Shown: one piece after another, positions 1-64,000 of the stretch
Layout of the letters: the number at the start of each line of letters is the position of its first letter
Numbering within the stretch: the stretch's first letter is position 1
Assembly (NCBI GenBank): GCA_035461175.1
Contig: DATHVR010000030.1
Location: forward strand, 9,392-73,391
Direction of reading: 5' to 3'
Length of the DNA: 64,000 bases
DNA from: Acidimicrobiia bacterium
Lineage (GTDB): Bacteria > Actinomycetota > Acidimicrobiia > Spongiisociales > ZC4RG35
Translations under genes and position numbers: made by a program
The notes under the pieces: generated by a model
The model's database searches: none
Seen by the model: only the letters and a program-made list of their open reading frames with translations
Told to the model about the DNA's origin: nothing

Positions 1-655
1 CCTGCTGGGTGCCGTGGCGGGCGAGACCGAGCGGATCCTGATCGGGACCATGGTGACCCCCGTGCCGCGACGCCGTCCCTGGGTGCTGGCCCGCCAGGCG
101 ACCACCGTCGACCACCTGAGCAACGGTCGCCTCGTCCTCGGTGTGGGGATCGGGTTTCCGCCGGACATCGAGTTCGGAACCTTCGACGAGCCGGTTGAGG
201 CCCGGCGCCGCGCCGACATGCTCGATGAGGGCCTGGCTGTGATGCAAGGGATCTGGAGAGGCAAACCCTTCTCTTTCGCGGGGAGGCACTACCGGGTCGC
301 CGAGAGGATCTTCGCCCCCGAGCCGGTCGGTGCGGTACCGATCTGGGTGGCGGGGATGTGGCCCAACCGTCGTCCCTTTCGCCGGGCCGCCGCCTACGAC
401 GGTGTGTTCCCGATGGCCGAAGACATGCATCCACTCACCCCGTCGGAGGTCGCCGAGATCGTCGTGTACGTCCGGCGCCACCGGGCGGACGACGGGCCGT
501 TCGACGTCACTATTGGCGGACCGCCCCTGTCGCCGGGGGAACTGGAGGAGTACCGGGCCGCCGGCGTCACCTGGTATCAGGTCGGGCCGGATCCCCGGGG
601 GGAATCCCCCGAGGAGACGAGGGGTTGGATCGCCGCCGGACCCCCCCGCTCGTAG
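1..655 (+). CDS. LLM-class F420-dependent (luciferase-like) oxidoreductase, C-terminal part (5' end outside window)
   Basis: ORF 14..655 is open to the window start. The motifs GRLVLGVGIGF and GKPFSFAGRHY are typical of the luciferase-like monooxygenase family. Confidence 0.7.
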   Translation, partial: LLGAVAGETERILIGTMVTPVPRRRPWVLARQATTVDHLSNGRLVLGVGIGFPPDIEFGTFDEPVEARRRADMLDEGLAVMQGIWRGKPFSFAGRHYRVAERIFAPEPVGAVPIWVAGMWPNRRPFRRAAAYDGVFPMAEDMHPLTPSEVAEIVVYVRRHRADDGPFDVTIGGPPLSPGELEEYRAAGVTWYQVGPDPRGESPEETRGWIAAGPPRS

Positions 656-891
656 CTCGGTCGACGACGATGCCCGCATTCTGATTGTCTCCAGGGCCGC
701 TCGGTCGTCATGCTCGTGTCTGTCAAGGCTGGGGGGCACATGATTGAACGCCAGAAGCTCGAGAGGCTGTCTTCGTCGAGGCGAGGGAGTAGCGGTGTCG
801 CAACCGTCCTTCAGGTGCCGCATCTTGCGCCCGACGGCGGCGGGTAGCGAAGAACCCGTTTGTCGGGTCAGGGGCTTGCGACAATGGATGA

Positions 892-1546
892 ATGGCATCA
901 GCGAGGCGACCAACCTGTGCGAGGATCCTTCACGCGTTGCGCTGTGTGGGAGCGGCGGGAGTGGATCGGATTTCTGCCGCCTCCGATCTGGCCCGGGACG
1001 AGGTCGATCGGTGGCTGCATGCGCTGAGCGTCGACGGGCTGGCAAGCCTCGACCCCGGACCTTTCGGGGGCTGGAGCCTGACCGATGCCGGTCGGGCGGC
1101 TGACGACGAGTGGCTGGCCCAAGAGCTCGACGCTCCCGGCGCCCGCACAGCGGTCCTCAACTGCTACCGGCAGTTCCTCGGCCTGAACCCCGAGCTGCTC
1201 CAGGTTTGCAGCGACTGGCAGATGCGATCCTTTGGTGGCTCTCCCAGCCTCAACGACCACACCGACCCCCGACTACGACGCCCGGGTGCTGTCGCGGCTC
1301 TTTCGCCTGGATGACGGCGTTCAGGCTCTGCTCTCCGAGCTCGCCGGTCGGCTTCCCCGGTTCGGCGTCTACCGCAGCCGCCTTTCTTCGGCGGTTGAGG
1401 AGGTGATGGCGGGCAACCACGCCTACCTGGCCGACGGGCTCGAGTCCTACCACACCGTCTGGTTCCAGTTGCACGAGGACCTCCTCACCACCCTGGGCAT
1501 CTCTCGCGAGGAGGAGAGGCGGGATACAAACGGTCCCGGCATCTGA
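892..1546 (+). pseudogene. Hypothetical protein with a winged-helix-like N-terminus; apparent +1 frameshift in a C5 run near 1246-1256
   Basis: ORFs 892..1314 and 1232..1546 overlap and together read as one protein (…SLNDHTDP / PDYDARVLSRLF…). The frame switches inside gacccccgac. Confidence 0.4.
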
Positions 1547-1559
1547 CGCTCGCCGGGGC

Positions 1560-2147
1560 ATGTCGACAACTAGCTTGAGGATCATGGCCAAGCTGATATA
1601 CGCCGCCATCGTCTCACTGGACGGCTTCATCGAGAACGATTCGGGAGGCTTCGAGTGGGCCCTGCCCGATCCCGAGACTCACGCCTTCGTGAACGAACTC
1701 GAACGACCGCTGGGAACCTATCTCTACGGGCGGCGCATGTACGAGACGATGGCAGGCTGGCAGACGGTGGGTCAGCCGGGTGAACCAGATGTCTCGCCCG
1801 AGGAACTCGAATTCGCCGAGGTATGGCGAGCGGCCGACAAGGTCGTCTACTCCCGCACCCTCCCCGAGGTGGTGACACCCCGCACGCGTCTCGAGCGTGA
1901 GTTCGATCCCGAGGCGGTCCGGCAGATGAAGGACGACGCCGAGCAGGATCTGTCCGTCAGCGGCCCCGGTCTGGCCCAGCACGCCTTCGTCGCCGGGTTG
2001 GTGGACGAGATCCACCTGTTCGTGTTCCCGTTGATCGTCGGAGGGGGACGGCCGGGCCTGCCCCAGGGTCTCCGGGTGGATCTGGAGCTGCTCGAGGAAC
2101 GGCAGCTCGGTAGCGGCGTCGTCCACATGCGCTACGCCCGGAGCTGA
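1560..2147 (+). CDS. Dihydrofolate reductase family protein (RibD C-terminal domain, YwjB-like)
   Basis: AKLIYAAIVSLDGF is the typical N-terminus of bacterial RibD_C / DHFR-like proteins; about 190 aa. Confidence 0.7.
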   Translation: MSTTSLRIMAKLIYAAIVSLDGFIENDSGGFEWALPDPETHAFVNELERPLGTYLYGRRMYETMAGWQTVGQPGEPDVSPEELEFAEVWRAADKVVYSRTLPEVVTPRTRLEREFDPEAVRQMKDDAEQDLSVSGPGLAQHAFVAGLVDEIHLFVFPLIVGGGRPGLPQGLRVDLELLEERQLGSGVVHMRYARS

Positions 2148-2302
2148 CCGCGTCGGCGCCAGGGGCTGATCCGTCTCGAAGCAAGTGATCTTCCGCGGCC
2201 GTCGAGGAGCCACGAGACAGTTTCCACGCGACCAGAGCCGACACGAAAAAGACCGGGCGACGTATGTTTGGGAATCGTGGAGTGGACTGAAGCACGGAAT
2301 GG

Positions 2303-2584
2303 ATGAGTGGAGAGAGGCCCTACGGGGCTACATCCTGCCGCTCGAGGTCGTCTTTCTCTGTGGCGGCGCTGGGGATGCTGGGCGTCGTGATCGTGGGACG
2401 CAGGCGCCAACCGTCGGTGCTTCCCTCTCCACATGCATGGGTGCTCGGGACGATGCTGGTGGTGAGTGGATTCGTCGCCCTCGCATCCCGATTGTGGATC
2501 TTGGCGGCGGCGATGGCGTTCCTCATGGTCGCCCTGGCTCTGGCGGTGGTGCCGCCGAGGGCAGCCCATCCGACCGAGGAGTAG
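2303..2584 (+). CDS. Small hypothetical membrane protein (2 predicted TM helices)
   Basis: Hydrophobic ORF lying between convergent genes; no homology recognised. Confidence 0.25.
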   Translation: MSGERPYGATSCRSRSSFSVAALGMLGVVIVGRRRQPSVLPSPHAWVLGTMLVVSGFVALASRLWILAAAMAFLMVALALAVVPPRAAHPTEE

Positions 2585-2617
2585 TCGAGAAGGTCGGGTG
2601 TGGTCGGCGAGGTCGGT

Positions 2618-3265
2618 TCAAGCCCCCAGGGCGGCGAGCGCTTCCGGGATCGGAGTGTCGCCGCCCACCACCTCGAAGACCTTGCCCCGGGTGGCGTCCT
2701 CGTCGAGGCAGGCGGTCAGGACGGCGGCAATGTCGGCCCGGGGCACGTCGCCGCGGGGTACGTGCCGGGCGAGGTGGACCCGACCTGTGGGCGGCGCGTC
2801 GGTGAGACGTCCCGGCCGCACCACGGTCCAATTGAGGTCCGAGCCCATCAGGTAGGCGTCGGCGCGGGACTTGGCCCGCACGTAGACCGAGAACACCGAG
2901 TCGTCGGCGGGAGGATCATCCGTGCCCATGGCCGACACCATCAGGAACCGGCGGGCACCCCCTTCCCGGGCGGCGTCGACGCATTTGACTGCCCCGCCGT
3001 AGTCGACGGTCTCCTTGCGGGCGGCGCCCGAGCCGGGTCCCGCCCCGGCCGCGAACACGACGGCATCACATCCCTCCATGGCCTCGGCGAGTCGAGCCGT
3101 GTCGACCGCCTCGAGATCAACTACGAGCGGCGTCATTCCCACCGCCTCCAGGTCGCCGGACTGGTCCGGGTCGCGGATCAGTCCGAGCACCTCGTGCTCC
3201 GGTGACGCCAACTCTCCGAACAGAAGCCCTATCTGACCGTGGCCTCCGGCCACTACTACTCGCAT
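2618..3265 (-). CDS. NAD(P)H-binding NmrA/SDR-like protein (atypical SDR, epimerase/dehydratase fold)
   Basis: N-terminal MRVVVAGGHGQIG Rossmann motif; about 215 aa. Confidence 0.7.
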   Translation of the reverse strand: MRVVVAGGHGQIGLLFGELASPEHEVLGLIRDPDQSGDLEAVGMTPLVVDLEAVDTARLAEAMEGCDAVVFAAGAGPGSGAARKETVDYGGAVKCVDAAREGGARRFLMVSAMGTDDPPADDSVFSVYVRAKSRADAYLMGSDLNWTVVRPGRLTDAPPTGRVHLARHVPRGDVPRADIAAVLTACLDEDATRGKVFEVVGGDTPIPEALAALGA

Positions 3266-3274
3266 GGGTCCACC

Positions 3275-3847
3275 CTAGGCCCGAAGATCGAGTCTCATCA
3301 GTACCCGGGGAAAGCCGTTGAGGACCGAGTCGGTGTCGGCGGCTTTCGTGAAGCCGGCTCGCTCGAACAGCCCGCGGGTGCCCACGTATGCCATGGTCAG
3401 GTCGACCTTCTCGCCGCGGTTGTCGACCGGGTAGCCCTCGATAGCGGGCGCCCCGTTGTCGCGGGCGAAGTCGACCGCGCCCGCCAGCAGGTGGTGGGAG
3501 ATGCCCTGGCCCCGGTGACCCGGCCGGACCCGGATGCACCACACCGACCACACGTCGAGGTCGTCGACATGGGGGATCTTGCGGTTGCGGGCGAAGGCGG
3601 TGTCGGCACGCCGGGCCACTGCGGCCCAGCCCACCACCTCCTCTTCCTCGTAGGCGAGGACGCCGATCGGGCCTTGGTCGATGAGTTGCCTGATTCGTTC
3701 GCCCCGGGCGGGGCCGATCAGTTCCCGGTTCTCCTTCGACGGTACGCGGTAACTGAGGCACCAGCACACGTTGGCGTCAGGCCGCTTGGGCCCGACCATG
3801 GTCTTGACGTCGTCGAAGCGGTCGGCGGGTCGGATCTCAATGGCCAT
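3275..3847 (-). CDS. GNAT family N-acetyltransferase
   Basis: RGQGISHHLL…FARDNG is an acetyl-CoA-binding motif A/B pattern. Confidence 0.7.
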   Translation of the reverse strand: MAIEIRPADRFDDVKTMVGPKRPDANVCWCLSYRVPSKENRELIGPARGERIRQLIDQGPIGVLAYEEEEVVGWAAVARRADTAFARNRKIPHVDDLDVWSVWCIRVRPGHRGQGISHHLLAGAVDFARDNGAPAIEGYPVDNRGEKVDLTMAYVGTRGLFERAGFTKAADTDSVLNGFPRVLMRLDLRA

Positions 3848-4074
3848 ATCAGATGGATACCACAGACGGCTGAAAGACTCCGGCGCGCCAGAGCGCCCTA
3901 CCGGCGGTCTTCGGCGTCAGTCGATCGATTCCTCGGGCATCCGCGAGTACCACTCGTGGAACTCCGAGCACCGGCCGTCCGGGTCGAGGCGAAGCAGCCA
4001 GATGTTGTCGAAGACGCCGCGGGCCTCGCCGCGTTCCGGTTAAAAGAGGTGGGTTCGCGACCCATGGCGGATCC

Positions 4075-4674
4075 TCAGAAGTCGATGCGCATCACCGATC
4101 GGCGCTTGGTCGGCCGACTCACCTCGGTGAGGCCGGCAGCCAGGAAGGTGGCCGGGGTGCCGACGTGGAGTTCCTCGTCGATCACGTTCTTGGTGGTAGT
4201 CGGGTAGGCCTCCAGGGCTCGCACCCCCTGTGCGCGGGCGAAGTCGACCGCGGCCCTGGCCATGGTCCGGCTGATTCCTTGCTTGCGGTAACCGGCGCGG
4301 GTGAAGAGACAGGTCACCGCCCAGACGCTGTCGTCTTGCTTGTCCTCGTCCCGGCCTTCCCAGGGGACCCGGAAGACGCGCACCAGGCCGGTATATGCCG
4401 GGCGTGGCTCCACCGCGCACCATCCGACCGGTTCGCCGTTGAGGTAGGCGACGAGGCCGCTGGTGGTGTCGGAGTCGGGGTTGTCGCAGTCGGTCTGCTC
4501 ACGGAGCCGAAAGGCGCGCTCTTCTCTGGGGACGGATCCGAACGACTCCCGCGGCGCCAGTTTGTAGCGCTGGCACTGGCAGACGTGGCCCGTCCCACGA
4601 GAGCCGAATATCGCCTGCAGGTCTTCACACGCAGCTCGGTTGGCGGGGACGATCGAGAGGTCGCGGTCGGTCAT
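4075..4674 (-). CDS. GNAT family N-acetyltransferase (paralog of the upstream gene)
   Basis: RKQGISRTMARAAVDFARAQG parallels the adjacent GNAT gene. Confidence 0.7.
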   Translation of the reverse strand: MTDRDLSIVPANRAACEDLQAIFGSRGTGHVCQCQRYKLAPRESFGSVPREERAFRLREQTDCDNPDSDTTSGLVAYLNGEPVGWCAVEPRPAYTGLVRVFRVPWEGRDEDKQDDSVWAVTCLFTRAGYRKQGISRTMARAAVDFARAQGVRALEAYPTTTKNVIDEELHVGTPATFLAAGLTEVSRPTKRRSVMRIDF

Positions 4675-4991
4675 GCTGTGATTCTGGCCGCGGTTGCGGA
4701 CGGGTCGTGTCCTATTTCAGGAGGCACCTTGCGGGGCTCCGACCGAGGCGAGAGTGCAGGTGAACGCGTCTGGGGCGGTTGGTTGCACTTTCGTCGGGGT
4801 GAGGGTGACGAGTGAGCAGGCGCCCGCGCTCAGCGCGGTGCGATGCCCTCTCGTCGGGCCACCTTGGCGGCGGGCGTCGAATCGTCGACGACTCCGGAGC
4901 CCCCGCGGCGTGGATCCTGGCCGATCGGGCCGGCAATCGCGTGTGCATCGCTGCCTGGCCCGACGGGGCACCATCACCCGACGCCGCGGAC

Positions 4992-5741
4992 TCAGGCAGC
5001 CCCGCCACCGAAGCCGGCTGATCGGGCGGACAGCCTGAAGAGCCGGCGGGCGACGAGGATTGCGAACACAGCCCAGGGGAGCAGCGACGCCAGGGCGAAG
5101 ACCAATCCCACCGTGCCGAAGTTCGAAGGCACCGCCATCAGGACGGCGGCCGCCAGCCCCCACAGGGCCGTGGCTCTCGAGAACACCGTGGAGCGAAGCA
5201 TCAGGATGGCGAAGATCAGCAGCGTCGCCAGGTTGAAGAAGTAGTAGATGTCGAAGGCGGTGCCCATCCAGGTGGCGAGCATCCCGTCGCCCACGGCCAC
5301 CAACGCCACCTGTTCGGCGGGGCCGGCCCGACCGTATGAGTCGGCGAGTGCGAGCATCTCGACCGGGCGGGGCGAGGCCATGTACGCCGCCATCCCCAGG
5401 ACCCCGAACGCCAGGGCGACGACCACACCGGAACGGCTCACTTTCCACAAGACGACGGCCAGCGCGAAGTAGAGAAGGAACGCCAGCAGGTTGCTGACGA
5501 TGTACATCGCGTCGAGAGCGAGCATCCCCCGCGCGGGGTTGGCGATGAGCAGTTCGAAGAACTCAACAGTCGTCTCGGGTGGTGGCCAGGCCACATATAC
5601 CGCCATCTGGATGACGATCAGGACGACGCTCGCCACCGCCGACCACACCCCCACCATCAGGAGGCCCTTCCACTGGCTGTGCTCGGATATCGGGTCGCTC
5701 GTCGCGTCGATATCAGTGGTGGGTACAGCAACCTGTGCCAT
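4992..5741 (-). CDS. Hypothetical integral membrane protein (about 6 TM helices)
   Basis: ORF 4992..5975 trimmed to Met at 5741 (MAQVAVPTTD…). Strongly hydrophobic. Confidence 0.5.
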   Translation of the reverse strand: MAQVAVPTTDIDATSDPISEHSQWKGLLMVGVWSAVASVVLIVIQMAVYVAWPPPETTVEFFELLIANPARGMLALDAMYIVSNLLAFLLYFALAVVLWKVSRSGVVVALAFGVLGMAAYMASPRPVEMLALADSYGRAGPAEQVALVAVGDGMLATWMGTAFDIYYFFNLATLLIFAILMLRSTVFSRATALWGLAAAVLMAVPSNFGTVGLVFALASLLPWAVFAILVARRLFRLSARSAGFGGGAA

Positions 5742-5844
5742 GTGGTCACCGTAAGCAGCGGGTATTTCCCGGCCAGGGCACAAAGACCCGTCGCCCCTCC
5801 GCTTCTGCGGCCCATTTGCTCGACTCCGGTGCGATAGTTGAGCG

Positions 5845-6330
5845 ATGCCCCTCTCCGACATCCTTGAGACTGCACGTTTGGTCCTGCCTCCGCTCGAAGT
5901 CACGGACGCGAGCGAAATGGTCGGCGTGCTCTCCGACCCTGATCTGTATACGTTCACCGGTGGAGAGCCCCCCACCCTGGATGGTCTCGAGGATCAGTAC
6001 CGCCACCTGGTGGCTGGATCTCCCCGTCCAGGAGAAGACTGGCACAACTGGATTCTCCGTTTCGGGGAAGTTGCGGTCGGATTTGTCCAGGCGACCGTGC
6101 TGGGTGAGACGGCTGAACTGGCATGGGTGGTGGGGCTGCGATGGCAGCAGCGCGGCTTCGCGAGCGAGGCGTCTCTGGCCGTGGGTGACTGGCTCCGGGA
6201 CCAAGGTGTGGTCAGGTTGACTGCTCACATCCATCCGGAGCACCAGGCCTCGATGGCGGTTGCCACCCGACTCGGCCTTCGGCCCACGGATGAGTTCGAC
6301 GCCGAGGGGGAGCAAAAGTGGACATCGTGA
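5845..6330 (+). CDS. GNAT family N-acetyltransferase (RimJ/RimL-like)
   Basis: ARLVLPPLEVTDASEM…QQRGFASEA is the pattern of RimL-type acetyltransferases. Confidence 0.7.
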   Translation: MPLSDILETARLVLPPLEVTDASEMVGVLSDPDLYTFTGGEPPTLDGLEDQYRHLVAGSPRPGEDWHNWILRFGEVAVGFVQATVLGETAELAWVVGLRWQQRGFASEASLAVGDWLRDQGVVRLTAHIHPEHQASMAVATRLGLRPTDEFDAEGEQKWTS

Positions 6331-6814
6331 CGGTGGACCGACCGAGGTGGTAGCCCTTCGGTTGGAGCGACTGAGCATCGCCTACCAAAGCCGCTGCTCC
6401 GGCGGTGCTCTCCATCTGTCGCCGGTACTGGAAAGTCCACATGGCCCCGGCGTTTCGGTTCACAATCAGGGCTTCGGGGTAGTGGTGGCCGAGGGTGATC
6501 TCAAGCTGCACCATCCTGAGCGCAGACCGAATTTGCATTCGCCGTGCTCGAGGATGTGCCCTCCGTTCGCGGGCGAGGGGCTGCCCGACCGTGACGGGGT
6601 CGGGGGCACCGCCAACGCCACCCGATACCACGGTGTGCCGACGCGGGCCGCCGTTTGGTCGAGGAGCGGCGCCGGTCCGTCGTGGTGGTTGCGCCTCGCC
6701 GGGACGAAGCCGAGCTGTGGATCTATCCCTGATCCTGTCCGACTAGCGCTGACAGGAGCAGCGGCGCCTGCGACCAGCGACGCAGTTCTAAGCCTTGGCC
6801 AAATCGTCTCCGCT

Positions 6815-7489
6815 CTAGTCCGTACGTTCGGCCCGGCCGAGGGCATCGGCCAGTCCCCCGACGGCGTCGCTGTGGACCACGGCAAGCACTTCGTCCCCCT
6901 CCTCAATCATCAGGCGGCCGTGCCCGGCGAGAAGATCACCATCGCGAATGACCGCCACGATCACGCACTCGTCGGCCAGTTCGAGCTCCGAGACGGCCTG
7001 ACCCACCGCAGGTGCCCCGGCGGACACGGTCTCCTCCACCAACGAATACTGGCCGCGCTTGAGCTTGAGTAGCGTCGTCATCTCTCCGAGTGACATCTCC
7101 TCGGCCACCAGATGAGCCAAAAGGTCGGCCTGGTCGAGGGCTACGTCAACACCCATGTCCGGCTTAAAGAGCCAGGCGTTGCGAGGGTCCACGATGCGGG
7201 CGATCACCCGAGGGATATGGAACTCGAAGTGTGCCAGCGAAGCGATGACGAGGTTGGTCTCGTCCGTGCCGGTTACGGCTGCCACCACCTCGACCGAACG
7301 GATCCCCGCTCGCTCGAGGACGCGGGCGTCAGTCCCGGACCCTTCGATCACCTCTCCCCGCTCACTGAGGGAACCGGCCTTCACAGGATCGGACTCGACA
7401 ACACGTACCTCGTGGCCGCCTTCTGTCAGGAGCCCGGCGAGGCGACTCCCCACTTTGCCTCCTCCCACTATCAAAACCGAGGTGGTCAT
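6815..7489 (-). CDS. trkA: Trk system potassium uptake protein TrkA (CeoB/CeoC-like), RCK N+C domains
   Basis: VLIVGGGKVGSRLAGLL Rossmann motif plus an RCK_C segment. Confidence 0.85.
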   Translation of the reverse strand: MTTSVLIVGGGKVGSRLAGLLTEGGHEVRVVESDPVKAGSLSERGEVIEGSGTDARVLERAGIRSVEVVAAVTGTDETNLVIASLAHFEFHIPRVIARIVDPRNAWLFKPDMGVDVALDQADLLAHLVAEEMSLGEMTTLLKLKRGQYSLVEETVSAGAPAVGQAVSELELADECVIVAVIRDGDLLAGHGRLMIEEGDEVLAVVHSDAVGGLADALGRAERTD

Positions 7490-7495
7490 GACGCC

Positions 7496-8143
7496 CTACT
7501 CTCCGATCAGTTCTTCCAGGCGGGAGGCCGCTCCTGTCGCCACGACTAGATACACGATGTCGCCGGTATGCATGGGGGAGTTCCCATCCGGGATGAAGGT
7601 ACGTCCACCCCGACTGACGGCGGTGACGGCCAGTTCTCCCGGTACCTCGAGCTCCCGGCAAGGCCGACCATCGAGGCGGGCAGGGACGGTCACCTGATTC
7701 AGGTCTACCTGGCCGCCGCCGAGGCTGAAGACGGTGGCGACATCACGGGCCTGGAGAGCCTCGGATAGCCGACCGATACCCCACACGACCGGAGAGATAG
7801 TGACGACACCCAGGCGGCGATAGAGGTCCGCCTGTCTGGGGTCATACATGCGCGCCACCACCCTCGGGACCTGGAATCGTACGACCGCAGCCCGAGCTAC
7901 GACCGAGTTGACTTCATCGTTCCCGGTCACTGCCGCCAGGGCCTCGGTCCGCTCGATCCCGGCGGTCAAGAGCACCTTGCGATCGATGCCGAATCCCACG
8001 ATTTGCTCACCCGAGAAGCCGGCCGGCAGTCGATCGAAGGCCGCAGGGTCGGAATCGACCACCGTGACAGAATGACCCTCGAGGGCGAGCTGGTGGGCGA
8101 GGCCCGAACCTACCCGGCCGCAGCCGATCACGATCACTCGCAT
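7496..8143 (-). CDS. trkA: Trk system potassium uptake protein TrkA paralog
   Basis: MRVIVIGCGRVGSGLAHQL. The start ATG overlaps the stop of the upstream ATPase (ATGA). Confidence 0.85.
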   Translation of the reverse strand: MRVIVIGCGRVGSGLAHQLALEGHSVTVVDSDPAAFDRLPAGFSGEQIVGFGIDRKVLLTAGIERTEALAAVTGNDEVNSVVARAAVVRFQVPRVVARMYDPRQADLYRRLGVVTISPVVWGIGRLSEALQARDVATVFSLGGGQVDLNQVTVPARLDGRPCRELEVPGELAVTAVSRGGRTFIPDGNSPMHTGDIVYLVVATGAASRLEELIGE

Positions 8144-10902
8144 CAGGTCTTCCCCTTCTTTCTCGAGATTGCCTTGCGTGCCTCGTCGATCAGGGGAAGC
8201 AGGGGGATGCCCATAAGGAGCCACAGCCACCCGACGGGCGGGAAGGGGGCCGTACCGATCACGGCCTGCAGCGGCGGGAGATACACGATCAGCAAGATAA
8301 CGACTATCTCCGAAGCTACACCCCACCACAGGAGACGATTGCCCCCCAGACCCGTAGTCCGCAACGAGAGGCTACGGGAGCGCTGGGCGAAGAGGTTGCC
8401 AATCTGGGTGGCGACCACCATCGCCAGGGCCATGGCAGTCGCCGAGCTATACACAGCGCCGTCGGAAGGTAGATCGAGCCATCCCGAGTAGCCGGCAAGT
8501 CGGTAAGCCCCGAAGAAGGCGAGCATCACGGCCGCCGCCTGGGCCGGTCCCAGCCACAAGTAGGCGCGGCCGAGGAGCCGACGGTCAATCAGGTGTTCGG
8601 ATCGGCGACGTGGCGGCTGCTCCATGACCCCGGCTTCGGCGGGCTCCGCACCCAAAGCGAGGGCTGGGGCCAGGTCCGTGCCGAGATCGATGGCAAGGAT
8701 GTGCATCACGTCGAGCGCCAGCGGGATCCTGCCCCCAGAGAAGGCGAAGAGGATGAAGGGAACCGCCTCGGGGGTGTTGGAGGTGAGGATGTAGGTGGTG
8801 AACTTGCGGATGTTGGCGTACACCGCCCGCCCCTCCTCGACGGCGGCCACGATGGAGGCGAAGTTGTCGTCGAGAAGGATCACATCGGCCGCCTCCTTTG
8901 CCACATCGGTTCCTGTGACTCCCATCGCCACCCCGATGTCGGCTCGTTTGAGTGCGGGGGCGTCGTTGACGCCGTCGCCGGTCACGGCAACGACGTGGCC
9001 CTTTTGCTGTAGGGCGGCCACCACTCGCAGCTTCTGGTCGGGCGTGGCTCGCGCGAACAGAACTTCGCCTTCCAGTGCGTTTGCCAACTGTGCGTCATCG
9101 AGGATTTCGAGGTCGGGTCCGTTGATGATCTCGACCTCACCTTGAACCAGTCCGATCCGACGACCGACGGTCTCCGCCGTCAGTCCGTAGTCACCGGTGA
9201 TCATCACCGTGCGGATGCCCCCTCGGTGGCATTGCTCTACTGCGTCCGCCACCTCGGGGCGAGGTGGATCTTCCATCGCAACCAGGCCGAGGAATTCCAG
9301 ACTCCGCTCCAGGAGATCCGGATCGGGTTCGGTCGTCTGCCCCTCCGACCACACGTTCGATAGATCGCGGCGTGCAACTCCGAGGACGCGGAGTCCCTGC
9401 CGTGCATAGTGTTCCATTCTGGCCTCGAGGCCGGCGCGGAGCTCAAGATCCGTGCCCTGTCCCCGAACGGACTCGGCTCGTTCTAGCAGTTCGGCGGGCG
9501 CACCCTTGACCATGAGAGTGGGGATCCCGCCGACTGGGTGGATGCTGCTCATGCGTTTACGCAGCGAGTCGAATGGTAACTCGGACAGGCGCGGCGACTC
9601 GACCTCGAGCCGATCGAGATCGATGCCGGCCTTGCGTGCAGCTACCAGGAGGGCGCCCTCGGTGGGATCCCCGACGATCGACCATCGCTGGTGGTCCTCG
9701 TCGGGCTCCCGCAGCCGGGCATTGCTGGCAAGCGAAGCAGTCACCAGCAACTCGTGCAGCTGATAGTCGGGCGGCGGCGCAATGGCACCACTCGGGCCGT
9801 ATCCCACCCCCTCCACCTCGTACTCTCGGTCGGCGACGGCGATCCAGCGAACGGTCATCTCGTTCTGCGTGAGGGTGCCGGTTTTGTCCGTGCAGATGAC
9901 GGTGGTCGACCCGAGTGTCTCAACCGCCGATAGCCGCTTGACCAGGGCCTGTCTGTGGACCATGCGCTGGGTTCCCATCGCCAGGGCGAGTGTCACCGTG
10001 GGCAGGAGGCCCTCCGGCACGAAGGCAACGATCATCCCGAGGGCGAAGACGAAGCCGCGCTCGAACGACAGGCCGCCGAGCGACAGGGCGAGGATAAAGA
10101 AGAGGATTCCGATGCCGACGGCTATGGCACTCACGGTGTAGCTGACCCGCTTCAACTCGAGTTGGAGGGGACTGAGAGCTTGCTCGATCTCGCTGGTCAG
10201 AGCCGCCACCCGGCCGAACTCCGTGTCGGCCCCCGTGGCGGTGACCACCGCTTTTCCCCGGCCGGCGGCGACGCTGGTGCCGGCGAAGACCCGGTTGGGG
10301 AGCTCGGTGCGGGCTCGTCCATCGGTATCGCATGCCTCGGCCGCTTTCCGCACCGGGCGTGATTCGCCGGTCAGGGTGGACTGGTCGACTCGTAGCGACA
10401 GATGCTCCACGAGGCGGGCATCAGCGGATATCCGGTCGCCTTCCTCGAGCAGCACTACGTCTCCCGGGACCAGGGTTTCGGCCGGCACACGAGTAGCCAG
10501 TCCGTCCCGGAGCACGGTTGCGGACTGGGGGAGCAATTTGCGGAGAGCCTCTGTCGCCTGGTCGGCCCGGTATTCCTGCCACGAACTGAAGACGCCATTG
10601 ATTAGGTTGACGACCCAGATGGCCACCCCCAGTTGCGGGAGTCCGGCAACAAAGGCGATGACACCGCCAATCCAGAGCAACAGCGCCATCATGTGGACGA
10701 AGTTGGCCCCGTACCGCAGCAGAGCGGACTCGCGAGGGGGTTCGGGAATGGAGTTCGGTCCCTCTCGTTCGAAGCGCCGGGTCGCCTCGGCCGAGGCCAG
10801 ACCCCCCGGTCCGGTATCCAAACGACCGTAGACCTCTTCCGGTGGGAGGCTGGAGAGTTCCCCACCGGGAGTTATGTCGCTCGTGAGGGGTGGGATCGTC
10901 AC
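8143..10902 (-). CDS. Cation-transporting P-type ATPase (P2-type, CtpF/CtpE-like)
   Basis: 919 aa with DKTGTLT phosphorylation motif, TGES, GDGVNDAPAL and about 10 TM helices. GTG start. Confidence 0.9.
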   Translation of the reverse strand: MTIPPLTSDITPGGELSSLPPEEVYGRLDTGPGGLASAEATRRFEREGPNSIPEPPRESALLRYGANFVHMMALLLWIGGVIAFVAGLPQLGVAIWVVNLINGVFSSWQEYRADQATEALRKLLPQSATVLRDGLATRVPAETLVPGDVVLLEEGDRISADARLVEHLSLRVDQSTLTGESRPVRKAAEACDTDGRARTELPNRVFAGTSVAAGRGKAVVTATGADTEFGRVAALTSEIEQALSPLQLELKRVSYTVSAIAVGIGILFFILALSLGGLSFERGFVFALGMIVAFVPEGLLPTVTLALAMGTQRMVHRQALVKRLSAVETLGSTTVICTDKTGTLTQNEMTVRWIAVADREYEVEGVGYGPSGAIAPPPDYQLHELLVTASLASNARLREPDEDHQRWSIVGDPTEGALLVAARKAGIDLDRLEVESPRLSELPFDSLRKRMSSIHPVGGIPTLMVKGAPAELLERAESVRGQGTDLELRAGLEARMEHYARQGLRVLGVARRDLSNVWSEGQTTEPDPDLLERSLEFLGLVAMEDPPRPEVADAVEQCHRGGIRTVMITGDYGLTAETVGRRIGLVQGEVEIINGPDLEILDDAQLANALEGEVLFARATPDQKLRVVAALQQKGHVVAVTGDGVNDAPALKRADIGVAMGVTGTDVAKEAADVILLDDNFASIVAAVEEGRAVYANIRKFTTYILTSNTPEAVPFILFAFSGGRIPLALDVMHILAIDLGTDLAPALALGAEPAEAGVMEQPPRRRSEHLIDRRLLGRAYLWLGPAQAAAVMLAFFGAYRLAGYSGWLDLPSDGAVYSSATAMALAMVVATQIGNLFAQRSRSLSLRTTGLGGNRLLWWGVASEIVVILLIVYLPPLQAVIGTAPFPPVGWLWLLMGIPLLPLIDEARKAISRKKGKT

Positions 10903-11238
10903 AGGCAGCCGGGCGGAGAGGACACCGTCCGAACTGTAGGACTCGACGAGCCCGCGCAGCCTTCGCCGGCCATCCCGGCTTTAAGCCTTTGCGCCACCGC
11001 CGTCGAGAAGCGTCCCGAAAATCTGATCTGAGTCGCCAGCGGCACGATGTGGGCCTGGTGGCGCATGTCGACGGATGGCATGCCATTTCCCCGGATCGCC
11101 CGGCCGGCTCGCGTCAGAGGTGAGGGCTTTGCCACTGGTGTGAAGAGATGGGAGGGAATCCAGCCGGAGTCGAGATGAGTGTCGGCATGGGCCCGCACGA
11201 CCTCGACTGGTTCCTCCACGAGGTTGCGGATCGCCATC
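10899..11238 (-). CDS. Small hypothetical ORF translationally coupled to the P-type ATPase (possible decayed regulator)
   Basis: Its reading frame ends in TGA overlapping the ATPase GTG (GTGA). Upstream in the same frame is an AraC-HTH2-like stretch FNPARHFGRRFQRELK with no start codon. Speculative. Confidence 0.2.
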
Positions 11239-11314
11239 TCGGGATGGGCTCTTTTCAGTTCACGTTGGAAGCGCCGGCCGAAATGGCGGGCGGGATTGAA
11301 CCGGGCGTGAGCGC

Positions 11315-11962
11315 CTACTGGCTGTTGCCCGCGGCCGGAATGCCACCCCCTTGCTTGAGGATCGTCGCCATGTGCATCAGGTTCCAGCTCATGGTCTCCA
11401 GAGTCTGGTTGGTGAACTCGTTCTCGCGGCCGCCCGAGTCGGGATCCAGATAAGACGGACCCGGTCCCGCCTCGCCCACCCAGCCGGTGTCGGCCTGGGG
11501 AGGGATGGTGAAGCCGATGTGCTGGAGCGAGTAGAGCAGGTTCATCCCGCAGTGCTTGAGGCCGTCTTCGTTCCCCGACACCAGACACCCGCCAACCCGG
11601 CCGTAATAGATGTACTGGCCACGGTCGTTGGTCATACCGGAGCTGCTGTAGAGACGCTCCACGACGCGTGTGCAGACCGAGGATTTGTCGCCTAACCAGA
11701 TCGGTGTTCCGAGCACGAGGATGTCCGCCGCCAACACCCTCTCGAAGATTTCCGGCCAGGCGTCGTCCTCCCACCCTTCCTCCCGCATGTCGGGCGACAT
11801 CCCCGGCGCGATCGGATTGTCGACGGCTCGGATCACCTCCGTGGACACCCCCTGGGCCTGCATGATCCCGATCGAGCGGTCGATCAAGCCCTGGGTATGG
11901 GATGTCAGGGGGCTGGGCTTGAGGGTGCAGTTGATGAAGAGGGCACTGAGGTCGGTGGGCAT
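11315..11962 (-). CDS. Flavodoxin-like fold NAD(P)H-dependent FMN reductase family protein
   Basis: LVLGTPIWLG… is typical of the NADPH-dependent FMN reductase / flavodoxin_2 fold. Confidence 0.6.
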   Translation of the reverse strand: MPTDLSALFINCTLKPSPLTSHTQGLIDRSIGIMQAQGVSTEVIRAVDNPIAPGMSPDMREEGWEDDAWPEIFERVLAADILVLGTPIWLGDKSSVCTRVVERLYSSSGMTNDRGQYIYYGRVGGCLVSGNEDGLKHCGMNLLYSLQHIGFTIPPQADTGWVGEAGPGPSYLDPDSGGRENEFTNQTLETMSWNLMHMATILKQGGGIPAAGNSQ

Positions 11963-12172
11963 GGCGCTCCAGTCCGGCTACCAGCCGATTATGCGTGAGA
12001 CGGGGGCGCTGTGGAGATCTAGGTCCGCACGACCGGAACCGGGCCGGTTTTTCCGTGCAAACTGTTCCGGCTGAGGCAGGTGGCGAGTCGGGAACGGCGC
12101 CGGCAGGGTGAAAGCCCCCCGGAGCGGACAGAGGCGGCTGCTCCGGGAGGCTGCGGTCATCGCCCGCTGGGT

Positions 12173-12820
12173 CTACTCCGCCAGGGCGTCGAGCCACTCA
12201 CCCCAGTAGTAACGCCACCGTTCGACGTCCTCGGGGTCGGCAAGGCGCTCGTGGCTCACGGTGAGCCTGACTCGGCCCTCGCCAGCCGGATCGATCGAGA
12301 ACAGGGCACTGCCCCCACCGAGGGCTATACGCGGGTTGCGTGATCTCGGCCTGGAGCGGATCTCGGTGTCGAGTCCGGGGAACAGGTCGGCGTGGGCGTC
12401 CTCGTCGAGGAGCAGCGCCTTCAGTTCCTCCGGGTCGAGATCGAGGGTCTTCGACTTGCTGAGGGTGAAGGTTCCGTCGGGCCGCTGATGCGGCAGCCGC
12501 CTCCCCGTGATCCTCTCGAAACCGAGAGTGACGGTCTGAGCCCACCATCCGTCGACTCCCACCTCGTCGGCCAGATACGAGGCGATGGCACCGTGGTCGG
12601 CACCGGCCACCGGCGACGCCTCGAGCAGGTCACACCATTCGTTCCAGGTACGACCGGTCTCCTCGCGGACGGTGTCGTCGGCGACCTCGGGCGCGGACAC
12701 CCACTCGCGGTGTCGGCCTTCGCCTGCCGAGATCAGATGCCGGCGGGCGGCGCTGTAGCGCTCACCGGTCTTTTCCATACGCGCCCGGATCCGGTGCTTG
12801 AAGGATTCCTGTCGGGTCAT
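12173..12820 (-). CDS. Conserved hypothetical protein (DUF4287-like N-terminal region)
   Basis: ORF trimmed to MTRQESFKHR… The GRTWNEWCDLLE…GWWAQTVTLGFE pattern resembles DUF4287. Confidence 0.45.
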   Translation of the reverse strand: MTRQESFKHRIRARMEKTGERYSAARRHLISAGEGRHREWVSAPEVADDTVREETGRTWNEWCDLLEASPVAGADHGAIASYLADEVGVDGWWAQTVTLGFERITGRRLPHQRPDGTFTLSKSKTLDLDPEELKALLLDEDAHADLFPGLDTEIRSRPRSRNPRIALGGGSALFSIDPAGEGRVRLTVSHERLADPEDVERWRYYWGEWLDALAE

Positions 12821-13017
12821 TTCAACTGTCCTTCCACGACCACGGCGCACCTCCCACCCGCGCTGGCTGTCCGCGTGGCCGGGTTCAGTCGTCCGACCCT
12901 TGCCGAGCACTCGTGGTCCCCTTTGCCTTCCGGGTCGACGGCGCGGGCGTCGATGCGAAGGTTGGGCGTGGCAAGCCGCCTCCGGTCATCCTATCGGAAG
13001 TCGTCCCGTCGGGCGGC

Positions 13018-13629
13018 TCAGGCCGGACCTTCCGAGAACTCGCCCGCGTCTTCGAAGCTCTCCCGGGCCTCGCGCAGGGCTATGACCGCGATTAGCAGTC
13101 CGGCCAGGGGATCCGCCCACCACCAGTCCCAGACTGCGTTCAGGAGCAGGCCTGCCAGCGTGGCCGTCGACAGCCACCCGTCGAGAAACGTCATCTCCGC
13201 CTCGGCCGCGAACGGCTCGTCACCCAGATCCACCGCCACCCGGCGCTTGGCGATCGCCAGCGCGAACATCACTACGGCAGTGATGGCGAGATAGACGATC
13301 CCTGGCCATGATTCCGACGCTTCTCTCCCCGTCCACAGGTCGCGTACGGCCGCAACTCCGAGGGCAACCGCCAGCAGCACGAACGCCACACCCACCAGTC
13401 GCAAGGCCCTGCGGGTGCGGTGAGGGTGTTCCTCGCCGCGGAGATGCCACACCACGACCACGCTGGCGAAGATCTCGATCACCGAGTCCGTTCCGAATCC
13501 GACCAGCGCCAGCGAGCCGGCGGCGACGCCCAGCGCAATGGTGAGGACGGCCTCGCCGGCGTTCCAGGCGATGGTGGCGTACTGGAGCCGAAGAGCACTT
13601 CGACGCAGACGGGGGGATCGAACGGTCAC
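13018..13629 (-). CDS. Cation diffusion facilitator-like transporter (short, TM domain only)
   Basis: 203 aa with 5-6 TM helices and the TDSVIE…HLRGEEH pattern of CDF TM regions. Confidence 0.5.
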   Translation of the reverse strand: MTVRSPRLRRSALRLQYATIAWNAGEAVLTIALGVAAGSLALVGFGTDSVIEIFASVVVVWHLRGEEHPHRTRRALRLVGVAFVLLAVALGVAAVRDLWTGREASESWPGIVYLAITAVVMFALAIAKRRVAVDLGDEPFAAEAEMTFLDGWLSTATLAGLLLNAVWDWWWADPLAGLLIAVIALREARESFEDAGEFSEGPA

Positions 13630-13665
13630 GAGGGAAGTATTCCCGTCAGCCGGAGGTGTGAGTAA

Positions 13666-14358
13666 TCATCCGACCGATCGGCGTGAGTACAACATCGAGT
13701 TGCCCGACTTGCCCACTATCTCGATGGCCCCGACATGGCGCAGGCAGTAAGTCATCTGCTGGGCCAGTCGCCGCCCGCATCCGAGATCCGAGGCCAGGTC
13801 GGCGGTCGTGAACTCGGTCGGGAGCCCGACGGGAAGCAGGGCGGCCAGGGTTGCCGGCGATTCGAGGACGACCCGGTCGACCACCTCGACCAGGCGCCGC
13901 TCCTCGACCACCCATCCCCGCCGGCGCCAGGCCTTGGTGCCATCGAAGCGGCGTACCTCCTCCTCCCGGGTCAGCAGCACCTCGATGGTCAGCCCGGGAT
14001 GTGAGATCAGAGTGGGAAAGCTGACCAGTTCCCCGAAGATGTCCACCACCGTGCCTCGCTTGGGCGAGAGGCGGCGGGAGACGATGGCACCACCGTCGTC
14101 GATCTTCAGGATCCGCTTTTCGACGGGGATGGGGTGGACGATGCGGAGCTGGTGGTAGTCGAGCAGCCGGTCGAGCTTGCGCTTCATGGAGGCGAAGCCC
14201 TGGGTCTGGATCTCGATCAGGGTTTCGCCGCGGACGATGTCGACCACGAAGCCTTCGACCGGTTCTTCGATCCGGTCTCCCTCCTCGGCGTACCAGCGCT
14301 TGAGGGCCGCATGCAGGGGTTTTTCCCGCAGGGTTCCCACATGCGGTCGAGATGACAT
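13666..14358 (-). CDS. Conserved hypothetical protein, possible PD-(D/E)XK-fold nuclease-like
   Basis: LHAALKRWY…GFVVDIVRGETLIEIQTQ gives a D…E-x-Q/K arrangement. Family not identified. Confidence 0.45.
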   Translation of the reverse strand: MSSRPHVGTLREKPLHAALKRWYAEEGDRIEEPVEGFVVDIVRGETLIEIQTQGFASMKRKLDRLLDYHQLRIVHPIPVEKRILKIDDGGAIVSRRLSPKRGTVVDIFGELVSFPTLISHPGLTIEVLLTREEEVRRFDGTKAWRRRGWVVEERRLVEVVDRVVLESPATLAALLPVGLPTEFTTADLASDLGCGRRLAQQMTYCLRHVGAIEIVGKSGNSMLYSRRSVG

Positions 14359-14415
14359 CGAGTCCGATGTTATGGCGCTCGGAGCAGGCCCCGGCGCAAC
14401 TACCTCGCTGACCGC

Positions 14416-14937
14416 TCAGCCGAATCGGTGGCGGGTGTGACTGAAAGAGCCCTTGCCGAAGGCCAGAACCTTGGAGGGCCGCACCCGGTAGACATGGGCA
14501 GGCCCCCCGACATCGTTGAAGAAACCCTCTTGGGCCGGTTCGAAGCGCCAGCGGCCATCCCACTTGGTCGACCAAAGGTCGGCGGCCCGCTGGAGCTCGG
14601 CAGGGTTGGTGACCCTTTCGGCTCGACCCTCGATCATCACGTCCAAGCCTTCTTCCCACCCACCGTCGCCGGTGGTGAGGACGACGTTGGGATTGGTGGC
14701 CAGGTTGACGGTCTTCTGCTCCTCGGGACCCGTGCAGAAGTAGGCGGCGCCGTCCATCCACACCGACACCAGCGGTGTCACGTGCGGCCGGCCGTCGGCG
14801 CGGACCGTGGATAACCAGGACAGCTGGGCATCCTCGATCATCCGACGGGTCGTCGCCCAATCGGTGGCGGTGGCCTCGGGATCGCTGAAGCGGGGGTCGA
14901 GTGAGGTAGTGGGTTCGGGGGGAGTGGCGTTGGTCAT
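14416..14937 (-). CDS. Pyridoxamine 5'-phosphate oxidase family protein (PPOX class F420-dependent)
   Basis: Trimmed to MTNATPPEP. The PHVTPLVSVWMDGAAYF split-barrel pattern is present. Confidence 0.7.
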   Translation of the reverse strand: MTNATPPEPTTSLDPRFSDPEATATDWATTRRMIEDAQLSWLSTVRADGRPHVTPLVSVWMDGAAYFCTGPEEQKTVNLATNPNVVLTTGDGGWEEGLDVMIEGRAERVTNPAELQRAADLWSTKWDGRWRFEPAQEGFFNDVGGPAHVYRVRPSKVLAFGKGSFSHTRHRFG

Positions 14938-14950
14938 GACCTCTAGACGT

Positions 14951-15316
14951 TCAGGGCCGGAGGAACTCATCGGGCTCGAGGCCCAGCTCGATCAGCCGGG
15001 CCTCGAGCAGGCGGACGAGAAGTTCCCTCGGCAGGCAGCGGTCGGCGGGGAACTTGAGCGCTCCCTTCGACCATTCGTAGCCGTCGAGTTCACCCGCCAT
15101 CTCGGTGAGGACCGATCCCGAGTGCGGCAGGTAGCTGCAGTGATTCTTGGCGTAGGTGTACCCGGCCACGGCCTTCTCTCCGATCTTCAGCGCGGGCGCG
15201 GTGTACGAAATCCCCTCCTCGGCCTCGGGAAGCAGTCCGGTGAGCAGGGAGCGGAGCTCGGTCAGGGTGCTCCGCTGTGGTTCGGGTGCTCCGGCCAGGA
15301 ACTCGTCTACGGTCAT
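14951..15316 (-). CDS. DUF1801 (YdhG-like) domain protein
   Basis: TVDEFLAGAPEPQRSTLTELR…ISYTAPALKIGEKAVAGY is a typical DUF1801 sequence. Confidence 0.65.
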   Translation of the reverse strand: MTVDEFLAGAPEPQRSTLTELRSLLTGLLPEAEEGISYTAPALKIGEKAVAGYTYAKNHCSYLPHSGSVLTEMAGELDGYEWSKGALKFPADRCLPRELLVRLLEARLIELGLEPDEFLRP

Positions 15317-15490
15317 TGCGTCCTCTCAATCGGTCGAATGGACGCTACCGGGCGGGATCTGTCCACCACCGGTCTCCGCCAGGGCGATTCCCGCCTTCCG
15401 GCCGGGGGCGCGGCCCCCGTGGGGTGGGGTCACGTTCTCCAGCGGGACGCCGGAACGGGAAAGCAACCACGCCACCACCGAGTTCGAATT

Positions 15491-15933
15491 TCACATTTCG
15501 CCGGACCCCGCCTCATCCCGGCCCCAGATCCTCGGCGGCACCCGCTCGACGAGTTCGAGGAGGAGGTCGGCCCGGGCGGGATCGGTGCTGACGGTACGGG
15601 CCCTCCCACGGCGTGGGAGAGGTCGGCGATGACGCCGTCGCGCCAGCGGCGCACCTCGTAGCGGAATGGTCGAAACCGGGCGAGCCGGCGATCGAACACG
15701 GGTCCCTCCAGCACGACGCCCCGGGTGGCGATGTCGGTGTCCGGGCTCGGCCAGGCGTTCTCGATGATGAACGAGCCTTCGGCGGTGCCGACTTCGAGTG
15801 CCGTGTGGTAGAGATCGAGTGGGGGGCGTTTCTCGCTGCAAGCCACCAGGGCCTCGTATATGCGGCCGTTGAAGCGGATTTAGCCGACGCCACCCGCTCC
15901 GAGCGGTATCCAATACAGGTCGATGCGAGATCA
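15491..15933 (-). pseudogene. Disrupted gene of unknown family (in-frame TAA at 15880..15882 plus probable frameshift)
   Basis: The minus-strand reading is …IDLYWIPLGAGGVG * IRFNGRIYEALVACSEKRPPLDLYHTALEVGTAEGSFIIENAWPSPD… The C-terminus drifts into low-complexity sequence. Confidence 0.3.
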
Positions 15934-16035
15934 GGGACCACTCATGACCCCAAGATATCGGCCCGGCCTGGGCAGAGGTCGCCACCCGTAAGATCCGCCG
16001 GTGCGCGTCTACCCACTCCCTGACGACGGTGGCCG

Positions 16036-17247
16036 GTGGCGGTGAACCTACCGGGCGACTTCCGGGTCCGGTCCCTGACCGGGGCGGTCTACGTCCCCTC
16101 GCTGCTCTTCGCCATCGGCCAAGGCGCCGCCATTCCGATGCTGCCGCTGCTCGCCCTCGATCTGGGGCTGTCGGTGCCGTTGGCCGGGGTGATTGTGGCT
16201 GCCCGAGCTTTCGGCACTCTGCTCTTCGATGTGCCCGCCGGCGTCCTGGTCGCCCGCCTGGGCGAGAAACCGACCATGCTGATCGGGACCGGGCTCCTGG
16301 TCGGGGCCGCCATTGGGGTGGGGGCAGGCCCTTCGCCTTGGATGCTGGCGGTGCTGGTCGTGGTGATGGGGGCGGCCTCTTCGATCTGGCACCTCGCCCG
16401 GCTCACGTATGCCGCCGAGGTCACCCCACCCGCCCACCGGGGACGGGTGATGTCGATGCTGGGTGGGTTGGGACGGATCGGGTCGGTGCTCGGGCCTCTC
16501 GCCGGCGGCGCCGCCGTCGAGTTCCTCGGTCTGGCGGCCGCCTTCTACCTCCAGGCCGCCTTCGCCGTGGTCGCCTTCCTGACTCTGGCCGTCCGCACCG
16601 AGGCGCTGGATCACGCCGTCGCAGTGCCGCCGCGACTGACCCGGCACCTGTTGCGCCACGTCGCAGGCGAGAAGCGTCTGATGTCGACCGTGGCCGTGGT
16701 GTCGGTGGTGATCCAGGTTTTGCGCTCCGCCCGGGAGGCGTATATCCCCCTGTGGGGAGATGCCATCGCGCTGTCGGCGGGCCAGATCGCCCTCGTCTTC
16801 GCAGTGATGTCGGCGGCGGAAGTCGCCACCTTCTACCCGGCCGGGGTCCTCAGTGACCGCCTGGGCAGGAAGTGGTCGGCGATCCCCTGCATGGCCCTGC
16901 TCTCGGTGGGCATCGCCCTGGTGCCGCTCACACAGTCCCTGGTCCCGCTGGTCGGAGCCGCCATCGTCATCGGGATCGGCAATGGCCTGGGAGCTGGAAT
17001 CCAGATGACGCTGGGGTCGGACCTCGCCCCGGCCGACGCCCGGGCTCCGTTCCTCGGCATGTGGCGGCTCGGCGCCGATGCCGGGGGAGTGGCCGGCCCT
17101 TCGATCATCGCCGGGGCGGCGTCGGCGGTTGGTCTCGCCTTCGCCGCCTTTCTCCTGACGGGGGTGGGAGCAGCCGGCATCGTCGTGATGGCCGCTTTCG
17201 TGCCCGAGACCCTCCAACAGAGGGCCCGGGGCGACCAGCCAGGCTAG
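16036..17247 (+). CDS. MFS transporter
   Basis: 403 aa with 12 TM helices and the MFS signature GEKPTMLIGTGL / DRLGRK. Confidence 0.85.
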   Translation: MAVNLPGDFRVRSLTGAVYVPSLLFAIGQGAAIPMLPLLALDLGLSVPLAGVIVAARAFGTLLFDVPAGVLVARLGEKPTMLIGTGLLVGAAIGVGAGPSPWMLAVLVVVMGAASSIWHLARLTYAAEVTPPAHRGRVMSMLGGLGRIGSVLGPLAGGAAVEFLGLAAAFYLQAAFAVVAFLTLAVRTEALDHAVAVPPRLTRHLLRHVAGEKRLMSTVAVVSVVIQVLRSAREAYIPLWGDAIALSAGQIALVFAVMSAAEVATFYPAGVLSDRLGRKWSAIPCMALLSVGIALVPLTQSLVPLVGAAIVIGIGNGLGAGIQMTLGSDLAPADARAPFLGMWRLGADAGGVAGPSIIAGAASAVGLAFAAFLLTGVGAAGIVVMAAFVPETLQQRARGDQPG

Positions 17248-17778
17248 GCGCGGTTGGCGTCGCGGATCCGGGACCTCTCGCCGGCGTCGATCCCGGCGGC
17301 CGCCAGTATCTCGGCCAGTACATCGGACTTGGCCTCGACGTATTCGCCGATGTCGGAAGTCCCGTTCCGCCAGGCCGAGTTTCAGTCGGCCATAACGGTC
17401 CCGCAGGTCGGGTCGGGAACGGAGCACCGCCCGCCCGAGATGATTGCGAAGGGCCAGGCTGTCGGCCACCGTGACGTAGACGTTGCGGCGCACCCCGTCG
17501 TCGGGCGGAGTCATTGCCTGTCTGTCCTCGATCCCCAGGTCTCCCAGGTGGCGGTAGCCCACCGCCTCCAGCGCCCGTATCGCCTCGGGCACCCGCTCGG
17601 CGGCGACGACGACATCGACGTCGATCACCGGTTTGGCGGCCAGCCCGGGGACCGAGGTGCTGCCGACGTGCTGGATCGCCAGGACCACGACGCCGTTCAG
17701 GGCGTCGCCGAGCTGAGCCCGCATCGCTTCGAACCGTTCTGCCCAGCCCGGGTCATTGGGAACCACCTCGATGCGCAT
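17244..17778 (-). pseudogene. GrpB family protein (UPF0157) with apparent 1-nt frameshift near 17355
   Basis: The N-terminal region (HVGSTSVPGLAAKPVIDV) lies in the frame of ORF 16048..17850. The canonical C-terminus (TSDIGEYVEAKSDVLAEILAAAG…RA*) lies in the +1 frame. The stop CTA at 17244-17246 overlaps the MFS stop TAG at 17245-17247. Confidence 0.55.
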
Positions 17779-17982
17779 CGGACGAGTCTGCCCGCTCTCC
17801 CGCCGTCCGACCAAAGCGTTTTGTGGGCCGGATATGGCATTTGGAGGCACAGTTCCGACCCATAGAACGGTCGCTGGTGAGAAAAATCTGGTGGAGGTGT
17901 CGATTTCGGCGACGTCCGTTCGTCTAGAAGGTGAGCGAGCACCCCGGTACCGTGCCGGGGGCTGACCAGAGAGGAGACGCTC

Positions 17983-18336
17983 ATGAGCCAGTACCTACTG
18001 TCGGTATGGGGTGACCCGGCCGAGCTGGAGCAGGTTCCGCCCGAAATGATGGAACAGGCATACGCCGACGTCGACAAGTTCAACACCAAGTTGCAGGACC
18101 AGGGGGCGTGGGTCTTCGCCGGTGGCCTCCACACCCCCGACACCGCCACGGTGGTCCGTAAGGGTGAGGACGGGGAGGTGCTGGTCACCGACGGCCCCTT
18201 CGCCGAGGCGAAAGAACAGATCGGCGGCTTCTGGATCATCGAGGCCGAAGACCTGGACGCCGCCCTGGCGTGGGCTCGCGAGGCGACCGTGGCCTGCCAG
18301 GCCCCGGTGGAGGTGCGCCCGTTCCAGGAAGAGTGA
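17983..18336 (+). CDS. YciI-like (DGPF domain) protein
   Basis: MSQYLLSVWGDP…GGFWIIEAEDLDAALAWA is the classic YCII-related domain sequence. Confidence 0.8.
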   Translation: MSQYLLSVWGDPAELEQVPPEMMEQAYADVDKFNTKLQDQGAWVFAGGLHTPDTATVVRKGEDGEVLVTDGPFAEAKEQIGGFWIIEAEDLDAALAWAREATVACQAPVEVRPFQEE

Positions 18337-18344
18337 ACTGAGGT

Positions 18345-19562
18345 ATGCCCGGCTTCGACGCGACCCAGATCGAAGCGGTTTTCCGGGAGGAGTCGGGACG
18401 GGCGGTGGCGATCCTGGCCCGCCGATGCGGCGACATATCCCTCGCCGAGGAGGCGGTCCAGGACGCCTTCGCCGAGGCCGTTGAGCGCTGGCCACGATCG
18501 GGAATCCCGCCCAGTCCGGCCGGATGGATCATCACCACGGCGCGCAACCGCGCCATCGACCGGATCCGGCGGGAATCCACCCGAGAGTCGCGTCAGGCCG
18601 AGGCGGCCCTCCTGTTGGGCCCAGAAGACGAAAGCGACTCCGGCCCGATGATCGACGATCGGCTTCGGCTGCTGTTCACGTGCTGCCACCCGGCGCTGTC
18701 TTCGGAGGCGCGGGTGGCCCTCACCCTGCGGCTCCTGGGAGGGCTGCAGACACCGGAGATCGCCCGGGCTTTCCTGGTCCCCGAGTCCACTATGGCCCAG
18801 CGCCTGGTGCGGGCGAAGAAGAAGATCCGGGCCGCCAACATCCCCTACCGGGTCCCGGACGAGGCCGAACTCCCCGACCGATTGGTGGCGGTCCTCGCCG
18901 TCGTCTACCTGATCTCCAACGAGGGCCACATCGCCACCTCCGGGGAGGAGCTCACCCGTGACGATCTCGCCGCCGAAGCGATTCGGCTGGGTCGGTTGCT
19001 GGTCGAGTTGATGCCCGACGAGCCGGAAGCGGTCGGTCTGCTGGCGCTGATGCTTCTGACCCAGGCCCGTCGTCCGGCGCGGGTAAGCGATGACGGCACT
19101 CTGGTGGCGCTGGCCGACCAGAAGCGATCGTTGTGGGACCGGAAGATGATCGCCGAGGCCCACGCCCTGGTCCGGGCCTGCCTCCGACGCAACCATCCCG
19201 GTCCGTATCAGATCCAGGCGGCCATCGCCGCCGTGCATGCCGACGCCCGCTCGGCCGGGGCGACCGATTGGGGGCAGATCGTGTCCCTCTACGACCAGCT
19301 GCTGGTATTCAGCGACTCGCCGGTGGTCAGGCTCAATCGCGCCGTGGCCGTGGCCGAGTTGGATGGCCCGGAGCCGGCCTTGGCCGCGCTCGACCCGCTC
19401 CCTCTCGATCGCTACCACCTCTACCACGCCACCAGGGCCTCCTTGCTCGAGCGATTGGGCCGCCAGCGGGAGGCCGCCGCGGCGTACTCGCGGGCGCTGG
19501 AGCTCACCACCAATCAGGCCGAGATCGACCATCTCGAGCAGAAACGAAGCCGGTTGGTCTAG
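18345..19562 (+). CDS. ECF-type RNA polymerase sigma-70 factor with long C-terminal extension (YciI-associated type)
   Basis: Sigma-70 regions 2 and 4 ([11 protein letters not shown]; [15 protein letters not shown]) are followed by an extension of about 230 aa. It starts 9 nt after the YciI-like gene. Confidence 0.85.
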
Positions 19563-20476
19563 CCCGACCGCGGCCGGGTCACGGCTCCCCGGGTCTGGAC
19601 CAGAAGGACTCCCAGCGATACCAGCACGATGCCGGAAATTTCGCCCGAGCCCAGCGGCTCGCGCAGAAAGATCCAGGCGAGAAGGGCGATCTGGATCAGC
19701 ATGGTGTTGTTGATGGCAGACGACTCCACAGCGGACAGATCGCGCAGGGAGTAGTTCCACATCGTGAAGGCCAGGGCAGTGTTGAACACCGCCAGCCATG
19801 CGATGATCAGGGCCGCCCGCCACGAGATCTCGGGGATGCCCTCCACCACCAGGCCGGTGACGATCAATGCCACGGCTCCGATCCCCATGCTCATCACGGT
19901 CACCACGGTCGGGGCCACGGTGGCCGTTCGATTGATCTGACGTCCCATCAGAGCGGCGGCGACGTTTGCCAGCAATCCGATCAGCGCCGCCACCATCCCC
20001 GCGGTCGTCGCTCCGAGATCGCCCGAGAAGTACAGCCAGGCTCCCGCCACCACGGCCAGCGCCCCGACCACCTGCCGGCCTGAGGGGTGCTCGCCCAGTG
20101 TCCTGGCGCCCAGACCGGCCACCAACAGCGGCGACAGGGACAAGACCAGGCTGGTGGTGGCGGCGGGCTGATTGTCGATGGCCACGAACTGGGCTCCCTG
20201 GGTGACCGCGTAGAAGACCAGACCCAACCCCCCGACCCGGGCCAGAGTCGACCGGTCGAGGCTGCGAATCGAACCTCGCGCCGCGGGTTTCGACGCCAGC
20301 CAGGCGGCGAGCACGACGGTGGCCAACCCGTAGCGGAGGGCGGCAAAGGTGAGCGGCTCCAGCGCCTCGTCGTCGAGGCCCCATCGGATCAGAACCCACG
20401 ACGAGCTCCAGAGGAAGGTGACGGCCAGGGCCGCAGTGAGGGCACGGCTGTGGGACGGGTTGATCCGATCGGGCAT
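19559..20476 (-). CDS. EamA/DMT family transporter
   Basis: 305 aa with 10 TM helices and duplicated EamA halves. Its stop overlaps the sigma-factor stop by 4 nt (convergent). Confidence 0.8.
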
Positions 20477-20655
20477 GATCTGCGTCCTCCACCGTCGCTG
20501 TCACCCGGGGGTCGTCTTGCTTTCCGGGCGTGCCTGGCCGCCGTAGATGCCGGGCCCGAGTGCTTCCGAAGACTATGCGGGCGAGCGGAAGAGTACGCTT
20601 CAGGCATGAACCTCCGCCTCACGTCGATTGTGTCCCTTCCATCAGGAAGGCTGTG

Positions 20656-20973
20656 ATGGAGGCACCGCTGGATCCGGAGCCGCAGCTGGAAGTGAGCTGG
20701 GAGGACGCGCCCGGGATCCGGAGGGTAAAGATCGCCGGCGAGATCGATCTGGTCTGTGTCGAGGAACTGGCGGCGGCACTCGAGGCCGACCGTTCCCGGC
20801 TGGTGGTCGACCTGACCGAAGTCTCGTTTCTCGATCTGACCGGTCTCCGCTGCCTGACCGACGCCGCCGCCGACTGCGAGGTGACGTTGATCCCGAGTTC
20901 GACGGTCCGGCGGCTGCTGGAAATCACCGATACGACCGGATACTTCGTGCTATCAGGGTTTGAAAAACCCTGA
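20656..20973 (+). CDS. STAS domain anti-sigma factor antagonist
   Basis: Trimmed to MEAPLDP (RBS aggaagg). The VDLTEVSFLDLTGLRCL STAS motif is present. Confidence 0.7.
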   Translation: MEAPLDPEPQLEVSWEDAPGIRRVKIAGEIDLVCVEELAAALEADRSRLVVDLTEVSFLDLTGLRCLTDAAADCEVTLIPSSTVRRLLEITDTTGYFVLSGFEKP

Positions 20974-20994
20974 TGCTGGGAAGCTGACACTCGA

Positions 20995-21369
20995 ATGCCC
21001 TCGTCGACCGCGCCAAATGCCTCAAGAGACTTTCCTCCCGAACCCCGATCCGCCCGCCATGTTCGGGCTTTTGTGAGGTCGACACTCACCGACGTTCCGG
21101 ACCTCGATGACATCGTCCTCGCCGCCTCGGAGCTGGCGGCCAACGTGATCCGGCACGCGAGGACCGACTTCACGGTGGAGATCCGCCTTCAATCCGATGG
21201 TGGAATCCGGCTGGAGGTGTCGGACGGTTCTTCGGTGCTGCCTGCGATCAAGGATCTGACCCAGTCTTACCGTGGGCTACGGATGGTCGAGTCGCTTTCG
21301 CGCGACTGGGGATACGAGGCCACCGACACCGGCAAGACGGTCTGGGTCGAGTTCAGCCCGCCGGACTGA
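20995..21369 (+). CDS. Anti-sigma regulatory factor (RsbW-like serine kinase, HATPase_c_2)
   Basis: ASELAANVIRHA is typical of RsbW/SpoIIAB-type kinases. Gene is adjacent to the STAS gene. Confidence 0.65.
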   Translation: MPSSTAPNASRDFPPEPRSARHVRAFVRSTLTDVPDLDDIVLAASELAANVIRHARTDFTVEIRLQSDGGIRLEVSDGSSVLPAIKDLTQSYRGLRMVESLSRDWGYEATDTGKTVWVEFSPPD

Positions 21370-21790
21370 TCGTCTCGGCGGAGTATCCGACCTCCTGAAG
21401 CACCCAGGTGTTGCCGTCGGGATCGACGATGTCGGCGAAGGATTCGTAGTTCCCGCGCTCGGGATGCGGGCCGGGCGCCCAGTCCGAGTCAGGTCCCATG
21501 TGTTTGATCTCGCCCACCTCCACCCCGCGGCTCACCAGCTCGGAGCGAGCTGCCTCGATGTCGCTCACCACCAGATACAGCCCCCGGTACGAGCCCGGCT
21601 GGGCGTCGGTTATCCCCACTCCGAAGGTGATCGAGCAGGAAGAACCGGGCGGCGTCAATTGGACGACGCGGAACGCATCGCCCGCCTGGTGGTCGACGTC
21701 GAGGTGGAACCCCATCTTTTCCTCATAGAACTGCTTGGCCCGGTCGACGTCGCTGACGGGGAGCAGGACCAGTTCGAGGCGGTATTCCAT
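21353..21790 (-). CDS. VOC family (glyoxalase/bleomycin resistance fold) protein
   Basis: MEYRLELVLLPVSDVDRAKQFYEE…GFHLD is a typical VOC N-terminus. Confidence 0.75.
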   Translation of the reverse strand: MEYRLELVLLPVSDVDRAKQFYEEKMGFHLDVDHQAGDAFRVVQLTPPGSSCSITFGVGITDAQPGSYRGLYLVVSDIEAARSELVSRGVEVGEIKHMGPDSDWAPGPHPERGNYESFADIVDPDGNTWVLQEVGYSAETISPAG

Positions 21791-21901
21791 TTCTTCTCCT
21801 TCTTCGACCAATCGTTACAGACCGGGTCTGGTCCCGGAACTCATCGGTACCAGCCATGTTGGCCCGTCCCGGCGAGCGCCGTCGGGTTAGGGTCGGTTTC
21901 C

Positions 21902-23425
21902 GTGGATCGCTTGCGGGTGGCCGAACTCTGCGCCTCGACCTCGTTGTTCACCGACCTGGGGACGGGACAGCCCCAGGAGCATGGGCTGGCCACCTGTCTC
22001 GTGGCGATGCGCCTGGCCGACGCAGTCGGAGTGGGAGTCGAGACCGCCCGGGCGACCTTCTACACCTCGCTACTTCGCTTCATCGGCTGCACAGCCGACG
22101 CTCACATGGCGGCCGAGACGGGCGGCGACGAGATCCGGCTCTTTGCCCGGGCTGCTCCCGTCTTCATGGGCTCGATGAGAGAAGAGATGGCGCGGATGCT
22201 GCCTCTGATGGCCGAGAGCGATTCGATCCCTCACCGTCTGAAGGCGTTGGTGGCCATGCTCGCCGACCCGGCTTCGAAGGATCGACTGCTCGAAGCCCAC
22301 TGCGAGGTGGCGACGCGACTGGCGACACGGATCGGGCTGGGCCGGGCGGTGATCGACTCGTTGGATGCGGCTTATGCCCGCTGGGATGGACGCGGGTTCC
22401 CGTCGGGACTGGCCGGGGAGGAAATCCCGGTTCCCATCCGGATCGCCATCGTCGCCCGCGACATCGAGCTGTGGGCGCGAGATGAGGGAGAAACCTCCGC
22501 CCGCCAGGTGTTGGAGCGCCGACGGGGGAGGGCCTACGCCCCCGAGGTGGTCGACGCCGCCCTGGAGACCGGGATCCATCATCTGCGCGCCCACGATGGG
22601 GCGCTGTGGGATCAGGTCCTGGCGCTGGAGCCGACGCCGTGGGAGACGCTGACCGGCCCCGAGATCGATCGCGGCCTGGAGGCGCTGGGCGACTTCGCCG
22701 AACTGAAGTCCCCGATGGTGGCCGGGCGCTGGCGGCGGGTGCGAGATCTGCTCGGCGCGCTTGACGACGAGTTCGCTCCCGGGGAGCGGCGGATCATGGA
22801 GCGAGCGGCGACCGTGTTCGACGTGGGGATAGTGGGCGTCCCGGTTCGCATCTGGGAGGCGGCCGAGCCCGGAACGGCGGGGTGGGAGCTGATCCGTCTC
22901 CATCCCCTGTGGACCCGTCGCGCTCTGGAGCACTGCACCGGGATGGAACCGGTGGCGGTGACGGCGGGACTCCACCACGAGCGCCAGGACGGCAGCGGCT
23001 ACCCGGGCGGGATCCGCGGTGACCTCGACCGGGTAGCGGGACGGCTGGCGGCAGCCGTCCTGTACGACGAACTGACCGGCGGGAGTCCCGGCAAGGAGCC
23101 CGCGTCGCCGGCGGAGGCGGCGGAGCAGATGAGCGAATTGGCCTCGGCGGGATGCCTGCCCACCGAGGCTGTGGCAAGAGTGCTGGCCGCGGCGGGGCAG
23201 GGTCACCAGATCGAGATCGATCGCCCGGCCGGCCTGACCGAGCGCGAGGTCGACGTGCTCCGTCTTCTCGCCAACGGGATGACCAACCGCCAGATCGCAA
23301 CCGCACTGGGTATCTCGGCGAAGACGGTCGGCACTCACGTCGAACACATCTACGCCAAGGCCGGTGTCCGGACGCGGGCGGCGGCCACCCTGTTCGCGAT
23401 CGAGGAGCGAGTGGTGGTCCGGTGA
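21902..23425 (+). CDS. LuxR-family transcriptional regulator with two HD (HD-GYP-like) phosphohydrolase-type domains
   Basis: The C-terminus is a LuxR/GerE HTH (LTEREVDVLRLLANGMTNRQIATALGISAKTVGTHVEHIYAKAG). Two HD-related repeats sit upstream (HHERQDGSGYPGG). The GTG/TTG start is uncertain. Confidence 0.65.
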   Translation: MDRLRVAELCASTSLFTDLGTGQPQEHGLATCLVAMRLADAVGVGVETARATFYTSLLRFIGCTADAHMAAETGGDEIRLFARAAPVFMGSMREEMARMLPLMAESDSIPHRLKALVAMLADPASKDRLLEAHCEVATRLATRIGLGRAVIDSLDAAYARWDGRGFPSGLAGEEIPVPIRIAIVARDIELWARDEGETSARQVLERRRGRAYAPEVVDAALETGIHHLRAHDGALWDQVLALEPTPWETLTGPEIDRGLEALGDFAELKSPMVAGRWRRVRDLLGALDDEFAPGERRIMERAATVFDVGIVGVPVRIWEAAEPGTAGWELIRLHPLWTRRALEHCTGMEPVAVTAGLHHERQDGSGYPGGIRGDLDRVAGRLAAAVLYDELTGGSPGKEPASPAEAAEQMSELASAGCLPTEAVARVLAAAGQGHQIEIDRPAGLTEREVDVLRLLANGMTNRQIATALGISAKTVGTHVEHIYAKAGVRTRAAATLFAIEERVVVR

Positions 23426-23452
23426 TCGGGTGAATGCCCGCTGGAATCCGGG

Positions 23453-23512
23453 TGAGGGCCGCGTTCTCGAGAGAGTTTTGTACCGCCCTGGTACAGCCGA
23501 ACCTCAGGTTCG
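23453..23512. repeat. Interspersed palindromic repeat, family B copy 1 (about 55 bp, MITE/REP-like)
   Basis: cgttctcgagagagttttgtaccgccctggtacagccgaacctcaggttcgg. Related copies lie at 39128-39245. It sits between convergent gene ends. Confidence 0.6.
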
Positions 23513-23515
23513 GAT

Positions 23516-24292
23516 TCAGACCAGGTCGATGAGGTCGGCGATCGAGTCGACGATCCGGCTGGGTTGGTAGGGGAAGCGGGCCACCTCCTCGGCCCGGGTC
23601 GAGCCGGTCAGGACCAGGAAGGTGCGCAGGCCCGCCTCGATCCCGGCGACGACGTCGGTGTCCATTCGGTCTCCCACCATGGCCGTCGTCTCCGAGTGGG
23701 CACCGATCCGGTTGAGGGCGCCGCGAAACATCATCGGGTTGGGCTTTCCGACGAAATACGGGTCCTGGCCGGTGGCGCGGGTGATCAGTGCCGCCACCGA
23801 GCCGGTGGCGGGGATCGGCCCTTCGGGGGAAGGTCCAGTGGCGTCGGGGTTGGTGGCGATGAACCGGGCCCCTTCCTCGATATGTCGGATCGCCTCGGTG
23901 ATCGCCTCGAACGAATAGGTGCGGGTCTCTCCCAGCACCACGAAGTCCGGTGTCTTGTCGGTCAGGGTGAAGCCCGCCTCGTGCAGGGCGGTGGTGAGTC
24001 CGGCTTCGCCGATCACGAAGGCCGACGCTCCCGGCATCTGGTCGGCCAGAAACTGGGCGGTGGCGAGAGCCGAGGTCCAGATGTGATCCTCGGACACCGT
24101 CAGGCCGGCGTATCCGAGTCGGGCCGACAGGTCGCGCTGGGTGAAGATGGAGTTGTTGGTGAGGATCAGGAAGGGCCGACCGCGTTCGGTGAGCCGGGTG
24201 AGGAACTCGGCGGCGCCGGGGATCGGGGTGCCCTCACGGACCAGGACTCCGTCCATGTCGGTCAGCCAGGTCTCGATGGGGGTCTCGTCCAC
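23516..24292 (-). CDS. HAD-IIA family hydrolase (NagD-like)
   Basis: LTDMDGVL…LILTNNS…GKPNP…VGDRMDTD are the HAD motifs I-IV. Confidence 0.85.
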   Translation of the reverse strand: MDETPIETWLTDMDGVLVREGTPIPGAAEFLTRLTERGRPFLILTNNSIFTQRDLSARLGYAGLTVSEDHIWTSALATAQFLADQMPGASAFVIGEAGLTTALHEAGFTLTDKTPDFVVLGETRTYSFEAITEAIRHIEEGARFIATNPDATGPSPEGPIPATGSVAALITRATGQDPYFVGKPNPMMFRGALNRIGAHSETTAMVGDRMDTDVVAGIEAGLRTFLVLTGSTRAEEVARFPYQPSRIVDSIADLIDLV

Positions 24293-24391
24293 GGCCGCCA
24301 GGCTACCCCGTACCTGCGGTGCCGAGCCAGGACTCGGTGGGGGCTTCGAAGCTGCCCAACAGTCGAACGGCTCCCTCGGGAACCTACACGG

Positions 24392-25183
24392 TTACTGGGT
24401 CACCTCGGTCGCGATCGCCCGCAATCGAGTGGCGAGAGAGGCTTGGCCGTCGATGGTCACCTCGTCGCCGGCGGCCCGTCCCCACAGCCAGCGATCGAGG
24501 GTCCAGGCCGGTGCCCGCACGGTGCAATCGGGTCGCGCCGTGTCGGATTCCAGCACGGCGGCGTCGAGATCGTAGGTGTTGCCGGACTGGGGAGAAGTGC
24601 CCCGGAACCTACCGAAGCGGAGCAGCCAGCGGCCGTCGAAGTCGGCGGTCTCCAGCCCGAGGGTCGCCGGCTCGGGATCGAACTCTCCCCACGATGGGCT
24701 GCCACCGATCATGACGTTCAAGATCTCGTCGACACCGTCGGCGGCGATTCGGGGCTCCACGGAGCGGATGTCGGCACCGGCGGTCAGCTCAGCGTCGACA
24801 CGGTGGATCAAGGCTTCATGAGCTTGTCTTCGGCGGATGAAGCCGACGGTCTGATCCTCCGTCCACGTCCAGGCCTCTTCCCCATCCTCCGCGTCGGCCA
24901 ATGCCGTTCGGAGCGCCCGGTGAGCCGCGTCGAAGAATTCGAGGGTCTGCTTGCGGTCGCCGGGACGCACCGGGGAGTCGATCGAGTCGGGTCCTGCCGG
25001 GCGCCGGCCCACGACCTCTGCCCAGAATCTCTGCACCTCGGCCAAATGCCAGAGAAGGTCATCGGCCGACCACTGATCGCATGTCGGCACGGTGCGGTCG
25101 GCGCCGGCGTATTCGATCACTTCCCGGAATCGGTCGCTCTCGACGGCTAGAACCCGATCGAGCTCGGTTGGAGCAGGTGACAT
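24392..25183 (-). CDS. Mycothiol-dependent maleylpyruvate isomerase N-terminal domain (DinB-like, TIGR03083) family protein
   Basis: WSADDLLWHLAEVQRFW is the characteristic N-terminal motif. Confidence 0.7.
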   Translation of the reverse strand: MSPAPTELDRVLAVESDRFREVIEYAGADRTVPTCDQWSADDLLWHLAEVQRFWAEVVGRRPAGPDSIDSPVRPGDRKQTLEFFDAAHRALRTALADAEDGEEAWTWTEDQTVGFIRRRQAHEALIHRVDAELTAGADIRSVEPRIAADGVDEILNVMIGGSPSWGEFDPEPATLGLETADFDGRWLLRFGRFRGTSPQSGNTYDLDAAVLESDTARPDCTVRAPAWTLDRWLWGRAAGDEVTIDGQASLATRLRAIATEVTQ

Positions 25184-25392
25184 TGGATCCGGAATCTAGG
25201 CGCCCGGCCCCTGCGATGTCGCCATGTCGCCCGGAATTCTCTGCTGCCGAGTCGGGTTGGAGGACGGCTCTCCCGCCAGGCTAACCCGGGACCGACACGA
25301 CCAAAATTGGCCACCGCCCCAATTGAACCCGTGACAAGTGGCCTGGTTGCGACCACCATGTAGGAACGCCCCCTATCAAGGAGCAACAAGAT

Positions 25393-25671
25393 ATGGCAGT
25401 CGCAATCGTTACTTATCTGGTGATCGGCCTCTTGGTCGGCATGCTGGTCCGCCTCGCCCGATCCGAGACCTCCAGCCTGGCCGGGGTGGCCGGAGTCGGT
25501 GGTGCCGGTGGTGTCATCGGCGGGGTGGCGGCCAACCTGCTGTTCTCGGACGAGATCCAACTCGACGTCTACGGGTGGGTGGGAGCGGCCATTCTCGCCA
25601 TCATCGCGGTACTCGTGATCCGCACCCGTCCGACCACGACCACGACCACCGAGACGACCACCGTCGAGTGA
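25393..25671 (+). CDS. GlsB/YeaQ/YmgE family stress-response membrane protein
   Basis: 92 aa with 3 TM segments, Gly-rich GVGGAGGVIGG, and a Thr-rich tail. Confidence 0.65.
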   Translation: MAVAIVTYLVIGLLVGMLVRLARSETSSLAGVAGVGGAGGVIGGVAANLLFSDEIQLDVYGWVGAAILAIIAVLVIRTRPTTTTTTETTTVE

Positions 25672-25777
25672 GATTCCATTCCGCCTTCCCGGGCGGAACT
25701 GGTTGAATTGAGGGCCCCGTCGGAACCCGACGGGGCCCTTCCACGTCTCTTTCATTCGCGTCGATCGAGGTGACCAC

Positions 25778-26776
25778 ATGCTGACTCGTGTCCTTGCCGT
25801 GCTCGTTGTCGCCATCCTGGCGGCTGGGTGCGGAGACGACGGCGCCGGCTCTTCGTCATCCCTGCCTTCCGCCACCGGTCCCACGCCGACGGTGGGAACG
25901 CCCCCGACTATGGGGACGCCTTCATCCCCGACAACCTCCTCTGCGGCGCCTCCCTCGACTGTGGCTTCGACCACCGCCCCCGCCGACCTGCAGGGGGCGG
26001 CCCAGGCCGCGTTCGAGGAGTGGGTGGGGATGCTGGCGGCCGGCGACCACCAGGGTGCCTGGGAGGCGATGGCCCCCACCTCGCGGGCGGCGGTGGGCGA
26101 GAATCTCTTCTTCGACAGCATGGTGTACGAGATGGCGGAGGGCTGGGGTTCGTGGTCGACGGGCGAAGACACCACCTACCGACTCGAGACCGACGAGAAC
26201 GGTCGCGTCCTGCTCTGGGTGAGCGGCACCATCAGCCCCGAGGGGATGACCGAGACCAGGGAGGTGGCGGTTCCCGTGGTCGAGACCGACTCCGGGCTGC
26301 TGGTGTCCCCGTTCGAGGAGTTCGGCAACGTGGCCGAGGCGGTAGACGAGGAGATCTCCGGGAGTGCCGCCCCCGCCGTGCCCGCCGACTCGGGGGAGGG
26401 TCGCCGGGTGGTGTACTCCAACTCCGACCAGCGGGTGTGGCTCATGGCCGAGGACGGCTCGGTGGTGGACTCGTACCTCGTCTCGGGCAAGGCGGGCGTG
26501 CCCGCCCCCGGCACCTACGAGGTCTACTCCCGCTCCGAGGTCGCCTACGCCGGCCACGACGACATCACCATGCGCTACATGGTCCGCTTCGCCCACGGCG
26601 AGAACCTCCCGATCGGTTTCCATTCCATCCCTAACGACGGCAACGGCGCCCCCCTGCAGTCCGAGGAGCAGCTGGGCGAGTACCACAGCGCCGGCTGTGT
26701 CCGCCAGAGCCTGGGCCACGCCGCTTTCCTCTACGACTGGGCGGTGGAAGGAACCACGGTCGTGGTGCTCGCATGA
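25778..26776 (+). CDS. Lipoprotein with C-terminal L,D-transpeptidase (YkuD) catalytic domain
   Basis: Lipobox LAAGCG, a Pro/Thr/Ser-rich linker, and C-terminal GFHSIP…YHSAGCVRQ (catalytic His/Cys). Confidence 0.7.
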   Translation: MLTRVLAVLVVAILAAGCGDDGAGSSSSLPSATGPTPTVGTPPTMGTPSSPTTSSAAPPSTVASTTAPADLQGAAQAAFEEWVGMLAAGDHQGAWEAMAPTSRAAVGENLFFDSMVYEMAEGWGSWSTGEDTTYRLETDENGRVLLWVSGTISPEGMTETREVAVPVVETDSGLLVSPFEEFGNVAEAVDEEISGSAAPAVPADSGEGRRVVYSNSDQRVWLMAEDGSVVDSYLVSGKAGVPAPGTYEVYSRSEVAYAGHDDITMRYMVRFAHGENLPIGFHSIPNDGNGAPLQSEEQLGEYHSAGCVRQSLGHAAFLYDWAVEGTTVVVLA

Positions 26777-26784
26777 CCACCAAG

Positions 26785-26890
26785 GTGCAGATACGCCCCG
26801 TCATGGGGGGCAATTGCACGTTGGATTGGAGACGGACCCGGTGTTGCTGACCGACGTGCAGATACGGCCCGTCACGGTGGGTAACTGCCC
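26785..26890. promoter_or_regulatory. Two tandem 35-bp dyad-containing repeats (period 71 bp) upstream of the Nfo-PolDom gene; candidate operator
   Basis: Copy 1 (26785..26819) is GTGCAgatacgCCCCgtcatGGGGggcaatTGCAC. Copy 2 (26856..26890) is GTGCAgatacggCCCgtcacggtGGGtaacTGCCC. Confidence 0.4.
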
Positions 26891-26925
26891 GTCGGTTTCG
26901 CCGGCGAGGTACGTACTCTTCCGGC

Positions 26926-28722
26926 ATGATCACGGTTGGGATCTCCCAGCTTCCTCCCGACGGCGTCTCCGACGCCGGTTTTCTCGACGATTTGGTCGAA
27001 CAGGGGTTCAACGCCCTGGAGCTTCCCTTCGTCACCGACTTTCCCTGGAAGGAGAAGCGGTGCGCCGAGTTCGGGAAGGTGGCGGCCGAACGCGGGATCC
27101 GGCTGTCCGTTCACGCCCCCTATTTCGCCACCCTGACACCCGAGGATGCCGAGCGTGGAGCCCAGTGCCTGGCGGCGCTGGAGCACACGATGAAGCTGGG
27201 GATGGCACTGGGGGCCCCGATCATCGTCGCCCACGGCGGCTCTACCCACGGTGAACCGGCCGAGGTGCTTTTAGACCGGATCTCGGAGCGGCTGGAACGG
27301 GTGGCCCCCAAGGTCGAGAATCTGGGGGTGGGATTGGGGCTGGAGACGGCGGGAAAGGAAGGGGCGTGGGGGACCCTGGGCGACATCGCCCTCGCCGCCG
27401 CCCGGTTTTCGTTCGTGCGTCCCGTGGTGGACTGGGCCCACCTCCATGCCGCCACCGGGGGCGGCCTCACCTCCCGGGAGGCTTTCGCCCAAGTCTTCGC
27501 CTTTTTGGGGTCGGAATTCCCGGGCTGGATAATCGACCCGCTCCACTGCCACTTCACCGACAATCTGGTCGGCCCCAAGGGAGAGGTGAAGCACCTCCCC
27601 TACGGGGACGGGACCCTGCGGGTGGGGCCGCTCGTGGAGGCGGCCCAGGAGGCGGGAACCAGCCTCAATCTGGTGTCGGAAGCGCGCGAGAGGGAGAGTC
27701 ACCAGGAGATCCTGGCCGAGATCCGTGCCACCGAGCAGAAGCGGGAGACGGCCGACACCTCCCGGCCGCTGGGATCGGGTCGGGTGGATTTCCCTGCTCC
27801 GATCCGGGCCGAGCGGGAAGCCGATCGCTACCGGCCCCGCACCGCCTCGCCGCTCACCCTCTCCAACCTCGATAAGCCGTTCTTCCCCGAGGGTTACACC
27901 AAGGGCGACCTGATCCAGTACTACGCCTCAGTAGCCGACGTGCTCCTTCCCCACCTCGCCGGTCGCCCGCTCTCCATGTCCCGCTACCCCGACGGGATCG
28001 GCGGCCCCCAGTTCTATGAGAAGCGGGCTCCCGGCCACCAACCCGACTGGATGCCCACCACTCCGGTTCCCTCCGACTCCCAGGGGGGTCAGATCGAGTT
28101 CATGCTGGCCGATCGGCGTGAGGCGCTGATGTGGTTCGCCAACATGGGCTGTGTCGAGGTCCATCCCTTCCATTCCCGGGCGGGGTCGCTCGAGACCCCC
28201 GACTACGCCATCTTCGACCTCGACCCCGCCGAGGGCGCCGAATGGGAGCAGGTGGTGGCGGGTGCTCACCTTATCCATGTGGCGCTGGGTCAACTGGGGA
28301 TGGTCGGGGTGCCGAAGCTGTCCGGAAGCAGGGGAATCCACGTCTACGTGCCGATCGAGGCCCGCTTCGGCTACGAGCGGGTGCGGCGGTTCGTGGGCGA
28401 GGTGGGCCGCTACCTGGTGGCGGCCAATCCCGACGACCTGACGATGAAATGGGACAAGCCGAAGCGGCGGGGGAAGGTGTTCATCGACCACAACCGCAAC
28501 GCCTCGGGCCAGACGATCGCCTCCGTGTACTCGGTGCGTCCCCGACCCGGTGCACCGGTGTCAGTCCCGATGCGCTGGGACGAGGTGGCGGCCATGCGCA
28601 ACGGCGACATCACCATCGCCAACCTGTGGGAGCGCCTCCAGCGCCATGGAGACCTCTTCGCCCCGATCCTGGGTCCCAGGCACCCCCTGGAGCCCGCCGA
28701 GGAGGCGCTGGGTCTGTCATGA
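26926..28722 (+). CDS. Fusion protein: Endonuclease IV (Nfo, AP endonuclease family 2) TIM-barrel domain + LigD-type NHEJ primase-polymerase (PolDom) domain
   Basis: Residues 1-280 carry the Nfo metal-site pattern (HAPYF, HGGS, LETAG, VDWAHLHA, HCHFTDN, LVSE). Residues about 300-598 carry LigD Pol motifs (LSNLDKPFFPEGYTKGDLIQYY, FDLDP, SGSRGIHVYV, KVFIDHNRNASGQTIASVYSVRP). It is a single uninterrupted ORF. Confidence 0.8.
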   Translation: MITVGISQLPPDGVSDAGFLDDLVEQGFNALELPFVTDFPWKEKRCAEFGKVAAERGIRLSVHAPYFATLTPEDAERGAQCLAALEHTMKLGMALGAPIIVAHGGSTHGEPAEVLLDRISERLERVAPKVENLGVGLGLETAGKEGAWGTLGDIALAAARFSFVRPVVDWAHLHAATGGGLTSREAFAQVFAFLGSEFPGWIIDPLHCHFTDNLVGPKGEVKHLPYGDGTLRVGPLVEAAQEAGTSLNLVSEARERESHQEILAEIRATEQKRETADTSRPLGSGRVDFPAPIRAEREADRYRPRTASPLTLSNLDKPFFPEGYTKGDLIQYYASVADVLLPHLAGRPLSMSRYPDGIGGPQFYEKRAPGHQPDWMPTTPVPSDSQGGQIEFMLADRREALMWFANMGCVEVHPFHSRAGSLETPDYAIFDLDPAEGAEWEQVVAGAHLIHVALGQLGMVGVPKLSGSRGIHVYVPIEARFGYERVRRFVGEVGRYLVAANPDDLTMKWDKPKRRGKVFIDHNRNASGQTIASVYSVRPRPGAPVSVPMRWDEVAAMRNGDITIANLWERLQRHGDLFAPILGPRHPLEPAEEALGLS

Positions 28723-29384
28723 GAGGAACGATCGGAGCCGAGCTTCGTCACGTGTTGAGCCGGGCCTCGTTGCTCGACGCCGTGTTCGGCCCTCTGGCAT
28801 TCGCCGTCGCCAATGCCCTCGCCGGAACGGGGACGGCGGTGGCGGTAGGGCTGGGCACGGCGCTGGCGGTGGTGCTGTGGCGCCTGATCAGAGGCGGTTC
28901 GCTCACCTATGCGATCGGCGGTGTCGGCGGGACGGTGATTGCCTCGCTGCTGGTGGGCGTAACCGGCCGGGCCGAGGACTATTTCCTACCCGGGATCCTC
29001 TCCGGTGCCGCCATGGCGGCCGTACTGATCATCAGCCTGATGGTCCGCTACCCGCTCGTGGCCGTCGCCTCCTCGGTGACCCGACAGTGGCCGCTCGGCT
29101 GGTATCTCCATCCCCGGATCCGGCCCGCCTATATGGCCGCCACCTGGATCTGGGCCGGGTTCTTCGGTCTCCGTGCCCTCGGTCAGTACCTCCTGTACCG
29201 GGAGGGGTCGGTCGAGGTCCTGGCCACGGTTCGAGTGGTGACGGGTTGGCCGGCGCTCATAGGCCTTCTCGTGATCACCTACCTGGTGGGGCGATGGCGG
29301 TTGGAGTCGCTTGCCGGCCCGTCGGTGGAGGAGTGGGAGGCCGACCAGCCCCCGCCGTGGCAGGGTCAGGAGCACGGCTTCTGA
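28719..29384 (+). CDS. DUF3159 family membrane protein
   Basis: ATG overlaps the upstream stop (ATGA). About 5 TM helices. Confidence 0.6.
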   Translation: MRGTIGAELRHVLSRASLLDAVFGPLAFAVANALAGTGTAVAVGLGTALAVVLWRLIRGGSLTYAIGGVGGTVIASLLVGVTGRAEDYFLPGILSGAAMAAVLIISLMVRYPLVAVASSVTRQWPLGWYLHPRIRPAYMAATWIWAGFFGLRALGQYLLYREGSVEVLATVRVVTGWPALIGLLVITYLVGRWRLESLAGPSVEEWEADQPPPWQGQEHGF

Positions 29385-29439
29385 GGTAGCGTCTCCCTCA
29401 GCTTGTTTTCTCGAGCGAAGGAGCGGGTAACAGTCCCTG

Positions 29440-30378
29440 ATGCCGCCGGAAACGCACAACGTCGCGGTCTTTGCCCCCAGCCTGCTCATCACCGTCACGG
29501 TCGAGTCGGGCGGAGATGACTACGACGAGATCCACTTCCACATGGGTGGCCAGGGCTACTGGGTCGCTCGGGGGATCAGGGAACTGGGGGAGAGGCCGAT
29601 CCTCACTGCTCCCGTCGGAGGGGAGCCTGGTCAGGTGATTCGGGGCCTGGTGGCATCGACCGGTCTCGACTTCTCGCCGGTCCAGATCGCCGGTCCCTCC
29701 CCCGGATACGTCCACGACCGCCGCCATGGTGAGAGAAGGGTCCTCGCCACGTCCCGTTCGCCGGATCTCGACCGGCACGAAACCGACGACCTCTATGCCC
29801 GGACCCTCCAGCACTCGGTGACCGCCGGCGTCTGTGTCATCACCGGCCGGCGGGATGAAGACCGTCTCTCCGTGGACCTGTACCGCCGGCTGGGAACCGA
29901 CTGTGCCGCCGCCGGCGTCACCTCGGTCGGCGATTTCCACGGTGACGAGCTGACGGCCTTCCTGGAGGGAGGACCGCTCGGCCTGCTCAAGGTGAGCGAT
30001 GAGGATCTGGCCCGCGACGGATTGTTGGGTGAGGGCGCGCCGGATGCTGAGGTTTGGGAGGCCATCGACCACCTGTGCGACTCCGGTGCCCGGACCGTCG
30101 TCGTCTCCCGGGGCCGCGACGGCGCCCTGGGGCGATTCGGAGTCAGGCGGGTGAAGGCGGTTCCCCCGGCCTTCGAGGTGGTCGACCCGGCGGGTTCGGG
30201 CGACTCCATGACGGCCGCCCTCGCCGTCGCCACCGTGCGCGGGCTCGACCCCGAGGACACGCTGCGTCTGGCCTGCGCCGCCGGGGCGGCCAATGTCACC
30301 CGGCACGGTCTGGGCAGCGCCCCGGTCGACCTCGTCGCCCGGGTGGTCCCACTGATCGAGATCCAAGGAGAGGAGTGA
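29440..30378 (+). CDS. PfkB family carbohydrate/nucleoside kinase (ribokinase-like)
   Basis: C-terminal DPAGSGDSMTAALA matches the PfkB signature 2. Confidence 0.75.
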   Translation: MPPETHNVAVFAPSLLITVTVESGGDDYDEIHFHMGGQGYWVARGIRELGERPILTAPVGGEPGQVIRGLVASTGLDFSPVQIAGPSPGYVHDRRHGERRVLATSRSPDLDRHETDDLYARTLQHSVTAGVCVITGRRDEDRLSVDLYRRLGTDCAAAGVTSVGDFHGDELTAFLEGGPLGLLKVSDEDLARDGLLGEGAPDAEVWEAIDHLCDSGARTVVVSRGRDGALGRFGVRRVKAVPPAFEVVDPAGSGDSMTAALAVATVRGLDPEDTLRLACAAGAANVTRHGLGSAPVDLVARVVPLIEIQGEE

Positions 30379-30384
30379 GTCGAG

Positions 30385-31206
30385 ATGGAAGCCGAACGGT
30401 TGGAGGTCGACACCAGGGCACGACCCCGCCACACCCCTCGCCGGGTGTTGCTCACCAACGACGACGGTATCGGATCGAAGGGCCTGTACGAGCTGGCCAC
30501 GGCGCTGGCAGGCGACCACGAAGTGGTCGTGGTCGCCCCCCAGGACGAACGCAGCGGCTCCGGAACAGGTATCGGCTACTTCGATCCCGTCCAGGGCGTG
30601 GGGGTCACCTCCTCCTGGGTGGCGGGTAGCCCGGCGCACGCTATCGACGGTCCGCCGGGGCTGGCGGTCATGTCGGCGATGCTGGGGGCGTTCGGCGACC
30701 TTCCGGATGTGGTCGTTTCGGGGATCAATCCCGGGATCAACACCGGCCACTCCGTGCTGCACTCGGGGACGGTCGGCGCCGTCCTCACCGCCCGGACCTT
30801 CGGATGTGACGGGGTGGCGGTCAGCCTGGCCTCCGGCGACAGTTGGCACTGGAAGACGGCGGCGGAGATCGCCCTCCCGGTGATCCGGTGGGTGCTGGAG
30901 CGCCCGGTACCCCAGCCGACGACCATCAATCTGAATGTGCCGGGGATGGAGATGGACGACGTGCGGGGAGTTCGCTGGGCGGATCTCGACGTCTTCGGAT
31001 ACTTCCGGGTGGCGGCGACAGACGATCCCGGGGAGCGACTCCAGTTCGAGGTCGGGCCACCCGAAGCGGGTCTCGATCCGGCCTCCGACACCGCCCTCGT
31101 CTCGGGTGGCTACGCCACGGTCACTCCGCTGGCCACGGTCCAACCGGCAGCCTTTCCCGATTCCCCACCTCCCGGTTGCGAACGGTTTGAACGCAGGGGC
31201 GAATAG
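30385..31206 (+). CDS. surE: 5'/3'-nucleotidase SurE
   Basis: RVLLTNDDGIGSKGL is the SurE N-terminal signature. Confidence 0.85.
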   Translation: MEAERLEVDTRARPRHTPRRVLLTNDDGIGSKGLYELATALAGDHEVVVVAPQDERSGSGTGIGYFDPVQGVGVTSSWVAGSPAHAIDGPPGLAVMSAMLGAFGDLPDVVVSGINPGINTGHSVLHSGTVGAVLTARTFGCDGVAVSLASGDSWHWKTAAEIALPVIRWVLERPVPQPTTINLNVPGMEMDDVRGVRWADLDVFGYFRVAATDDPGERLQFEVGPPEAGLDPASDTALVSGGYATVTPLATVQPAAFPDSPPPGCERFERRGE

Positions 31207-31218
31207 CCTCCAACGAGG

Positions 31219-32055
31219 ATGGAACGGCTGGTCGATCTCGTACGCGACGGCGGTGTGGCCGTGCTCACTGGCGCGGGCGTCTCCACCGATTCCGGCATCC
31301 CCGATTACCGGGGTGATCCGAACCGGGTTCGGCGTCCGCCCATCACCTACCGGGAGTTCGTCACGGACGTCCAGGGCCGGCGCCGCTACTGGGCTCGCAG
31401 CCACCTCGGTTGGAGGCGAATCACCGACGCCGTCCCCAACACCTCCCACCAAGCCGTCGCCAACCTCGAGGCCGCGGGATTGGTAGGTCCGGTGATCACC
31501 CAGAACGTGGACGGGCTTCACACCGCCGCCGGGTCACGGCGGGTGCTCGAACTCCACGGCTCGCTCCATCGCACCCTGTGCCTCGGATGCGGGGATCGTC
31601 GCTCCCGGCTGGAGCTGCACCACCGGCTCTCCGCCGCCAATCCCCGCTTCGATGAGGAGGAAGTCGAGTTCGCTCCGGACGGCGACGCCGTCATCTCCGA
31701 CGGGCTCACCACCCGCTTTCGGGTGGTCGACTGCCTGGGCTGTGGCGGGCTGCTCAAACCCGATGTGATCTTCTTCGGCGAGAACATCCCTCGCCCACGT
31801 GTGGAAGAGGCCTACCGCCTGGTCGCGGCCGCCACGTCATTGCTGGTGCTGGGTTCCTCCCTGACGGTCATGTCCGGCTACCGGTTTGTCCTCGCCGCTC
31901 ACGCCGCTTCGATCCCGGTGGCGATCGTGAACCGGGGACCCACCCGGGGCGACCAGCTGGCCGATGTCCGTATCGAGGGAGGGCTCGCCCCGGTGATGGC
32001 GGCGCTGGCCCGAACCGTCGGAGGCCCGGCCGGGAGATACCCTCTCACGGGGTGA
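31219..32055 (+). CDS. NAD-dependent protein deacylase, Sir2 (sirtuin/CobB) family
   Basis: GAGVSTDSGIPDYRG, HG, and CxxC…CxxC zinc-ribbon motifs. Confidence 0.85.
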   Translation: MERLVDLVRDGGVAVLTGAGVSTDSGIPDYRGDPNRVRRPPITYREFVTDVQGRRRYWARSHLGWRRITDAVPNTSHQAVANLEAAGLVGPVITQNVDGLHTAAGSRRVLELHGSLHRTLCLGCGDRRSRLELHHRLSAANPRFDEEEVEFAPDGDAVISDGLTTRFRVVDCLGCGGLLKPDVIFFGENIPRPRVEEAYRLVAAATSLLVLGSSLTVMSGYRFVLAAHAASIPVAIVNRGPTRGDQLADVRIEGGLAPVMAALARTVGGPAGRYPLTG

Positions 32056-32074
32056 GATACACAGGAGGAATCGC

Positions 32075-33094
32075 GTGCGCCTGGGGATGATCGGTCTGGG
32101 ACGGATGGGGGCCAACATGTCCCGGCGGATCGCCGGCGACGGGCACGAGGTGGTCGGGTTCGACATCGACCCCGGTGTTCGGAGCGAACTCGAGGGCGAG
32201 GGAGTGATCGCGGCGGCATCTTCCCTGGAGGACCTGGTCGGGGCCCTGGATGCTCCCCGCAACATCTGGATGATGCTCCCGGCTGCCATCGTCGATCCGG
32301 TCATCGACGATCTCGTGCCCATGCTCGAGCCGGGTGACTGTCTGATCGACGGCGGCAACAGCTATTACCGGGACGACATCGACCGGGCACAGCGAATCAC
32401 GCCGACCGGAGTCCACTACCTCGACGTCGGGGTGTCGGGGGGTGTGTGGGGATTGGACCGCGGCTACTCGCTCATGATCGGAGGCGGCCCCGAGGCGGTG
32501 GCCCGTCTCGCCCCCGTTTTCCGTTCGCTTGCCCCCGGGGTGGGGGCCGCCCCCCGGACCCCCGGCCGGACGGGGGACCCGGCTCCCGAGGAGGAGGGCT
32601 GGCTCCACTGCGGGCCGTCCGGAGCGGGCCATTTCGTCAAGATGGTCCACAACGGGATCGAATACGGGATGATGGCCTCCTTCGCCGAGGGGTTCGCCAT
32701 CCTCGAGCGGGCCGACGTGGGCGACGAGGATCGCCCGGCGGATGCCGAGACCTTCCCGCTGCGTGAGCCCGAGTACTACCGCTTCGACTTCGACCTCGAC
32801 CGGATCGCCGAGGTGTGGCGCCGGGGGGCGGTGGTCGGTTCGTGGCTACTCGACCTGACCGCGGCTGCCCTCCACGCCGACTCCGACCTCGACGACTACG
32901 CCGGGCACGTGTCCGACTCGGGCGAGGGACGATGGACGCTCCAGGCCGCCATCGACGAGGGTGTTCCCGCCAACGTCATCGCCTCCGCCCTCCACCAGCG
33001 TTTCAGCTCCCGCGACCAGGGCGACTACGGCGACAAGCTCCTCTCGGCCATGCGCGAGCAATTCGGCGGCCACGAGGAAAGAGGTACTGAGTAG
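32075..33094 (+). CDS. gnd: Decarboxylating 6-phosphogluconate dehydrogenase-like (short Gnd/YqeC type)
   Basis: MRLGMIGLGRMGANM NAD-binding motif and a 6PGD C-terminal domain. Confidence 0.8.
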   Translation: MRLGMIGLGRMGANMSRRIAGDGHEVVGFDIDPGVRSELEGEGVIAAASSLEDLVGALDAPRNIWMMLPAAIVDPVIDDLVPMLEPGDCLIDGGNSYYRDDIDRAQRITPTGVHYLDVGVSGGVWGLDRGYSLMIGGGPEAVARLAPVFRSLAPGVGAAPRTPGRTGDPAPEEEGWLHCGPSGAGHFVKMVHNGIEYGMMASFAEGFAILERADVGDEDRPADAETFPLREPEYYRFDFDLDRIAEVWRRGAVVGSWLLDLTAAALHADSDLDDYAGHVSDSGEGRWTLQAAIDEGVPANVIASALHQRFSSRDQGDYGDKLLSAMREQFGGHEERGTE

Positions 33095-33122
33095 CGAGTG
33101 GTGAGTGGTGGGTCACCTCACC

Positions 33123-33170
33123 GTTTTCGCGACAGAATTGCGCGCCATAGCGCGCAATTCTGTCGCGAGA
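33123..33170. repeat. Interspersed palindromic repeat, family A copy 1 (about 48 bp near-perfect palindrome; candidate bidirectional terminator)
   Basis: ttttcgcgacagaattgcgcgccatagcgcgcaattctgtcgcgagaa. Copy 2 is at 49383..49430. It lies between convergent gnd and desaturase stops. Confidence 0.65.
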
Positions 33171-33220
33171 ATCCTTCTGGACCTCCGTCCTCCGTCCTCC
33201 GACCTCTGACCTCTGACCTG

Positions 33221-34117
33221 TCAGGCCATTCCGAAGCGGGCTTCGAAGCGCTCGGCCTTGGTCATGATCTCGCCCGGGAGGGCCATCAGCTTCTCCTGGA
33301 GCTCGGAGGCGGTGGCGTCGAGGCCATCGAGCTCGGGGATGCCCCATTGCCTGAGCAGGGGCATGACGATCGAGTCGTGGTGGATGCGCAGGTTGTACAC
33401 CCCCGCCTTGGCGATGTCGATCGAACGGCGCAGGAAGCCCGGGATCCCCACCCCGGGCATCTGGAAGTTCTTGAAGGTGCGATAGATCCCCTCCAGGGCG
33501 ATAGTGGGCTGGAGTTCGATCATCGACTGCATCACGCCCTTGTAGAACATGAAGTGGTGGTTCTCGTCGGCGGCGATGTTGCGCATCAACTCGAAGGCGG
33601 TCTCGTCCTCGGTGATCTTGCCCGTGTTGCGATGTGATACCCGGGTGGCGAGTTCCTGGGCCGAGGTGTAGGCGAACAACTCGGCGACGTGACTGAAGTC
33701 GGGCTCGTAGCCGGCGGTCATCGTGGCCATGCGGTCGTCCTCGAGTTCGACCGGGTCACAGTTGCGGCTGGTGAGCAGGTAGGACCGGATGGCGATGGCG
33801 TGCTGGCCCTCCTCGGCGGTCCACAGCCCGTTCCACTCCTTCCACACCGAGCCCTCGGGGAGGTTGGTGTCGAGGATCTGGTGGTAGTAGGGGAGGTTGT
33901 CCTCGGTGAGCAGGTTGAGGACGAGGGAGGTGCGAGCCCGTTCGTTGATGGTGGCCTGAGACTCCTCCCACGGCTCCTTGACGAAGTTCCTCCCCATCTC
34001 CCAGGGGATGAAGTCGTGGAAGTACCAATGCTTGCGCCGTTCCCGATGCTCGGCGAGAAGACGGGCGACGGTGGGCTCGAGGGCCTCGACGAGTTCGAGA
34101 TGTTGGTTGGCGGCCAT
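33221..34117 (-). CDS. Acyl-ACP desaturase (DesA1/DesA2-like soluble di-iron desaturase)
   Basis: ORF 33221..34864 trimmed to MAANQHLEL (SD gaggagg). Di-iron motifs EENRH-like (TEDNLPYYH…AEEGQHAIAIR, AADENHHF). Confidence 0.85.
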   Translation of the reverse strand: MAANQHLELVEALEPTVARLLAEHRERRKHWYFHDFIPWEMGRNFVKEPWEESQATINERARTSLVLNLLTEDNLPYYHQILDTNLPEGSVWKEWNGLWTAEEGQHAIAIRSYLLTSRNCDPVELEDDRMATMTAGYEPDFSHVAELFAYTSAQELATRVSHRNTGKITEDETAFELMRNIAADENHHFMFYKGVMQSMIELQPTIALEGIYRTFKNFQMPGVGIPGFLRRSIDIAKAGVYNLRIHHDSIVMPLLRQWGIPELDGLDATASELQEKLMALPGEIMTKAERFEARFGMA

Positions 34118-34219
34118 GGGGCCTCCTCGTGTGGGAGATGTTGTCCCTAAGACCCTGCCCCACTTCCAATGGTTACATTCATGTCTTCGCGAGTCGTCAA
34201 GTTTCGATACGGTAAGCGG

Positions 34220-35227
34220 ATGGATCTCTACGCCCGGGTCAACATTCTCGACGGACGCGCCGTGCGGTTGCCGCGCGGCGACGTCCACGATGCCATCGCT
34301 CTCCACAACGATCCCTTCGAGCGGGTCATGAACTGGTTCCAGCAAGGAGCCGACCACGTCCACGTCGTCGATCTGGATGCCGCCGCCTTCGGTGACTACA
34401 AGAATCGGCCCCTGATCGACCGGATCCTGGAGGAATCCACCGGCGAAGTACAGCTGGCCGGCGGCATCCGCTCCCACGTCGAGGCGGCCCGTCTCCTGGA
34501 CCAGGGGGCGTGGCGGATCGTGATGGGAACCGCGGCCATCGAAGACCAGAACATGGTGTGGGACTTGTGCCGCGACTTCCCCGGGCGGATCGTCGTCTCC
34601 CTCGACGTCCGCCCCGACGAGGAGGTGGCGACCCGGGGGTGGACCAAGAACTCGGGCCGATACCTGGAGGAGGTCCTGATCGAGATGTCCTCCGCCGGGG
34701 CCGCCGCCTTCTTCGTCAGCGAGGTGGGCCGCGACGTCATCACGGAGACCACCAACATCCAGATCCTGGCCGAGGCCCTGGCCACCGTCGAAGAGCCGAT
34801 CGTGGCCGCCGGGGGAGTCCGCGACCTCGAGGACCTGCGCCGCCTGCTCTCGCTCTCGATCCACGAGCGCCAGGTCGACGGCGTGGTGGTGGGCCGCGAG
34901 GTTACCCAGGGCCGGTTCACACTGAGCGAGGCCAAGGAAATCATTGCCGCCGGCCCGCCCCGCGTCCCGATCGAAATCTCCGAGCCACGCCAGGAGACCC
35001 GCTCCACTCTGCCGCCGCTGATGGCCGATGCCGCTGCGGCCTACATGCGGGTGGCCGAGATCTCAGAACAGGCGGCCGGCCAGGCCCGAACCGCCGCCCA
35101 CCACATGCAGGAGGGCGACGGAAGCACCGGGGCCGCCCATGCCTTCGCCGTCCAGGGCCATCTGGCCTCCGCCCTGGAGCAGATCGAGAACCTGGCCAAG
35201 GCGCACGCCAAGGGGACCCAGCCCTGA
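34220..35227 (+). CDS. HisA/HisF-family TIM-barrel protein with about 100-aa Ala-rich C-terminal extension
   Basis: MDLYARVNILDGRAVRL…VHVVDLDAA is HisA-like. It is not in a his operon. Confidence 0.6.
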   Translation: MDLYARVNILDGRAVRLPRGDVHDAIALHNDPFERVMNWFQQGADHVHVVDLDAAAFGDYKNRPLIDRILEESTGEVQLAGGIRSHVEAARLLDQGAWRIVMGTAAIEDQNMVWDLCRDFPGRIVVSLDVRPDEEVATRGWTKNSGRYLEEVLIEMSSAGAAAFFVSEVGRDVITETTNIQILAEALATVEEPIVAAGGVRDLEDLRRLLSLSIHERQVDGVVVGREVTQGRFTLSEAKEIIAAGPPRVPIEISEPRQETRSTLPPLMADAAAAYMRVAEISEQAAGQARTAAHHMQEGDGSTGAAHAFAVQGHLASALEQIENLAKAHAKGTQP

Positions 35228-35234
35228 GGGAGGC

Positions 35235-36791
35235 TCAGTCGAGCCGGGTTCGGGACTGCTCCCGCAGGTAGCTGCGCAGGTACCAGGGGCCGCCGCCGCC
35301 CGCCCCTGACGTGCCCGACCCCTTCCATCCGCCGAAGCTCTGGATGTCCGGCCACGCCCCGGTGGTGGCACCGGCTTCCCGGTTGACGTAGGTGGTGCCC
35401 GCCTCGATGCGATCGAAGAAGTCCTGGATCTCGTCGTCGGACCGGGAGAAGAGGCCGGCGGTGAGGCCGAAGGGGGTGTCGTTGGCCTTTTCCAGTGCCT
35501 CCTCGAACGAGTCGACCGGGCCCACGACCACGAAGGGAACGAACAGTTCCTGGCTCCAGACATAGGAGTCCTCGGGTGCGGCCACGACGGTGGGGGCGAC
35601 ATAGGTCCCCTTGCCGAACTCGTCGTCGGTGAGTCGCTCGCCGCCCACCAGCACCTCGCCGCCCTTCGCCTTGACGTCGGTCACGGCCTCCTCGAAGCGC
35701 TTGACGGCGGTCTCGTCGATCACAGGGCCGGTGAAAACGTCCCGTTCGAGCGGGTTGCCGACCTTCAACTCGGAGGAACGCTTGCGCAGCCTGTCGACGA
35801 AGTCGTCATAGACGGAGCGGTCGACGTAGACCCGGGAGCTGGCCGAGCACTTCTGGCCCGAGAACCCGAAGGCGCCCCGCACCACCCCCTCGGCGGCCCG
35901 ATCCAGATCGGCCGAGGCGGTGACGATGACCGGGTTCTTTCCGCCCATCTCGGCTACCAGCGGCTTGGGCCGCTTCTCCCGCACCGTCCGGTACAGGTAC
36001 ATGCCCACGTCGTAGGAGCCGGTGAAGGTGAGCCCGTCGACGTCGTCGTGGTGGGCGAGACGATCCCCCACTTCGTCGCCACCGGTGACGATGTGCAGGG
36101 CGCCGGCGGGAAGTCCGGCCTCTTTCAGCACCCGGTAGAACTCGAGTGACATCAGGGCGCCCTGGTTGGAGGGCTTGATCACGACCGTGTTCCCGGCCAG
36201 GAGGGCACCGATCGAGGGACCCGAGGCGAGAGCCATCGGGAAGTTGAAGGGAGCGATCACCCCCCAGGTTCCGTAGGGCCGCAACACCGACGTGTTCTGT
36301 TCCCTGTCCGACAGCGACGACAGCGGGATCTCGAAGCCGTCGTGCTCGGTGATCTGGCGGGCGTAGTAGCGGAAGAACTCGACCGTCTCGGCCACGTCGC
36401 CGAGTGCCTCCAACCGGCTCTTTCCCACCTCGAAGGCCATCAGGGCCGCCAGGTCGAAGGTGCGCTTCTCCATGATGTCGGCACCCGCCAGCATCAGATC
36501 ACGGCGCTCCTGCCACGGCGTGCCCGCCCACTCCACCTCGAAGGCGGCGGCGGCGGCGACGGCGTCGTCCACATCCTCGGCGCGGGCCTGGGCGTAGCGG
36601 CCGACGACGATGTCCCGATCGATCGGAGAGCGCTCCTCGAACCACTCGTCGGAGGTGCGTTCTTCGCCGTTCACGATCAGGGCGTGGTCCTTGCCGAGTT
36701 GGTCCTGCACCCGCTCCACGGCGGCGTCGTATGCGGACTGGAGTTCCTCGTTGTCGGCGGACATGGTGGCGTAGGTGATCTTGAAGGCCAT
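35235..36791 (-). CDS. Aldehyde dehydrogenase family protein (1-pyrroline-5-carboxylate dehydrogenase-like)
   Basis: Trimmed to MAFKITYATM. ALDH Glu/Cys active-site regions are present (FTGSYDVG…ELGGKNP, GQKCSASSR). Confidence 0.8.
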   Translation of the reverse strand: MAFKITYATMSADNEELQSAYDAAVERVQDQLGKDHALIVNGEERTSDEWFEERSPIDRDIVVGRYAQARAEDVDDAVAAAAAFEVEWAGTPWQERRDLMLAGADIMEKRTFDLAALMAFEVGKSRLEALGDVAETVEFFRYYARQITEHDGFEIPLSSLSDREQNTSVLRPYGTWGVIAPFNFPMALASGPSIGALLAGNTVVIKPSNQGALMSLEFYRVLKEAGLPAGALHIVTGGDEVGDRLAHHDDVDGLTFTGSYDVGMYLYRTVREKRPKPLVAEMGGKNPVIVTASADLDRAAEGVVRGAFGFSGQKCSASSRVYVDRSVYDDFVDRLRKRSSELKVGNPLERDVFTGPVIDETAVKRFEEAVTDVKAKGGEVLVGGERLTDDEFGKGTYVAPTVVAAPEDSYVWSQELFVPFVVVGPVDSFEEALEKANDTPFGLTAGLFSRSDDEIQDFFDRIEAGTTYVNREAGATTGAWPDIQSFGGWKGSGTSGAGGGGPWYLRSYLREQSRTRLD

Positions 36792-36867
36792 TCGATCCTC
36801 CTGGTTTTGAGCGCACTTCCCACAGTAACGAAGGCGCAACCCTGTCGGTCGGGGTAGGTTGACGTCC

Positions 36868-39108
36868 ATGCCCGACGTCGCTTATCGCACCTGTCCGCTG
36901 TGCGAGGCCACCTGTGGTCTCGAGATTACGCTCGAGAACGGCGCCGTCAAGCGCATCCGTGGCGATCGCCACAACGTGTTCTCCGGAGGATTCATCTGTC
37001 CCAAGGGCACCACGCTGGGGCGACTCCACGCCGATCCCGATCGTCTCCGGTCTCCCCGCATTCGCCGGGGTGGCGAGGGGTGGGAGGAGGTGTCGTGGGC
37101 CGAGGCTTTCGCCTTCATCGAGAGCCGCTACCGGGCGGTGGTGGAGGCCGGGGGGCGGCAGGCGGCGGCGGCGTATCTGGGCAACCCCAACGTGCATTCC
37201 CTCGACAACGGGCTGGCGGTCCGTCCCTTCGTCAAGGCTCTCGCCACCCCCAACGTGTTCTCGGCCTCCACCGTCGACCAGATGCCCAAGCACGTCGCCT
37301 GCGGCTACATGTTCGGGCACCCGGCCACCATCCCCGTCCCCGACATCGATCGCACCGATCATCTGCTGATCCTCGGGGCCAACCCCTACGAGTCCAACGG
37401 CAGTCTCGCCACCGCCCCCGATTGGCCCGGCCGGCTCGAGGCACTGCGAGAGCGGGGCGGCACCCTGGTGGTGGTGGATCCCCGCCGGACCCGTACCGCT
37501 CGCGGGGCCGACCGCCACGTTCCCATCCGCCCCGGCACCGATGCCGCCTTGCTGGTGGCAATGGTCAACCACCTGTTCGCCATCGACGCCGTCGACCCGG
37601 CCGCCTTGGAGATCGCCGACGGCGTCGAGGAGGTGGCCGAGGCGGTGCGCGAGTTCACCCCCGAGTCCGTCGCTGCCTACTGCGGCGTCGATGCCGGCAC
37701 CGTCCGGTCACTCGCCGAGGAACTGGCGGCAGCCGAGCGAGGCGTCGTCTACGGGCGGATCGGAACGCACACCGTCGAGCACGGCACCCTGGCCGCCTGG
37801 GCGGTGGACGTTCTCAACATCCTGACCGGCAACTTCGATCGTCCCGGCGGCGCCATGTTCCCCCGTCCCCCCCATCTCTCCCCACGGCGCAAGGTCCGTT
37901 CCTTCGAAGTGGGCCGCTGGCGATCCCGGGTGCGGGACCTGCCCGAGGTGATGGGGGAGTTGCCGGTGATCACCCTGGCCGACGAGATCCTCACCGAGGG
38001 CGAGGGCCGGGTACGGGCCCTGTTCGTGGTGGGAGGCAACCCGGTTCTCACCAACCCCGACGCGGGGCGGCTGGAGGAGGCGCTGGCGTCGCTCGACCTC
38101 ATGGTCTCGGTGGACCCCTATCTGAACGAGACCTCCCGCTTCGCCGACGTCATCCTTCCCCCGCCGTCGGCCCTGGAACGTCCCCACTATGACCTCGCCT
38201 TCACCGGTCTCAGCGTACGCAACTACGCCATGTTCTCTCCCGTCGTCTTCCCGGCCGGGGGTCCGTCGGAGTTCGACATCCTCGTCACCCTGGCTGCCAT
38301 CGTGTCGGGGGCGGGAGCGGATCTCGATCCGGCCGGGCTGGCCCGGGCCAACCTGGAGCGCCCGATCGCGGCAACGGCGGCCGCGCTGGGACGGGAGGTG
38401 GACGAGATCCGGGCCGAGCTGGATCGGTGGGAGGATCCCCGTCTCGCCACGCTCGACCTTATGCTGCGAACCGGCCCCTACGGCGACGCCTTCGGTGCCC
38501 GGCCCGACGGGATCTCGCTCGCCACCCTGGCCGAGCATCCCCACGGTCTCGATCTGGGGCCATTGGAGCCGCGGCGGGAGGAGGCGGTGTCGACGCCGTC
38601 GGGACGGGTGCAGATCGCCCCGTCCGCCATCGTCGCCGACCTTCCCCGGCTCGTCCGGGCCCTGCACCACCCCGATCCCGGAGGAATGCTGATGATCGGT
38701 CGCCGGCAAGTACGCACGGCGAATTCGTGGCTGGGCAACATCGCGGTGCTGGTCCAGGGGCGCAACCGCTGCACACTCCAGATCCACCCCGACGACGCCC
38801 GACGGCTGGGCCTGGAACCGGGAGGAATGGCCGAGGTCACCACGGAGGTGGGCAAGACCACTATTCCGGTGGAGGTGACCGAAGACATCCGCCCGGGGGT
38901 GGTCAGCATCCCCTACGGATGGGGCCACGACGTCGACGGCGTCGAATTGTCGGTGGCCCGCCGCCATCCCGGCGTCAACGTCAACCTGCTCACCTCCACC
39001 GACCGCTTCGACCCCCTGTCGGGCAACGCCGCCCTCAACGCCGTCCCCGTCACCGTCGGCCCTGCCACCCAAAAAGAAAGGGCGAACCTGAAGACAGCGC
39101 GAACCTGA
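36868..39108 (+). CDS. Molybdopterin (Mo-bisMGD) oxidoreductase family protein, formate-dehydrogenase-like
   Basis: N-terminal 4Fe-4S motif CPLCEATCG…CPKG and MopB domains. The 3' end, encoding …RANLKTART*, is built from 17-bp tandem repeats. Confidence 0.8.
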   Translation: MPDVAYRTCPLCEATCGLEITLENGAVKRIRGDRHNVFSGGFICPKGTTLGRLHADPDRLRSPRIRRGGEGWEEVSWAEAFAFIESRYRAVVEAGGRQAAAAYLGNPNVHSLDNGLAVRPFVKALATPNVFSASTVDQMPKHVACGYMFGHPATIPVPDIDRTDHLLILGANPYESNGSLATAPDWPGRLEALRERGGTLVVVDPRRTRTARGADRHVPIRPGTDAALLVAMVNHLFAIDAVDPAALEIADGVEEVAEAVREFTPESVAAYCGVDAGTVRSLAEELAAAERGVVYGRIGTHTVEHGTLAAWAVDVLNILTGNFDRPGGAMFPRPPHLSPRRKVRSFEVGRWRSRVRDLPEVMGELPVITLADEILTEGEGRVRALFVVGGNPVLTNPDAGRLEEALASLDLMVSVDPYLNETSRFADVILPPPSALERPHYDLAFTGLSVRNYAMFSPVVFPAGGPSEFDILVTLAAIVSGAGADLDPAGLARANLERPIAATAAALGREVDEIRAELDRWEDPRLATLDLMLRTGPYGDAFGARPDGISLATLAEHPHGLDLGPLEPRREEAVSTPSGRVQIAPSAIVADLPRLVRALHHPDPGGMLMIGRRQVRTANSWLGNIAVLVQGRNRCTLQIHPDDARRLGLEPGGMAEVTTEVGKTTIPVEVTEDIRPGVVSIPYGWGHDVDGVELSVARRHPGVNVNLLTSTDRFDPLSGNAALNAVPVTVGPATQKERANLKTART

Positions 39109-39245
39109 AGACAATGCGAACCTGAGGTTCGGCTGTACCGCCACGGTGCAAAAGTCTCTCGAGAACGAGGGGCGGTCGGTCCATGCCCATGAACCTGAGA
39201 GAGTTCTGTACCGCCTCGGTACAAAAGAACCTGAGGTTCGCGTTA
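39082..39245. repeat. Repeat cluster: 3 x 17-bp tandem (gcgaacctgaagaca) plus two inverted copies of family-B palindromic repeat
   Basis: The reverse complement of 39128-39180 matches 23462-23512. A second copy at 39190-39245 is in direct orientation. Confidence 0.6.
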
Positions 39246-39258
39246 GCCTCCCCGGAGC

Positions 39259-40560
39259 ATGAGCGAGGAGATCAGGCCGGATCGGCTCGGGTTCGAGACC
39301 CTTGCATTGCACGCCGGGGTCGAGCCCGATCCCCGCACCGGCGCCTCCAACGTCCCCATCTACCTCTCCTCGTCGTTCGTGTTTGAGGATGCCGACCACG
39401 CCGCCTCCCTCTTCAACCTCGAGATACCAGGCCACATCTACAGCCGCATCTCCAACCCGACCGTGGCCGCCTTCGAGGAGCGGATGGCGGCGCTGGAGGG
39501 CGGCGTCGGCGCGGTGGCCACGGCCTCGGGCCAGGCCGCCCTGGTGCTGGTGGCCACCACCCTGTGTGAGTCCGGGAGCCACATCGTCGCCTCCAAGTCG
39601 CTGTACGGGGGGACGATCAACTTCTTGGCCCACACCCTGCCCCGCTTCGGGATCACCACCACCTTCGTCGATCCGGCCCGCCCTGAGGCGGTGGAGGAGG
39701 CGGTCACCGACGCCACGCGTTTCGTCCTGGCGGAGACTGTGGGCAATCCCACCATGCGGGTGGCCGATCTCCCGGCGCTGGCCGAGGTGTCCCACCGCCA
39801 CGGTCTCCCCCTCGTGGTCGACAACACCTTTCCCACCCCCTACTTGTGCCGACCGGTCGAATGGGGAGCCGACATCGTCTTCCATTCGGCCACCAAGCAC
39901 ATCTCGGGTCATGGCTCGGTGATCGGGGGAGTGGTGGTGGACGGCGGCGGCTTCGACTGGCAAGCCTCGGGTCGGTTCCCGTCCCTGACCGAGCCCTATG
40001 CCCCCTATGGCGGGATCGTCTTCACCGACCAGTTCGGAACCGCCGCCTTCGCCGCTCGGGCGCGAGCGGAGGGAATCCGTGACTTCGGAGCATGCATGTC
40101 GCCCGAGGTGGCCTATCGCCTTCTGGAGGGTCTGGAAACGCTGCCGGCACGGATGGACCGCCACGTGGCCAACGCCGTCCGGGTGGCCAGGTACCTGGCT
40201 TCGGCCGAGGGAGTCGCCTCTGTCTCCTACCCGGGCCTCGACTCCCACCCCGATCACGATCTGGCGGCCCGGCTGCTGCCGCAGGGAGCGGGCTCGATCA
40301 TGTCGTTCGTCCTTACCGGAGGGCGCGATGCCGGGCGTCGCTGCATCGAGTCCCTGCGCCTCTTCTCCCACCTCGCCAATGTCGGCGACTCCCGATCGCT
40401 GGTGATCCACCCGGCCAGCACCACCCACGCCCAGCTCGGCCCCCAGGCGATGGCGGCGGCCGGCATCGACGCCGGGCTGGTGCGACTGTCGGTGGGCCTG
40501 GAGGACCCCGATGACCTCATCGCCGATCTCGCCCGCGGGCTGCGGGCCGCCACCCGGTGA
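39259..40560 (+). CDS. metY: O-acetylhomoserine aminocarboxypropyltransferase (sulfhydrylase) MetY
   Basis: PLP-dependent Cys/Met metabolism family; NPTVAAFEERMAALEGG…HSATKHISGHG. Confidence 0.9.
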   Translation: MSEEIRPDRLGFETLALHAGVEPDPRTGASNVPIYLSSSFVFEDADHAASLFNLEIPGHIYSRISNPTVAAFEERMAALEGGVGAVATASGQAALVLVATTLCESGSHIVASKSLYGGTINFLAHTLPRFGITTTFVDPARPEAVEEAVTDATRFVLAETVGNPTMRVADLPALAEVSHRHGLPLVVDNTFPTPYLCRPVEWGADIVFHSATKHISGHGSVIGGVVVDGGGFDWQASGRFPSLTEPYAPYGGIVFTDQFGTAAFAARARAEGIRDFGACMSPEVAYRLLEGLETLPARMDRHVANAVRVARYLASAEGVASVSYPGLDSHPDHDLAARLLPQGAGSIMSFVLTGGRDAGRRCIESLRLFSHLANVGDSRSLVIHPASTTHAQLGPQAMAAAGIDAGLVRLSVGLEDPDDLIADLARGLRAATR

Positions 40561-41315
40561 CGGTCTACGTCCACACCGGAGGAAAACCCGATGCCGAGGG
40601 GCCCCCGGTGGTCTTCCTCCACGGTGCCGGCGGCGATCATACGGTGTGGCGGTTCCAGACCCGCCGGCTGGCACATCACGGCTATCACGTCCTTGCTCCC
40701 GATCTGCCCGGCCACGGCGGGAGCGATGGCGAACCGCGGGAATCGATCGAGGCTTGGAGTGATTGGTTCCTGTCGTTTCTCGACGAGCGATTGGATCGGC
40801 CGGCGACGGTCCTGGGCCATTCCATGGGAGGGTTGATCGCCATGCAATCCGCCGTCCACCATCCCGACCCTTTCGAGCGGCTGGTGCTGGTGGGCAGCGG
40901 GCGCTCGATGCCGGTCCATCCCCGCTTGGTGGAGGCGGCTCGCCACGATCCCGCCCTGGCGGCCGCGCTGATCTCGGGGTGGTCACTGCCCGCCGCCGAT
41001 CGCGGCGGCCACCCCGAGCCGGGCACCTGGCAAAAGGGCGGGATCGAGTGGCTGATCACCCGCAGCCGACCCGGTGTCCTGGCGACTGATCTGGCCGCCT
41101 GTTCGGCCTGCGATGTGCTGGTCGAGGAGATCCAGGTCCCGACCGAGGTCGTGATCGGATCCGACGACCGGATGGTGGGCCGCCGAGCCGGCGAGCAGCT
41201 GGCAGCCGCCATCCCCGGAGCCGCCTTTCACCTGATCGAAGGGGCCGGTCACGATCCGATGGTGCAGATGCCCCGGACTTTCAACCGGCTGCTCGACTCG
41301 TTCCTCGGCGTCTGA
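40557..41315 (+). CDS. Alpha/beta hydrolase
   Basis: GHSMGG nucleophile elbow. The GTG start overlaps the metY stop (GTGA). Confidence 0.75.
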   Translation: MTVYVHTGGKPDAEGPPVVFLHGAGGDHTVWRFQTRRLAHHGYHVLAPDLPGHGGSDGEPRESIEAWSDWFLSFLDERLDRPATVLGHSMGGLIAMQSAVHHPDPFERLVLVGSGRSMPVHPRLVEAARHDPALAAALISGWSLPAADRGGHPEPGTWQKGGIEWLITRSRPGVLATDLAACSACDVLVEEIQVPTEVVIGSDDRMVGRRAGEQLAAAIPGAAFHLIEGAGHDPMVQMPRTFNRLLDSFLGV

Positions 41316-41352
41316 CGGGAAGGTCGAGGCCCGGTACCGTGTTGGCCTCACC

Positions 41353-42507
41353 ATGAGCCAGAGCAGCGACTCCAACCTGGGACGGGTCAAGACCCGTACC
41401 CACACCCTCGAGGGACCTTTCCGCGTCCAGGGTGGCGGGGTGCTCTCCCAGGTGATCCTGGCGTACGAGCAATACGGGGAGGTGAACGAGGCAGGAGACA
41501 ACGTCATCCTGCTCTTCCACGCCCTCACCGGCAGCCAGCACGCCGCCGGCTGGAACCACACCGTGCCCGACCTGGCGGTGGAATGGACCGAGGAGTGCCA
41601 GGAAGGATGGTGGGACGGGTTCATCGGACCCGGCAAGGCGCTCGACACCGACCGCTTCGCCGTGTTCTGCGTCAACTACCTGGGCGGGTGCTACGGATCC
41701 ACCGGGCCGGCCTCGGTTGACCCCGAGACCGAGCGTCCGTACGGTTCCCGCTTCCCCGAGATCGCCCTCACCGACATCGTCGATTCCCAGATGCAGATGC
41801 TGGAAGAGATGGGCATCTCCCGCCTTCACGCCGTGATCGGAGGATCGGTCGGCGGAATGATGGCCGTGGTCGCCGCCACCCGCTATCCCGATCGGGTCGA
41901 CCTGGTGATTCCGATCGCCGCCGGGCTGGCGGTCACCTCGCTGCAGGTGATCCACAATTTCGAGCAGATGTTCGCAATCGTCTCCGATCCCGACTTCAAG
42001 GGCGGCGACTACTACGGGGGTCCCGGTCCCCAGCTCGGGCTCGCCCACGCTCGCATGATCGGGCACAAGACATTCGTCTCGCTCGATGCCCTCCGCCGGC
42101 GGGCCCGCGACGAGGTCATCCAGAACGAGGACCTGGGCGGGTATCGGGTGGGGCACTCGCTGGAGTCGTACATGCTCCATCAGGGCCAGAAGTTCGTGGA
42201 GCGCTTCGATGCCAATACCTACCTGCGGGTGATGGAGGTGTGGCAGCGCTTCGACCTGGAGGCAGAGGTGGGAGCACCGATTCCGGAGTTGCTCGCCCGT
42301 TGTCGGGAACAGGCATGGCTGGTGCTCACCATCGACAGCGATGTTTGCTTCTACCCCGACGAGCAACGAGACATGGTGGCGGCGCTCCGGGCCTCCAATG
42401 TCCCGGTGCGGTGGTTCACGGTCCACTCGGACAAGGGCCATGACTCGTTCCTGATCGAGCCCTGGCTGTACGAGGCGCTGCTCAGGGACATCCTCGCCGT
42501 ACCCTGA
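41353..42507 (+). CDS. metX: Homoserine O-acetyltransferase MetX
   Basis: FHALTGSQHAAGW and GGSVGGMMA are MetX signatures. Confidence 0.9.
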   Translation: MSQSSDSNLGRVKTRTHTLEGPFRVQGGGVLSQVILAYEQYGEVNEAGDNVILLFHALTGSQHAAGWNHTVPDLAVEWTEECQEGWWDGFIGPGKALDTDRFAVFCVNYLGGCYGSTGPASVDPETERPYGSRFPEIALTDIVDSQMQMLEEMGISRLHAVIGGSVGGMMAVVAATRYPDRVDLVIPIAAGLAVTSLQVIHNFEQMFAIVSDPDFKGGDYYGGPGPQLGLAHARMIGHKTFVSLDALRRRARDEVIQNEDLGGYRVGHSLESYMLHQGQKFVERFDANTYLRVMEVWQRFDLEAEVGAPIPELLARCREQAWLVLTIDSDVCFYPDEQRDMVAALRASNVPVRWFTVHSDKGHDSFLIEPWLYEALLRDILAVP

Positions 42508-42551
42508 GGCCGAATAGGGACCTTCCCCCATAGACAGATGGACGACGGCGG

Positions 42552-43217
42552 ATGATGCTCGAACCCATGCCAGATATCTTGACCAACGCGGGCGCGCCCC
42601 TTATCGGGTACCTGTTGGGAGCGGTGCCGTTCGCCCTCCTCATCGGGAGGATGCTCGGTATCGACCTGCGGACCGAGGGGACCGGCAACGTCGGAGCCGG
42701 CAACCTCACCAAACTGGCCGGGCTCCCTTACGGGGCGGCGGCGGCGATCCTGGATGGACTCAAGGGTCTGCTGCCGGTCCTGGTGGCCCGCCGCCTTGGC
42801 CTGGCCGACGGCGTGGCGGCCGCCGGTGGTGTGGCCGCCGTGATCGGCCACAACTGGTCGATCTACCTGCGCTCCCGCTCCGGGCGGGGGATGGCGACCT
42901 CGGTCGGAGTCCTGGTTGGGCTGGCGCCTTCGCTGATGGTCTGGACCGGGCTGTGGGCCGTGATCGGCTGGTGGATCGGAGGCGGTCTGGGCGGTTTCGT
43001 CGGCTGGGCGTTGCTTGGTCCGGTGGCGGTTATGGCGGGATATCCCCGGCCGGTGGTCATGACCGCCTTCACGCTCTCCCTGATCGTGCTCCTCCGCCGC
43101 GCTCAGGGGCAGGACGGAGACTCGTTCGAGTGGCGGGATGTGGCGGAGCGGGTGGTCTGGGACACCGATCGACCGGAGACGCTGGAGGACGGAAGAGCGG
43201 AAAGACCGGTCCGGTGA
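42552..43217 (+). CDS. plsY: Glycerol-3-phosphate acyltransferase PlsY
   Basis: GTGNVGAGN motif; about 5 TM helices. Confidence 0.85.
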   Translation: MMLEPMPDILTNAGAPLIGYLLGAVPFALLIGRMLGIDLRTEGTGNVGAGNLTKLAGLPYGAAAAILDGLKGLLPVLVARRLGLADGVAAAGGVAAVIGHNWSIYLRSRSGRGMATSVGVLVGLAPSLMVWTGLWAVIGWWIGGGLGGFVGWALLGPVAVMAGYPRPVVMTAFTLSLIVLLRRAQGQDGDSFEWRDVAERVVWDTDRPETLEDGRAERPVR

Positions 43218-44112
43218 GAAAAAGCTGGGCCGTGGCCATCGGTCTGGTGATCGCCGCCGCCTATCTGGCGGCGTTCATCTTCTTCATCGAACCCGAGGAT
43301 CTTCCTGCGCCGACTACCTGGACCATCGTGCTCCTGGGAGCGGCGGTGGTTGCCCAGCTCGCCGGTGTATGGATGTTCGGTGAACTGTTTCGCCAGGGCC
43401 TGGCTGCCATCGGACGCCGCGTCTCTGGCTGGCTTGGCTTTCGGGCGGCGCTGGTGGGCGCCACGGTCGCCCGGTTGTTGCCGGCGGGAGGGGCCGTCAC
43501 ACCTCTGGCCATGTCGTGGACGGTCAAGAGCCGCGTGCCTCACGCCAGCGGGGCGGCGATCCGCGCCACTGCCCTCAACTACGGCGCCCTGCTCGTCATC
43601 ACCGGTATCGGTCTGCTTCTCGCCGACGGGATGCGAAACTGGTCGGGCCGGATGCGGATAGTGGGGGCGGGTTCCCTGCTGATAGGAGGCGTGGTGCTCG
43701 CGATCGGGACCCGCCTCGGAGCGGTGTTACGCCGCCTGCCCCACCGTATTGCCGACCGGTTCCGGCACTCCACGGTCGATCTCGCCCTCGACCCGCGCGG
43801 CCACGGCCTGGTCTGGGGAAGGATCCTGACCGAGACTGCGGTACTCGGCCTGGTGCTGGTCGTGTTCGAGATCGAACTTGCCCCGATGCAACTGGCCGCC
43901 GCCTTCGGTATGTCCCAGCTGGCGGCGGGCATCCCCGGCACCCCGGGCGGGGCCGGATTTGCCGAAGCGGGGCTGGTGGGAGGTCTCGCCCTGTTCGGGG
44001 TTGGCGCCTCCACCGCCCTGGCACCGGTCCTGGTCTTCCGCATCGTCTCCTACTGGCTTCCGGCCGGAGCGGGGCTCCTAGCCGGCACTGCCGCCTTTCT
44101 CCGGGCCGGAGC
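43214..44112 (+). CDS. Flippase-like (lysyl-PG synthase TM region / UPF0104) membrane domain; reading frame continues into bcp with no stop
   Basis: GTG overlaps the plsY stop (GTGA). About 8 TM helices. There is no in-frame stop before the Bcp Met at 44113. Confidence 0.5.
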
Positions 44113-44566
44113 TAGCGTCGAGCCGATGAAAGCCAATTTCGACCTTCACGACCAAGACGGCAATCGGGTTACTTCCGACGACTACGCCGGAAAGCGCCTG
44201 ATCATGTTCTTCTATCCCAAGGCGATGACGGCTGGATGTACCACCGAGGCCTGCGACTTCCGCGATTCCTACGAGGAGTTGCTCGAGGCCGGTTATGAGA
44301 TCGTCGGGGTCAGCCCCGACGCCCCCGAGGACAACGCCGAGTTCCGCAAGAAGGAAGGGCTGCCCTTCCCGCTCCTGTCCGACCAGGACCATGCCTTGGC
44401 CGACCAGCTCGGCGCCTGGGGGACGAAGAAGCTCTACGGCAAGGAGGTCGAGGGTCTGATCCGCTCTACCTTCGTGATCGGCCCCGAGGGCGAGGTCGAA
44501 GAGGTATATCGCAACGTCAAGGCCACCGGCCACGTCGAACGGCTCAAGAAGGACCTGCTGACCTGA
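44113..44566 (+). CDS. bcp: Thiol peroxidase Bcp (peroxiredoxin), possibly expressed as a fusion with the upstream membrane domain
   Basis: FFYPKAMTAGCTTEAC is the peroxidatic-Cys motif. GGAG lies 14 nt upstream of the ATG. Confidence 0.8.
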
Positions 44567-44591
44567 TCGGAAGCGGGTTGCCCCGGGGCGG

Positions 44592-45359
44592 CTAGCGGCC
44601 CGGGCCGGGTGGGCCGGCGAAGACCTGGGCGATCTCCATCCAGCGCCGGGCCAGACCACCCTCCATCACCAGGTGAGTGTCGGCGAGATTGCGCCGCTGG
44701 GTCACCACCAGGCATAAGTCCTCGACCGGGCCGGTGATCGAGGCGTTTTCTTCGTCGTTCCACACCCGGATCGTCCCCGATGGGCCCCGCAGTGCCACCC
44801 GCACCCGTTGGTCGGGGATCTCCAACCCTCGATTCGAGAACGACCAGGAGAAGGTCCGCACTCCGAGGTCGGCGATGTGGAAGAGGCGGTCTGTCACGGG
44901 AAGGGAGGCGCCGAGGGCATCGGCGACGTCGGTGCCGTGGGCCCAGGTCTCCATCAGCCGGGCCACCACCGACGAGCGGGCCCGCATCGGTGGCCCGTAC
45001 CAGGGGAGCCGCTGCTCGGGGTCGACTCGGGCGAAGGCAGCGATCAGATCGGCCCGGGCCTTTTGCCACCACCCCAGGGTGTTGGGGCCATCGAGGGCCC
45101 GGTGGCGGTGGAGCTCGGCCACGTCGCCGGTGAGCGCCTCGATGTCGCGGTTCACCTGCTCGACGAAGGCATCGGGGTCGGACGCGGCGAGAGCGGCTCG
45201 CTCGTCGAAGTAGGCGAGGTGGCCGATCTGGTCCCGAATCGTCCACGGCTCGGCTGGAGTAATCGCCTCCCAACCGGCCGAATCCAGGCCTTCGATCAGC
45301 CTCATCAGCGCCTCGGTCTCGGCGGAGAGATCCGCCAGCAGCTCTGCGATCGTGCTCAT
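44592..45359 (-). CDS. TIGR03084-type DinB-like (maleylpyruvate isomerase N-terminal domain) protein
   Basis: Trimmed to MSTIAELLADL. WTIRDQIGHLAYFDE pattern. Confidence 0.65.
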   Translation of the reverse strand: MSTIAELLADLSAETEALMRLIEGLDSAGWEAITPAEPWTIRDQIGHLAYFDERAALAASDPDAFVEQVNRDIEALTGDVAELHRHRALDGPNTLGWWQKARADLIAAFARVDPEQRLPWYGPPMRARSSVVARLMETWAHGTDVADALGASLPVTDRLFHIADLGVRTFSWSFSNRGLEIPDQRVRVALRGPSGTIRVWNDEENASITGPVEDLCLVVTQRRNLADTHLVMEGGLARRWMEIAQVFAGPPGPGR

Positions 45360-45769
45360 CCCAGGTCCTCGTTGACGACCGCCATGGTGGCATGGAGGCG
45401 GGCGACATGGACCGCTTCGGCCCACACGTCGGCCTGGGTGAACACCAGCGTCCGTCCCGGCTTCACGACTTCTCCGCGACACCTGAGTTCCTCACCCCTG
45501 CCCGGCCGCAGCAGCTGGATCGACAGGTCAGAGGTCAATACCGATTGTCCCGGCTGCACCACGGTCGAGGCGGCGCCGCCGGCAGTGTGGTCGGCCATCG
45601 TGGTGATCACCCCGGCGTGGAGATAGCCGTGCTGCTGGAGGTGGCGCGGTTCAACCCGCAAGCGCGTCTCGACCCAGCCCGGGCCGGCATCTGCCAGTTC
45701 GTAGCCGACCTCCCGGATGAAGGGGGCGAGGGCGAAGACCGCTTGGACCCGGGACATCGCCTGGTTCAT
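45356..45769 (-). CDS. PaaI family hotdog-fold thioesterase
   Basis: HGYLHAGVITTMADHTAGGAA is the PaaI/4HBT motif. Confidence 0.75.
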   Translation of the reverse strand: MNQAMSRVQAVFALAPFIREVGYELADAGPGWVETRLRVEPRHLQQHGYLHAGVITTMADHTAGGAASTVVQPGQSVLTSDLSIQLLRPGRGEELRCRGEVVKPGRTLVFTQADVWAEAVHVARLHATMAVVNEDLG

Positions 45770-46212
45770 CGACTACGCAGGGGCCATACGAGCTGGATGC
45801 CAGGCTCGTCGTGGGCGGTGCCGGGCCATAGCCGGGCCCAGGGGTGACCGGCCGCATCGGAGCCGACGTCCCGCTGCATCTCGTCCAGGGCGGTAACCAG
45901 CCCCGCCACGTCCCCGTCGTGCCACCGGCTGGCAGCCTTACCACCGGGAAGGATCGTCGAACGCAGAGTCGGCACCGAGTGCGCACCGGTGAGCGGGATC
46001 CCGATATCGACCGCTATGGGCTCGGCCCGGTCGGTGAAACGCACAAAAGGTGCGCCGGCGGTGGGCACACGAGCAGCGGTGACTGCGGCCCGGACCCGGG
46101 CGAGTCCCTGCTCCACGACCTGGGCGAATCGGTCCACGGAGGTTGATCGTCCCAGGGCGACTGCCGGCACCGGCTCGACCTCGATCACCTCGATCTGGCC
46201 CGCCCGGCTCAT
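45766..46212 (-). CDS. GyrI-like small-molecule-binding domain protein
   Basis: 148 aa with weak similarity to AraC effector-binding / GyrI-like domains. Confidence 0.4.
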   Translation of the reverse strand: MSRAGQIEVIEVEPVPAVALGRSTSVDRFAQVVEQGLARVRAAVTAARVPTAGAPFVRFTDRAEPIAVDIGIPLTGAHSVPTLRSTILPGGKAASRWHDGDVAGLVTALDEMQRDVGSDAAGHPWARLWPGTAHDEPGIQLVWPLRSR

Positions 46213-46230
46213 TCCTGTGTTCCTTGCCCG

Positions 46231-46329
46231 ACCACCCTCATGATTCCCCCATCACCACCGTGCTCATTCCCCCACCACAACCGTCATGATTCCCCTTCCA
46301 CCACCGTCATGACTCCCCCACCACCACCG
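46231..46329. repeat. Tandem repeat, about 5 copies of a 21-23-bp unit duplicating the 3' end (last codons + stop) of the downstream carboxylase gene
   Basis: On the minus strand each unit reads …acggtggtggtgggggaatcATGA. Each copy forms a mini-ORF of the form MTVVVGES*, echoing the gene C-terminus …VLVVVGES*. Confidence 0.7.
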
Positions 46330-48306
46330 TCATGATTCCCCCACCACCACCAGTACCGCCTCGGCGGCGACCTGGTCTCCCGCTCCGGCGTGGATGGCGG
46401 TGACCACCCCGCCGTGGGGGGCGCGCAGTGAGTGCTCCATCTTCATCGCCTCCAGCACCACCAGCACCTGGCCTTCCTCCACCGTGTCGCCTTCCTCGAC
46501 CGTCACCCGTATCACCTTCCCGGGCATGGGGGCGTGGAGCGAGCCCGGGTCCTCTTCGTGCTCGGTGTCGGGGAACCGGGGCTTCTCGGTGAGTTGCACC
46601 GGACCTTCGGGGCCGTCGACGTAGATGGTGTCGCCCGACTGATGCACCCGATACCAGCCCAGCAAGCCCTCGAGCTCCAGGCCGACCCGGTCCTCGCTCG
46701 CTTCCAGCAGGCGAGCGTTATCGTATCCGTCGACGGTGAGGCGGCCGGAGCGGTCGAAGCTGTATCCGACCTCGATTTCCCCATGGCTGCCGGCGAAGTC
46801 GATCCGCTGGGGCTGTGAGGGCACGTTGCGCCAGCCGCTGGGGAGGGTGCCCAGTGCTCTGGCCTGGTGCCGGTGCCGGACCTGGGCGGCGAGAGCGGCC
46901 GCCACCGCCGCCCGCCGCTCCCCGTCGGCGTCGACCAATGGAGCGCTGAGGGCGGAGGGCTCGTGGCGCTCCAGAAAGTGGGTGTCGATCTCGCCCGCCA
47001 GGAACTCGGGATGGCGGAGGATGCGAACCAGCAGGTCCCGGTTGGTGACCGATCCGTGCACCGCCGCCCGTTCCAGGCTGCGGGCGAGGAGGATGGCCGC
47101 CTCGGCGCGGGTGGGAGCCCACGCCACCACCTTGGCCAACATCGGGTCGTAGTAGACGCTGATCTCCGAGCCGCTCTCGACCCCGCTGTCCACCCGCAGG
47201 CCCTCGGCCGCCGGGACCTCGAAGCGATCCAGGGTTCCCGTCACGGGCAGGAAGCCCGCCGAGGGGTCCTCGGCATACAGGCGGGCCTCGATGGCGTGAC
47301 CGACGAGGGAGGGACGCAGGGCGGCTTCGGGCAGCGGCTCGCCCATCGCCACCGTCAGTTGCAGACGCACCAGATCGAGGCCGGTCACCATCTCGGTGAC
47401 GGGGTGCTCGACCTGAAGCCGGGTGTTCATCTCCAGGAAGTAGAACTCGCCCTCCTGGTACAGGAACTCGACGGTGCCCGCCCCGACATAGTCGACGGCG
47501 CGGGCAGCGGCGACGGCCGCCTCACCCATCCGGGTGCGGGTGGCTTCGTCGATCACCGGCGAGGGGGCCTCCTCGATGATCTTCTGGTGGCGACGCTGGA
47601 TCGAACACTCACGCTCGAACAGCGACACGGTCTCCCCGGCTGTGTCGGCGAAGATCTGGATCTCGATGTGGCGAGGCGCCTCCAGGTACTTCTCCAGGAA
47701 CAAGGTGTCGTCGCCGAAGGCGGCTCCTGCCTCCCGGCGGGCGGCCTCGATCGCCTCGTCCAGTTCCTCCGGTTCGGCGACGATTCGCATGCCTTTGCCG
47801 CCTCCGCCGGCCGAGGCCTTGACCAGTACCGGGTAGCCGATCCTGGTTGCCAGCTCGGCCGCCTCGGCCGGATCTGAACCGGTGAGATCGAAGCCGGCCA
47901 GCGTGGGGACCCCGGCCGCTTCCATCAGGCGTTTGGAGGCGAGCTTGGAACCCATCACCTCGATGGCGGTGGCCGGAGGGCCGATCCAGATCAGCCCCGC
48001 CTCCTCCACGGCCCGGGCGAAAGAGGCGTTCTCGGCCAGGAATCCGTAACCGGGGTGGACGGCGTCGGCGCCGAGGCGCCGGGCGGCGGCCACCACCGCC
48101 TCGATGTCGAGATAGGTTTCGGCCGGGGAGTTGCCGGTCAGGGCCGCGGCCGAGTCGGCCTCACGGACGAAAGGGGCGCTGCGGTCGGCCTCGGAGTAGA
48201 CGGCGGCGGTGGCGATACCCATCCGGCGGCAGGTGGCGAAGATGCGTCGGGTGATCTCGCCCCGATTGGCGACGAGGAGCCTGGTGATGGTCGATTGCTG
48301 GGCCAT
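46330..48306 (-). CDS. Acyl-CoA carboxylase alpha subunit (biotin carboxylase + biotin carboxyl carrier domains)
   Basis: Trimmed to MAQQSTITRLLVANRGEI. ATP-grasp motifs and C-terminal EAMKME biotinylation site. Confidence 0.9.
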   Translation of the reverse strand: MAQQSTITRLLVANRGEITRRIFATCRRMGIATAAVYSEADRSAPFVREADSAAALTGNSPAETYLDIEAVVAAARRLGADAVHPGYGFLAENASFARAVEEAGLIWIGPPATAIEVMGSKLASKRLMEAAGVPTLAGFDLTGSDPAEAAELATRIGYPVLVKASAGGGGKGMRIVAEPEELDEAIEAARREAGAAFGDDTLFLEKYLEAPRHIEIQIFADTAGETVSLFERECSIQRRHQKIIEEAPSPVIDEATRTRMGEAAVAAARAVDYVGAGTVEFLYQEGEFYFLEMNTRLQVEHPVTEMVTGLDLVRLQLTVAMGEPLPEAALRPSLVGHAIEARLYAEDPSAGFLPVTGTLDRFEVPAAEGLRVDSGVESGSEISVYYDPMLAKVVAWAPTRAEAAILLARSLERAAVHGSVTNRDLLVRILRHPEFLAGEIDTHFLERHEPSALSAPLVDADGERRAAVAAALAAQVRHRHQARALGTLPSGWRNVPSQPQRIDFAGSHGEIEVGYSFDRSGRLTVDGYDNARLLEASEDRVGLELEGLLGWYRVHQSGDTIYVDGPEGPVQLTEKPRFPDTEHEEDPGSLHAPMPGKVIRVTVEEGDTVEEGQVLVVLEAMKMEHSLRAPHGGVVTAIHAGAGDQVAAEAVLVVVGES

Positions 48307-48392
48307 GGCAGGACCGGAACGGTAGCGGCCGGTCGCAGCGCTATGTCTCCGAGTCGGATAGGTTGGGGGTGAAAGCGAGAGGAGACCAGTCC

Positions 48393-48716
48393 ATGACCTA
48401 TCAGCTTCGACCGATCGAGACCCGGATCCTGGCGATGCGACAGGCGGGGCTGAGCGACGCCGAGATCGGCACGAAGGTGCGCAAGAGCCCGTCCCGAGTG
48501 GCGATGATCGCCGATTGGGCCCAGCACCCGGCGCGCGGCTCGGGTTTGAAGCGCGAGGACGAGGTCCTGTCTCCTGTGGCCAAGAGGGTCCTGGCGATGC
48601 GGGCCGAAGGCCAGTCGCACGCCGAGATCGGCGATCGTCTCCGGCGCGGCCCTCGCTATGTACGTCAGGTCGAAGGCCTGGCCCACTTCCGCCGGTACCG
48701 GGAACTCCTGGGTTGA
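48393..48716 (+). CDS. Small protein with two tandem LuxR/GerE-type HTH repeats
   Basis: Internal duplication: ETRILAMRQAGLSDAEIGTKVRKSPSRV and AKRVLAMRAEGQSHAEIGDRLRRGPRYV. RBS gagaggag. Confidence 0.45.
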   Translation: MTYQLRPIETRILAMRQAGLSDAEIGTKVRKSPSRVAMIADWAQHPARGSGLKREDEVLSPVAKRVLAMRAEGQSHAEIGDRLRRGPRYVRQVEGLAHFRRYRELLG

Positions 48717-49378
48717 CCACACCCGAGCCGTCCCCGCCCCGGCGGGGGATAGGAGTAGGCACCGCGCTGCTGGTGGCGATGGTGCTGGGGTTGGTGGCCG
48801 TCATCGGTCTCACGGTGTGGGGGATCCGCAACATCGCCGACGCCGTGCCGACTCCCGCCGATCTGTCGGCGGCCCTGGAGCCGGAGCCATATCAGGAGAT
48901 CGGCCCCACCGTCGTCCGTTCGGTTCGTGACCTGGCCAACCTGACCACGATCGAACTGGTCGAGTACACGATCGTCGAGAAGGGGACCGATGCCGGATTC
49001 CTGGCCTGGGCCCGGGGCGACAGCCTGGAGTTGTTCGCCGTGGCCCGGATCGGAGCCGGGGTCGACCTCGGCTCCGTCAACGTCCGTTCCTTCGACCTGT
49101 CTGAGGACGGGGTGGTGGAAATGGTGGTGCCGGCGGCCGAGATCCAGTACGTGGCGGTCGACAATGAAGCTACCCAGATCCTCGATCGCTCCACCGGCTT
49201 GTTCACCAAGGGCGACCCCCGGCTCGAGTCGGATGCCCGGCGGGTGGCTGAGGAGATCCTCCAGCAGGCCGCCATCGAGGAGGGAATCCTCGACACCGCC
49301 GAGGAGAACGCCTCCGAGGTCATCACCAACTTCCTGCTCAGCCTCGGCTACCGCGACGTGATCATCGAGTTCGAATAG
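48713..49378 (+). CDS. DUF4230 family protein (N-terminal TM anchor)
   Basis: Possible TTG start overlapping the upstream stop (TTGA). The later ATG/GTG starts cannot be ruled out. Confidence 0.55.
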   Translation: MTTPEPSPPRRGIGVGTALLVAMVLGLVAVIGLTVWGIRNIADAVPTPADLSAALEPEPYQEIGPTVVRSVRDLANLTTIELVEYTIVEKGTDAGFLAWARGDSLELFAVARIGAGVDLGSVNVRSFDLSEDGVVEMVVPAAEIQYVAVDNEATQILDRSTGLFTKGDPRLESDARRVAEEILQQAAIEEGILDTAEENASEVITNFLLSLGYRDVIIEFE

Positions 49379-49382
49379 ATCC

Positions 49383-49430
49383 TTTTCGCGACAGAATTGC
49401 GCGCCATGGCGCGCAATTCATGCGCGAAAA
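49383..49430. repeat. Interspersed palindromic repeat, family A copy 2
   Basis: ttttcgcgacagaattgcgcgccatggcgcgcaattcatgcgcgaaaa. It overlaps the last 3 codons of the minus-strand DUF385 gene. Confidence 0.65.
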
Positions 49431-49855
49431 CGGTGGGGGTCGGCCTCGTCCATGCGGAGGAACTCGGTCACGTTGGCGAGGCGGAGGATGGGTCGGGCGG
49501 CTGCCGGCATGTGGGCCATTCCTTCCTCGGTCGAGACGAGCCGGGGATTGTCGAGGTGGACCTCCTGGCTCCGGCGTCGGATGGTGCAGGTACCGGCTGC
49601 CATCACGTTCTTGACCCAGTCGGCGTCGGATCCGTAGGTGAGGGCGAACATGAATCCGTGCTCGGCCTCTAAGACATTCAGGGGGATGGCGTACTCCCGG
49701 CCCGTTCGGCGACCGGAGTGCCTGAGTATGCAGAAGCCCGGCGCCCATCCGGCGAAGAGCCGGACGATGGGGTTGGTGACGTAACGGTTGAACCGTGCGA
49801 TGGCCCGGGGAATCGGCACAGCCTGATTATCGACCCATGACCCAGAACTCACCAC
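49418..49855 (-). CDS. Deazaflavin (F420H2)-dependent nitroreductase family protein (DUF385)
   Basis: ARFNRYVTNPIVRLFAGWAPGF…HSGRRTGREYAIPL is characteristic of the family. Confidence 0.75.
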   Translation of the reverse strand: MVSSGSWVDNQAVPIPRAIARFNRYVTNPIVRLFAGWAPGFCILRHSGRRTGREYAIPLNVLEAEHGFMFALTYGSDADWVKNVMAAGTCTIRRRSQEVHLDNPRLVSTEEGMAHMPAAARPILRLANVTEFLRMDEADPHRFRA

Positions 49856-49879
49856 CCGTTACGGCGAGCGGAGCGAGCC

Positions 49880-51478
49880 TCACATGCGGAAGACGCCGAA
49901 TTCGGAGGTTCCCTTGACCGGGGCGGAGTGGGTGGCGGAGAGGGCGATGCCCAGCACGGTGCGGGTGTCGCGGGGGTCGATCAGGCCGTCGTCGCGGACC
50001 AGGGCGGTGGAGAAGTAGGCCTGCTCCTCGTGTTCGATCTGCGCCTCGATGAGGGCGGTGCGCTGGGCGTCCGCTTCCTCGTCGTAGGGGATGCCGCGTG
50101 CTTCCGCCGCCGCCCGCCCGATGATCGACATCACTCCCGCCAGCTGTTTGGGCCCCATCACCGCCACTTTGTGGTTGGGGTAGCCGAAGACGAATCGGGG
50201 GTCGTAGCTGCGGCCCGACATGCCGTAGTTGCCGGCCCCGTAGGAGACCCCGGTCATGAGCGAGATGTGGGGGACGGTGGAGTTGCTGACGGCATTGACC
50301 ATCTTGGCGCCGTCCTTGATCATTCCCCGCTGCTCGTACTGCTTGCCGACCATGTAGCCGGTGGTGTTGTGGCTGAAGATGATCGGGACGTCGTAGCGAT
50401 TGCACAGCTGGATGAATTCGGTCGCCTTCTGGGCCTCCTCGGAAAACAGGACGCCCTGCTGGTTGGCGATGACGCCGACCGGGAAGCCGTGGATCGAACC
50501 CCAGCCACACAGCAGCGAGATCCCGTATAGAGCCTTGTACTCCTCGAACCGGGACCCGTCCAGCACCCGGGCCAGGATCTCGCGCTGATCGAAGGGAATC
50601 CGCAGATCGGGAGGGATCGCCCCCAGGATCTCGTCGGGGTCGTAGAGAGGCTCGTCGGCGGGCATGGTGGGCCCGTACCCCTGCTTGCGCCAATTGAGGT
50701 GGGCGACGATGTCGCGTCCCATCCTGATCGCCTCGTACTCATCTCGGGCGAAGTAGTCGGACAGGCCCGAGATCTTGGAGTGCATCTCGGCGCCGCCCAG
50801 CTCCTCGTCGGTCGATTCCTCCCCCGTGGCCATCTTGACCAGGGGCGGGCCGCCCAGGAACACCTTCGCCTGCTGGTCGACCATCACGGCGTAGTCGCAC
50901 ATGCCGGGGACGTAGGCGCCGCCGGCGGTGGAGCTGCCGAAGACCAGGGCGATGGTGGGTACACCCGCCGCCGACATCTGTGTCAGGTTGCGGAACCACT
51001 TGCCGCCGGTGAGGAAAACCTCGGCCTGATCGGGGAGGTCGGCCCCGCCCGACTCGACCAGGTTGATGAGGGGCATCCGGTTCTCGCGGGCGATGTCCTG
51101 GGCACGGAGGCTCTTGCGCAGCGAGTAGCGGTTGGAGGATCCCGCCTGGGAGGTGGGGTCGTTGGCGGAAATGACACACTCGACCCCTTTGACCACCCCG
51201 ATCCCGGTGACGGCGTTGGCTCCGAGGGGTTTGTCGGATCCCCAGGCGGCCAGGGTCGACAGCTCGAGGAAGGGGGCGTCACGGTCGACCAGCAGCTCGA
51301 TTCGTTCCCGGGCCAGAAGTTTGCCCCGGTCCCGGTGGCGCTGGACGTACTTCTCGCCGCCTCCCATCCGGGCCTCGGCCAGCAGCTTCTCGAACTCCTC
51401 GAGGCGTTCCAGCATCGCGGTCCGGTTGGACCGGTACTCCTCCGAACGCGGATCGAGTCTGCTGCTGATCGGCTGCAT
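49880..51478 (-). CDS. Acyl-CoA carboxylase beta subunit (carboxyltransferase; methylcrotonoyl-/propionyl-CoA carboxylase type)
   Basis: ORF 49880..52030 trimmed to MQPISSRLD. Two carboxyltransferase domains. Confidence 0.9.
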   Translation of the reverse strand: MQPISSRLDPRSEEYRSNRTAMLERLEEFEKLLAEARMGGGEKYVQRHRDRGKLLARERIELLVDRDAPFLELSTLAAWGSDKPLGANAVTGIGVVKGVECVISANDPTSQAGSSNRYSLRKSLRAQDIARENRMPLINLVESGGADLPDQAEVFLTGGKWFRNLTQMSAAGVPTIALVFGSSTAGGAYVPGMCDYAVMVDQQAKVFLGGPPLVKMATGEESTDEELGGAEMHSKISGLSDYFARDEYEAIRMGRDIVAHLNWRKQGYGPTMPADEPLYDPDEILGAIPPDLRIPFDQREILARVLDGSRFEEYKALYGISLLCGWGSIHGFPVGVIANQQGVLFSEEAQKATEFIQLCNRYDVPIIFSHNTTGYMVGKQYEQRGMIKDGAKMVNAVSNSTVPHISLMTGVSYGAGNYGMSGRSYDPRFVFGYPNHKVAVMGPKQLAGVMSIIGRAAAEARGIPYDEEADAQRTALIEAQIEHEEQAYFSTALVRDDGLIDPRDTRTVLGIALSATHSAPVKGTSEFGVFRM

Positions 51479-51550
51479 CGCCGGGCAGGGTAGTGGCGAT
51501 CGCCGACCGGGCGGCTGCGGGAACCGGCCGGCGGACCCATCCGGTAAGTT

Positions 51551-52006
51551 GTGCCGATGGAAGAAATTCTCACCAGACTCCGGCCGCTGATCGGGACTGA
51601 GATCGGCACCAGCGACTGGTTCACGATCGACCAGGAGCGGATCCAGGCATTTGCCGACGCCACCGAAGACCACCAGTGGATCCATGTCGATCCCGATCGC
51701 GCCGCCGCGGGTCCGTTCGGCACCACGATCGCTCACGGTTTCCTGACCCTGTCGCTGACGGTCGGTCTCACGGCCGATCTGGAGCTCGACATGGGGTCGC
51801 CGAAGATGGCGATCAACTATGGGCTCGACCGGGTCCGCTTCACCGGTCCGGTCCCGTCGGGAACCCGAATCCGGGCCCGGGTGGAACTGGCCGATGTGCA
51901 TGAGGCCGGCGGCGGCATCCAGGTCAAGCGGCTGGTCACGATCGAGCGGGAAGGCGAGAAGGGTCCGGCGATGGTGGCCGAGACCTTGTCTCGCTACTAC
52001 TACTGA
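51551..52006 (+). CDS. MaoC-like (R)-specific enoyl-CoA hydratase/dehydratase
   Basis: Hotdog fold with FADATEDHQWIHVD motif. Confidence 0.8.
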   Translation: MPMEEILTRLRPLIGTEIGTSDWFTIDQERIQAFADATEDHQWIHVDPDRAAAGPFGTTIAHGFLTLSLTVGLTADLELDMGSPKMAINYGLDRVRFTGPVPSGTRIRARVELADVHEAGGGIQVKRLVTIEREGEKGPAMVAETLSRYYY

Positions 52007-52033
52007 CACGCAGTCCCCGCCCCTTGTCAATTC

Positions 52034-52066
52034 AGGTTGACAGATCCAGGTCTGTCAACCTAGGAT
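52034..52066 (+). promoter_or_regulatory. Candidate sigma-A-type promoter (TTGACA-18-TAGGAT) embedded in a 10-bp inverted repeat (AGGTTGACAG-N8-CTGTCAACCT); probable leaderless start
   Basis: -35 TTGACA at 52037-42 and -10 TAGGAT at 52061-66. The ATG at 52074 lies about 8 nt downstream of the -10. Confidence 0.45.
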
Positions 52067-52073
52067 GACGGAT

Positions 52074-52280
52074 ATGAGCGATCCGTTCGATGTGCAGACC
52101 GCGGTGGCCTCCGACGATCCCGCGGACGGACTGGAGTCGGTCAAGGCCTTGCGCAAGCTGGCCGACGCCCTCGAAGAGCGGTACGTGGCGGCCGCACGCC
52201 GCACCGGTTGGACCTGGCAGCAGATCGGCGACGCCCTCGGGGTGACCCGCCAGGCGGTCCACAAGAAGCATGGGCGGTAG
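52074..52280 (+). CDS. Small HTH-containing protein (possibly leaderless; alternative ATG at 52065)
   Basis: C-terminal GWTWQQIGDALGVTRQAVHKKHGR is an HTH-like segment. Confidence 0.45.
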   Translation: MSDPFDVQTAVASDDPADGLESVKALRKLADALEERYVAAARRTGWTWQQIGDALGVTRQAVHKKHGR

Positions 52281-52283
52281 CCG

Positions 52284-52763
52284 GTGTTCGAGAGGTTCGA
52301 CGACTCGGTGAAGAGAGTGGTGGTGCGAGCCCAGGAACTCTGCATTGCCCGGGCCGACGAGGTGATCGGTTCCGAGCACCTGCTGTTGGCCGCCGCCGAG
52401 GCGTCCAATCCGGTCCTGCTATCGGTGGGGCTGGCTGCGGACGTCCTGCAGGAGGCCTGGGATCGACTCGAGTCGGATGCGCTCGCGGCCGTGGGTGTCG
52501 ACGCCGCGCTGGCACCGCCATGGCGAGCGCGCTGGAGCCGCCGCCGTCACATCCCGTTCTCGGGCTCGGCCAAGGAAGCGCTCAAGGGTGCGCTCAGGGA
52601 AGCTCTGGACCGGGGCGAACGGCAGATCCGGATCGAGCACCTGATCCTGGCGCTGACCGTGCAGCCACCTCACGACCGCGCGGTGCGAATCCTGCGGCGC
52701 GCCGGGATGCCGTCTTCCAGCCTGCGGGCGGCGCTGGTCGAGGAACTCAAGAGGGCTTCTTGA
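52284..52763 (+). CDS. Clp amino-terminal (Clp R) domain protein, stand-alone
   Basis: MFERFDDSVKRVVVRAQELCIARADEVIGSEHLLLAAAE closely matches the ClpC/ClpB N-domain repeat. Confidence 0.75.
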   Translation: MFERFDDSVKRVVVRAQELCIARADEVIGSEHLLLAAAEASNPVLLSVGLAADVLQEAWDRLESDALAAVGVDAALAPPWRARWSRRRHIPFSGSAKEALKGALREALDRGERQIRIEHLILALTVQPPHDRAVRILRRAGMPSSSLRAALVEELKRAS

Positions 52764-52797
52764 AGTAGCTTCGCCGATCGAGGGCGGACCCCGCCGC

Positions 52798-54087
52798 CTA
52801 CGTGTCAGCTGTCGACTCCGGCAGGCCCACGCGGCGGGCAAAGTCGAGCAGATACTTCTTGTCGACTTCCGCCAGGTCGGAGCGCTCGATGGAGGAAATC
52901 ACCTCGGCCGCCTCGGTCTTTAGGGCTGCGGTGCGGCCCTCGAAGTCGGCCCCTTCCACCACCCCGATCAGCGAGGCGAAGGTCTCGATCAGGGCGTGGA
53001 GGGCGTGGGGCTCGCCGGCGGCATTGATTCGGAGCTCGCGGAAGGCGGCATGAACGTAGTCGGAGTGGGACCAGGCCCGGGGTAGGTAGATCCGGGTGCC
53101 GTTCTCGCTGCTGTGGATGCGGCCGGGGATGTCACGCATCAGGAGCCGCTGCATCGGCGCCCCCAGATGGCGGATCACGTCGGCGCCGGTGGTGGCATCG
53201 TTCATCGAGGGAGACAGGGCCCGCAGCGCCACGTCCACCAGTTGACGAATACCGTAAGAGGGATCGGTGGAGATGGTCCTGGTGCGGTTGACATCGATGG
53301 CAGAGGCGATAGCCGCCGTGGCCTTCTCATCGGCCTGGGGCCACACCCGCGCCGCCACCTCGTCGCGGGTGATGAAGTCGCCGATCCGAAGGTCGACCCG
53401 GACCACCTAATCGGGGGTAAGTGCCGCCGCCATCCGATCGACGTCGATCGACCCGACCCAACCCGACTTGGCGACGTACACCAGTGAGCCGGGATCATTG
53501 GCGGGCGGGGTGAGTCCCTCGGCGGGGGGCACTTCCCTCTCGGGGAGGGCATTGATGGACGCCACGGTTTCGTCGGCGAGACGGCGGATGATGGTGTCGA
53601 TACGCATGCTGCGCATGACCCGATCGATGAAATACACGATGAGAACCATCGAGATCACGCCGAGGGTCACGGCCAGGGTGGCCGAGAAGTCGTGGCGGGA
53701 GAAGGGGATCTCTTCGGTGCCGTGAACGTCGGAGAGGACGAGGAGGGAGTAGACGAAGGTGCCCACCGACGTGCCGATCGTGACCTGCTGATACCGGTCC
53801 CGCAAAAGGCCTTGGGTCACCCGGGGCGACAGTTGGGATGTGGCCAACTGCACCACCACCGCCGTCATGGAGAAGACGACGCCGGCGACGGTGACGGTGG
53901 CCGTGGCGACGGTGGAGAGAATCGCCCGGGTGGAGTCGACCGTGGTCGGCAGCAGCCAGGACGAGTCGGCCGGCACCACCCCGTCCATCCACCGAGCTCC
54001 CCAGGCGAGCAGCCCCAGGCCGATGATGAGGGTGATCGGCACGAGGAAGAGGCTGTCCCGGATGCGCTCGTAGATCGAGGTGATCAA
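52798..54087 (-). pseudogene. DUF2254-like membrane protein interrupted by an in-frame TAG (53407..53409)
   Basis: ORFs 53407..54087 and 52798..53406 are in the same frame, separated only by TAG (…AAALTPD * VVRVDLRIGDF…). Together they would give about 429 aa. Confidence 0.5.
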
Positions 54088-54097
54088 GGTCGGTTCC

Positions 54098-54781
54098 TCA
54101 CGGCGCCAGGCTCCGTCCGCCTCCGACCACGAATACGTGCCCGGTGATGTAGCCGGGCCGGACCATCCACGCCACCAGGTCGGCGATCTCTTCCGGCTCG
54201 CCCATCCTTCCCAGGGGGATGTTGGACACCATCTTCTGGCGGATCTCCTCGGGGATCGCCATCGACATCTCGGTGGCGATCAAACCGGGGGCGATGGCGT
54301 TGACGCGCACGCCGGGAGCCAATTCCAGCGCCAGGGCCCGGGTCAGTCCCACCACGCCCCCCTTGGACATCGAATAGTTGAACTGGCCGAAGTTGCCCAG
54401 GTAGGCGCGGGAGGCGAGGTTGACGATCGAGCCGCCCGCCGTCATTCGGGGTGCCAGTGCCTGGCAGAGCCGGTAGGGGGCGCCCAGGTTCACATCGAGA
54501 ACGGCAGCCACGTCGGCTTCGGTGAGGTTGACGAGCCGGGCGTCACGGGTGATTCCGGCGTTGTTAACGACCACCTCGAGTCGGCGGTTGCCGATGACGT
54601 CGGCGACGGCGGCGATGCCCTCGGGGCGGGTGAGGTCGACCTGGACGGGCTCGAAGCTGGTCTCGGCCAGGGCGTCACCGATGTCGACACCGATGACGGC
54701 AAAGCCTTCTGCTTCCAGCCGCTCGCCGATCGCCCGGCCGATTCCCCGGGCGGCTCCGGTCACCACGGCCAGGCTGGTCAT
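54098..54781 (-). CDS. SDR family oxidoreductase (FabG-like 3-oxoacyl-ACP reductase)
   Basis: TGAARGIGRAI, NNAG, and S…YxxxK motifs. Confidence 0.85.
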   Translation of the reverse strand: MTSLAVVTGAARGIGRAIGERLEAEGFAVIGVDIGDALAETSFEPVQVDLTRPEGIAAVADVIGNRRLEVVVNNAGITRDARLVNLTEADVAAVLDVNLGAPYRLCQALAPRMTAGGSIVNLASRAYLGNFGQFNYSMSKGGVVGLTRALALELAPGVRVNAIAPGLIATEMSMAIPEEIRQKMVSNIPLGRMGEPEEIADLVAWMVRPGYITGHVFVVGGGRSLAP

Positions 54782-55212
54782 GGCAGCGCCTTTCCGAGAT
54801 GAGCGGCGTCGAGGCGGACCACCTCTCCGGTGGGACCGGCCGGATGCAAGAGGTGGCCGACCCAGCGGGCCACCGTCTCGGCCGGGGTGTCATCGCCGAC
54901 GGCAATCACGTTCACCACCGCTCCCTTGCGGCTCAACTCGATGGCGGCGGTGCGGGCGGCGGACAGGAGGCCGGTGGCGACCATCGCCGAAAGGGCACCG
55001 CGGCGGCCCAGCAGGTCGTCGCCGTGAACGATGTAGACGATCGGGCTCCCGGCCACGGCCGCCTCCTGGCTGGCGGTGAAGGCCGAAATCAGCGCCCCCC
55101 GGGCCGCCTCCCAATCCGTCACCCGGTCCGAGGCTTCGAATACCAGGCCGGAGCGGGGCAGGCCGAGTGGCTCGAGGTGCTCTTGCAGCCGGGGCGAGAC
55201 GAGCAGACGCAT
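54778..55212 (-). CDS. SDR-like Rossmann-fold protein lacking a canonical Gly-rich motif
   Basis: Trimmed to MRLLVSPRLQ; 144 aa. Confidence 0.4.
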   Translation of the reverse strand: MRLLVSPRLQEHLEPLGLPRSGLVFEASDRVTDWEAARGALISAFTASQEAAVAGSPIVYIVHGDDLLGRRGALSAMVATGLLSAARTAAIELSRKGAVVNVIAVGDDTPAETVARWVGHLLHPAGPTGEVVRLDAAHLGKALP

Positions 55213-55217
55213 CGAGC

Positions 55218-56405
55218 TCACGATACGACCACGGCCCCCGCTGCCACGAGTCGATCGATCTCCTTCTGGTCGGCGCCGAGCTCGGCCAGCACTTCCCGAG
55301 TGTCCCCGCCCAGCACCGGAGCCGGTCGGGTGGCGAGGGCCGGTTGGCCGTCGATCCGCAGCGGCGAGCCGATCCCGCGCACCGGGCCGGCCCGGGGATG
55401 TTCGGTTTCGATCAGCATCTCGTTGTGGCACACCTGGGGATCGGCGGTCACCGAGGCCAGATCGAGCAGGCGGCCCACCGGCAGCCCGGCCGCCTCCAGG
55501 CGGGTTACCCACTCCTCCGCGGTTCGCCGGCGGAAGATCCCTTCCAGCTCCGCCACCAGCCGGACACGATCGTCCATCCGCTCCTGGTTGGTCGGGTAGC
55601 GCTCGGCCAGATCGGGTCGTTCCAGCTCCCGGCACAGGATCTGAAAATGCCGGTCGGAGACGATGGCCAGGGCGAAGTGGCCGTCGGAGGCGGCGAATAT
55701 CTGGTTGGGGGCGAGGAAGGGCGAGGCGGTCCCGGTTCGCTCCGGCTGCTCCTCTCGAGCGAAGTACAGCGCCCACCATCCCGATTGGACCGAGAGAAGT
55801 CCGTCGCGCAGCGATACGTCGACCCGCCGGCCCCGGCCGGTTCGTTCCCTCTCCACCAGGGCGGCACACACGGTGAGGGCGGCGTTGGTGGCAGCCACGT
55901 AGTCGCCGATCGTGGTGGCGGTCTTCTGGGGCGGATCGCCGGGGTGGCCGGTGAGCGAGACCATCCCCGACTCGGCCTGGAAGATCACGTCGATTCCCGC
56001 CCGGTCGGCGTAAGGGCCGTCGGATCCGAAGGCCGACACCACGGCGTAAACCACCGCCGGGTTCATCCGCCGCAGACCGGCCTCGTCGTATCCCATCCGC
56101 TCCATCGCCCCCGAGCGCAGGTTGTTGACGACGACGTCGGCTCCTTCCACCAGTCGGTCGAGCCAGGGGCGGGCGTCGGGGTGTTTGGGATCGATCGCCA
56201 GCGAGCGCTTGCCCCGGTTTACCGCCATGAAGAAGACCGACTCCCCGCCCAGGTACGGGCCGAAGCCGCGTCCCAGGTCTCCGGCGGGGGGCTCGATCTT
56301 GACCACCTCGGCTCCCAGGTCGGCCAGCAGCATCCCGGCGTAGGGTGCCGCGATCAGGTTGCCGAACTCGACCACCCGGACGCCGGAGAGGGGGCCGGCG
56401 GTCAC
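55218..56405 (-). CDS. CoA-transferase family III (CaiB/BaiF) protein
   Basis: [35 protein letters not shown] is the family signature. The GTG start overlaps the thiolase stop (GTGA). Confidence 0.85.
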
Positions 56406-57610
56406 GCCACCTCGACGATGGCAGCGATTCCCTGCCCGACCCCGATGCACATCGTGACGAGACCGTAGCGCCCGCCGCGGCGCCGCAACTCGTGGACCAG
56501 CGTCGTGAGGATCTTGGCGCCGGACGCGCCCAGCGGATGTCCGAGGGCGATCGCCCCGCCGTTGACATTGACGACGGAGGGGTCGAGGCCCAGTTCATCG
56601 ATCACCGCCAGCGACTGGGCGGCGAAGGCCTCGTTGAGTTCGATCAGGTCCAGGTCTTCCACCTTCAGGCCGGCTCGCTCCAGGACGAGACGGGTGGCCG
56701 GCACCGGTCCGATCCCCATGATGTCGGGGTCGACTCCGGCGGCGGCCGATGCGACGATACGGGCCATCGGAGTCAGGTCGTGGCGGGCGATACCCGCTTC
56801 GGTGGCGAGCAGCACGGCGGCGGCGCCGTCGTTCATCTGGGATGAATTCCCGGCGGTCACCGTGCCGCCCGAGCGGAACACCGGCCGTAGTCCGCCCAGC
56901 GCCTGCATCGAGGTGTCGGATCGGGGACCCTCGTCCACCTCGACCAGGCGCTGTTGGCGTCCCCGGTGGTCGGCGGGGGCTTCGATGGGCACGATCTCGG
57001 CGTCGAAGCGGCCCGATTCGATGGCGGCCAGTGCCCGGCGATGCGACTCGAGGGCGAATTCGTCCTGAGCCTGGCGTCCGATGTGCCACCGCTCGGCCAC
57101 CTCCTCGGCCGTCTCGCCCATCGCCAGGCAGCCGTGCAGGGTGCTCATGCGGGGATTGACCAGCCGCCAGCCGAGGGTGGTGTCGGCTACTTCGGGTGTT
57201 CCGGTCGGGAACGCGCGGTCGGGTTTCATCATCACGAACGGTGCCCGGCTCATCGATTCGGATCCTCCCGCCACCATCACCTCGCCCCAACCCGCGGCGA
57301 GGGCATGGGCGGAGGTCACCGCCGCCTGCAATCCCGAACCGCACAGCCGGTTGACGGTCATGCCCGGAACGGTGTCGGGTAGCCCGGCCAAAAGCGCCGC
57401 CATCCGGCCCACGTTGCGGTTGTCCTCGCCCGCCTGATTGGCCGCTCCCCAGACGACGTCGGCCACGGCCGAAGGGTCGAGACCGGGGTTGCGCTGCACC
57501 AGTGCGGAGATCGCATGGGAAGCCAGGTCGTCGGGCCGGACATGGGCCAGAACGCCGCCCAGCTTGCCGACGGGAGTGCGGCAGGCGTCGGCGATGAAGA
57601 TGTCGGTCAT
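56402..57610 (-). CDS. Acetyl-CoA C-acyltransferase (thiolase)
   Basis: Trimmed to [16 protein letters not shown]. Motifs [11 protein letters not shown] and [15 protein letters not shown]. Confidence 0.9.
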
Positions 57611-57707
57611 GGGGCGATTCTCGCACCGCTCGCGAAAAGTTGCCCTGTTCGCGCTCAACTGACCGCGCAGAGTGGCCGATAGCACCCCGACAGGCAAGAG
57701 GTGAGAA

Positions 57708-58517
57708 ATGAATCTCTCGGGGACACTTTCAGATTGGACGGTCGGCGATCTCCTCAACGTGATGAAGGTCACGCAGAAGACGGCCAGCCTGCACATCAAG
57801 GGAACGCGCCGCGGCACCATCCACTTCCACGAAGGTCGCGTGGTGGGGGCGGCCCTCGAGGGAGACCCACTCGTCTCGGAGGGTGAGGAGGCCCGCACCG
57901 CCGCCGCCGACACCCTCTACATCTTGTCCAAGGTCGACCAGGGGACCTTCGAAATGGGTCCGTTCGAAGGCGTGGAGTCCACCGGTTGGGACGTGGAGAG
58001 CTTGCTTACGGACCTCGACGGACTCCGCAGCCTGGAAGATGATCTGACCGGGGCGGGTCTGGTGGACCGCTCCCTCATGCTCCGCGACGAGATCGAGGCC
58101 CCGGTCACGGTGACGGTCGACGATTGGTGGGCGCTGGCATCGCTGGTCTCGGCTCTCTCGTTCGAACAGCTCGAAGAGGTGTTCGGACGGGGCCGGGCCC
58201 TGCGTCTGCTCCACTCACTCTGGCGGATGGGGCTCGTCGAGATCATCTCCGAGCCCGAGCCGGTCGATCTCGAGCTGCCGGCCGAGCCCGAGGAAGAGGT
58301 GCTGGTGGAGACCGACATCGACGCCGCGGCCGGCGAGGACGAAGATGCCTGGCTCGACGAGATCGCCTCCTCGGCCGAGGTGAGTTCCGGGGCGCCGGTC
58401 GTCCACGTCGCCGCCGAGGCCCGGCGGGTGATGGGTGTGGCCGCACCTGCCTCCACCGTCCTGACCGGCTCGGTGCTGGACGAGATGCGACGCCTGCGGG
58501 GGCGCGGCTCCGACTGA
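57708..58517 (+). CDS. DUF4388 domain-containing protein with acidic C-terminal region
   Basis: [28 protein letters not shown] is the DUF4388 signature. Confidence 0.65.
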
Positions 58518-58550
58518 GACGGAGCGGCCAGGGTCCGGTAACGTCGGACC

Positions 58551-59195
58551 ATGACCACCAGTCAGCGGCCCCTGTTCGTCGGCATCGCCGGCGGATCCGG
58601 GTCGGGTAAGACGACCATCGCCTCTGCGCTTCTAGAGGCGGTCTCGGGGGTCGCCCTTCTCCAGCACGATGCCTACTACCGCGACCGGCGCGATCTGGCT
58701 TTCGACGAGCGCTCCCGTCTCAACTACGACCATCCCGACTCGCTCGAGACCGACCTCCTGATCCGTCACCTCGACCTACTGGCTCGAGGGGTGGCGATCG
58801 AGCGACCGGTGTACGACTTTTCCATCCATCTGCGGTCCCCGGAGGTGGTGGTGGTGGAACCGACGCAGGCGGTGCTGGTGGAAGGGATCCTCGTGCTGGC
58901 CGACAAGGCGTTACGCGAGCGACTGGACCTGAAGATCTACGTCGACACCGATCCGGATCTGCGGCTCGCCCGCCGGCTCGATCGGGACATCACCGAACGG
59001 GGCCGGACCGTGGAGTCGGTTCTGGCCCAGTACTTCGAGTCGGTGCGACCGATGCACCTCGAGTTCGTGGAGCCGTCCAAGCGCTACGCCGACCTGATCA
59101 TTCCCGAGGGCTACAACCCGCGGGCCGTACAGACGGTGGTGGAGATGCTGCGGGCCGGGCTGACCATGGTGGACGGGGTGGCGGCGCCGATCTGA
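58551..59195 (+). CDS. udk: Uridine kinase
   Basis: P-loop VGIAGGSGSGKTT and the uridine kinase fold. Confidence 0.9.
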   Translation: MTTSQRPLFVGIAGGSGSGKTTIASALLEAVSGVALLQHDAYYRDRRDLAFDERSRLNYDHPDSLETDLLIRHLDLLARGVAIERPVYDFSIHLRSPEVVVVEPTQAVLVEGILVLADKALRERLDLKIYVDTDPDLRLARRLDRDITERGRTVESVLAQYFESVRPMHLEFVEPSKRYADLIIPEGYNPRAVQTVVEMLRAGLTMVDGVAAPI

Positions 59196-59218
59196 GTCGT
59201 CCATATACTCGCCACCTG

Positions 59219-60049
59219 ATGCCAGTCGAGATCACCCCCGATCACCCCTCGGTGGCCATCCTCGGTGCCGGAGCCATGGGAGAGGCGCTGTTGCGCGGCT
59301 TGCTGGCGGCCGGTTGGGCTTCCGACGAGGTGGGGGCGGCAGTGCGCCGGCCCGAACGGGCCGAGAGAGTGGGCCGGGTAACCGGCTGTCGGGTGACGCT
59401 CGATCCCGCCGACGCCCTGGCCGGGCGCCAGGTGGTGGTGGTCGCCACCAAGCCCCGGGACGTGGCCCGTCTCCTCGACCAGATCCACCAGGCGATCGCC
59501 CCGCCGCAGGTGCTGGTGTCGGTGGCGGCGGGGGTGCCCATAGCTACCTATGAGGGGCGACTGGAGGGAGTGGCGGTGATTCGCGCCATGCCCAACACAC
59601 CTGCCCTGGTGGGAGAAGGGGTGACGGGAATCGCCGCCGGGACCCACGCCGACGATGAATCGGTGGCGGCCGCTACCTCGGTTCTCTCGGCCGTGGGCGA
59701 GGTGCGGCGGATGGACGAGTCCCTCATGGATGCCGTCACCGCCGTCTCCGGGACCGGCCCCGCCTACGTCTTTCTCCTCGCCGAGGCTCTGGTCGAGGCG
59801 GCCATCCGCGAGGGCCTGCCCCGGGACACCGCCGAGACGCTCGTCTATCGGACTGTGCGGGGCGCCGGCCATCTCCTGACCGAGACCGGGCTCACGCCCG
59901 CCGAGTTGCGGGGTCAGGTGACCTCGCCCGGCGGGACCACCGCCGCCGCCATCCACATCCTGGAGGAGAAGGGATTCCGGGCCGTGGTCGAGGATGCGGT
60001 GCGAGCGGCGGCCGAGCGCTCCCGCCAGTTGGGTGAGAACAACCAATGA
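59219..60049 (+). CDS. proC: Pyrroline-5-carboxylate reductase
   Basis: VAILGAGAMGEAL NADP motif plus the ProC C-terminal dimerisation domain (TSPGGTT). Confidence 0.9.
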   Translation: MPVEITPDHPSVAILGAGAMGEALLRGLLAAGWASDEVGAAVRRPERAERVGRVTGCRVTLDPADALAGRQVVVVATKPRDVARLLDQIHQAIAPPQVLVSVAAGVPIATYEGRLEGVAVIRAMPNTPALVGEGVTGIAAGTHADDESVAAATSVLSAVGEVRRMDESLMDAVTAVSGTGPAYVFLLAEALVEAAIREGLPRDTAETLVYRTVRGAGHLLTETGLTPAELRGQVTSPGGTTAAAIHILEEKGFRAVVEDAVRAAAERSRQLGENNQ

Positions 60050-60954
60050 GCCTCTTCACCCGCGGTGTGGTCGGCGTCACCTCCTGGCCCCCGATCGAGC
60101 GGCTGATCACCTCCACCTCGGCCGGGCAGGCCCTGGCCCGTCGCTTCGTCGCCGGCGACACCCGGGCCGAGGCCACCGATGTCGCCCGTCGCCTCAACCA
60201 GGACCGACTCCTCGTGTCGCTCGACCTGATGGGTGAGGCGGTGACGGACCCTGACGGCGTGGCCCGCGCCACCGACGAGTATCTGAAGTGTCTCGAGATG
60301 ATCCCCTCCGAGGGGTTGGAAGCCAACATCTCGGTCAAGCTCACCCAGTTGGGACTGGCCTTCGATCCCGCCCTCGCCGCCCAATCGTTGGACCGTCTCG
60401 CCACTACTGCTCGGGAGGCAGGCACCTCCGTCACCGTGGACATGGAGGACTCCCGCTACACCCAGGCCACCGTCGATCTATACGCCGATGCCCAGGCCCG
60501 CCACGGCAACCTCGGTGTCTGCCTGCAGGCCTACCTCTACCGCACCCCCGCCGACCTCGAGCGGATCCTCCCCCTCGGGGGCCATATCCGGCTGTGCAAG
60601 GGAGCCTATGTCGAGTCACCCGAGGTGGCCCACCAGGGCTCGGACGAGGTCGACGCCGCCTTCGCCCGCCTGCTCATGGTGCTGATGGAGTTCGAAGAGG
60701 TGCGGCCCGCCATCGCCACCCATGATCCCCGGCTGATCGATCTCACCCTCGACCTGGCCGGGCGGCGCTCCGGTGATTACGAGTTCCAGATGCTTTACGG
60801 GGTGCGTCCCGATGAACAGCAGCGCCTGCGTGGGTTCGGCCACGACCTGCGGGTCTATCTCCCCTTCGGCTCCGCCTGGTACCCCTATCTCACCCGCCGC
60901 ATGGCCGAACGCCCCGCCAACGTCGCTTTCTTCCTCCGCGCGCTGGTCAAATAG
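60046..60954 (+). CDS. Proline dehydrogenase (monofunctional PRODH)
   Basis: PutA-type PRODH barrel motifs (LQAYLYRT, DMEDS). Confidence 0.85.
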   Translation: MSLFTRGVVGVTSWPPIERLITSTSAGQALARRFVAGDTRAEATDVARRLNQDRLLVSLDLMGEAVTDPDGVARATDEYLKCLEMIPSEGLEANISVKLTQLGLAFDPALAAQSLDRLATTAREAGTSVTVDMEDSRYTQATVDLYADAQARHGNLGVCLQAYLYRTPADLERILPLGGHIRLCKGAYVESPEVAHQGSDEVDAAFARLLMVLMEFEEVRPAIATHDPRLIDLTLDLAGRRSGDYEFQMLYGVRPDEQQRLRGFGHDLRVYLPFGSAWYPYLTRRMAERPANVAFFLRALVK

Positions 60955-60958
60955 CCAA

Positions 60959-60974
60959 GGGGGGACGACCCCCC
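60959..60974 (+). terminator. GC hairpin (GGGGGG-ACGA-CCCCCC) 5 nt after the PRODH stop; candidate intrinsic terminator
   Basis: Perfect 6-bp G/C stem with a tetraloop. No clear T-tract follows. Confidence 0.4.
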
Positions 60975-60999
60975 TGTAACCCCCCGCCGCCGCTCGTCA

Positions 61000-61312
61000 G
61001 GCCGTCGTGGTGGTCAGGGCCATCCGCCCACCCGTCACGCGTTTGGACCCCGTCTGTCTCTTGGTGGGGCGACTTCGGGGCCGGCTTCGCCTCGCAGACC
61101 CCCGTCTGGTGACGCGTCTTTGGGGTTCGGGGCCGTACCCCGAACAGACGCCGGTCGCCCGACGGCTATCGCTCTGTTTTTGGTCGGGCGACTTCCGACT
61201 TCCGACTTCCGACTTCCGGCTCACCACCCACCACTCATTACCCATCACACCCACGACTCACTACCCACCACACCCACGACTCACCACCCACCACACCCAA
61301 CGACCACCACCG
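61000..61312. repeat. Repeat-rich intergenic region upstream of pspA: GTCACGCGT-containing direct repeats, hairpin GTTCGGGG-CCGTA-CCCCGAAC, 4 x GACTTCC heptad (61190..61217), about 3 x 22-25-bp CACCCACGACTCAC(Y)ACCCACCACA repeats (61221..61312)
   Basis: Direct reading of the sequence. Local GC is lower than the surrounding genes. Confidence 0.6.
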
Positions 61313-61385
61313 CTCACCGCCCGATGCTTGGCGTAGGCACCATGCCTATGCTCTGAGTAACCGCAAAAGAATCCGGGAGACGAGA

Positions 61386-62099
61386 ATGCTCAAGCGAATT
61401 TGGGGCTACATCAAGCAACTCTTCAGGGGGATGGCCGAGTCCGCCATGGACCCCGAGGTGGAGGTCGAGCAGGCCATCCAGGAAGCCCGGGCTGCCGACC
61501 AGCGCCTGCGCAACCAGGCCGCCAAAGTCATCGCCCACCGGACCCAGCTCGAAGCCAAGATCGGGCAGGCCGCCGCCGACCTGGGGGAGGCTCGGGAGAT
61601 GGCCAAGCAGGCTCTGCTCCGGGCGGAGGAAGCCAAGAACTCCTCCGACGCCGAGGGTGTCGACAAATGGACCCGGGCAGCTCAGTCGCTGGCCATGAAG
61701 ATCCAGGCCGCCGAGTCCAACGTCAACGGGCTCAAGGAACAGTACGAGGTAGCACTGCAGCAGTCCGAGGACGCCAAGGACGCGGTGCAACAGAACGCCA
61801 TGCGGGTTCAGGAATTGGCCGCCAAGCGGATGCAGCTCCTGGGCAAGCTGGAGCAGGCCAAGATGCAGGAGGCGGTCAACTCGGCCGTCGAGACGATGTC
61901 GGCCTCCCTCGAGCGTGAGGCTCCTTCCCTCAGCAAGGTCGAGGAGAAGATCGAGGGCCGTCTGGCCAGCGCCAAGGCGCACACCGAGCTGCGCGAGGTG
62001 ACCCCGGCGGGTGCCGAGCAGGAGCTGAAGGAGGCGGTGTCGCTCACGCAGGCCGATGCCAAGCTGGACGAGCTCCGCAAGGAGCTTGGCCTCAGCTGA
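61386..62099 (+). CDS. pspA: PspA/IM30 family protein
   Basis: Coiled-coil N-terminus MLKRIWGYIKQLFRG…QAIQEARA is typical of PspA. Confidence 0.85.
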   Translation: MLKRIWGYIKQLFRGMAESAMDPEVEVEQAIQEARAADQRLRNQAAKVIAHRTQLEAKIGQAAADLGEAREMAKQALLRAEEAKNSSDAEGVDKWTRAAQSLAMKIQAAESNVNGLKEQYEVALQQSEDAKDAVQQNAMRVQELAAKRMQLLGKLEQAKMQEAVNSAVETMSASLEREAPSLSKVEEKIEGRLASAKAHTELREVTPAGAEQELKEAVSLTQADAKLDELRKELGLS

Positions 62100-62132
62100 T
62101 CCCGTCGTAGCGGGCCCGGACAGCGCCATTCG

Positions 62133-62187
62133 AGAAGCCGGGGAAGGCTTCGTGCCGAGATCTGAACGAAACCCTTCCCCGGCTTCT
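62133..62187 (+). terminator. Hairpin with 15-bp perfect stem (AGAAGCCGGGGAAGG / CCTTCCCCGGCTTCT) and 25-nt loop, downstream of pspA
   Basis: Begins 34 nt after the pspA stop. Confidence 0.5.
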
Positions 62188-62204
62188 CCTACACTGCCCT
62201 GCCA

Positions 62205-64000
62205 ATGACGATCACCGAAGACCACACCGATCTCGCCGCAGACTCCGAGGGAGGCGGGCGGCGTCTGCCGGGAGCGGCAGTCATCCTGGAGGCGCTCGGG
62301 ATCCTGTCGGCGGTGGCCACGCTGATGCTCTGGGTCCTGGGGTCGCTTCCCGAACATCCCCACTTCGAGATCGGTCGGGTCGTGTTCGGCAATGTGCCCG
62401 GCCCGGTGGTGGCGGTCTTCTACATCGCGGTGGCGGCGGGGCTGTGGCTCATGTTCCACCTGTTCGCCCTCCGGGCCCGCAACTGGCAACGGGGCAAGGC
62501 GGATCGCCGGACGGGCCGGTGGCGCGAGCGCATCAAGCGCCTCGACGCCGGGTTGCGGATGAAGACGCTTCTTCGCGACAAGCAGGCCGGCCTGATGCAC
62601 TCGATGGTCTACTACGGCTTCATCGTGCTCTTTCTCGGGACCGTCACGCTCGAGATCGACCACCTGCTCCCGGCCGGGCTCAAGTTCCTCCACGGCAACT
62701 TCTACAAGGGCTATTCGGCCATCCTCGACTTCGCCGGGCTCGTCTTCCTGGGAGGCCTGGCCTGGGCCTTCGGCCGTCGCTATCTGCAGCGTCCCTGGCG
62801 GCTCCGGTCGAAGACCAAGCCCGAGGACGGCTGGATCCTCACCACCCTGGCGCTGATCGGGATAACCGGGTTCACCACCGAGGCGGCCCGGATCGCCCTG
62901 GTCGGCCGCCCCGATTTCGAGGTGTGGTCGTTCATCGGCCTGCCCCTCTCCCGGTTGGTCCCCGACGCCTCCGCCGGCACCATCCACCAGGTCTCGTGGG
63001 TGGTCCACGCCATTGCCTTCGTGGCCTTTCTGATCGTCCTGCCCACCACCAAGCTCCGGCACATGTTCACCTCGCCCGCCAACCTCTTCCTCGCCCCCCG
63101 GGAGCGACCCAAGGGCGCCATGCGCGAGATGCCCAACCTGATGGAGGTCGAGGACATCGACACCATCGGTGCGTCGGTGGTGGAGGACCTCACCTGGAAG
63201 CAGATCTTCGACACCGACGCCTGCACCATCTGCGGCCGCTGCACCTCGGTGTGCCCGGCCAACATCACCGGCAAGCCGCTGGATCCCCGTGAAATGGTGC
63301 TCAAGACCGGCGAGGTGGCCTCGCTTACGGCCGGGGTGTCGCCGCCCGTGTCGCTGGACGAGCGCATCACGATCGAAGGGTCGGAATTGTTCCAGCGCGT
63401 CCAGCCGGAGGAGGCGTGGTCATGTACCACCTGCAAGGCATGTGACGAGATCTGTCCCGTGGGAATCGAGATTCTCGATCGCATCCTCGACATGCGCCGC
63501 TATCTCACCCTGATGGAGTCGAACTTCCCCACCGAGCTCGGCAAGGCTTTCGTGGCCATGGAGAACCAGGGGAATCCCTGGGGCCTGAGCCAGGAGCAGC
63601 GGGCCGACTGGACCAAGGAACTCGATTTCGAGGTGCCGGTCCTCGGCGAGGGAGTGACCGAAGCCGAATATCTATGGTTCGTGGGCTGCGCGGGGTCCTT
63701 CGACGACCGCAACACGGCGGTTTCGGTTTCGCTCGCCCGGCTCCTCAGGCGGGCGGGGGTGTCGTTCGCCATCCTCGGTAAGCAGGAGTTGTGCAACGGC
63801 GATCCGGCCCGCCGGGCCGGCAACGAGTACGTGTGGCAGCAGCTGGCACTGCAGAACATCGAGACCTTCGCCGATCTGGGCGTGCGCAAGGTCATCACCC
63901 AGTGCCCCCACTGTTTCAACACTCTCGCCAACGAATATCCCCAGATGGGAGGCGAGTACGAGGTGGTCCACCACACCCAGTTGCTGGCCGAGCTACTCCG
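62205..64000 (+). CDS. Membrane-anchored (Fe-S)-binding reductase, heterodisulfide-reductase-related (NarI-like TM domain + 2x[4Fe-4S] + CCG domains); 3' end beyond window
   Basis: It is absent from the ORF track because no stop occurs before the window end. My own translation gives CTICGRCTSVCP, CTTCKACDEICP, and CCG-type Cys motifs (FVGCAGSFDD, CNGDP, CPHC). Architecture resembles Rv0338c. Confidence 0.75.
   Translation, partial: MTITEDHTDLAADSEGGGRRLPGAAVILEALGILSAVATLMLWVLGSLPEHPHFEIGRVVFGNVPGPVVAVFYIAVAAGLWLMFHLFALRARNWQRGKADRRTGRWRERIKRLDAGLRMKTLLRDKQAGLMHSMVYYGFIVLFLGTVTLEIDHLLPAGLKFLHGNFYKGYSAILDFAGLVFLGGLAWAFGRRYLQRPWRLRSKTKPEDGWILTTLALIGITGFTTEAARIALVGRPDFEVWSFIGLPLSRLVPDASAGTIHQVSWVVHAIAFVAFLIVLPTTKLRHMFTSPANLFLAPRERPKGAMREMPNLMEVEDIDTIGASVVEDLTWKQIFDTDACTICGRCTSVCPANITGKPLDPREMVLKTGEVASLTAGVSPPVSLDERITIEGSELFQRVQPEEAWSCTTCKACDEICPVGIEILDRILDMRRYLTLMESNFPTELGKAFVAMENQGNPWGLSQEQRADWTKELDFEVPVLGEGVTEAEYLWFVGCAGSFDDRNTAVSVSLARLLRRAGVSFAILGKQELCNGDPARRAGNEYVWQQLALQNIETFADLGVRKVITQCPHCFNTLANEYPQMGGEYEVVHHTQLLAELL

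What the first reader, a model, noticed from the sequence alone, without database searches (positions are those of the whole stretch)
43214..44566. Membrane flippase-like domain gene reads straight into bcp with no stop codon
A roughly 300-aa polytopic membrane domain (UPF0104/lysyl-PG-synthase-TM-like), whose GTG start is coupled to plsY, continues in frame into a canonical Bcp peroxiredoxin (FFYPKAMTAGCT). Either this is a genuine membrane-tethered thiol peroxidase next to phospholipid synthesis genes, or a stop/frameshift has been lost (TAG lies in the -1 frame at about 44100). A GGAG 14 nt before the Bcp ATG would also allow independent initiation.
Basis: seen in the sequence. Interest (0 to 1): 0.5.

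Follow-up and report, generated by a model that had tools for sequence, protein, structure and literature searches.

The report
Lipid-translocator domain fused to Bcp peroxidase
In this soil Acidimicrobiia genome a membrane lipid-translocator protein really is fused to a thiol peroxidase, a rare but conserved arrangement that still carries a promoter inside the gene for making the free peroxidase, hinting that peroxide removal is stationed next to the phospholipid-synthesis machinery.

Summary
Bases 43214-44566 form one 450-aa ORF. Its GTG start overlaps the plsY stop (GTGA). It encodes an 8-TM PplT/YbhN domain (the fold of MprF flippase subdomain 1) joined by about 7 residues to a complete PrxQ/Bcp peroxiredoxin.

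It is not an assembly error. Eighteen protein clusters from independent assemblies, 48-96% identical, show the same fusion. At least two independent stop-codon losses produced it. Most Acidimicrobiia (59 of 80 species loci) keep plsY-pplT-bcp as adjacent separate genes.

The main new point concerns the "TAG in the -1 frame". It belongs to a TANNNT -10 box (TAGCGT, 44113-44118) lying 7 nt upstream of the Bcp ATG (44126). This box is present in 60 of 62 loci, against 0.4% expected by chance, and in 7 of 8 fused genes. In the fused genes it is kept through synonymous T-ending codons. It marks an actinobacterial leaderless promoter, so both a tethered and a free Bcp are probably made.

Topology places Bcp in the cytoplasm. 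A role in reducing membrane-proximal or lipid hydroperoxides is inferred, not shown. I rate this a new variant of known kinds, of moderate interest.

The parts
42552..43217 (+). plsY (acyl-phosphate:glycerol-3-phosphate acyltransferase), 221 aa; its TGA stop overlaps the start of the fused gene
   Evidence: Pfam G3P_acyltransf, E 8.5e-31. The gene sits directly upstream of pplT in the related loci.
43214..43217 (+). GTGA start/stop overlap, indicating translational coupling of plsY to pplT
   Evidence: Read from the sequence. Among 84 non-redundant loci, 68 have an NTGA overlap, 4 have TGATG and 9 are PlsY~PplT fusions.
43214..44566 (+). Fused ORF pplT~bcp, 450 aa plus stop (GenBank HSJ33923.1)
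43214..44104 (+). PplT/YbhN domain (aa 1-297). Helix pattern TM1, 2, 3a, 3b, 4, 5, 6, 7a, 7b, 8, matching MprF flippase subdomain 1. Predicted N-in/C-in topology.
43964..43966 (+). Glu251 codon, the putative gate acidic residue (SaMprF D254 / RtMprF E280)
   Evidence: Invariant in A1 and A2. Position mapped through the NCBIfam MprF alignment, offset +3. The gate is described in PMC8131360.
44039..44041 (+). Arg276 codon, the putative gate arginine on TM8 (SaMprF R279 / RtMprF R304)
   Evidence: Invariant in A1 and A2. Mapping as for Glu251.
44105..44125 (+). Short linker (aa 298-304, low pLDDT), derived from the former pplT 3' end and intergenic DNA
   Evidence: AF2 pLDDT below 50 at residues 298-302. 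Junction comparison with separate loci.
44108..44111 (+).
44113..44118 (+). TAGCGT, a TANNNT -10 box for a leaderless bcp transcript, embedded in codons Ala300-Ser301-Val302
   Evidence: 60 of 62 loci carry TANNNT 6-9 nt upstream of the bcp ATG, against 0.4% expected. It is kept in 7 of 8 fused loci through T-ending synonymous codons. The motif is defined in PMC3898074.
44126..44128 (+). ATG of Met305, the ancestral bcp start and predicted leaderless transcription/translation start
   Evidence: Met is conserved in 17 of 18 fused proteins. The same ATG is the called start of the 146-aa Bcp in separate loci.
44126..44566 (+). PrxQ/Bcp peroxiredoxin domain (aa 305-450) plus stop
44237..44239 (+). 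Peroxidatic Cys342 (in PKAMTAGC)
   Evidence: Invariant in A1.
44252..44254 (+). Resolving Cys347 (CP+5). Present here but replaced in 4 of 18 fused relatives.
44462..44464 (+). Active-site Arg417
   Evidence: Invariant in A1. It aligns with the conserved Arg of the PrxQ structures.

Best explanation
This is a genuine, evolutionarily maintained gene fusion, and the explanation has five parts.

(1) Origin: shown by comparison. Acidimicrobiia ancestrally carry plsY-pplT-bcp. plsY and pplT are translationally coupled through an NTGA overlap. bcp follows a short spacer and has its own -10 box immediately upstream of a leaderless ATG. In the window's lineage the pplT stop codon was lost. The roughly 20-nt tail and spacer became a linker of about 7 residues.

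(2) Products: inferred. Translation coupled to PlsY gives a 450-aa membrane protein. The retained internal TAGCGT -10 box (44113-44118) still fires a leaderless transcript starting at ATG 44126. That transcript gives free 146-aa Bcp. The cell therefore probably makes both a tethered pool and a soluble pool.

(3) Topology: inferred from MprF homology and the positive-inside rule. The PplT domain is N-in/C-in, so Bcp sits on the cytoplasmic face, a few residues from the end of TM8. There thioredoxin can recycle it.

(4) Chemistry: from family knowledge. Cys342 attacks ROOH, Cys347 resolves the intermediate, and thioredoxin reduces the disulfide.

(5) Role: the most speculative step. The tether stations a PrxQ-type peroxidase at the PlsY-PplT phospholipid synthesis and translocation site. 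PrxQ enzymes are good fatty-acid hydroperoxide reductases. The tethered enzyme would reduce membrane-proximal, probably lipid, hydroperoxides. This parallels the way the enzyme fused to the MprF transport domain defines which lipid is handled.
For: The fusion is real. Eighteen fused clusters at 48-96% identity come from independent collections. Fused loci are syntenic with the window. Three further GTDB species are fused.

Ancestral separate state. 59 loci have pplT and bcp adjacent but separate.

Independent origins. P0018/L089 sits next to the separate locus L013 in the tree. It has read through a different, longer tail.

Frame maintenance. There is 1 frame change in the fused clade, against 5.7 expected at the rate seen in the separate clade (P about 0.02).

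Internal promoter.
- TANNNT lies 6-9 nt before the ATG in 60 of 62 loci, against 0.4% expected.
- It is kept in 7 of 8 fused genes.
- In the fused genes the amino acid varies (A, V, G, S, or Y-P) while the rare T-ending codon persists; third-position T is about 10% in these genes.
- Leaderless-type starts are enriched across the window: 25 of 102 TANNNT are followed by RTG at 6-8 nt, and my rough base-composition estimate is about 8.
- The motif is defined in M. tuberculosis (PMC3898074).

Topology. K+R count 10.4 inside versus 0.9 outside.

Functional frame from the literature. The MprF transport domain is promiscuous and its function is set by the fused enzyme (PMC11980842). PplT is linked to phospholipid synthesis enzymes (preprint 10.1101/2022.03.11.483950). 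M. tuberculosis PrxQ B is a monomeric, thioredoxin-dependent fatty-acid hydroperoxide reductase (cited in PMC6400530).
Against: Most species keep the genes separate, so the fusion is not needed for either activity.

bcp has its own promoter, so adjacency need not mean co-expression.

L040 (ATGA overlap) and L049 (26-nt overlap) are nested among fused forms and look like reversions. The fusion is therefore dispensable, unless these are MAG indel errors.

No transcript, protein or activity data exist. The interdomain geometry of the model could not be inspected, and pTM is only 0.60.

The frame-maintenance test rests on a rough NJ tree and parsimony.

No evidence bears directly on a lipid hydroperoxide substrate.
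Confidence: 0.6

Rival explanations
1. Neutral or nearly neutral fusion. A single stop-codon loss joined two neighbouring genes that were already one mutation from fusion. Both domains work as before, and the tether adds nothing of selective value.
For: In 31 of 59 separate loci bcp is already in frame with pplT, only 9-51 nt downstream of its stop. In some loci the stop is the TAG or TAA of the -10 box itself. The fusion arose at least twice and seems to have been undone in L040 and L049. Free Bcp is probably still made from the internal promoter. The architecture is rare: only one of the best 150 representatives, from a library of 1.84 billion, spans both domains.
Against: The fused frame persists over divergence down to about 50% identity in the TM domain. 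Only 1 frame change is seen against 5.7 expected from intergenic turnover in the separate clade. Linker length is almost fixed. Recurrent independent fusion of the same two neighbours is the classic signature of a functional link.
Confidence: 0.3
2. Assembly or sequencing artefact. A missing base or a miscalled stop at about 44100 falsely joins two genes.
For: The source is a metagenome-assembled genome. Most relatives have two genes.
Against: The same 450-aa protein is found at 96, 89, 87, 82 and 71% identity in independent datasets, and 445-482-aa fused forms extend down to 48% identity. Fused loci were read directly in 8 separate assemblies.
Confidence: 0.02
3. Redox-sensor reading. The tethered Bcp does not mainly detoxify peroxide. 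Instead it senses peroxide and, through its oxidation state, gates or regulates lipid translocation by PplT or synthesis by PlsY.
For: Peroxiredoxins act as peroxide sensors and relays in other systems (my own knowledge). The linker is very short, which favours conformational coupling. The resolving Cys is lost only in fused lineages, in 4 of 18 fused proteins against 0 of 61 separate ones. This suggests an altered catalytic cycle.
Against: No conserved Cys or other obvious redox target was noted in the PplT domain (invariant columns). All peroxidase catalytic residues are intact. No precedent was found in the literature searches.
Confidence: 0.07
4. Extracytoplasmic peroxidase. The Bcp domain faces the outside of the membrane and protects the cell envelope.
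For: Envelope-located peroxiredoxins exist in other bacteria (PMC3322552, listed).
Against: MprF homology gives an even number of membrane crossings with both ends inside. The positive-inside count is 10.4 versus 0.9. The ancestral Bcp is a leaderless cytoplasmic protein without a signal peptide.
Confidence: 0.02

Closest known systems
MprF (bifunctional aminoacyl-phosphatidylglycerol synthase/flippase; R. tropici 6LVF/7DUW, P. aeruginosa 9J8Q)
   Different: There is no subdomain 2 (TM9-14) and no GNAT-type aminoacyl-PG synthase. The attached enzyme is a thiol peroxidase joined directly to TM8 by about 7 residues. Sequence similarity is too low for a profile built from this family to find MprF among PDB sequences.
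E. coli YbhN / 'PplT' stand-alone translocator proteins (preprint 10.1101/2022.03.11.483950)
   Same: Same Pfam family (PF03706) and size (about 300 aa), and a genomic link to phospholipid synthesis genes. In E. coli the link is to clsB; here it is to plsY.
   Different: Here the protein is coupled to plsY and fused to Bcp. The preprint lists aaPG synthase, glycosyltransferase, kinase and other partners among 148 architectures. It does not mention peroxiredoxin or PlsY.
PrxQ/BCP peroxiredoxins (X. campestris PrxQ 5IOW, B. ambifaria 5ENU, M. tuberculosis BcpB 5EPF / PrxQ B, E. coli BCP)
   Same: The catalytic domain is 38-46% identical, with a TM-score of about 0.85. It has the PxxxTxxC motif, the Arg, and a resolving Cys at CP+5.
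   Different: The known enzymes are soluble and mostly monomeric. This one is the C-terminal domain of a polytopic membrane protein. In some fused relatives the resolving Cys is lost.
Prdx6 and GPx4 (eukaryotic phospholipid-hydroperoxide reductases)
   Same: This is a functional analogy only: thiol or selenol peroxidases that act at the membrane surface on lipid hydroperoxides. Prdx6 is also tied to phospholipid remodelling.
   Different: These are peripheral, not integral, membrane proteins with no translocator domain. The analogy is an inference from my own knowledge and was not tested here.
Actinobacterial leaderless genes with TANNNT -10 boxes (M. tuberculosis, PMC3898074)
   Same: The TANNNT hexamer lies 6-9 nt upstream of the ATG with no Shine-Dalgarno sequence.
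   Different: Here the promoter lies inside a coding sequence, so it is an internal transcription start that yields the C-terminal domain as a separate protein. No experimental start-site data exist for Acidimicrobiia loci.
Other Bcp fusion proteins (Thermotoga Prx-nitroreductase 4EO3; tandem Bcp and Bcp-PNPOx proteins seen)
   Same: Bcp tolerates fusion to other domains.
   Different: The partners are soluble redox domains. None is a membrane lipid translocator.

Membership tests
PrxQ/BCP subfamily of peroxiredoxins | Family HMM score above the curated cutoff | tested here: met
   NCBIfam PRK09437 scores 147.1 bits against a cutoff of 140. Pfam AhpC-TSA scores 118.8 bits against a cutoff of 26.
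PrxQ/BCP subfamily of peroxiredoxins | PxxxTxxC active-site motif with a peroxidatic Cys, plus the conserved Arg | tested here: met
   P335-K-A-M-T339-A-G-C342 and R417, all invariant in 18 fused proteins.
PrxQ/BCP subfamily of peroxiredoxins | Resolving Cys five residues after CP (atypical 2-Cys, alpha-type BCP) | tested here: met
   C347 is present in the window. It is replaced by A, G, E or R in P0012, P0013, P0015 and P0016, and conserved in 61 of 61 separate Bcp.
PrxQ/BCP subfamily of peroxiredoxins | Thioredoxin-fold structure superposable on solved PrxQ | tested here: met
PrxQ/BCP subfamily of peroxiredoxins | Thioredoxin-dependent hydroperoxide reductase activity | not testable with these tools
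   Needs an enzyme assay. No trx gene was found in the window.
PplT / YbhN / UPF0104 (Pfam PF03706, MprF flippase subdomain 1) | Full-length match to PF03706 above the gathering score | tested here: met
   55.3 bits against 33.4, with aa 8-287 matching model positions 2-302 of 302. TIGR00374 scores 41.6 against a cutoff of 43.2, just below.
PplT / YbhN / UPF0104 (Pfam PF03706, MprF flippase subdomain 1) | Eight membrane segments, including two half-spanning helix pairs (TM3a/3b, TM7a/7b) | tested here: met
   AF2 helices at 3-24, 35-65, 72-88, 92-103, 112-136, 141-166, 194-217, 224-237, 249-259 and 265-297 match the description in PMC8131360.
PplT / YbhN / UPF0104 (Pfam PF03706, MprF flippase subdomain 1) | Fold similarity to solved MprF | tested here: met
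PplT / YbhN / UPF0104 (Pfam PF03706, MprF flippase subdomain 1) | Gate salt bridge (acidic residue on TM7b, Arg on TM8) | tested here: met
   E251 and R276 are invariant in A1 and A2. They map to model positions 254 and 279 of the NCBIfam MprF HMM, which match the SaMprF D254 and R279 numbering. The mapping is by offset, not by residue-level structural alignment.
PplT / YbhN / UPF0104 (Pfam PF03706, MprF flippase subdomain 1) | Lipid translocation or scrambling activity | not testable with these tools
   Needs proteoliposome assays.
MprF proper (bifunctional aaPG synthase/flippase) | C-terminal GNAT-type aminoacyl-PG synthase domain | tested here: not met
   There is no such Pfam or NCBIfam hit, and the C-terminal domain is Bcp. 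NF033480 scores 27.6 bits against a cutoff of 600.
MprF proper (bifunctional aaPG synthase/flippase) | Flippase subdomain 2 (TM9-14) | tested here: not met
   The protein passes from TM8 (to residue 297) through a 7-residue linker straight into Bcp.
Actinobacterial leaderless transcription unit | TANNNT -10 hexamer about 6-9 nt upstream of the start codon, with no Shine-Dalgarno sequence | tested here: met
   TAGCGT at 44113-44118, a 7-nt spacer, then the ATG. 60 of 62 loci have it, against 0.4% expected.
Actinobacterial leaderless transcription unit | Mapped transcription start at the first base of the start codon | not testable with these tools
   No transcriptome data are available. The E. 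coli-type promoter scan finds nothing, as expected.

The most novel reading that the evidence does not exclude
PplT~Bcp, together with the translationally coupled PlsY, is a dedicated repair station for oxidised membrane phospholipids. The scramblase-type cavity, which opens to the inner leaflet, captures or exposes peroxidised phospholipids. The tethered PrxQ reduces them in situ at the expense of thioredoxin. This would be a bacterial, integral-membrane counterpart of GPx4/Prdx6. It would also be the first case where the MprF-type transport domain is paired with a redox enzyme rather than a head-group-modifying enzyme.
Probability: 0.2. Interest if true: 0.8.

Novelty: new variant of a known kind. 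Interest (0 to 1): 0.5.

Why it matters
Two open problems meet at this locus.

First, the identity of the general phospholipid flippase or scramblase of bacterial membranes is unsettled. PplT/YbhN is a current candidate, supported mainly by indirect data. Here pplT is translationally coupled to plsY, the first committed acyltransferase of phospholipid synthesis, in 72 of 84 Acidimicrobiia loci. It is physically fused to plsY in 9 more. That is strong comparative support for a stoichiometric PlsY-PplT unit.

Second, how bacteria deal with hydroperoxides in or at the membrane is poorly understood. A PrxQ that has been fused at least twice to this translocator, and kept in frame over deep divergence, offers a concrete and testable system.

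The case also shows how a leaderless promoter can survive inside a fused ORF, so that one gene yields both a tethered and a free form of an enzyme. Annotation pipelines currently hide this by naming the 450-aa protein simply 'thiol peroxidase'.

Tried and rejected
- Foldseek of the whole model against PDB was swamped by peroxiredoxins, and no MprF chain appeared in the 50 rows shown.
- The E. coli-type sigma-70 promoter scan found nothing in 41000-45000. It is uninformative for this high-GC actinobacterium.
- The two terminator-like hairpins are at chance level (2 found, 1.4 expected).
- The AFDB50 fold library was unavailable, so UniProt-wide architecture counts could not be obtained.
- In the exhaustive representative search, only one of the best 150 hits spans both domains. 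The two hits with two matched stretches are tandem Bcp. The other long Bcp proteins that were checked have unrelated extensions, including one Bcp-PNPOx.
- I considered programmed stop-codon readthrough in the many loci where bcp is in frame with pplT, and rejected it. Inspection of L014 and similar loci shows the TGA stop followed by a second in-frame stop inside the -10 box.
- I considered the GGAG as a Shine-Dalgarno sequence and rejected it. It is 14 nt from the ATG and absent in the other fused loci.
- No thioredoxin gene and no second peroxiredoxin were found in the window.
- Literature searches found no description of a PplT-peroxiredoxin or PlsY-PplT fusion.
Full report
OBSERVATION. 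The window has a single open frame from GTG 43214 to the TGA at 44564-44566, 450 codons with no stop. The GTG overlaps the TGA of the upstream gene (GTGA, 43214-43217). That upstream gene, 42552-43217, is plsY (Pfam G3P_acyltransf, E 8.5e-31). Pfam places LPG_synthase_TM (PF03706) on residues 8-287, covering the whole model at 55.3 bits against a gathering score of 33.4. It places AhpC-TSA on residues 308-430. NCBIfam scores the Bcp equivalog PRK09437 at 147.1 bits, above its cutoff of 140. The GGAG is at 44108-44111, 14 nt before ATG 44126. The exact protein is in GenBank as HSJ33923.1. It is annotated as one 450-aa CDS, 'thioredoxin-dependent thiol peroxidase', from an Acidimicrobiia MAG.

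IS THE FUSION REAL? A search of 5.8 billion clustered proteins returned 18 clusters with both domains in one chain. They are 445-482 aa long (one is a 326-aa fragment) and 96% down to 48% identical to the window protein. They come from five independent collections. In their alignment the peroxidatic Cys342, Thr339 and Arg417 are invariant. The old Bcp start Met305 is kept in 17 of 18. Loci encoding fused proteins P0007, P0013, P0009 and P0005 share the window's gene order where their contigs extend far enough. That order is metY-like, two alpha/beta hydrolases, plsY, the fusion, then MDMPI-like and 4HBT genes on the other strand. An assembly artefact is therefore excluded.

WHAT RELATIVES LOOK LIKE. 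A scan of one genome per GTDB species gave 80 loci, nearly all labelled Acidimicrobiia or Actinomycetota MAGs, a few carrying other bin labels. I classified them with a script.
- 3 loci are fused (L009-L011).
- 59 have plsY-pplT-bcp as adjacent separate genes.
- 18 have no bcp downstream, and 8 of these have PlsY fused to PplT. With L008 that makes 9 PlsY~PplT loci in all.

The standalone protein P0040 sits in the same synteny as the window, with a 146-aa bcp 37 nt downstream. In the 59 separate loci the spacer runs from -26 to 57 nt, with one locus at 185 nt. In 31 of them bcp is in the same frame as pplT. The ancestral arrangement was thus often a single stop codon away from fusion.

An NJ tree of the TM domains puts most fused proteins in one superclade together with the window. 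P0018, however, sits next to the separate locus L013 in a different clade. Its junction shows read-through of a different and longer PplT tail (FIRS[DE]AA..AV...), which gives a 29-residue longer linker. The fusion therefore arose at least twice.

L040 (ATGA overlap) and L049 (26-nt overlap) are nested among fused forms. They look like frameshifted ex-fusions or MAG indel errors.

Using Fitch parsimony on that tree, the fused clade shows 1 frame change. At the rate seen in the separate clade, 5.7 would be expected (Poisson P about 0.02). This is rough evidence that the joined frame is under purifying selection.

THE JUNCTION: AN INTERNAL LEADERLESS PROMOTER. I aligned the DNA upstream of the bcp ATG in 62 non-redundant loci. 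A TANNNT hexamer lies 6-9 nt (mostly 6-7) before the ATG in 60 of them. The background frequency is 0.0007 per position, so the chance of a hit in that window is about 0.4%. There is no purine-rich Shine-Dalgarno in the spacer. This is the arrangement described for leaderless actinobacterial genes. In M. tuberculosis, TANNNT is centred 7-12 bp upstream of 73% of primary transcription start sites, and no -35 consensus is seen (PMC3898074).

In the window the hexamer is TAGCGT at 44113-44118, followed by 7 nt and then ATG 44126. The box is retained inside the coding sequence in 7 of 8 fused loci for which DNA was available: window, L001, L009, L011, L089, L091 and L092. The exception is L090.

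The constraint acts on DNA, not on protein. The codon that supplies the first T is GCT (Ala), GTT (Val), GGT (Gly) or AGT (Ser) in different lineages. L089 uses TAC-CCT (Tyr-Pro). Only about 10% of codons in these genes end in T.

The two exceptions among separate loci have other signals. L042 has a GGAGG 6 nt upstream. L049 has a TACGTT 21 nt upstream.

Leaderless-type starts appear common in this genome. Of 102 TANNNT in the window, 25 are followed by RTG at 6-8 nt, where my rough base-composition estimate is about 8. Fifteen of these open ORFs of at least 100 aa.

The GGAG is absent from the other fused loci. I therefore infer that the locus yields two products. One is the 450-aa fusion, translated in coupling with PlsY. 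The other is free 146-aa Bcp from an internal leaderless transcript.

THE TWO DOMAINS. An AF2 model built from the 18-sequence alignment has mean pLDDT 83 and pTM 0.60. Its helices are at 3-24, 35-65, 72-88, 92-103, 112-136, 141-166, 194-217, 224-237, 249-259 and 265-297. They reproduce the TM1, 2, 3a, 3b, 4, 5, 6, 7a, 7b, 8 pattern of MprF flippase subdomain 1 (PMC8131360).

Glu251 and Arg276 are invariant in both the fused and the standalone alignments. The NCBIfam MprF alignment maps query 63-297 to model 66-300. This places them at positions 254 and 279, the numbers of the S. aureus gate pair D254/R279, equivalent to R. tropici E280/R304. The translocator core therefore looks intact. The protein lacks MprF subdomain 2 and the synthase domain, so it is a PplT/YbhN-type protein and not an MprF.

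TOPOLOGY. With the model's helix boundaries and the MprF topology, loops predicted to be cytoplasmic carry on average 10.4 K+R and outside loops 0.9. For the standalone homologues the figures are 8.7 and 1.5. The domain is therefore N-in/C-in, and Bcp is held on the cytoplasmic face by a linker of about 7 residues (298-304, low pLDDT). This fits its thioredoxin dependence.

LINK TO plsY. Among 84 non-redundant loci, 68 have the pplT start overlapping the plsY stop by 4 nt (GTGA, ATGA or TTGA). Four overlap by 1 nt, 9 are PlsY~PplT fusions, 1 is a near-abutting 1-nt gap (L071) and 2 are other (L022, L037). This class-wide coupling argues for a stoichiometric PlsY-PplT unit. It fits published indications that PplT/YbhN associates with phospholipid synthesis enzymes (preprint 10.1101/2022.03.11.483950). 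It also fits the finding that the MprF transport domain is a promiscuous scramblase whose physiological role is set by the attached enzyme (PMC11980842).

MECHANISM. Shown: the architecture, its conservation, at least two independent origins, the conserved -10 box and the intact catalytic residues. Inferred with good support: the dual products and the cytoplasmic location of Bcp. Inferred from family knowledge: Cys342 is oxidised by ROOH, resolved by Cys347 and recycled by thioredoxin. PrxQ enzymes such as M. tuberculosis PrxQ B are monomeric and efficient on fatty-acid hydroperoxides (Reyes 2016, as cited in PMC6400530). A monomer would tolerate tethering. Speculative: the tether stations the peroxidase beside the lipid-conducting cavity and the PlsY site in order to reduce membrane-proximal or lipid hydroperoxides.

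One curious correlate stands out. The resolving Cys is conserved in all 61 separate Bcp but is replaced in 4 of 18 fused proteins, representing at least two events. One of these four, P0013, is also the fused locus that has lost the internal -10 box.

RIVALS. The main rival is a neutral fusion. The arrangement was one mutation from fusion, most species manage without it, and it seems reversible. Frame maintenance and recurrence argue against pure neutrality, but not decisively. An artefact is excluded. A redox-sensor role and an outward-facing domain are possible in principle but have little or no support.

NOVELTY. Both domains belong to known families, and fusion of PplT to enzymes is a known theme. 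Within the library searched, no paper describes a PplT-peroxiredoxin fusion, a PlsY-PplT fusion, or the internal leaderless promoter. Databases name the protein only after its Bcp part. Among 1.84 billion 50%-identity representatives, only one of the best 150 hits spans both domains, so the architecture is rare and lineage-restricted. I classify it as a new variant of known kinds, with moderate interest (0.5). The interest comes mostly from the testable link between a candidate general phospholipid translocator, the first step of phospholipid synthesis and a lipid-hydroperoxide-capable peroxidase.

Noticed in passing
L008:6001-7551; also L074, L075, L077, L081, L082, L085, L087, L088: A separate Acidimicrobiia clade has PlsY fused N-terminally to the PplT domain (about 510-528 aa; P0049, P0054, P0059, P0065, P0110 and others). 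No bcp follows. In L008 the context is ffh-rpsP-rimM ... trmD-rplS, and a small PLDc_N protein lies downstream.
   Followed up: partly
window 43214-43217 and 84 related loci: The plsY stop and the pplT start overlap by 4 nt (NTGA) in 68 of 84 loci and by 1 nt in 4 more. This is class-wide translational coupling of the first phospholipid acyltransferase to a candidate lipid translocator.
   Followed up: yes
L012-L039, L042, L078, L086 (junction between pplT and bcp): In 31 of 59 separate loci bcp is in the same reading frame as pplT, where one third would be expected. In several loci (L023, L025, L028, L030, L038, L039) the pplT stop codon is the TAG of the bcp -10 box itself. This may be phylogenetic inertia. 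Readthrough seems unlikely, because inspection of L014 and similar loci shows a second in-frame stop.
   Followed up: partly
P0012, P0013, P0015, P0016 (alignment A1, column of window Cys347; 44252-44254): The resolving cysteine of Bcp is replaced (A, G, E, R) only in fused lineages. It is conserved in all 61 separate Bcp. P0013/L090 has also lost the internal -10 box.
   Followed up: partly
window, candidate start codons at 1584(+), 3265(-), 5741(-), 14358(-), 21902(+), 24292(-), 26926(+), 30455(-), 34220(+), 36868(+), 51478(-), 51557(+), 55212(-), 58551(+): TANNNT followed at 6-8 nt by ATG or GTG opens ORFs of at least 100 aa at these positions. Several have only 3-25 open codons upstream, which suggests that many genes in this genome are leaderless.
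   Followed up: no
L042:4943-4963 and L049:4870-4901: These are the two loci without the -10 box at the usual distance. L042 has a canonical GGAGG Shine-Dalgarno 6 nt before the bcp ATG. L049 has a TACGTT 21 nt upstream, and its pplT ORF overlaps bcp by 26 nt.
   Followed up: partly
window 46330-48834 (-): The mechanical ORF for the biotin carboxylase / acyl-CoA carboxylase alpha subunit is 834 aa. Relatives are 655-659 aa (L001, L004). The proline- and arginine-rich N-terminal 170 or so residues are probably not translated. The real start is likely near MAQQSTITRLLVANRGE.
   Followed up: no
window 39259-42507 (+): Upstream of plsY lies a conserved block: a Cys_Met_Meta_PP enzyme (MetY-like), a 252-aa alpha/beta hydrolase and a 384-aa Abhydrolase_1 protein (MetX-like). 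The same order is seen in L001, L004 and L091, so plsY-pplT may be co-transcribed with methionine-pathway genes.
   Followed up: no
window 43252-43273 (+): A GC-rich hairpin followed by a T-rich tail lies just inside the 5' end of the fused ORF. The scan found 2 such sites in 4 kb against 1.4 expected, so it is probably chance.
   Followed up: no

Follow-up and report, generated by a model that had tools for sequence, protein, structure and literature searches.

A 23-nucleotide tandem array of stop/start junctions between an acyl-CoA carboxylase gene and a GyrI-like gene

Whether translational coupling works by reinitiation or by mRNA unfolding remains a matter of debate (PMC12548453). Coupling is best when stop and start codons are spaced at -4 to +3 nt and is mostly lost beyond 30 to 40 nt in several systems, and short ORFs are able to bring ribosomes to a downstream gene (PMC12548453). 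The mycobacterial MIRUs (Supply et al. 1997, via PMC12548453 and PMC3184786) are intercistronic, co-oriented repeats whose internal ORFs are joined by -4 overlaps to the stop and start codons on either side. The same papers give them a length of 40 to 100 bp and ~40 to 50 loci per genome, and describe them as apparently inserted as mobile elements, unrelated to the flanking genes (PMC12548453, PMC3184786). For the MIRUs of the senX3-regX3 spacer, promoter activity has been reported (PMC4213456).

Here we analyze a tandem array that lies between an acyl-CoA carboxylase alpha-subunit gene and a gene of the GyrI-like effector-binding family, all on one strand, in a stretch of 64,000 nucleotides (the window). 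From comparison of the sequence with its relatives, we consider it probable that the array is a slippage-born intercistronic minisatellite of the stop/start junction, specific to this locus and tolerated because translational coupling has been kept. In a limited literature search, which yielded only MIRU and general coupling papers, we found neither a relay of serial mini-ORFs nor an intercistronic minisatellite derived from a gene junction.

Array anatomy and mini-ORF chain

TRF, run on the window, reports one array at 46231-46351 with a period of 23, 5.3 copies, 83% matches, 0% indels, and a score of 179; with its degenerate end unit, the array spans 46213-46351 on the minus strand (Table 1). 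The 23-mer GGTGGTGGTGGGGGAATCATGAC has four matches at ≤3 mismatches in the whole window, all of them within the array locus, and none in any of 100 dinucleotide-preserving shuffles. By both measures, units of at least 10 bp stand head to tail here above chance. The initial annotation had placed about five imperfect copies of a 21- to 23-bp unit at 46231-46329, downstream of a carboxylase gene that ends in ...GTG GTG GTG GGG GAA TCA TGA. That ending is correct as written (minus strand, stop at 46332-46330; the 3' end reads ...GCG GTA CTG GTG GTG GTG GGG GAA TCA TGA), and the array is real, but the period is exactly 23 and the interval covers most, not all, of the noncarboxylase part, missing both the gene-terminal copy and the tail to 46213. 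Nor are the copies identical in register to the gene end, since units 1 to 4 differ from unit 0 at 1, 2, 4, and 2 positions, respectively; the peptide M-T-V-V-V-G-E-S-stop, which had been assigned to every copy, is exact for mini-ORF 1 only.

Table 1. Coordinates of the array units, mini-ORFs, and operon genes in the window
Feature	Position	Strand	Remarks
Acyl-CoA carboxylase alpha subunit (biotin carboxylase + BT domain + biotinyl carrier), 658 aa	46330..48306	-	Ends VLVVVGES-TGA
Unit 0, GGTGGTGGTGGGGGAATCATGAC	46329..46351	-	Carboxylase's final six sense codons, SD-like GGGGGA, ATGA stop/start overlap, and one further base
Unit 1, 23 nt	46306-46328	-	No indels
Unit 2, 23 nt	46283-46305	-	No indels
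Unit 3, 23 nt	46260-46282	-	No indels
Unit 4, 23 nt	46237-46259	-	No indels
Degenerate final (sixth) unit, GGTGGTCGGGCAAGGAACACAGGA	46213..46236	-	Runs into the GyrI-like start codon
Mini-ORF 1, MTVVVGES*	46307..46333	-	ATG overlaps carboxylase TGA (ATGA); predicted anti-SD duplex, -8.4 kcal/mol
Mini-ORF 2, MTVVEGES*	46284..46310	-	ATGA overlap at each end
Mini-ORF 3, MTVVVGE*	46264..46287	-	Stop shifted 3 nt upstream by C18G in unit 3; new ATGA there
Mini-ORF 4, MSTVVMGES*	46238..46267	-	
Mini-ORF 5, MRVVGQGTQE*	46209..46241	-	TGA overlaps GyrI-like ATG
GyrI-like effector-binding family gene, 148 aa	45766..46212	-	Assigned via homologues; receives the chain
Hotdog-fold (4HBT) thioesterase	45356..45769	-	ATG overlaps GyrI-like TGA by 4 nt; without SD (-1.5 kcal/mol)
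TIGR03084/MDMPI_N metal-binding protein	44592..45359	-	4-nt overlap with the thioesterase gene

Central to our reading is a point that the initial annotation had missed: the duplicated unit holds an ATGA, the site at which carboxylase stop and GyrI-like start overlap. An unbroken chain from ATGA to ATGA thus runs from the carboxylase gene through five mini-ORFs to the GyrI-like ATG (46212), with six -4 junctions, all of them ATGA, and the 117-nt spacer is tiled by mini-ORFs of 7 to 10 codons. The arithmetic is simple; eight codons plus a stop make 27 nt, and subtraction of the 4-nt overlap leaves 23. Because a period of 23 is 2 mod 3, each ATG opens an eight-codon frame that ends at the TGA of the next ATGA, and only periods of 2 mod 3 let a duplicated ATGA form a chain of this kind. 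The chain also resets its own frame: since 3 does not divide the period, reading in any frame meets a TGA within three units.

The units have diverged without breaking this arrangement. C18G in unit 3 is enough by itself to bring the stop forward by one codon and to supply a fresh in-frame ATG that overlaps it, and the chain is kept; because of this change, mini-ORF 3 is one codon shorter and mini-ORF 4 one codon longer. Three substitutions in unit 3 convert AATCATGAC to AATGAGCAC, and the 9-mer GGAATGAGC of this unit matches the sequence at the true gene start exactly, a hint that unit 3 may derive from a unit of the terminal type. The degenerate final unit has an equally long counterpart, with six differences, in a relative of 87% identity (L002); when compensating indels were looked for in this pair, gaps improved only slightly on the ungapped alignment, which has 6 mismatches.

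Each mini-ORF start also has a good candidate ribosome binding site. The SD-like GGGGGA run is part of the G-rich Val-Val-Val-Gly codons, and the predicted anti-SD duplexes at the five mini-ORF ATGs range from -8.4 to -11.3 kcal/mol, versus a window background of -4.2 +/- 2.9. Predicted values for the real downstream genes are weaker than those at the mini-ORF starts, the GyrI-like, thioesterase, and TIGR03084 genes having -6.0, -1.5, and -6.3 kcal/mol, respectively. The GyrI-like value belongs to a possible SD of its own, AAGGA, at a spacing of 7. With weak SDs and 4-nt overlaps throughout the downstream genes, the operon looks reliant on coupling. The 117-nt "intergenic" region is probably translated. 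The chain as a whole holds ~14 GUG/GUU/GUC valine codons.

The flanking genes were assigned as follows. The carboxylase has Pfam matches to Biotin_carb_N, CPSase_L_D2, Biotin_carb_C, BT_MCC_alpha, and Biotin_lipoyl, and its NCBIfam matches fall under the equivalog cutoffs; its start at 48306 follows the 658-aa gene call in an independently assembled contig (L001, below), whereas the mechanical ORF reaches 48834. The 148-aa protein has no direct Pfam match. One of its homologues (P0005) scores 30 bits on PF06445, for which the cutoff is 26, and the protein has 13 homologue clusters in the protein collection, with 16 invariant alignment columns. A terminator-like hairpin and T-run lie at 46050-46070 (minus strand) within the GyrI-like coding sequence; this is a single scan match where 0.2 are expected and is probably due to chance. 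Upstream, the carboxylase alpha gene and a carboxyltransferase/beta gene (49880-51415) are parted by 48393-49819, which holds a divergent pair (a small HTH/sigma-70 region 4-like protein and a DUF4230 protein) and a family-less 133-aa ORF. This alpha/beta-separating arrangement is kept in the distant relatives L008 and L010.

Does the unit occur elsewhere? TRF, applied to 173 kb of sequence, found it only at the carboxylase/GyrI-like junction. A dispersed repeat family was likewise rejected, for near-exact copies: in a scan of genome and metagenome contigs with GGGGNARTCATGACGGTGGTGG, an Acidimicrobiia MAG matched at the orthologous junction and all else was due to chance, although exact-pattern scans of this kind miss diverged copies. 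The chance matches were single ones in Hoeflea, Bacteroidota, and Verrucomicrobiae and inside an actinobacterial membrane-protein gene. The window has other tandem repeats. Adjacent arrays of CGACTTC (4.3 copies, 100% identical) and of a 23-nt unit, CACCCACGACTCACTACCCACCA (3.8 copies), occupy 61189-61311 in a gap of ~430 nt between genes for proline dehydrogenase (60046-60954, plus strand) and PspA/IM30 (61386-62099, plus strand). We considered whether this second 23-nt array (61225-61311) might be kin to the carboxylase array and rejected the idea, its sequence and context being unrelated. At 39074-39125, a 17-nt tandem repeat, AAGACAGCGCGAACCTG, is present in 3.1 copies and is followed by a possible hairpin (GAACCTGAGGTTC).

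Independent assemblies and copy number among relatives

The initial annotation had allowed that the array might be an assembly artefact, a collapsed or expanded repeat. This is extremely improbable. An ENA contig from an independent metagenome assembly (ERZ27272640 k141_778621; L001) aligns to the window at 99.67% identity over 7,901 nt, with 26 mismatches and no gaps; in spite of these 26 single-nucleotide differences, it carries the same array, its 117-nt spacer being identical to that of the window. Since the units of the window differ from one another, no 31-mer is repeated within its array, making collapse unlikely, and the same design recurs in five further lineages, one of them an Acidimicrobiia MAG. 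JGI contigs are among the sequences with such arrays. What could be taken to favor an artefact is that short-read Logan contigs of related strains (L002 to L005) break inside the array or at its edge: those of the 87% lineage (L002/L003) start inside it, and that of a 95% lineage (L004) starts at its edge. Such breaks are as expected for perfect repeats that exceed the k-mer, and they matter for annotation, as contigs frequently break at arrays of such a kind. At positions 1-22 of L004, the Logan contig (SRR24956259_283987) opens with a Nextera transposase adapter (..AGATGTGTATAAGAGACAG) joined to the last array unit, which is contamination in a public assembly.

We compared ten distinct junctions (window/L001, L006/L007, L008/L009, L010, L011, L016, L018, L019, L020, and L021). 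The relatives' contigs were picked for encoding a homologue of the 148-aa protein, except for L016, which came from a DNA-pattern scan of species-representative genomes. Four of them have no array; in L010, L011, L019, and L021, the two genes overlap directly by TTGA, GTGA, GTGA, and ATGA, respectively, and the carboxylase ends in ...VVG(D/E)(S/T/G)*. This direct overlap is evidently the ancestral state. One mini-ORF is present in L020 and two each in L006/L007, where the units have diverged, and in L008/L009, where three copies are perfect; the window and L001 have five, and the uncultured Acidimicrobiia MAG L016 has 7.6 copies at 98% identity. The number of extra units at the orthologous junction is thus 0, 1, 2, 5, or 7. 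In L018, the genes are instead separated by a 34-nt nonrepeat spacer containing a 13-codon ORF with NTGA at both ends, which could bridge the gap if the downstream gene starts at GTG. A decayed array is not a convincing source of that spacer, its local alignment to the unit being no better than that of shuffles (P = 0.29). Counting L018 on the condition of the GTG start, the NTGA chain is unbroken in all ten loci.

In a tree of the GyrI-like protein, arrays fall into three separate clades, beside array-free sisters, and L008 differs from L019 by two units although the two are 90 to 92.6% identical in DNA. Because array-bearing and array-free loci interleave on the tree and these two differ, both gain and loss of units must be recurrent. 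At closer range, the number is stable. The near-identical contigs of L006/L007 and of L008/L009 come from different samples and agree in their arrays within each pair; with the window and L001, that makes three strain pairs, at ≥99.7% identity, with equal copy number. The comparisons that the initial annotation had proposed, of copy number between strains and of orthologous loci, therefore give 0 to 7 extra units between lineages and no difference within near-identical pairs, with the array present at some orthologous loci and absent from others.

Two of these lineages have peculiarities of their own. The largest array seen is that of L016 (7487-7955; MFD02923.bin.1.45, CAVYYV010000006.1), with near-perfect units, one of which is 24 nt long; its extra G, possibly a homopolymer error, only fuses two mini-ORFs. 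The last unit of L016 runs in frame into the GyrI-like protein at residue ~53, giving a 103-aa ORF (MTVVVGPSFVRY...) without the N-terminal third. An array can thus accompany damage to the downstream gene, here the loss of its first ~50 codons. In L006 (974-1097) and L007 (906-1029), a nonrepetitive spacer of 124 nt separates the GyrI-like and thioesterase genes, which overlap by 4 nt in the other lineages examined; GyrI-like/thioesterase coupling would appear to have been lost or replaced in this lineage.

Origin, proposed ribosome relay, and alternative explanations

The initial annotation had derived the array from the carboxylase gene's own 3' end by slipped-strand duplication. The origin by slippage holds up well: array-free kin share the ...VVVG(E/D)S* ending, and others have 1, 2, 5, or 7 extra units. 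What is duplicated, though, is the stop/start junction and not merely the tail of the gene. Most probably, replication slippage (slipped-strand mispairing) or unequal recombination duplicated the 23-nt carboxylase/GyrI-like junction. The array-free junction of L019 reads ...GTC GTG GTG GGG GAA ACG TGA CGG TGA TC.., where the opening codons of the downstream gene (M-T-V) include a GGTG and a GGTC stands 23 nt upstream of it; this GGTC is GGTG where a lineage encodes that valine as GTG. It is plausible that this pair provided the microhomology behind the duplication.

Each new copy would bring with it an SD-like GGGGGA and an ATGA. Ribosomes leaving the carboxylase gene may then terminate and reinitiate five times, or load anew at each SD-ATG, and would reach the GyrI-like ATG in a coupled arrangement, as array-free relatives have directly. 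Relayed in this way, and possibly topped up, along the array, they would allow arrays of period 23 to be tolerated. A 117-nt untranslated gap should uncouple the downstream genes, because coupling is mostly lost beyond 30 to 40 nt in several systems; the tiling by mini-ORFs swaps that gap for six -4 junctions, and therefore we think a relay of ribosomes likely. We infer that the mini-ORFs are translated and that, through the relay, the three downstream genes (GyrI-like, thioesterase, and TIGR03084) keep their translation or have it tuned; copy number might in this way tune the downstream output.

The main alternative is a purely neutral VNTR, the product of slippage without any translational role, in which the mini-ORFs are an arithmetic by-product and the GyrI-like gene uses its own weak SD. 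We regard this as rather unlikely, although several observations agree with it. When the nine observed substitutions were placed at random in units 1 to 4 in a neutral simulation, the chain stayed intact in 41% of cases with ATG only as start and in 51% with ATG, GTG, or TTG. With P = 0.41 to 0.51, the intact chain of the window is not in itself evidence of selection, nor can it be claimed as statistical proof that the chain is selected. Copy number varies between lineages, arrays are missing in sister lineages, and the copies in L008 and L016 are perfect and evidently recent, too young for selection to have tested them. The possible SD 7 nt upstream of the GyrI-like ATG also weakens the case for a relay, since that gene could start independently. 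Neutrality fits less well with the junctions taken together. All ten states retain an NTGA-linked path, including the array-free loci, which hold a strict -4 overlap, and L018, whose spacer is bridgeable if the GTG start is used; the remaining operon junctions are also at -4 with weak SDs, or in the case of the thioesterase start with none; and the SD matches of the mini-ORFs outdo those of the real genes, so that ribosomes would be hard to keep off. Together, these features suggest a function, and we continue to favor a minisatellite tolerated because it preserves coupling.

Other readings give the array a role as nucleic acid structure or as a binding site. Each unit has GGUGGUGGUGG/GGTGGTGGTGG, that is, four GG tracts with 1-nt loops (four tracts of ≥2 G; unit RNA, r(GGUGGUGGUGGGGGAAUC)), and the G-rich strand is the sense strand, so that a two-tier G-quadruplex could form in the mRNA or in the nontemplate DNA strand, slowing ribosomes or polymerase and perhaps driving slippage. 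G4-aware ViennaRNA (gquad) does predict quadruplexes in the units, the minimum free energy changing from -76.7 to -117.7 kcal/mol, but this energy reflects a generic parameter and is not a measured one. Two-tier RNA quadruplexes are weak. Ordinary folding is also stronger than chance (z = -2.86), chiefly through pairing between units of the palindromes TCATGA and GTCATGAC, while Rfam gave the array no match at E ≤ 1. The G tracts are, moreover, the conserved Val-Val-Val-Gly codons of the carboxylase C terminus, found in array-free relatives as well, and a structural element leaves the exact ATGA register unexplained. We give this reading only a slim chance on its own; as a driver of slippage, structure is compatible with the minisatellite origin, and the quadruplex potential of the units could have favored duplication. 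The same palindromes, recurring every 23 bp, might be taken for an array of operators, for instance for the divergently encoded HTH protein, and the promoter activity of the senX3-regX3 MIRUs raises the thought of an internal promoter for carboxylase-independent transcription. Against these ideas, the palindrome is merely a serine codon plus the ATGA overlap, the location is a gene 3' end within an operon, close relatives have no array, with copy number ranging from 0 to 7 extra units, and scans found no sigma-70-type promoter-like site in 45600-46900 and nothing resembling a promoter or terminator within the array. Such a role is very improbable.

One can envision a more ambitious form of the relay, in which the array is selected as a copy-number-adjustable rheostat. 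The reinitiation steps, or the extra SD-ATG sites, would set the ratio of ribosomes on the GyrI-like, thioesterase, and TIGR03084 genes to those on the carboxylase gene, and lineages would tune this ratio in units of 23 nt. The run of valine codons may add tRNA-Val sensing; possibly it makes downstream translation sensitive to charged tRNA-Val, beside a carboxylase with a methylcrotonyl-CoA-carboxylase-type BT domain. We consider the rheostat a long shot. If true, it would make serial mini-ORF relays a class of regulator for which our limited literature search returned no description.

For the minisatellite reading that we prefer, the interest lies elsewhere. The 0, 1, 2, 5, and 7 extra relay steps form a natural allelic series in an otherwise conserved operon, one that could be used to measure the efficiency of reinitiation per step. 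The locus also illustrates how an overlapping gene pair can gain an intergenic spacer without loss of coupling, by a duplication whose period equals 2 mod 3, and this route to a spacer bears on the tolerance of MIRU-like intercistronic repeats.

Comparison with known systems

In mechanism, nothing here is new; the array is an ordinary slippage minisatellite combined with classic NTGA overlaps. It resembles other VNTRs and minisatellites in its head-to-tail units without indels, in a copy number that varies between lineages, and in the coexistence of young homogenized arrays (L008 and L016) with an older, diverged one (the window). Most described VNTRs lie within coding repeats or promoters. 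This one differs in duplicating a stop/start overlap, so that every copy is an SD, an ATG, an ORF, and a TGA.

Its six ATGA junctions at -4, each with an SD-like run upstream, are those of NTGA coupling (PMC12548453), and the array-free orthologues are classic -4 overlaps; the difference is that coupling would have to run through five consecutive ORFs of 7 to 10 codons, not one junction. A unit also resembles the engineered bicistronic design (PMC12548453), in which a short leader ORF holds the SD and its stop overlaps the start of the target gene: in functional terms, it would be a leader cistron bearing the SD for the start that follows and closing with a stop/start overlap. In contrast to that design, the array is natural, fivefold, and made from the C-terminal codons of the upstream gene itself.

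The closest analogue is the mycobacterial MIRU. Like MIRUs, the array is intercistronic within an actinobacterial operon and co-oriented with the genes, its unit ORFs overlap stop and start codons at -4, its copy number varies between strains or lineages, and coupling is thought to be preserved. The differences are as clear. The unit is 23 nt, short of the 40 to 100 bp of MIRUs; it was copied from the junction where it lies and not inserted as an element; at the level of near-exact copies, it is found at one orthologous locus only, not as filled and empty sites at tens of loci; and the host is not Mycobacterium but Acidimicrobiia-like, its nearest named relative being an uncultured Acidimicrobiia MAG. 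By this analogy, the array would work like a MIRU array without being a member of the family.
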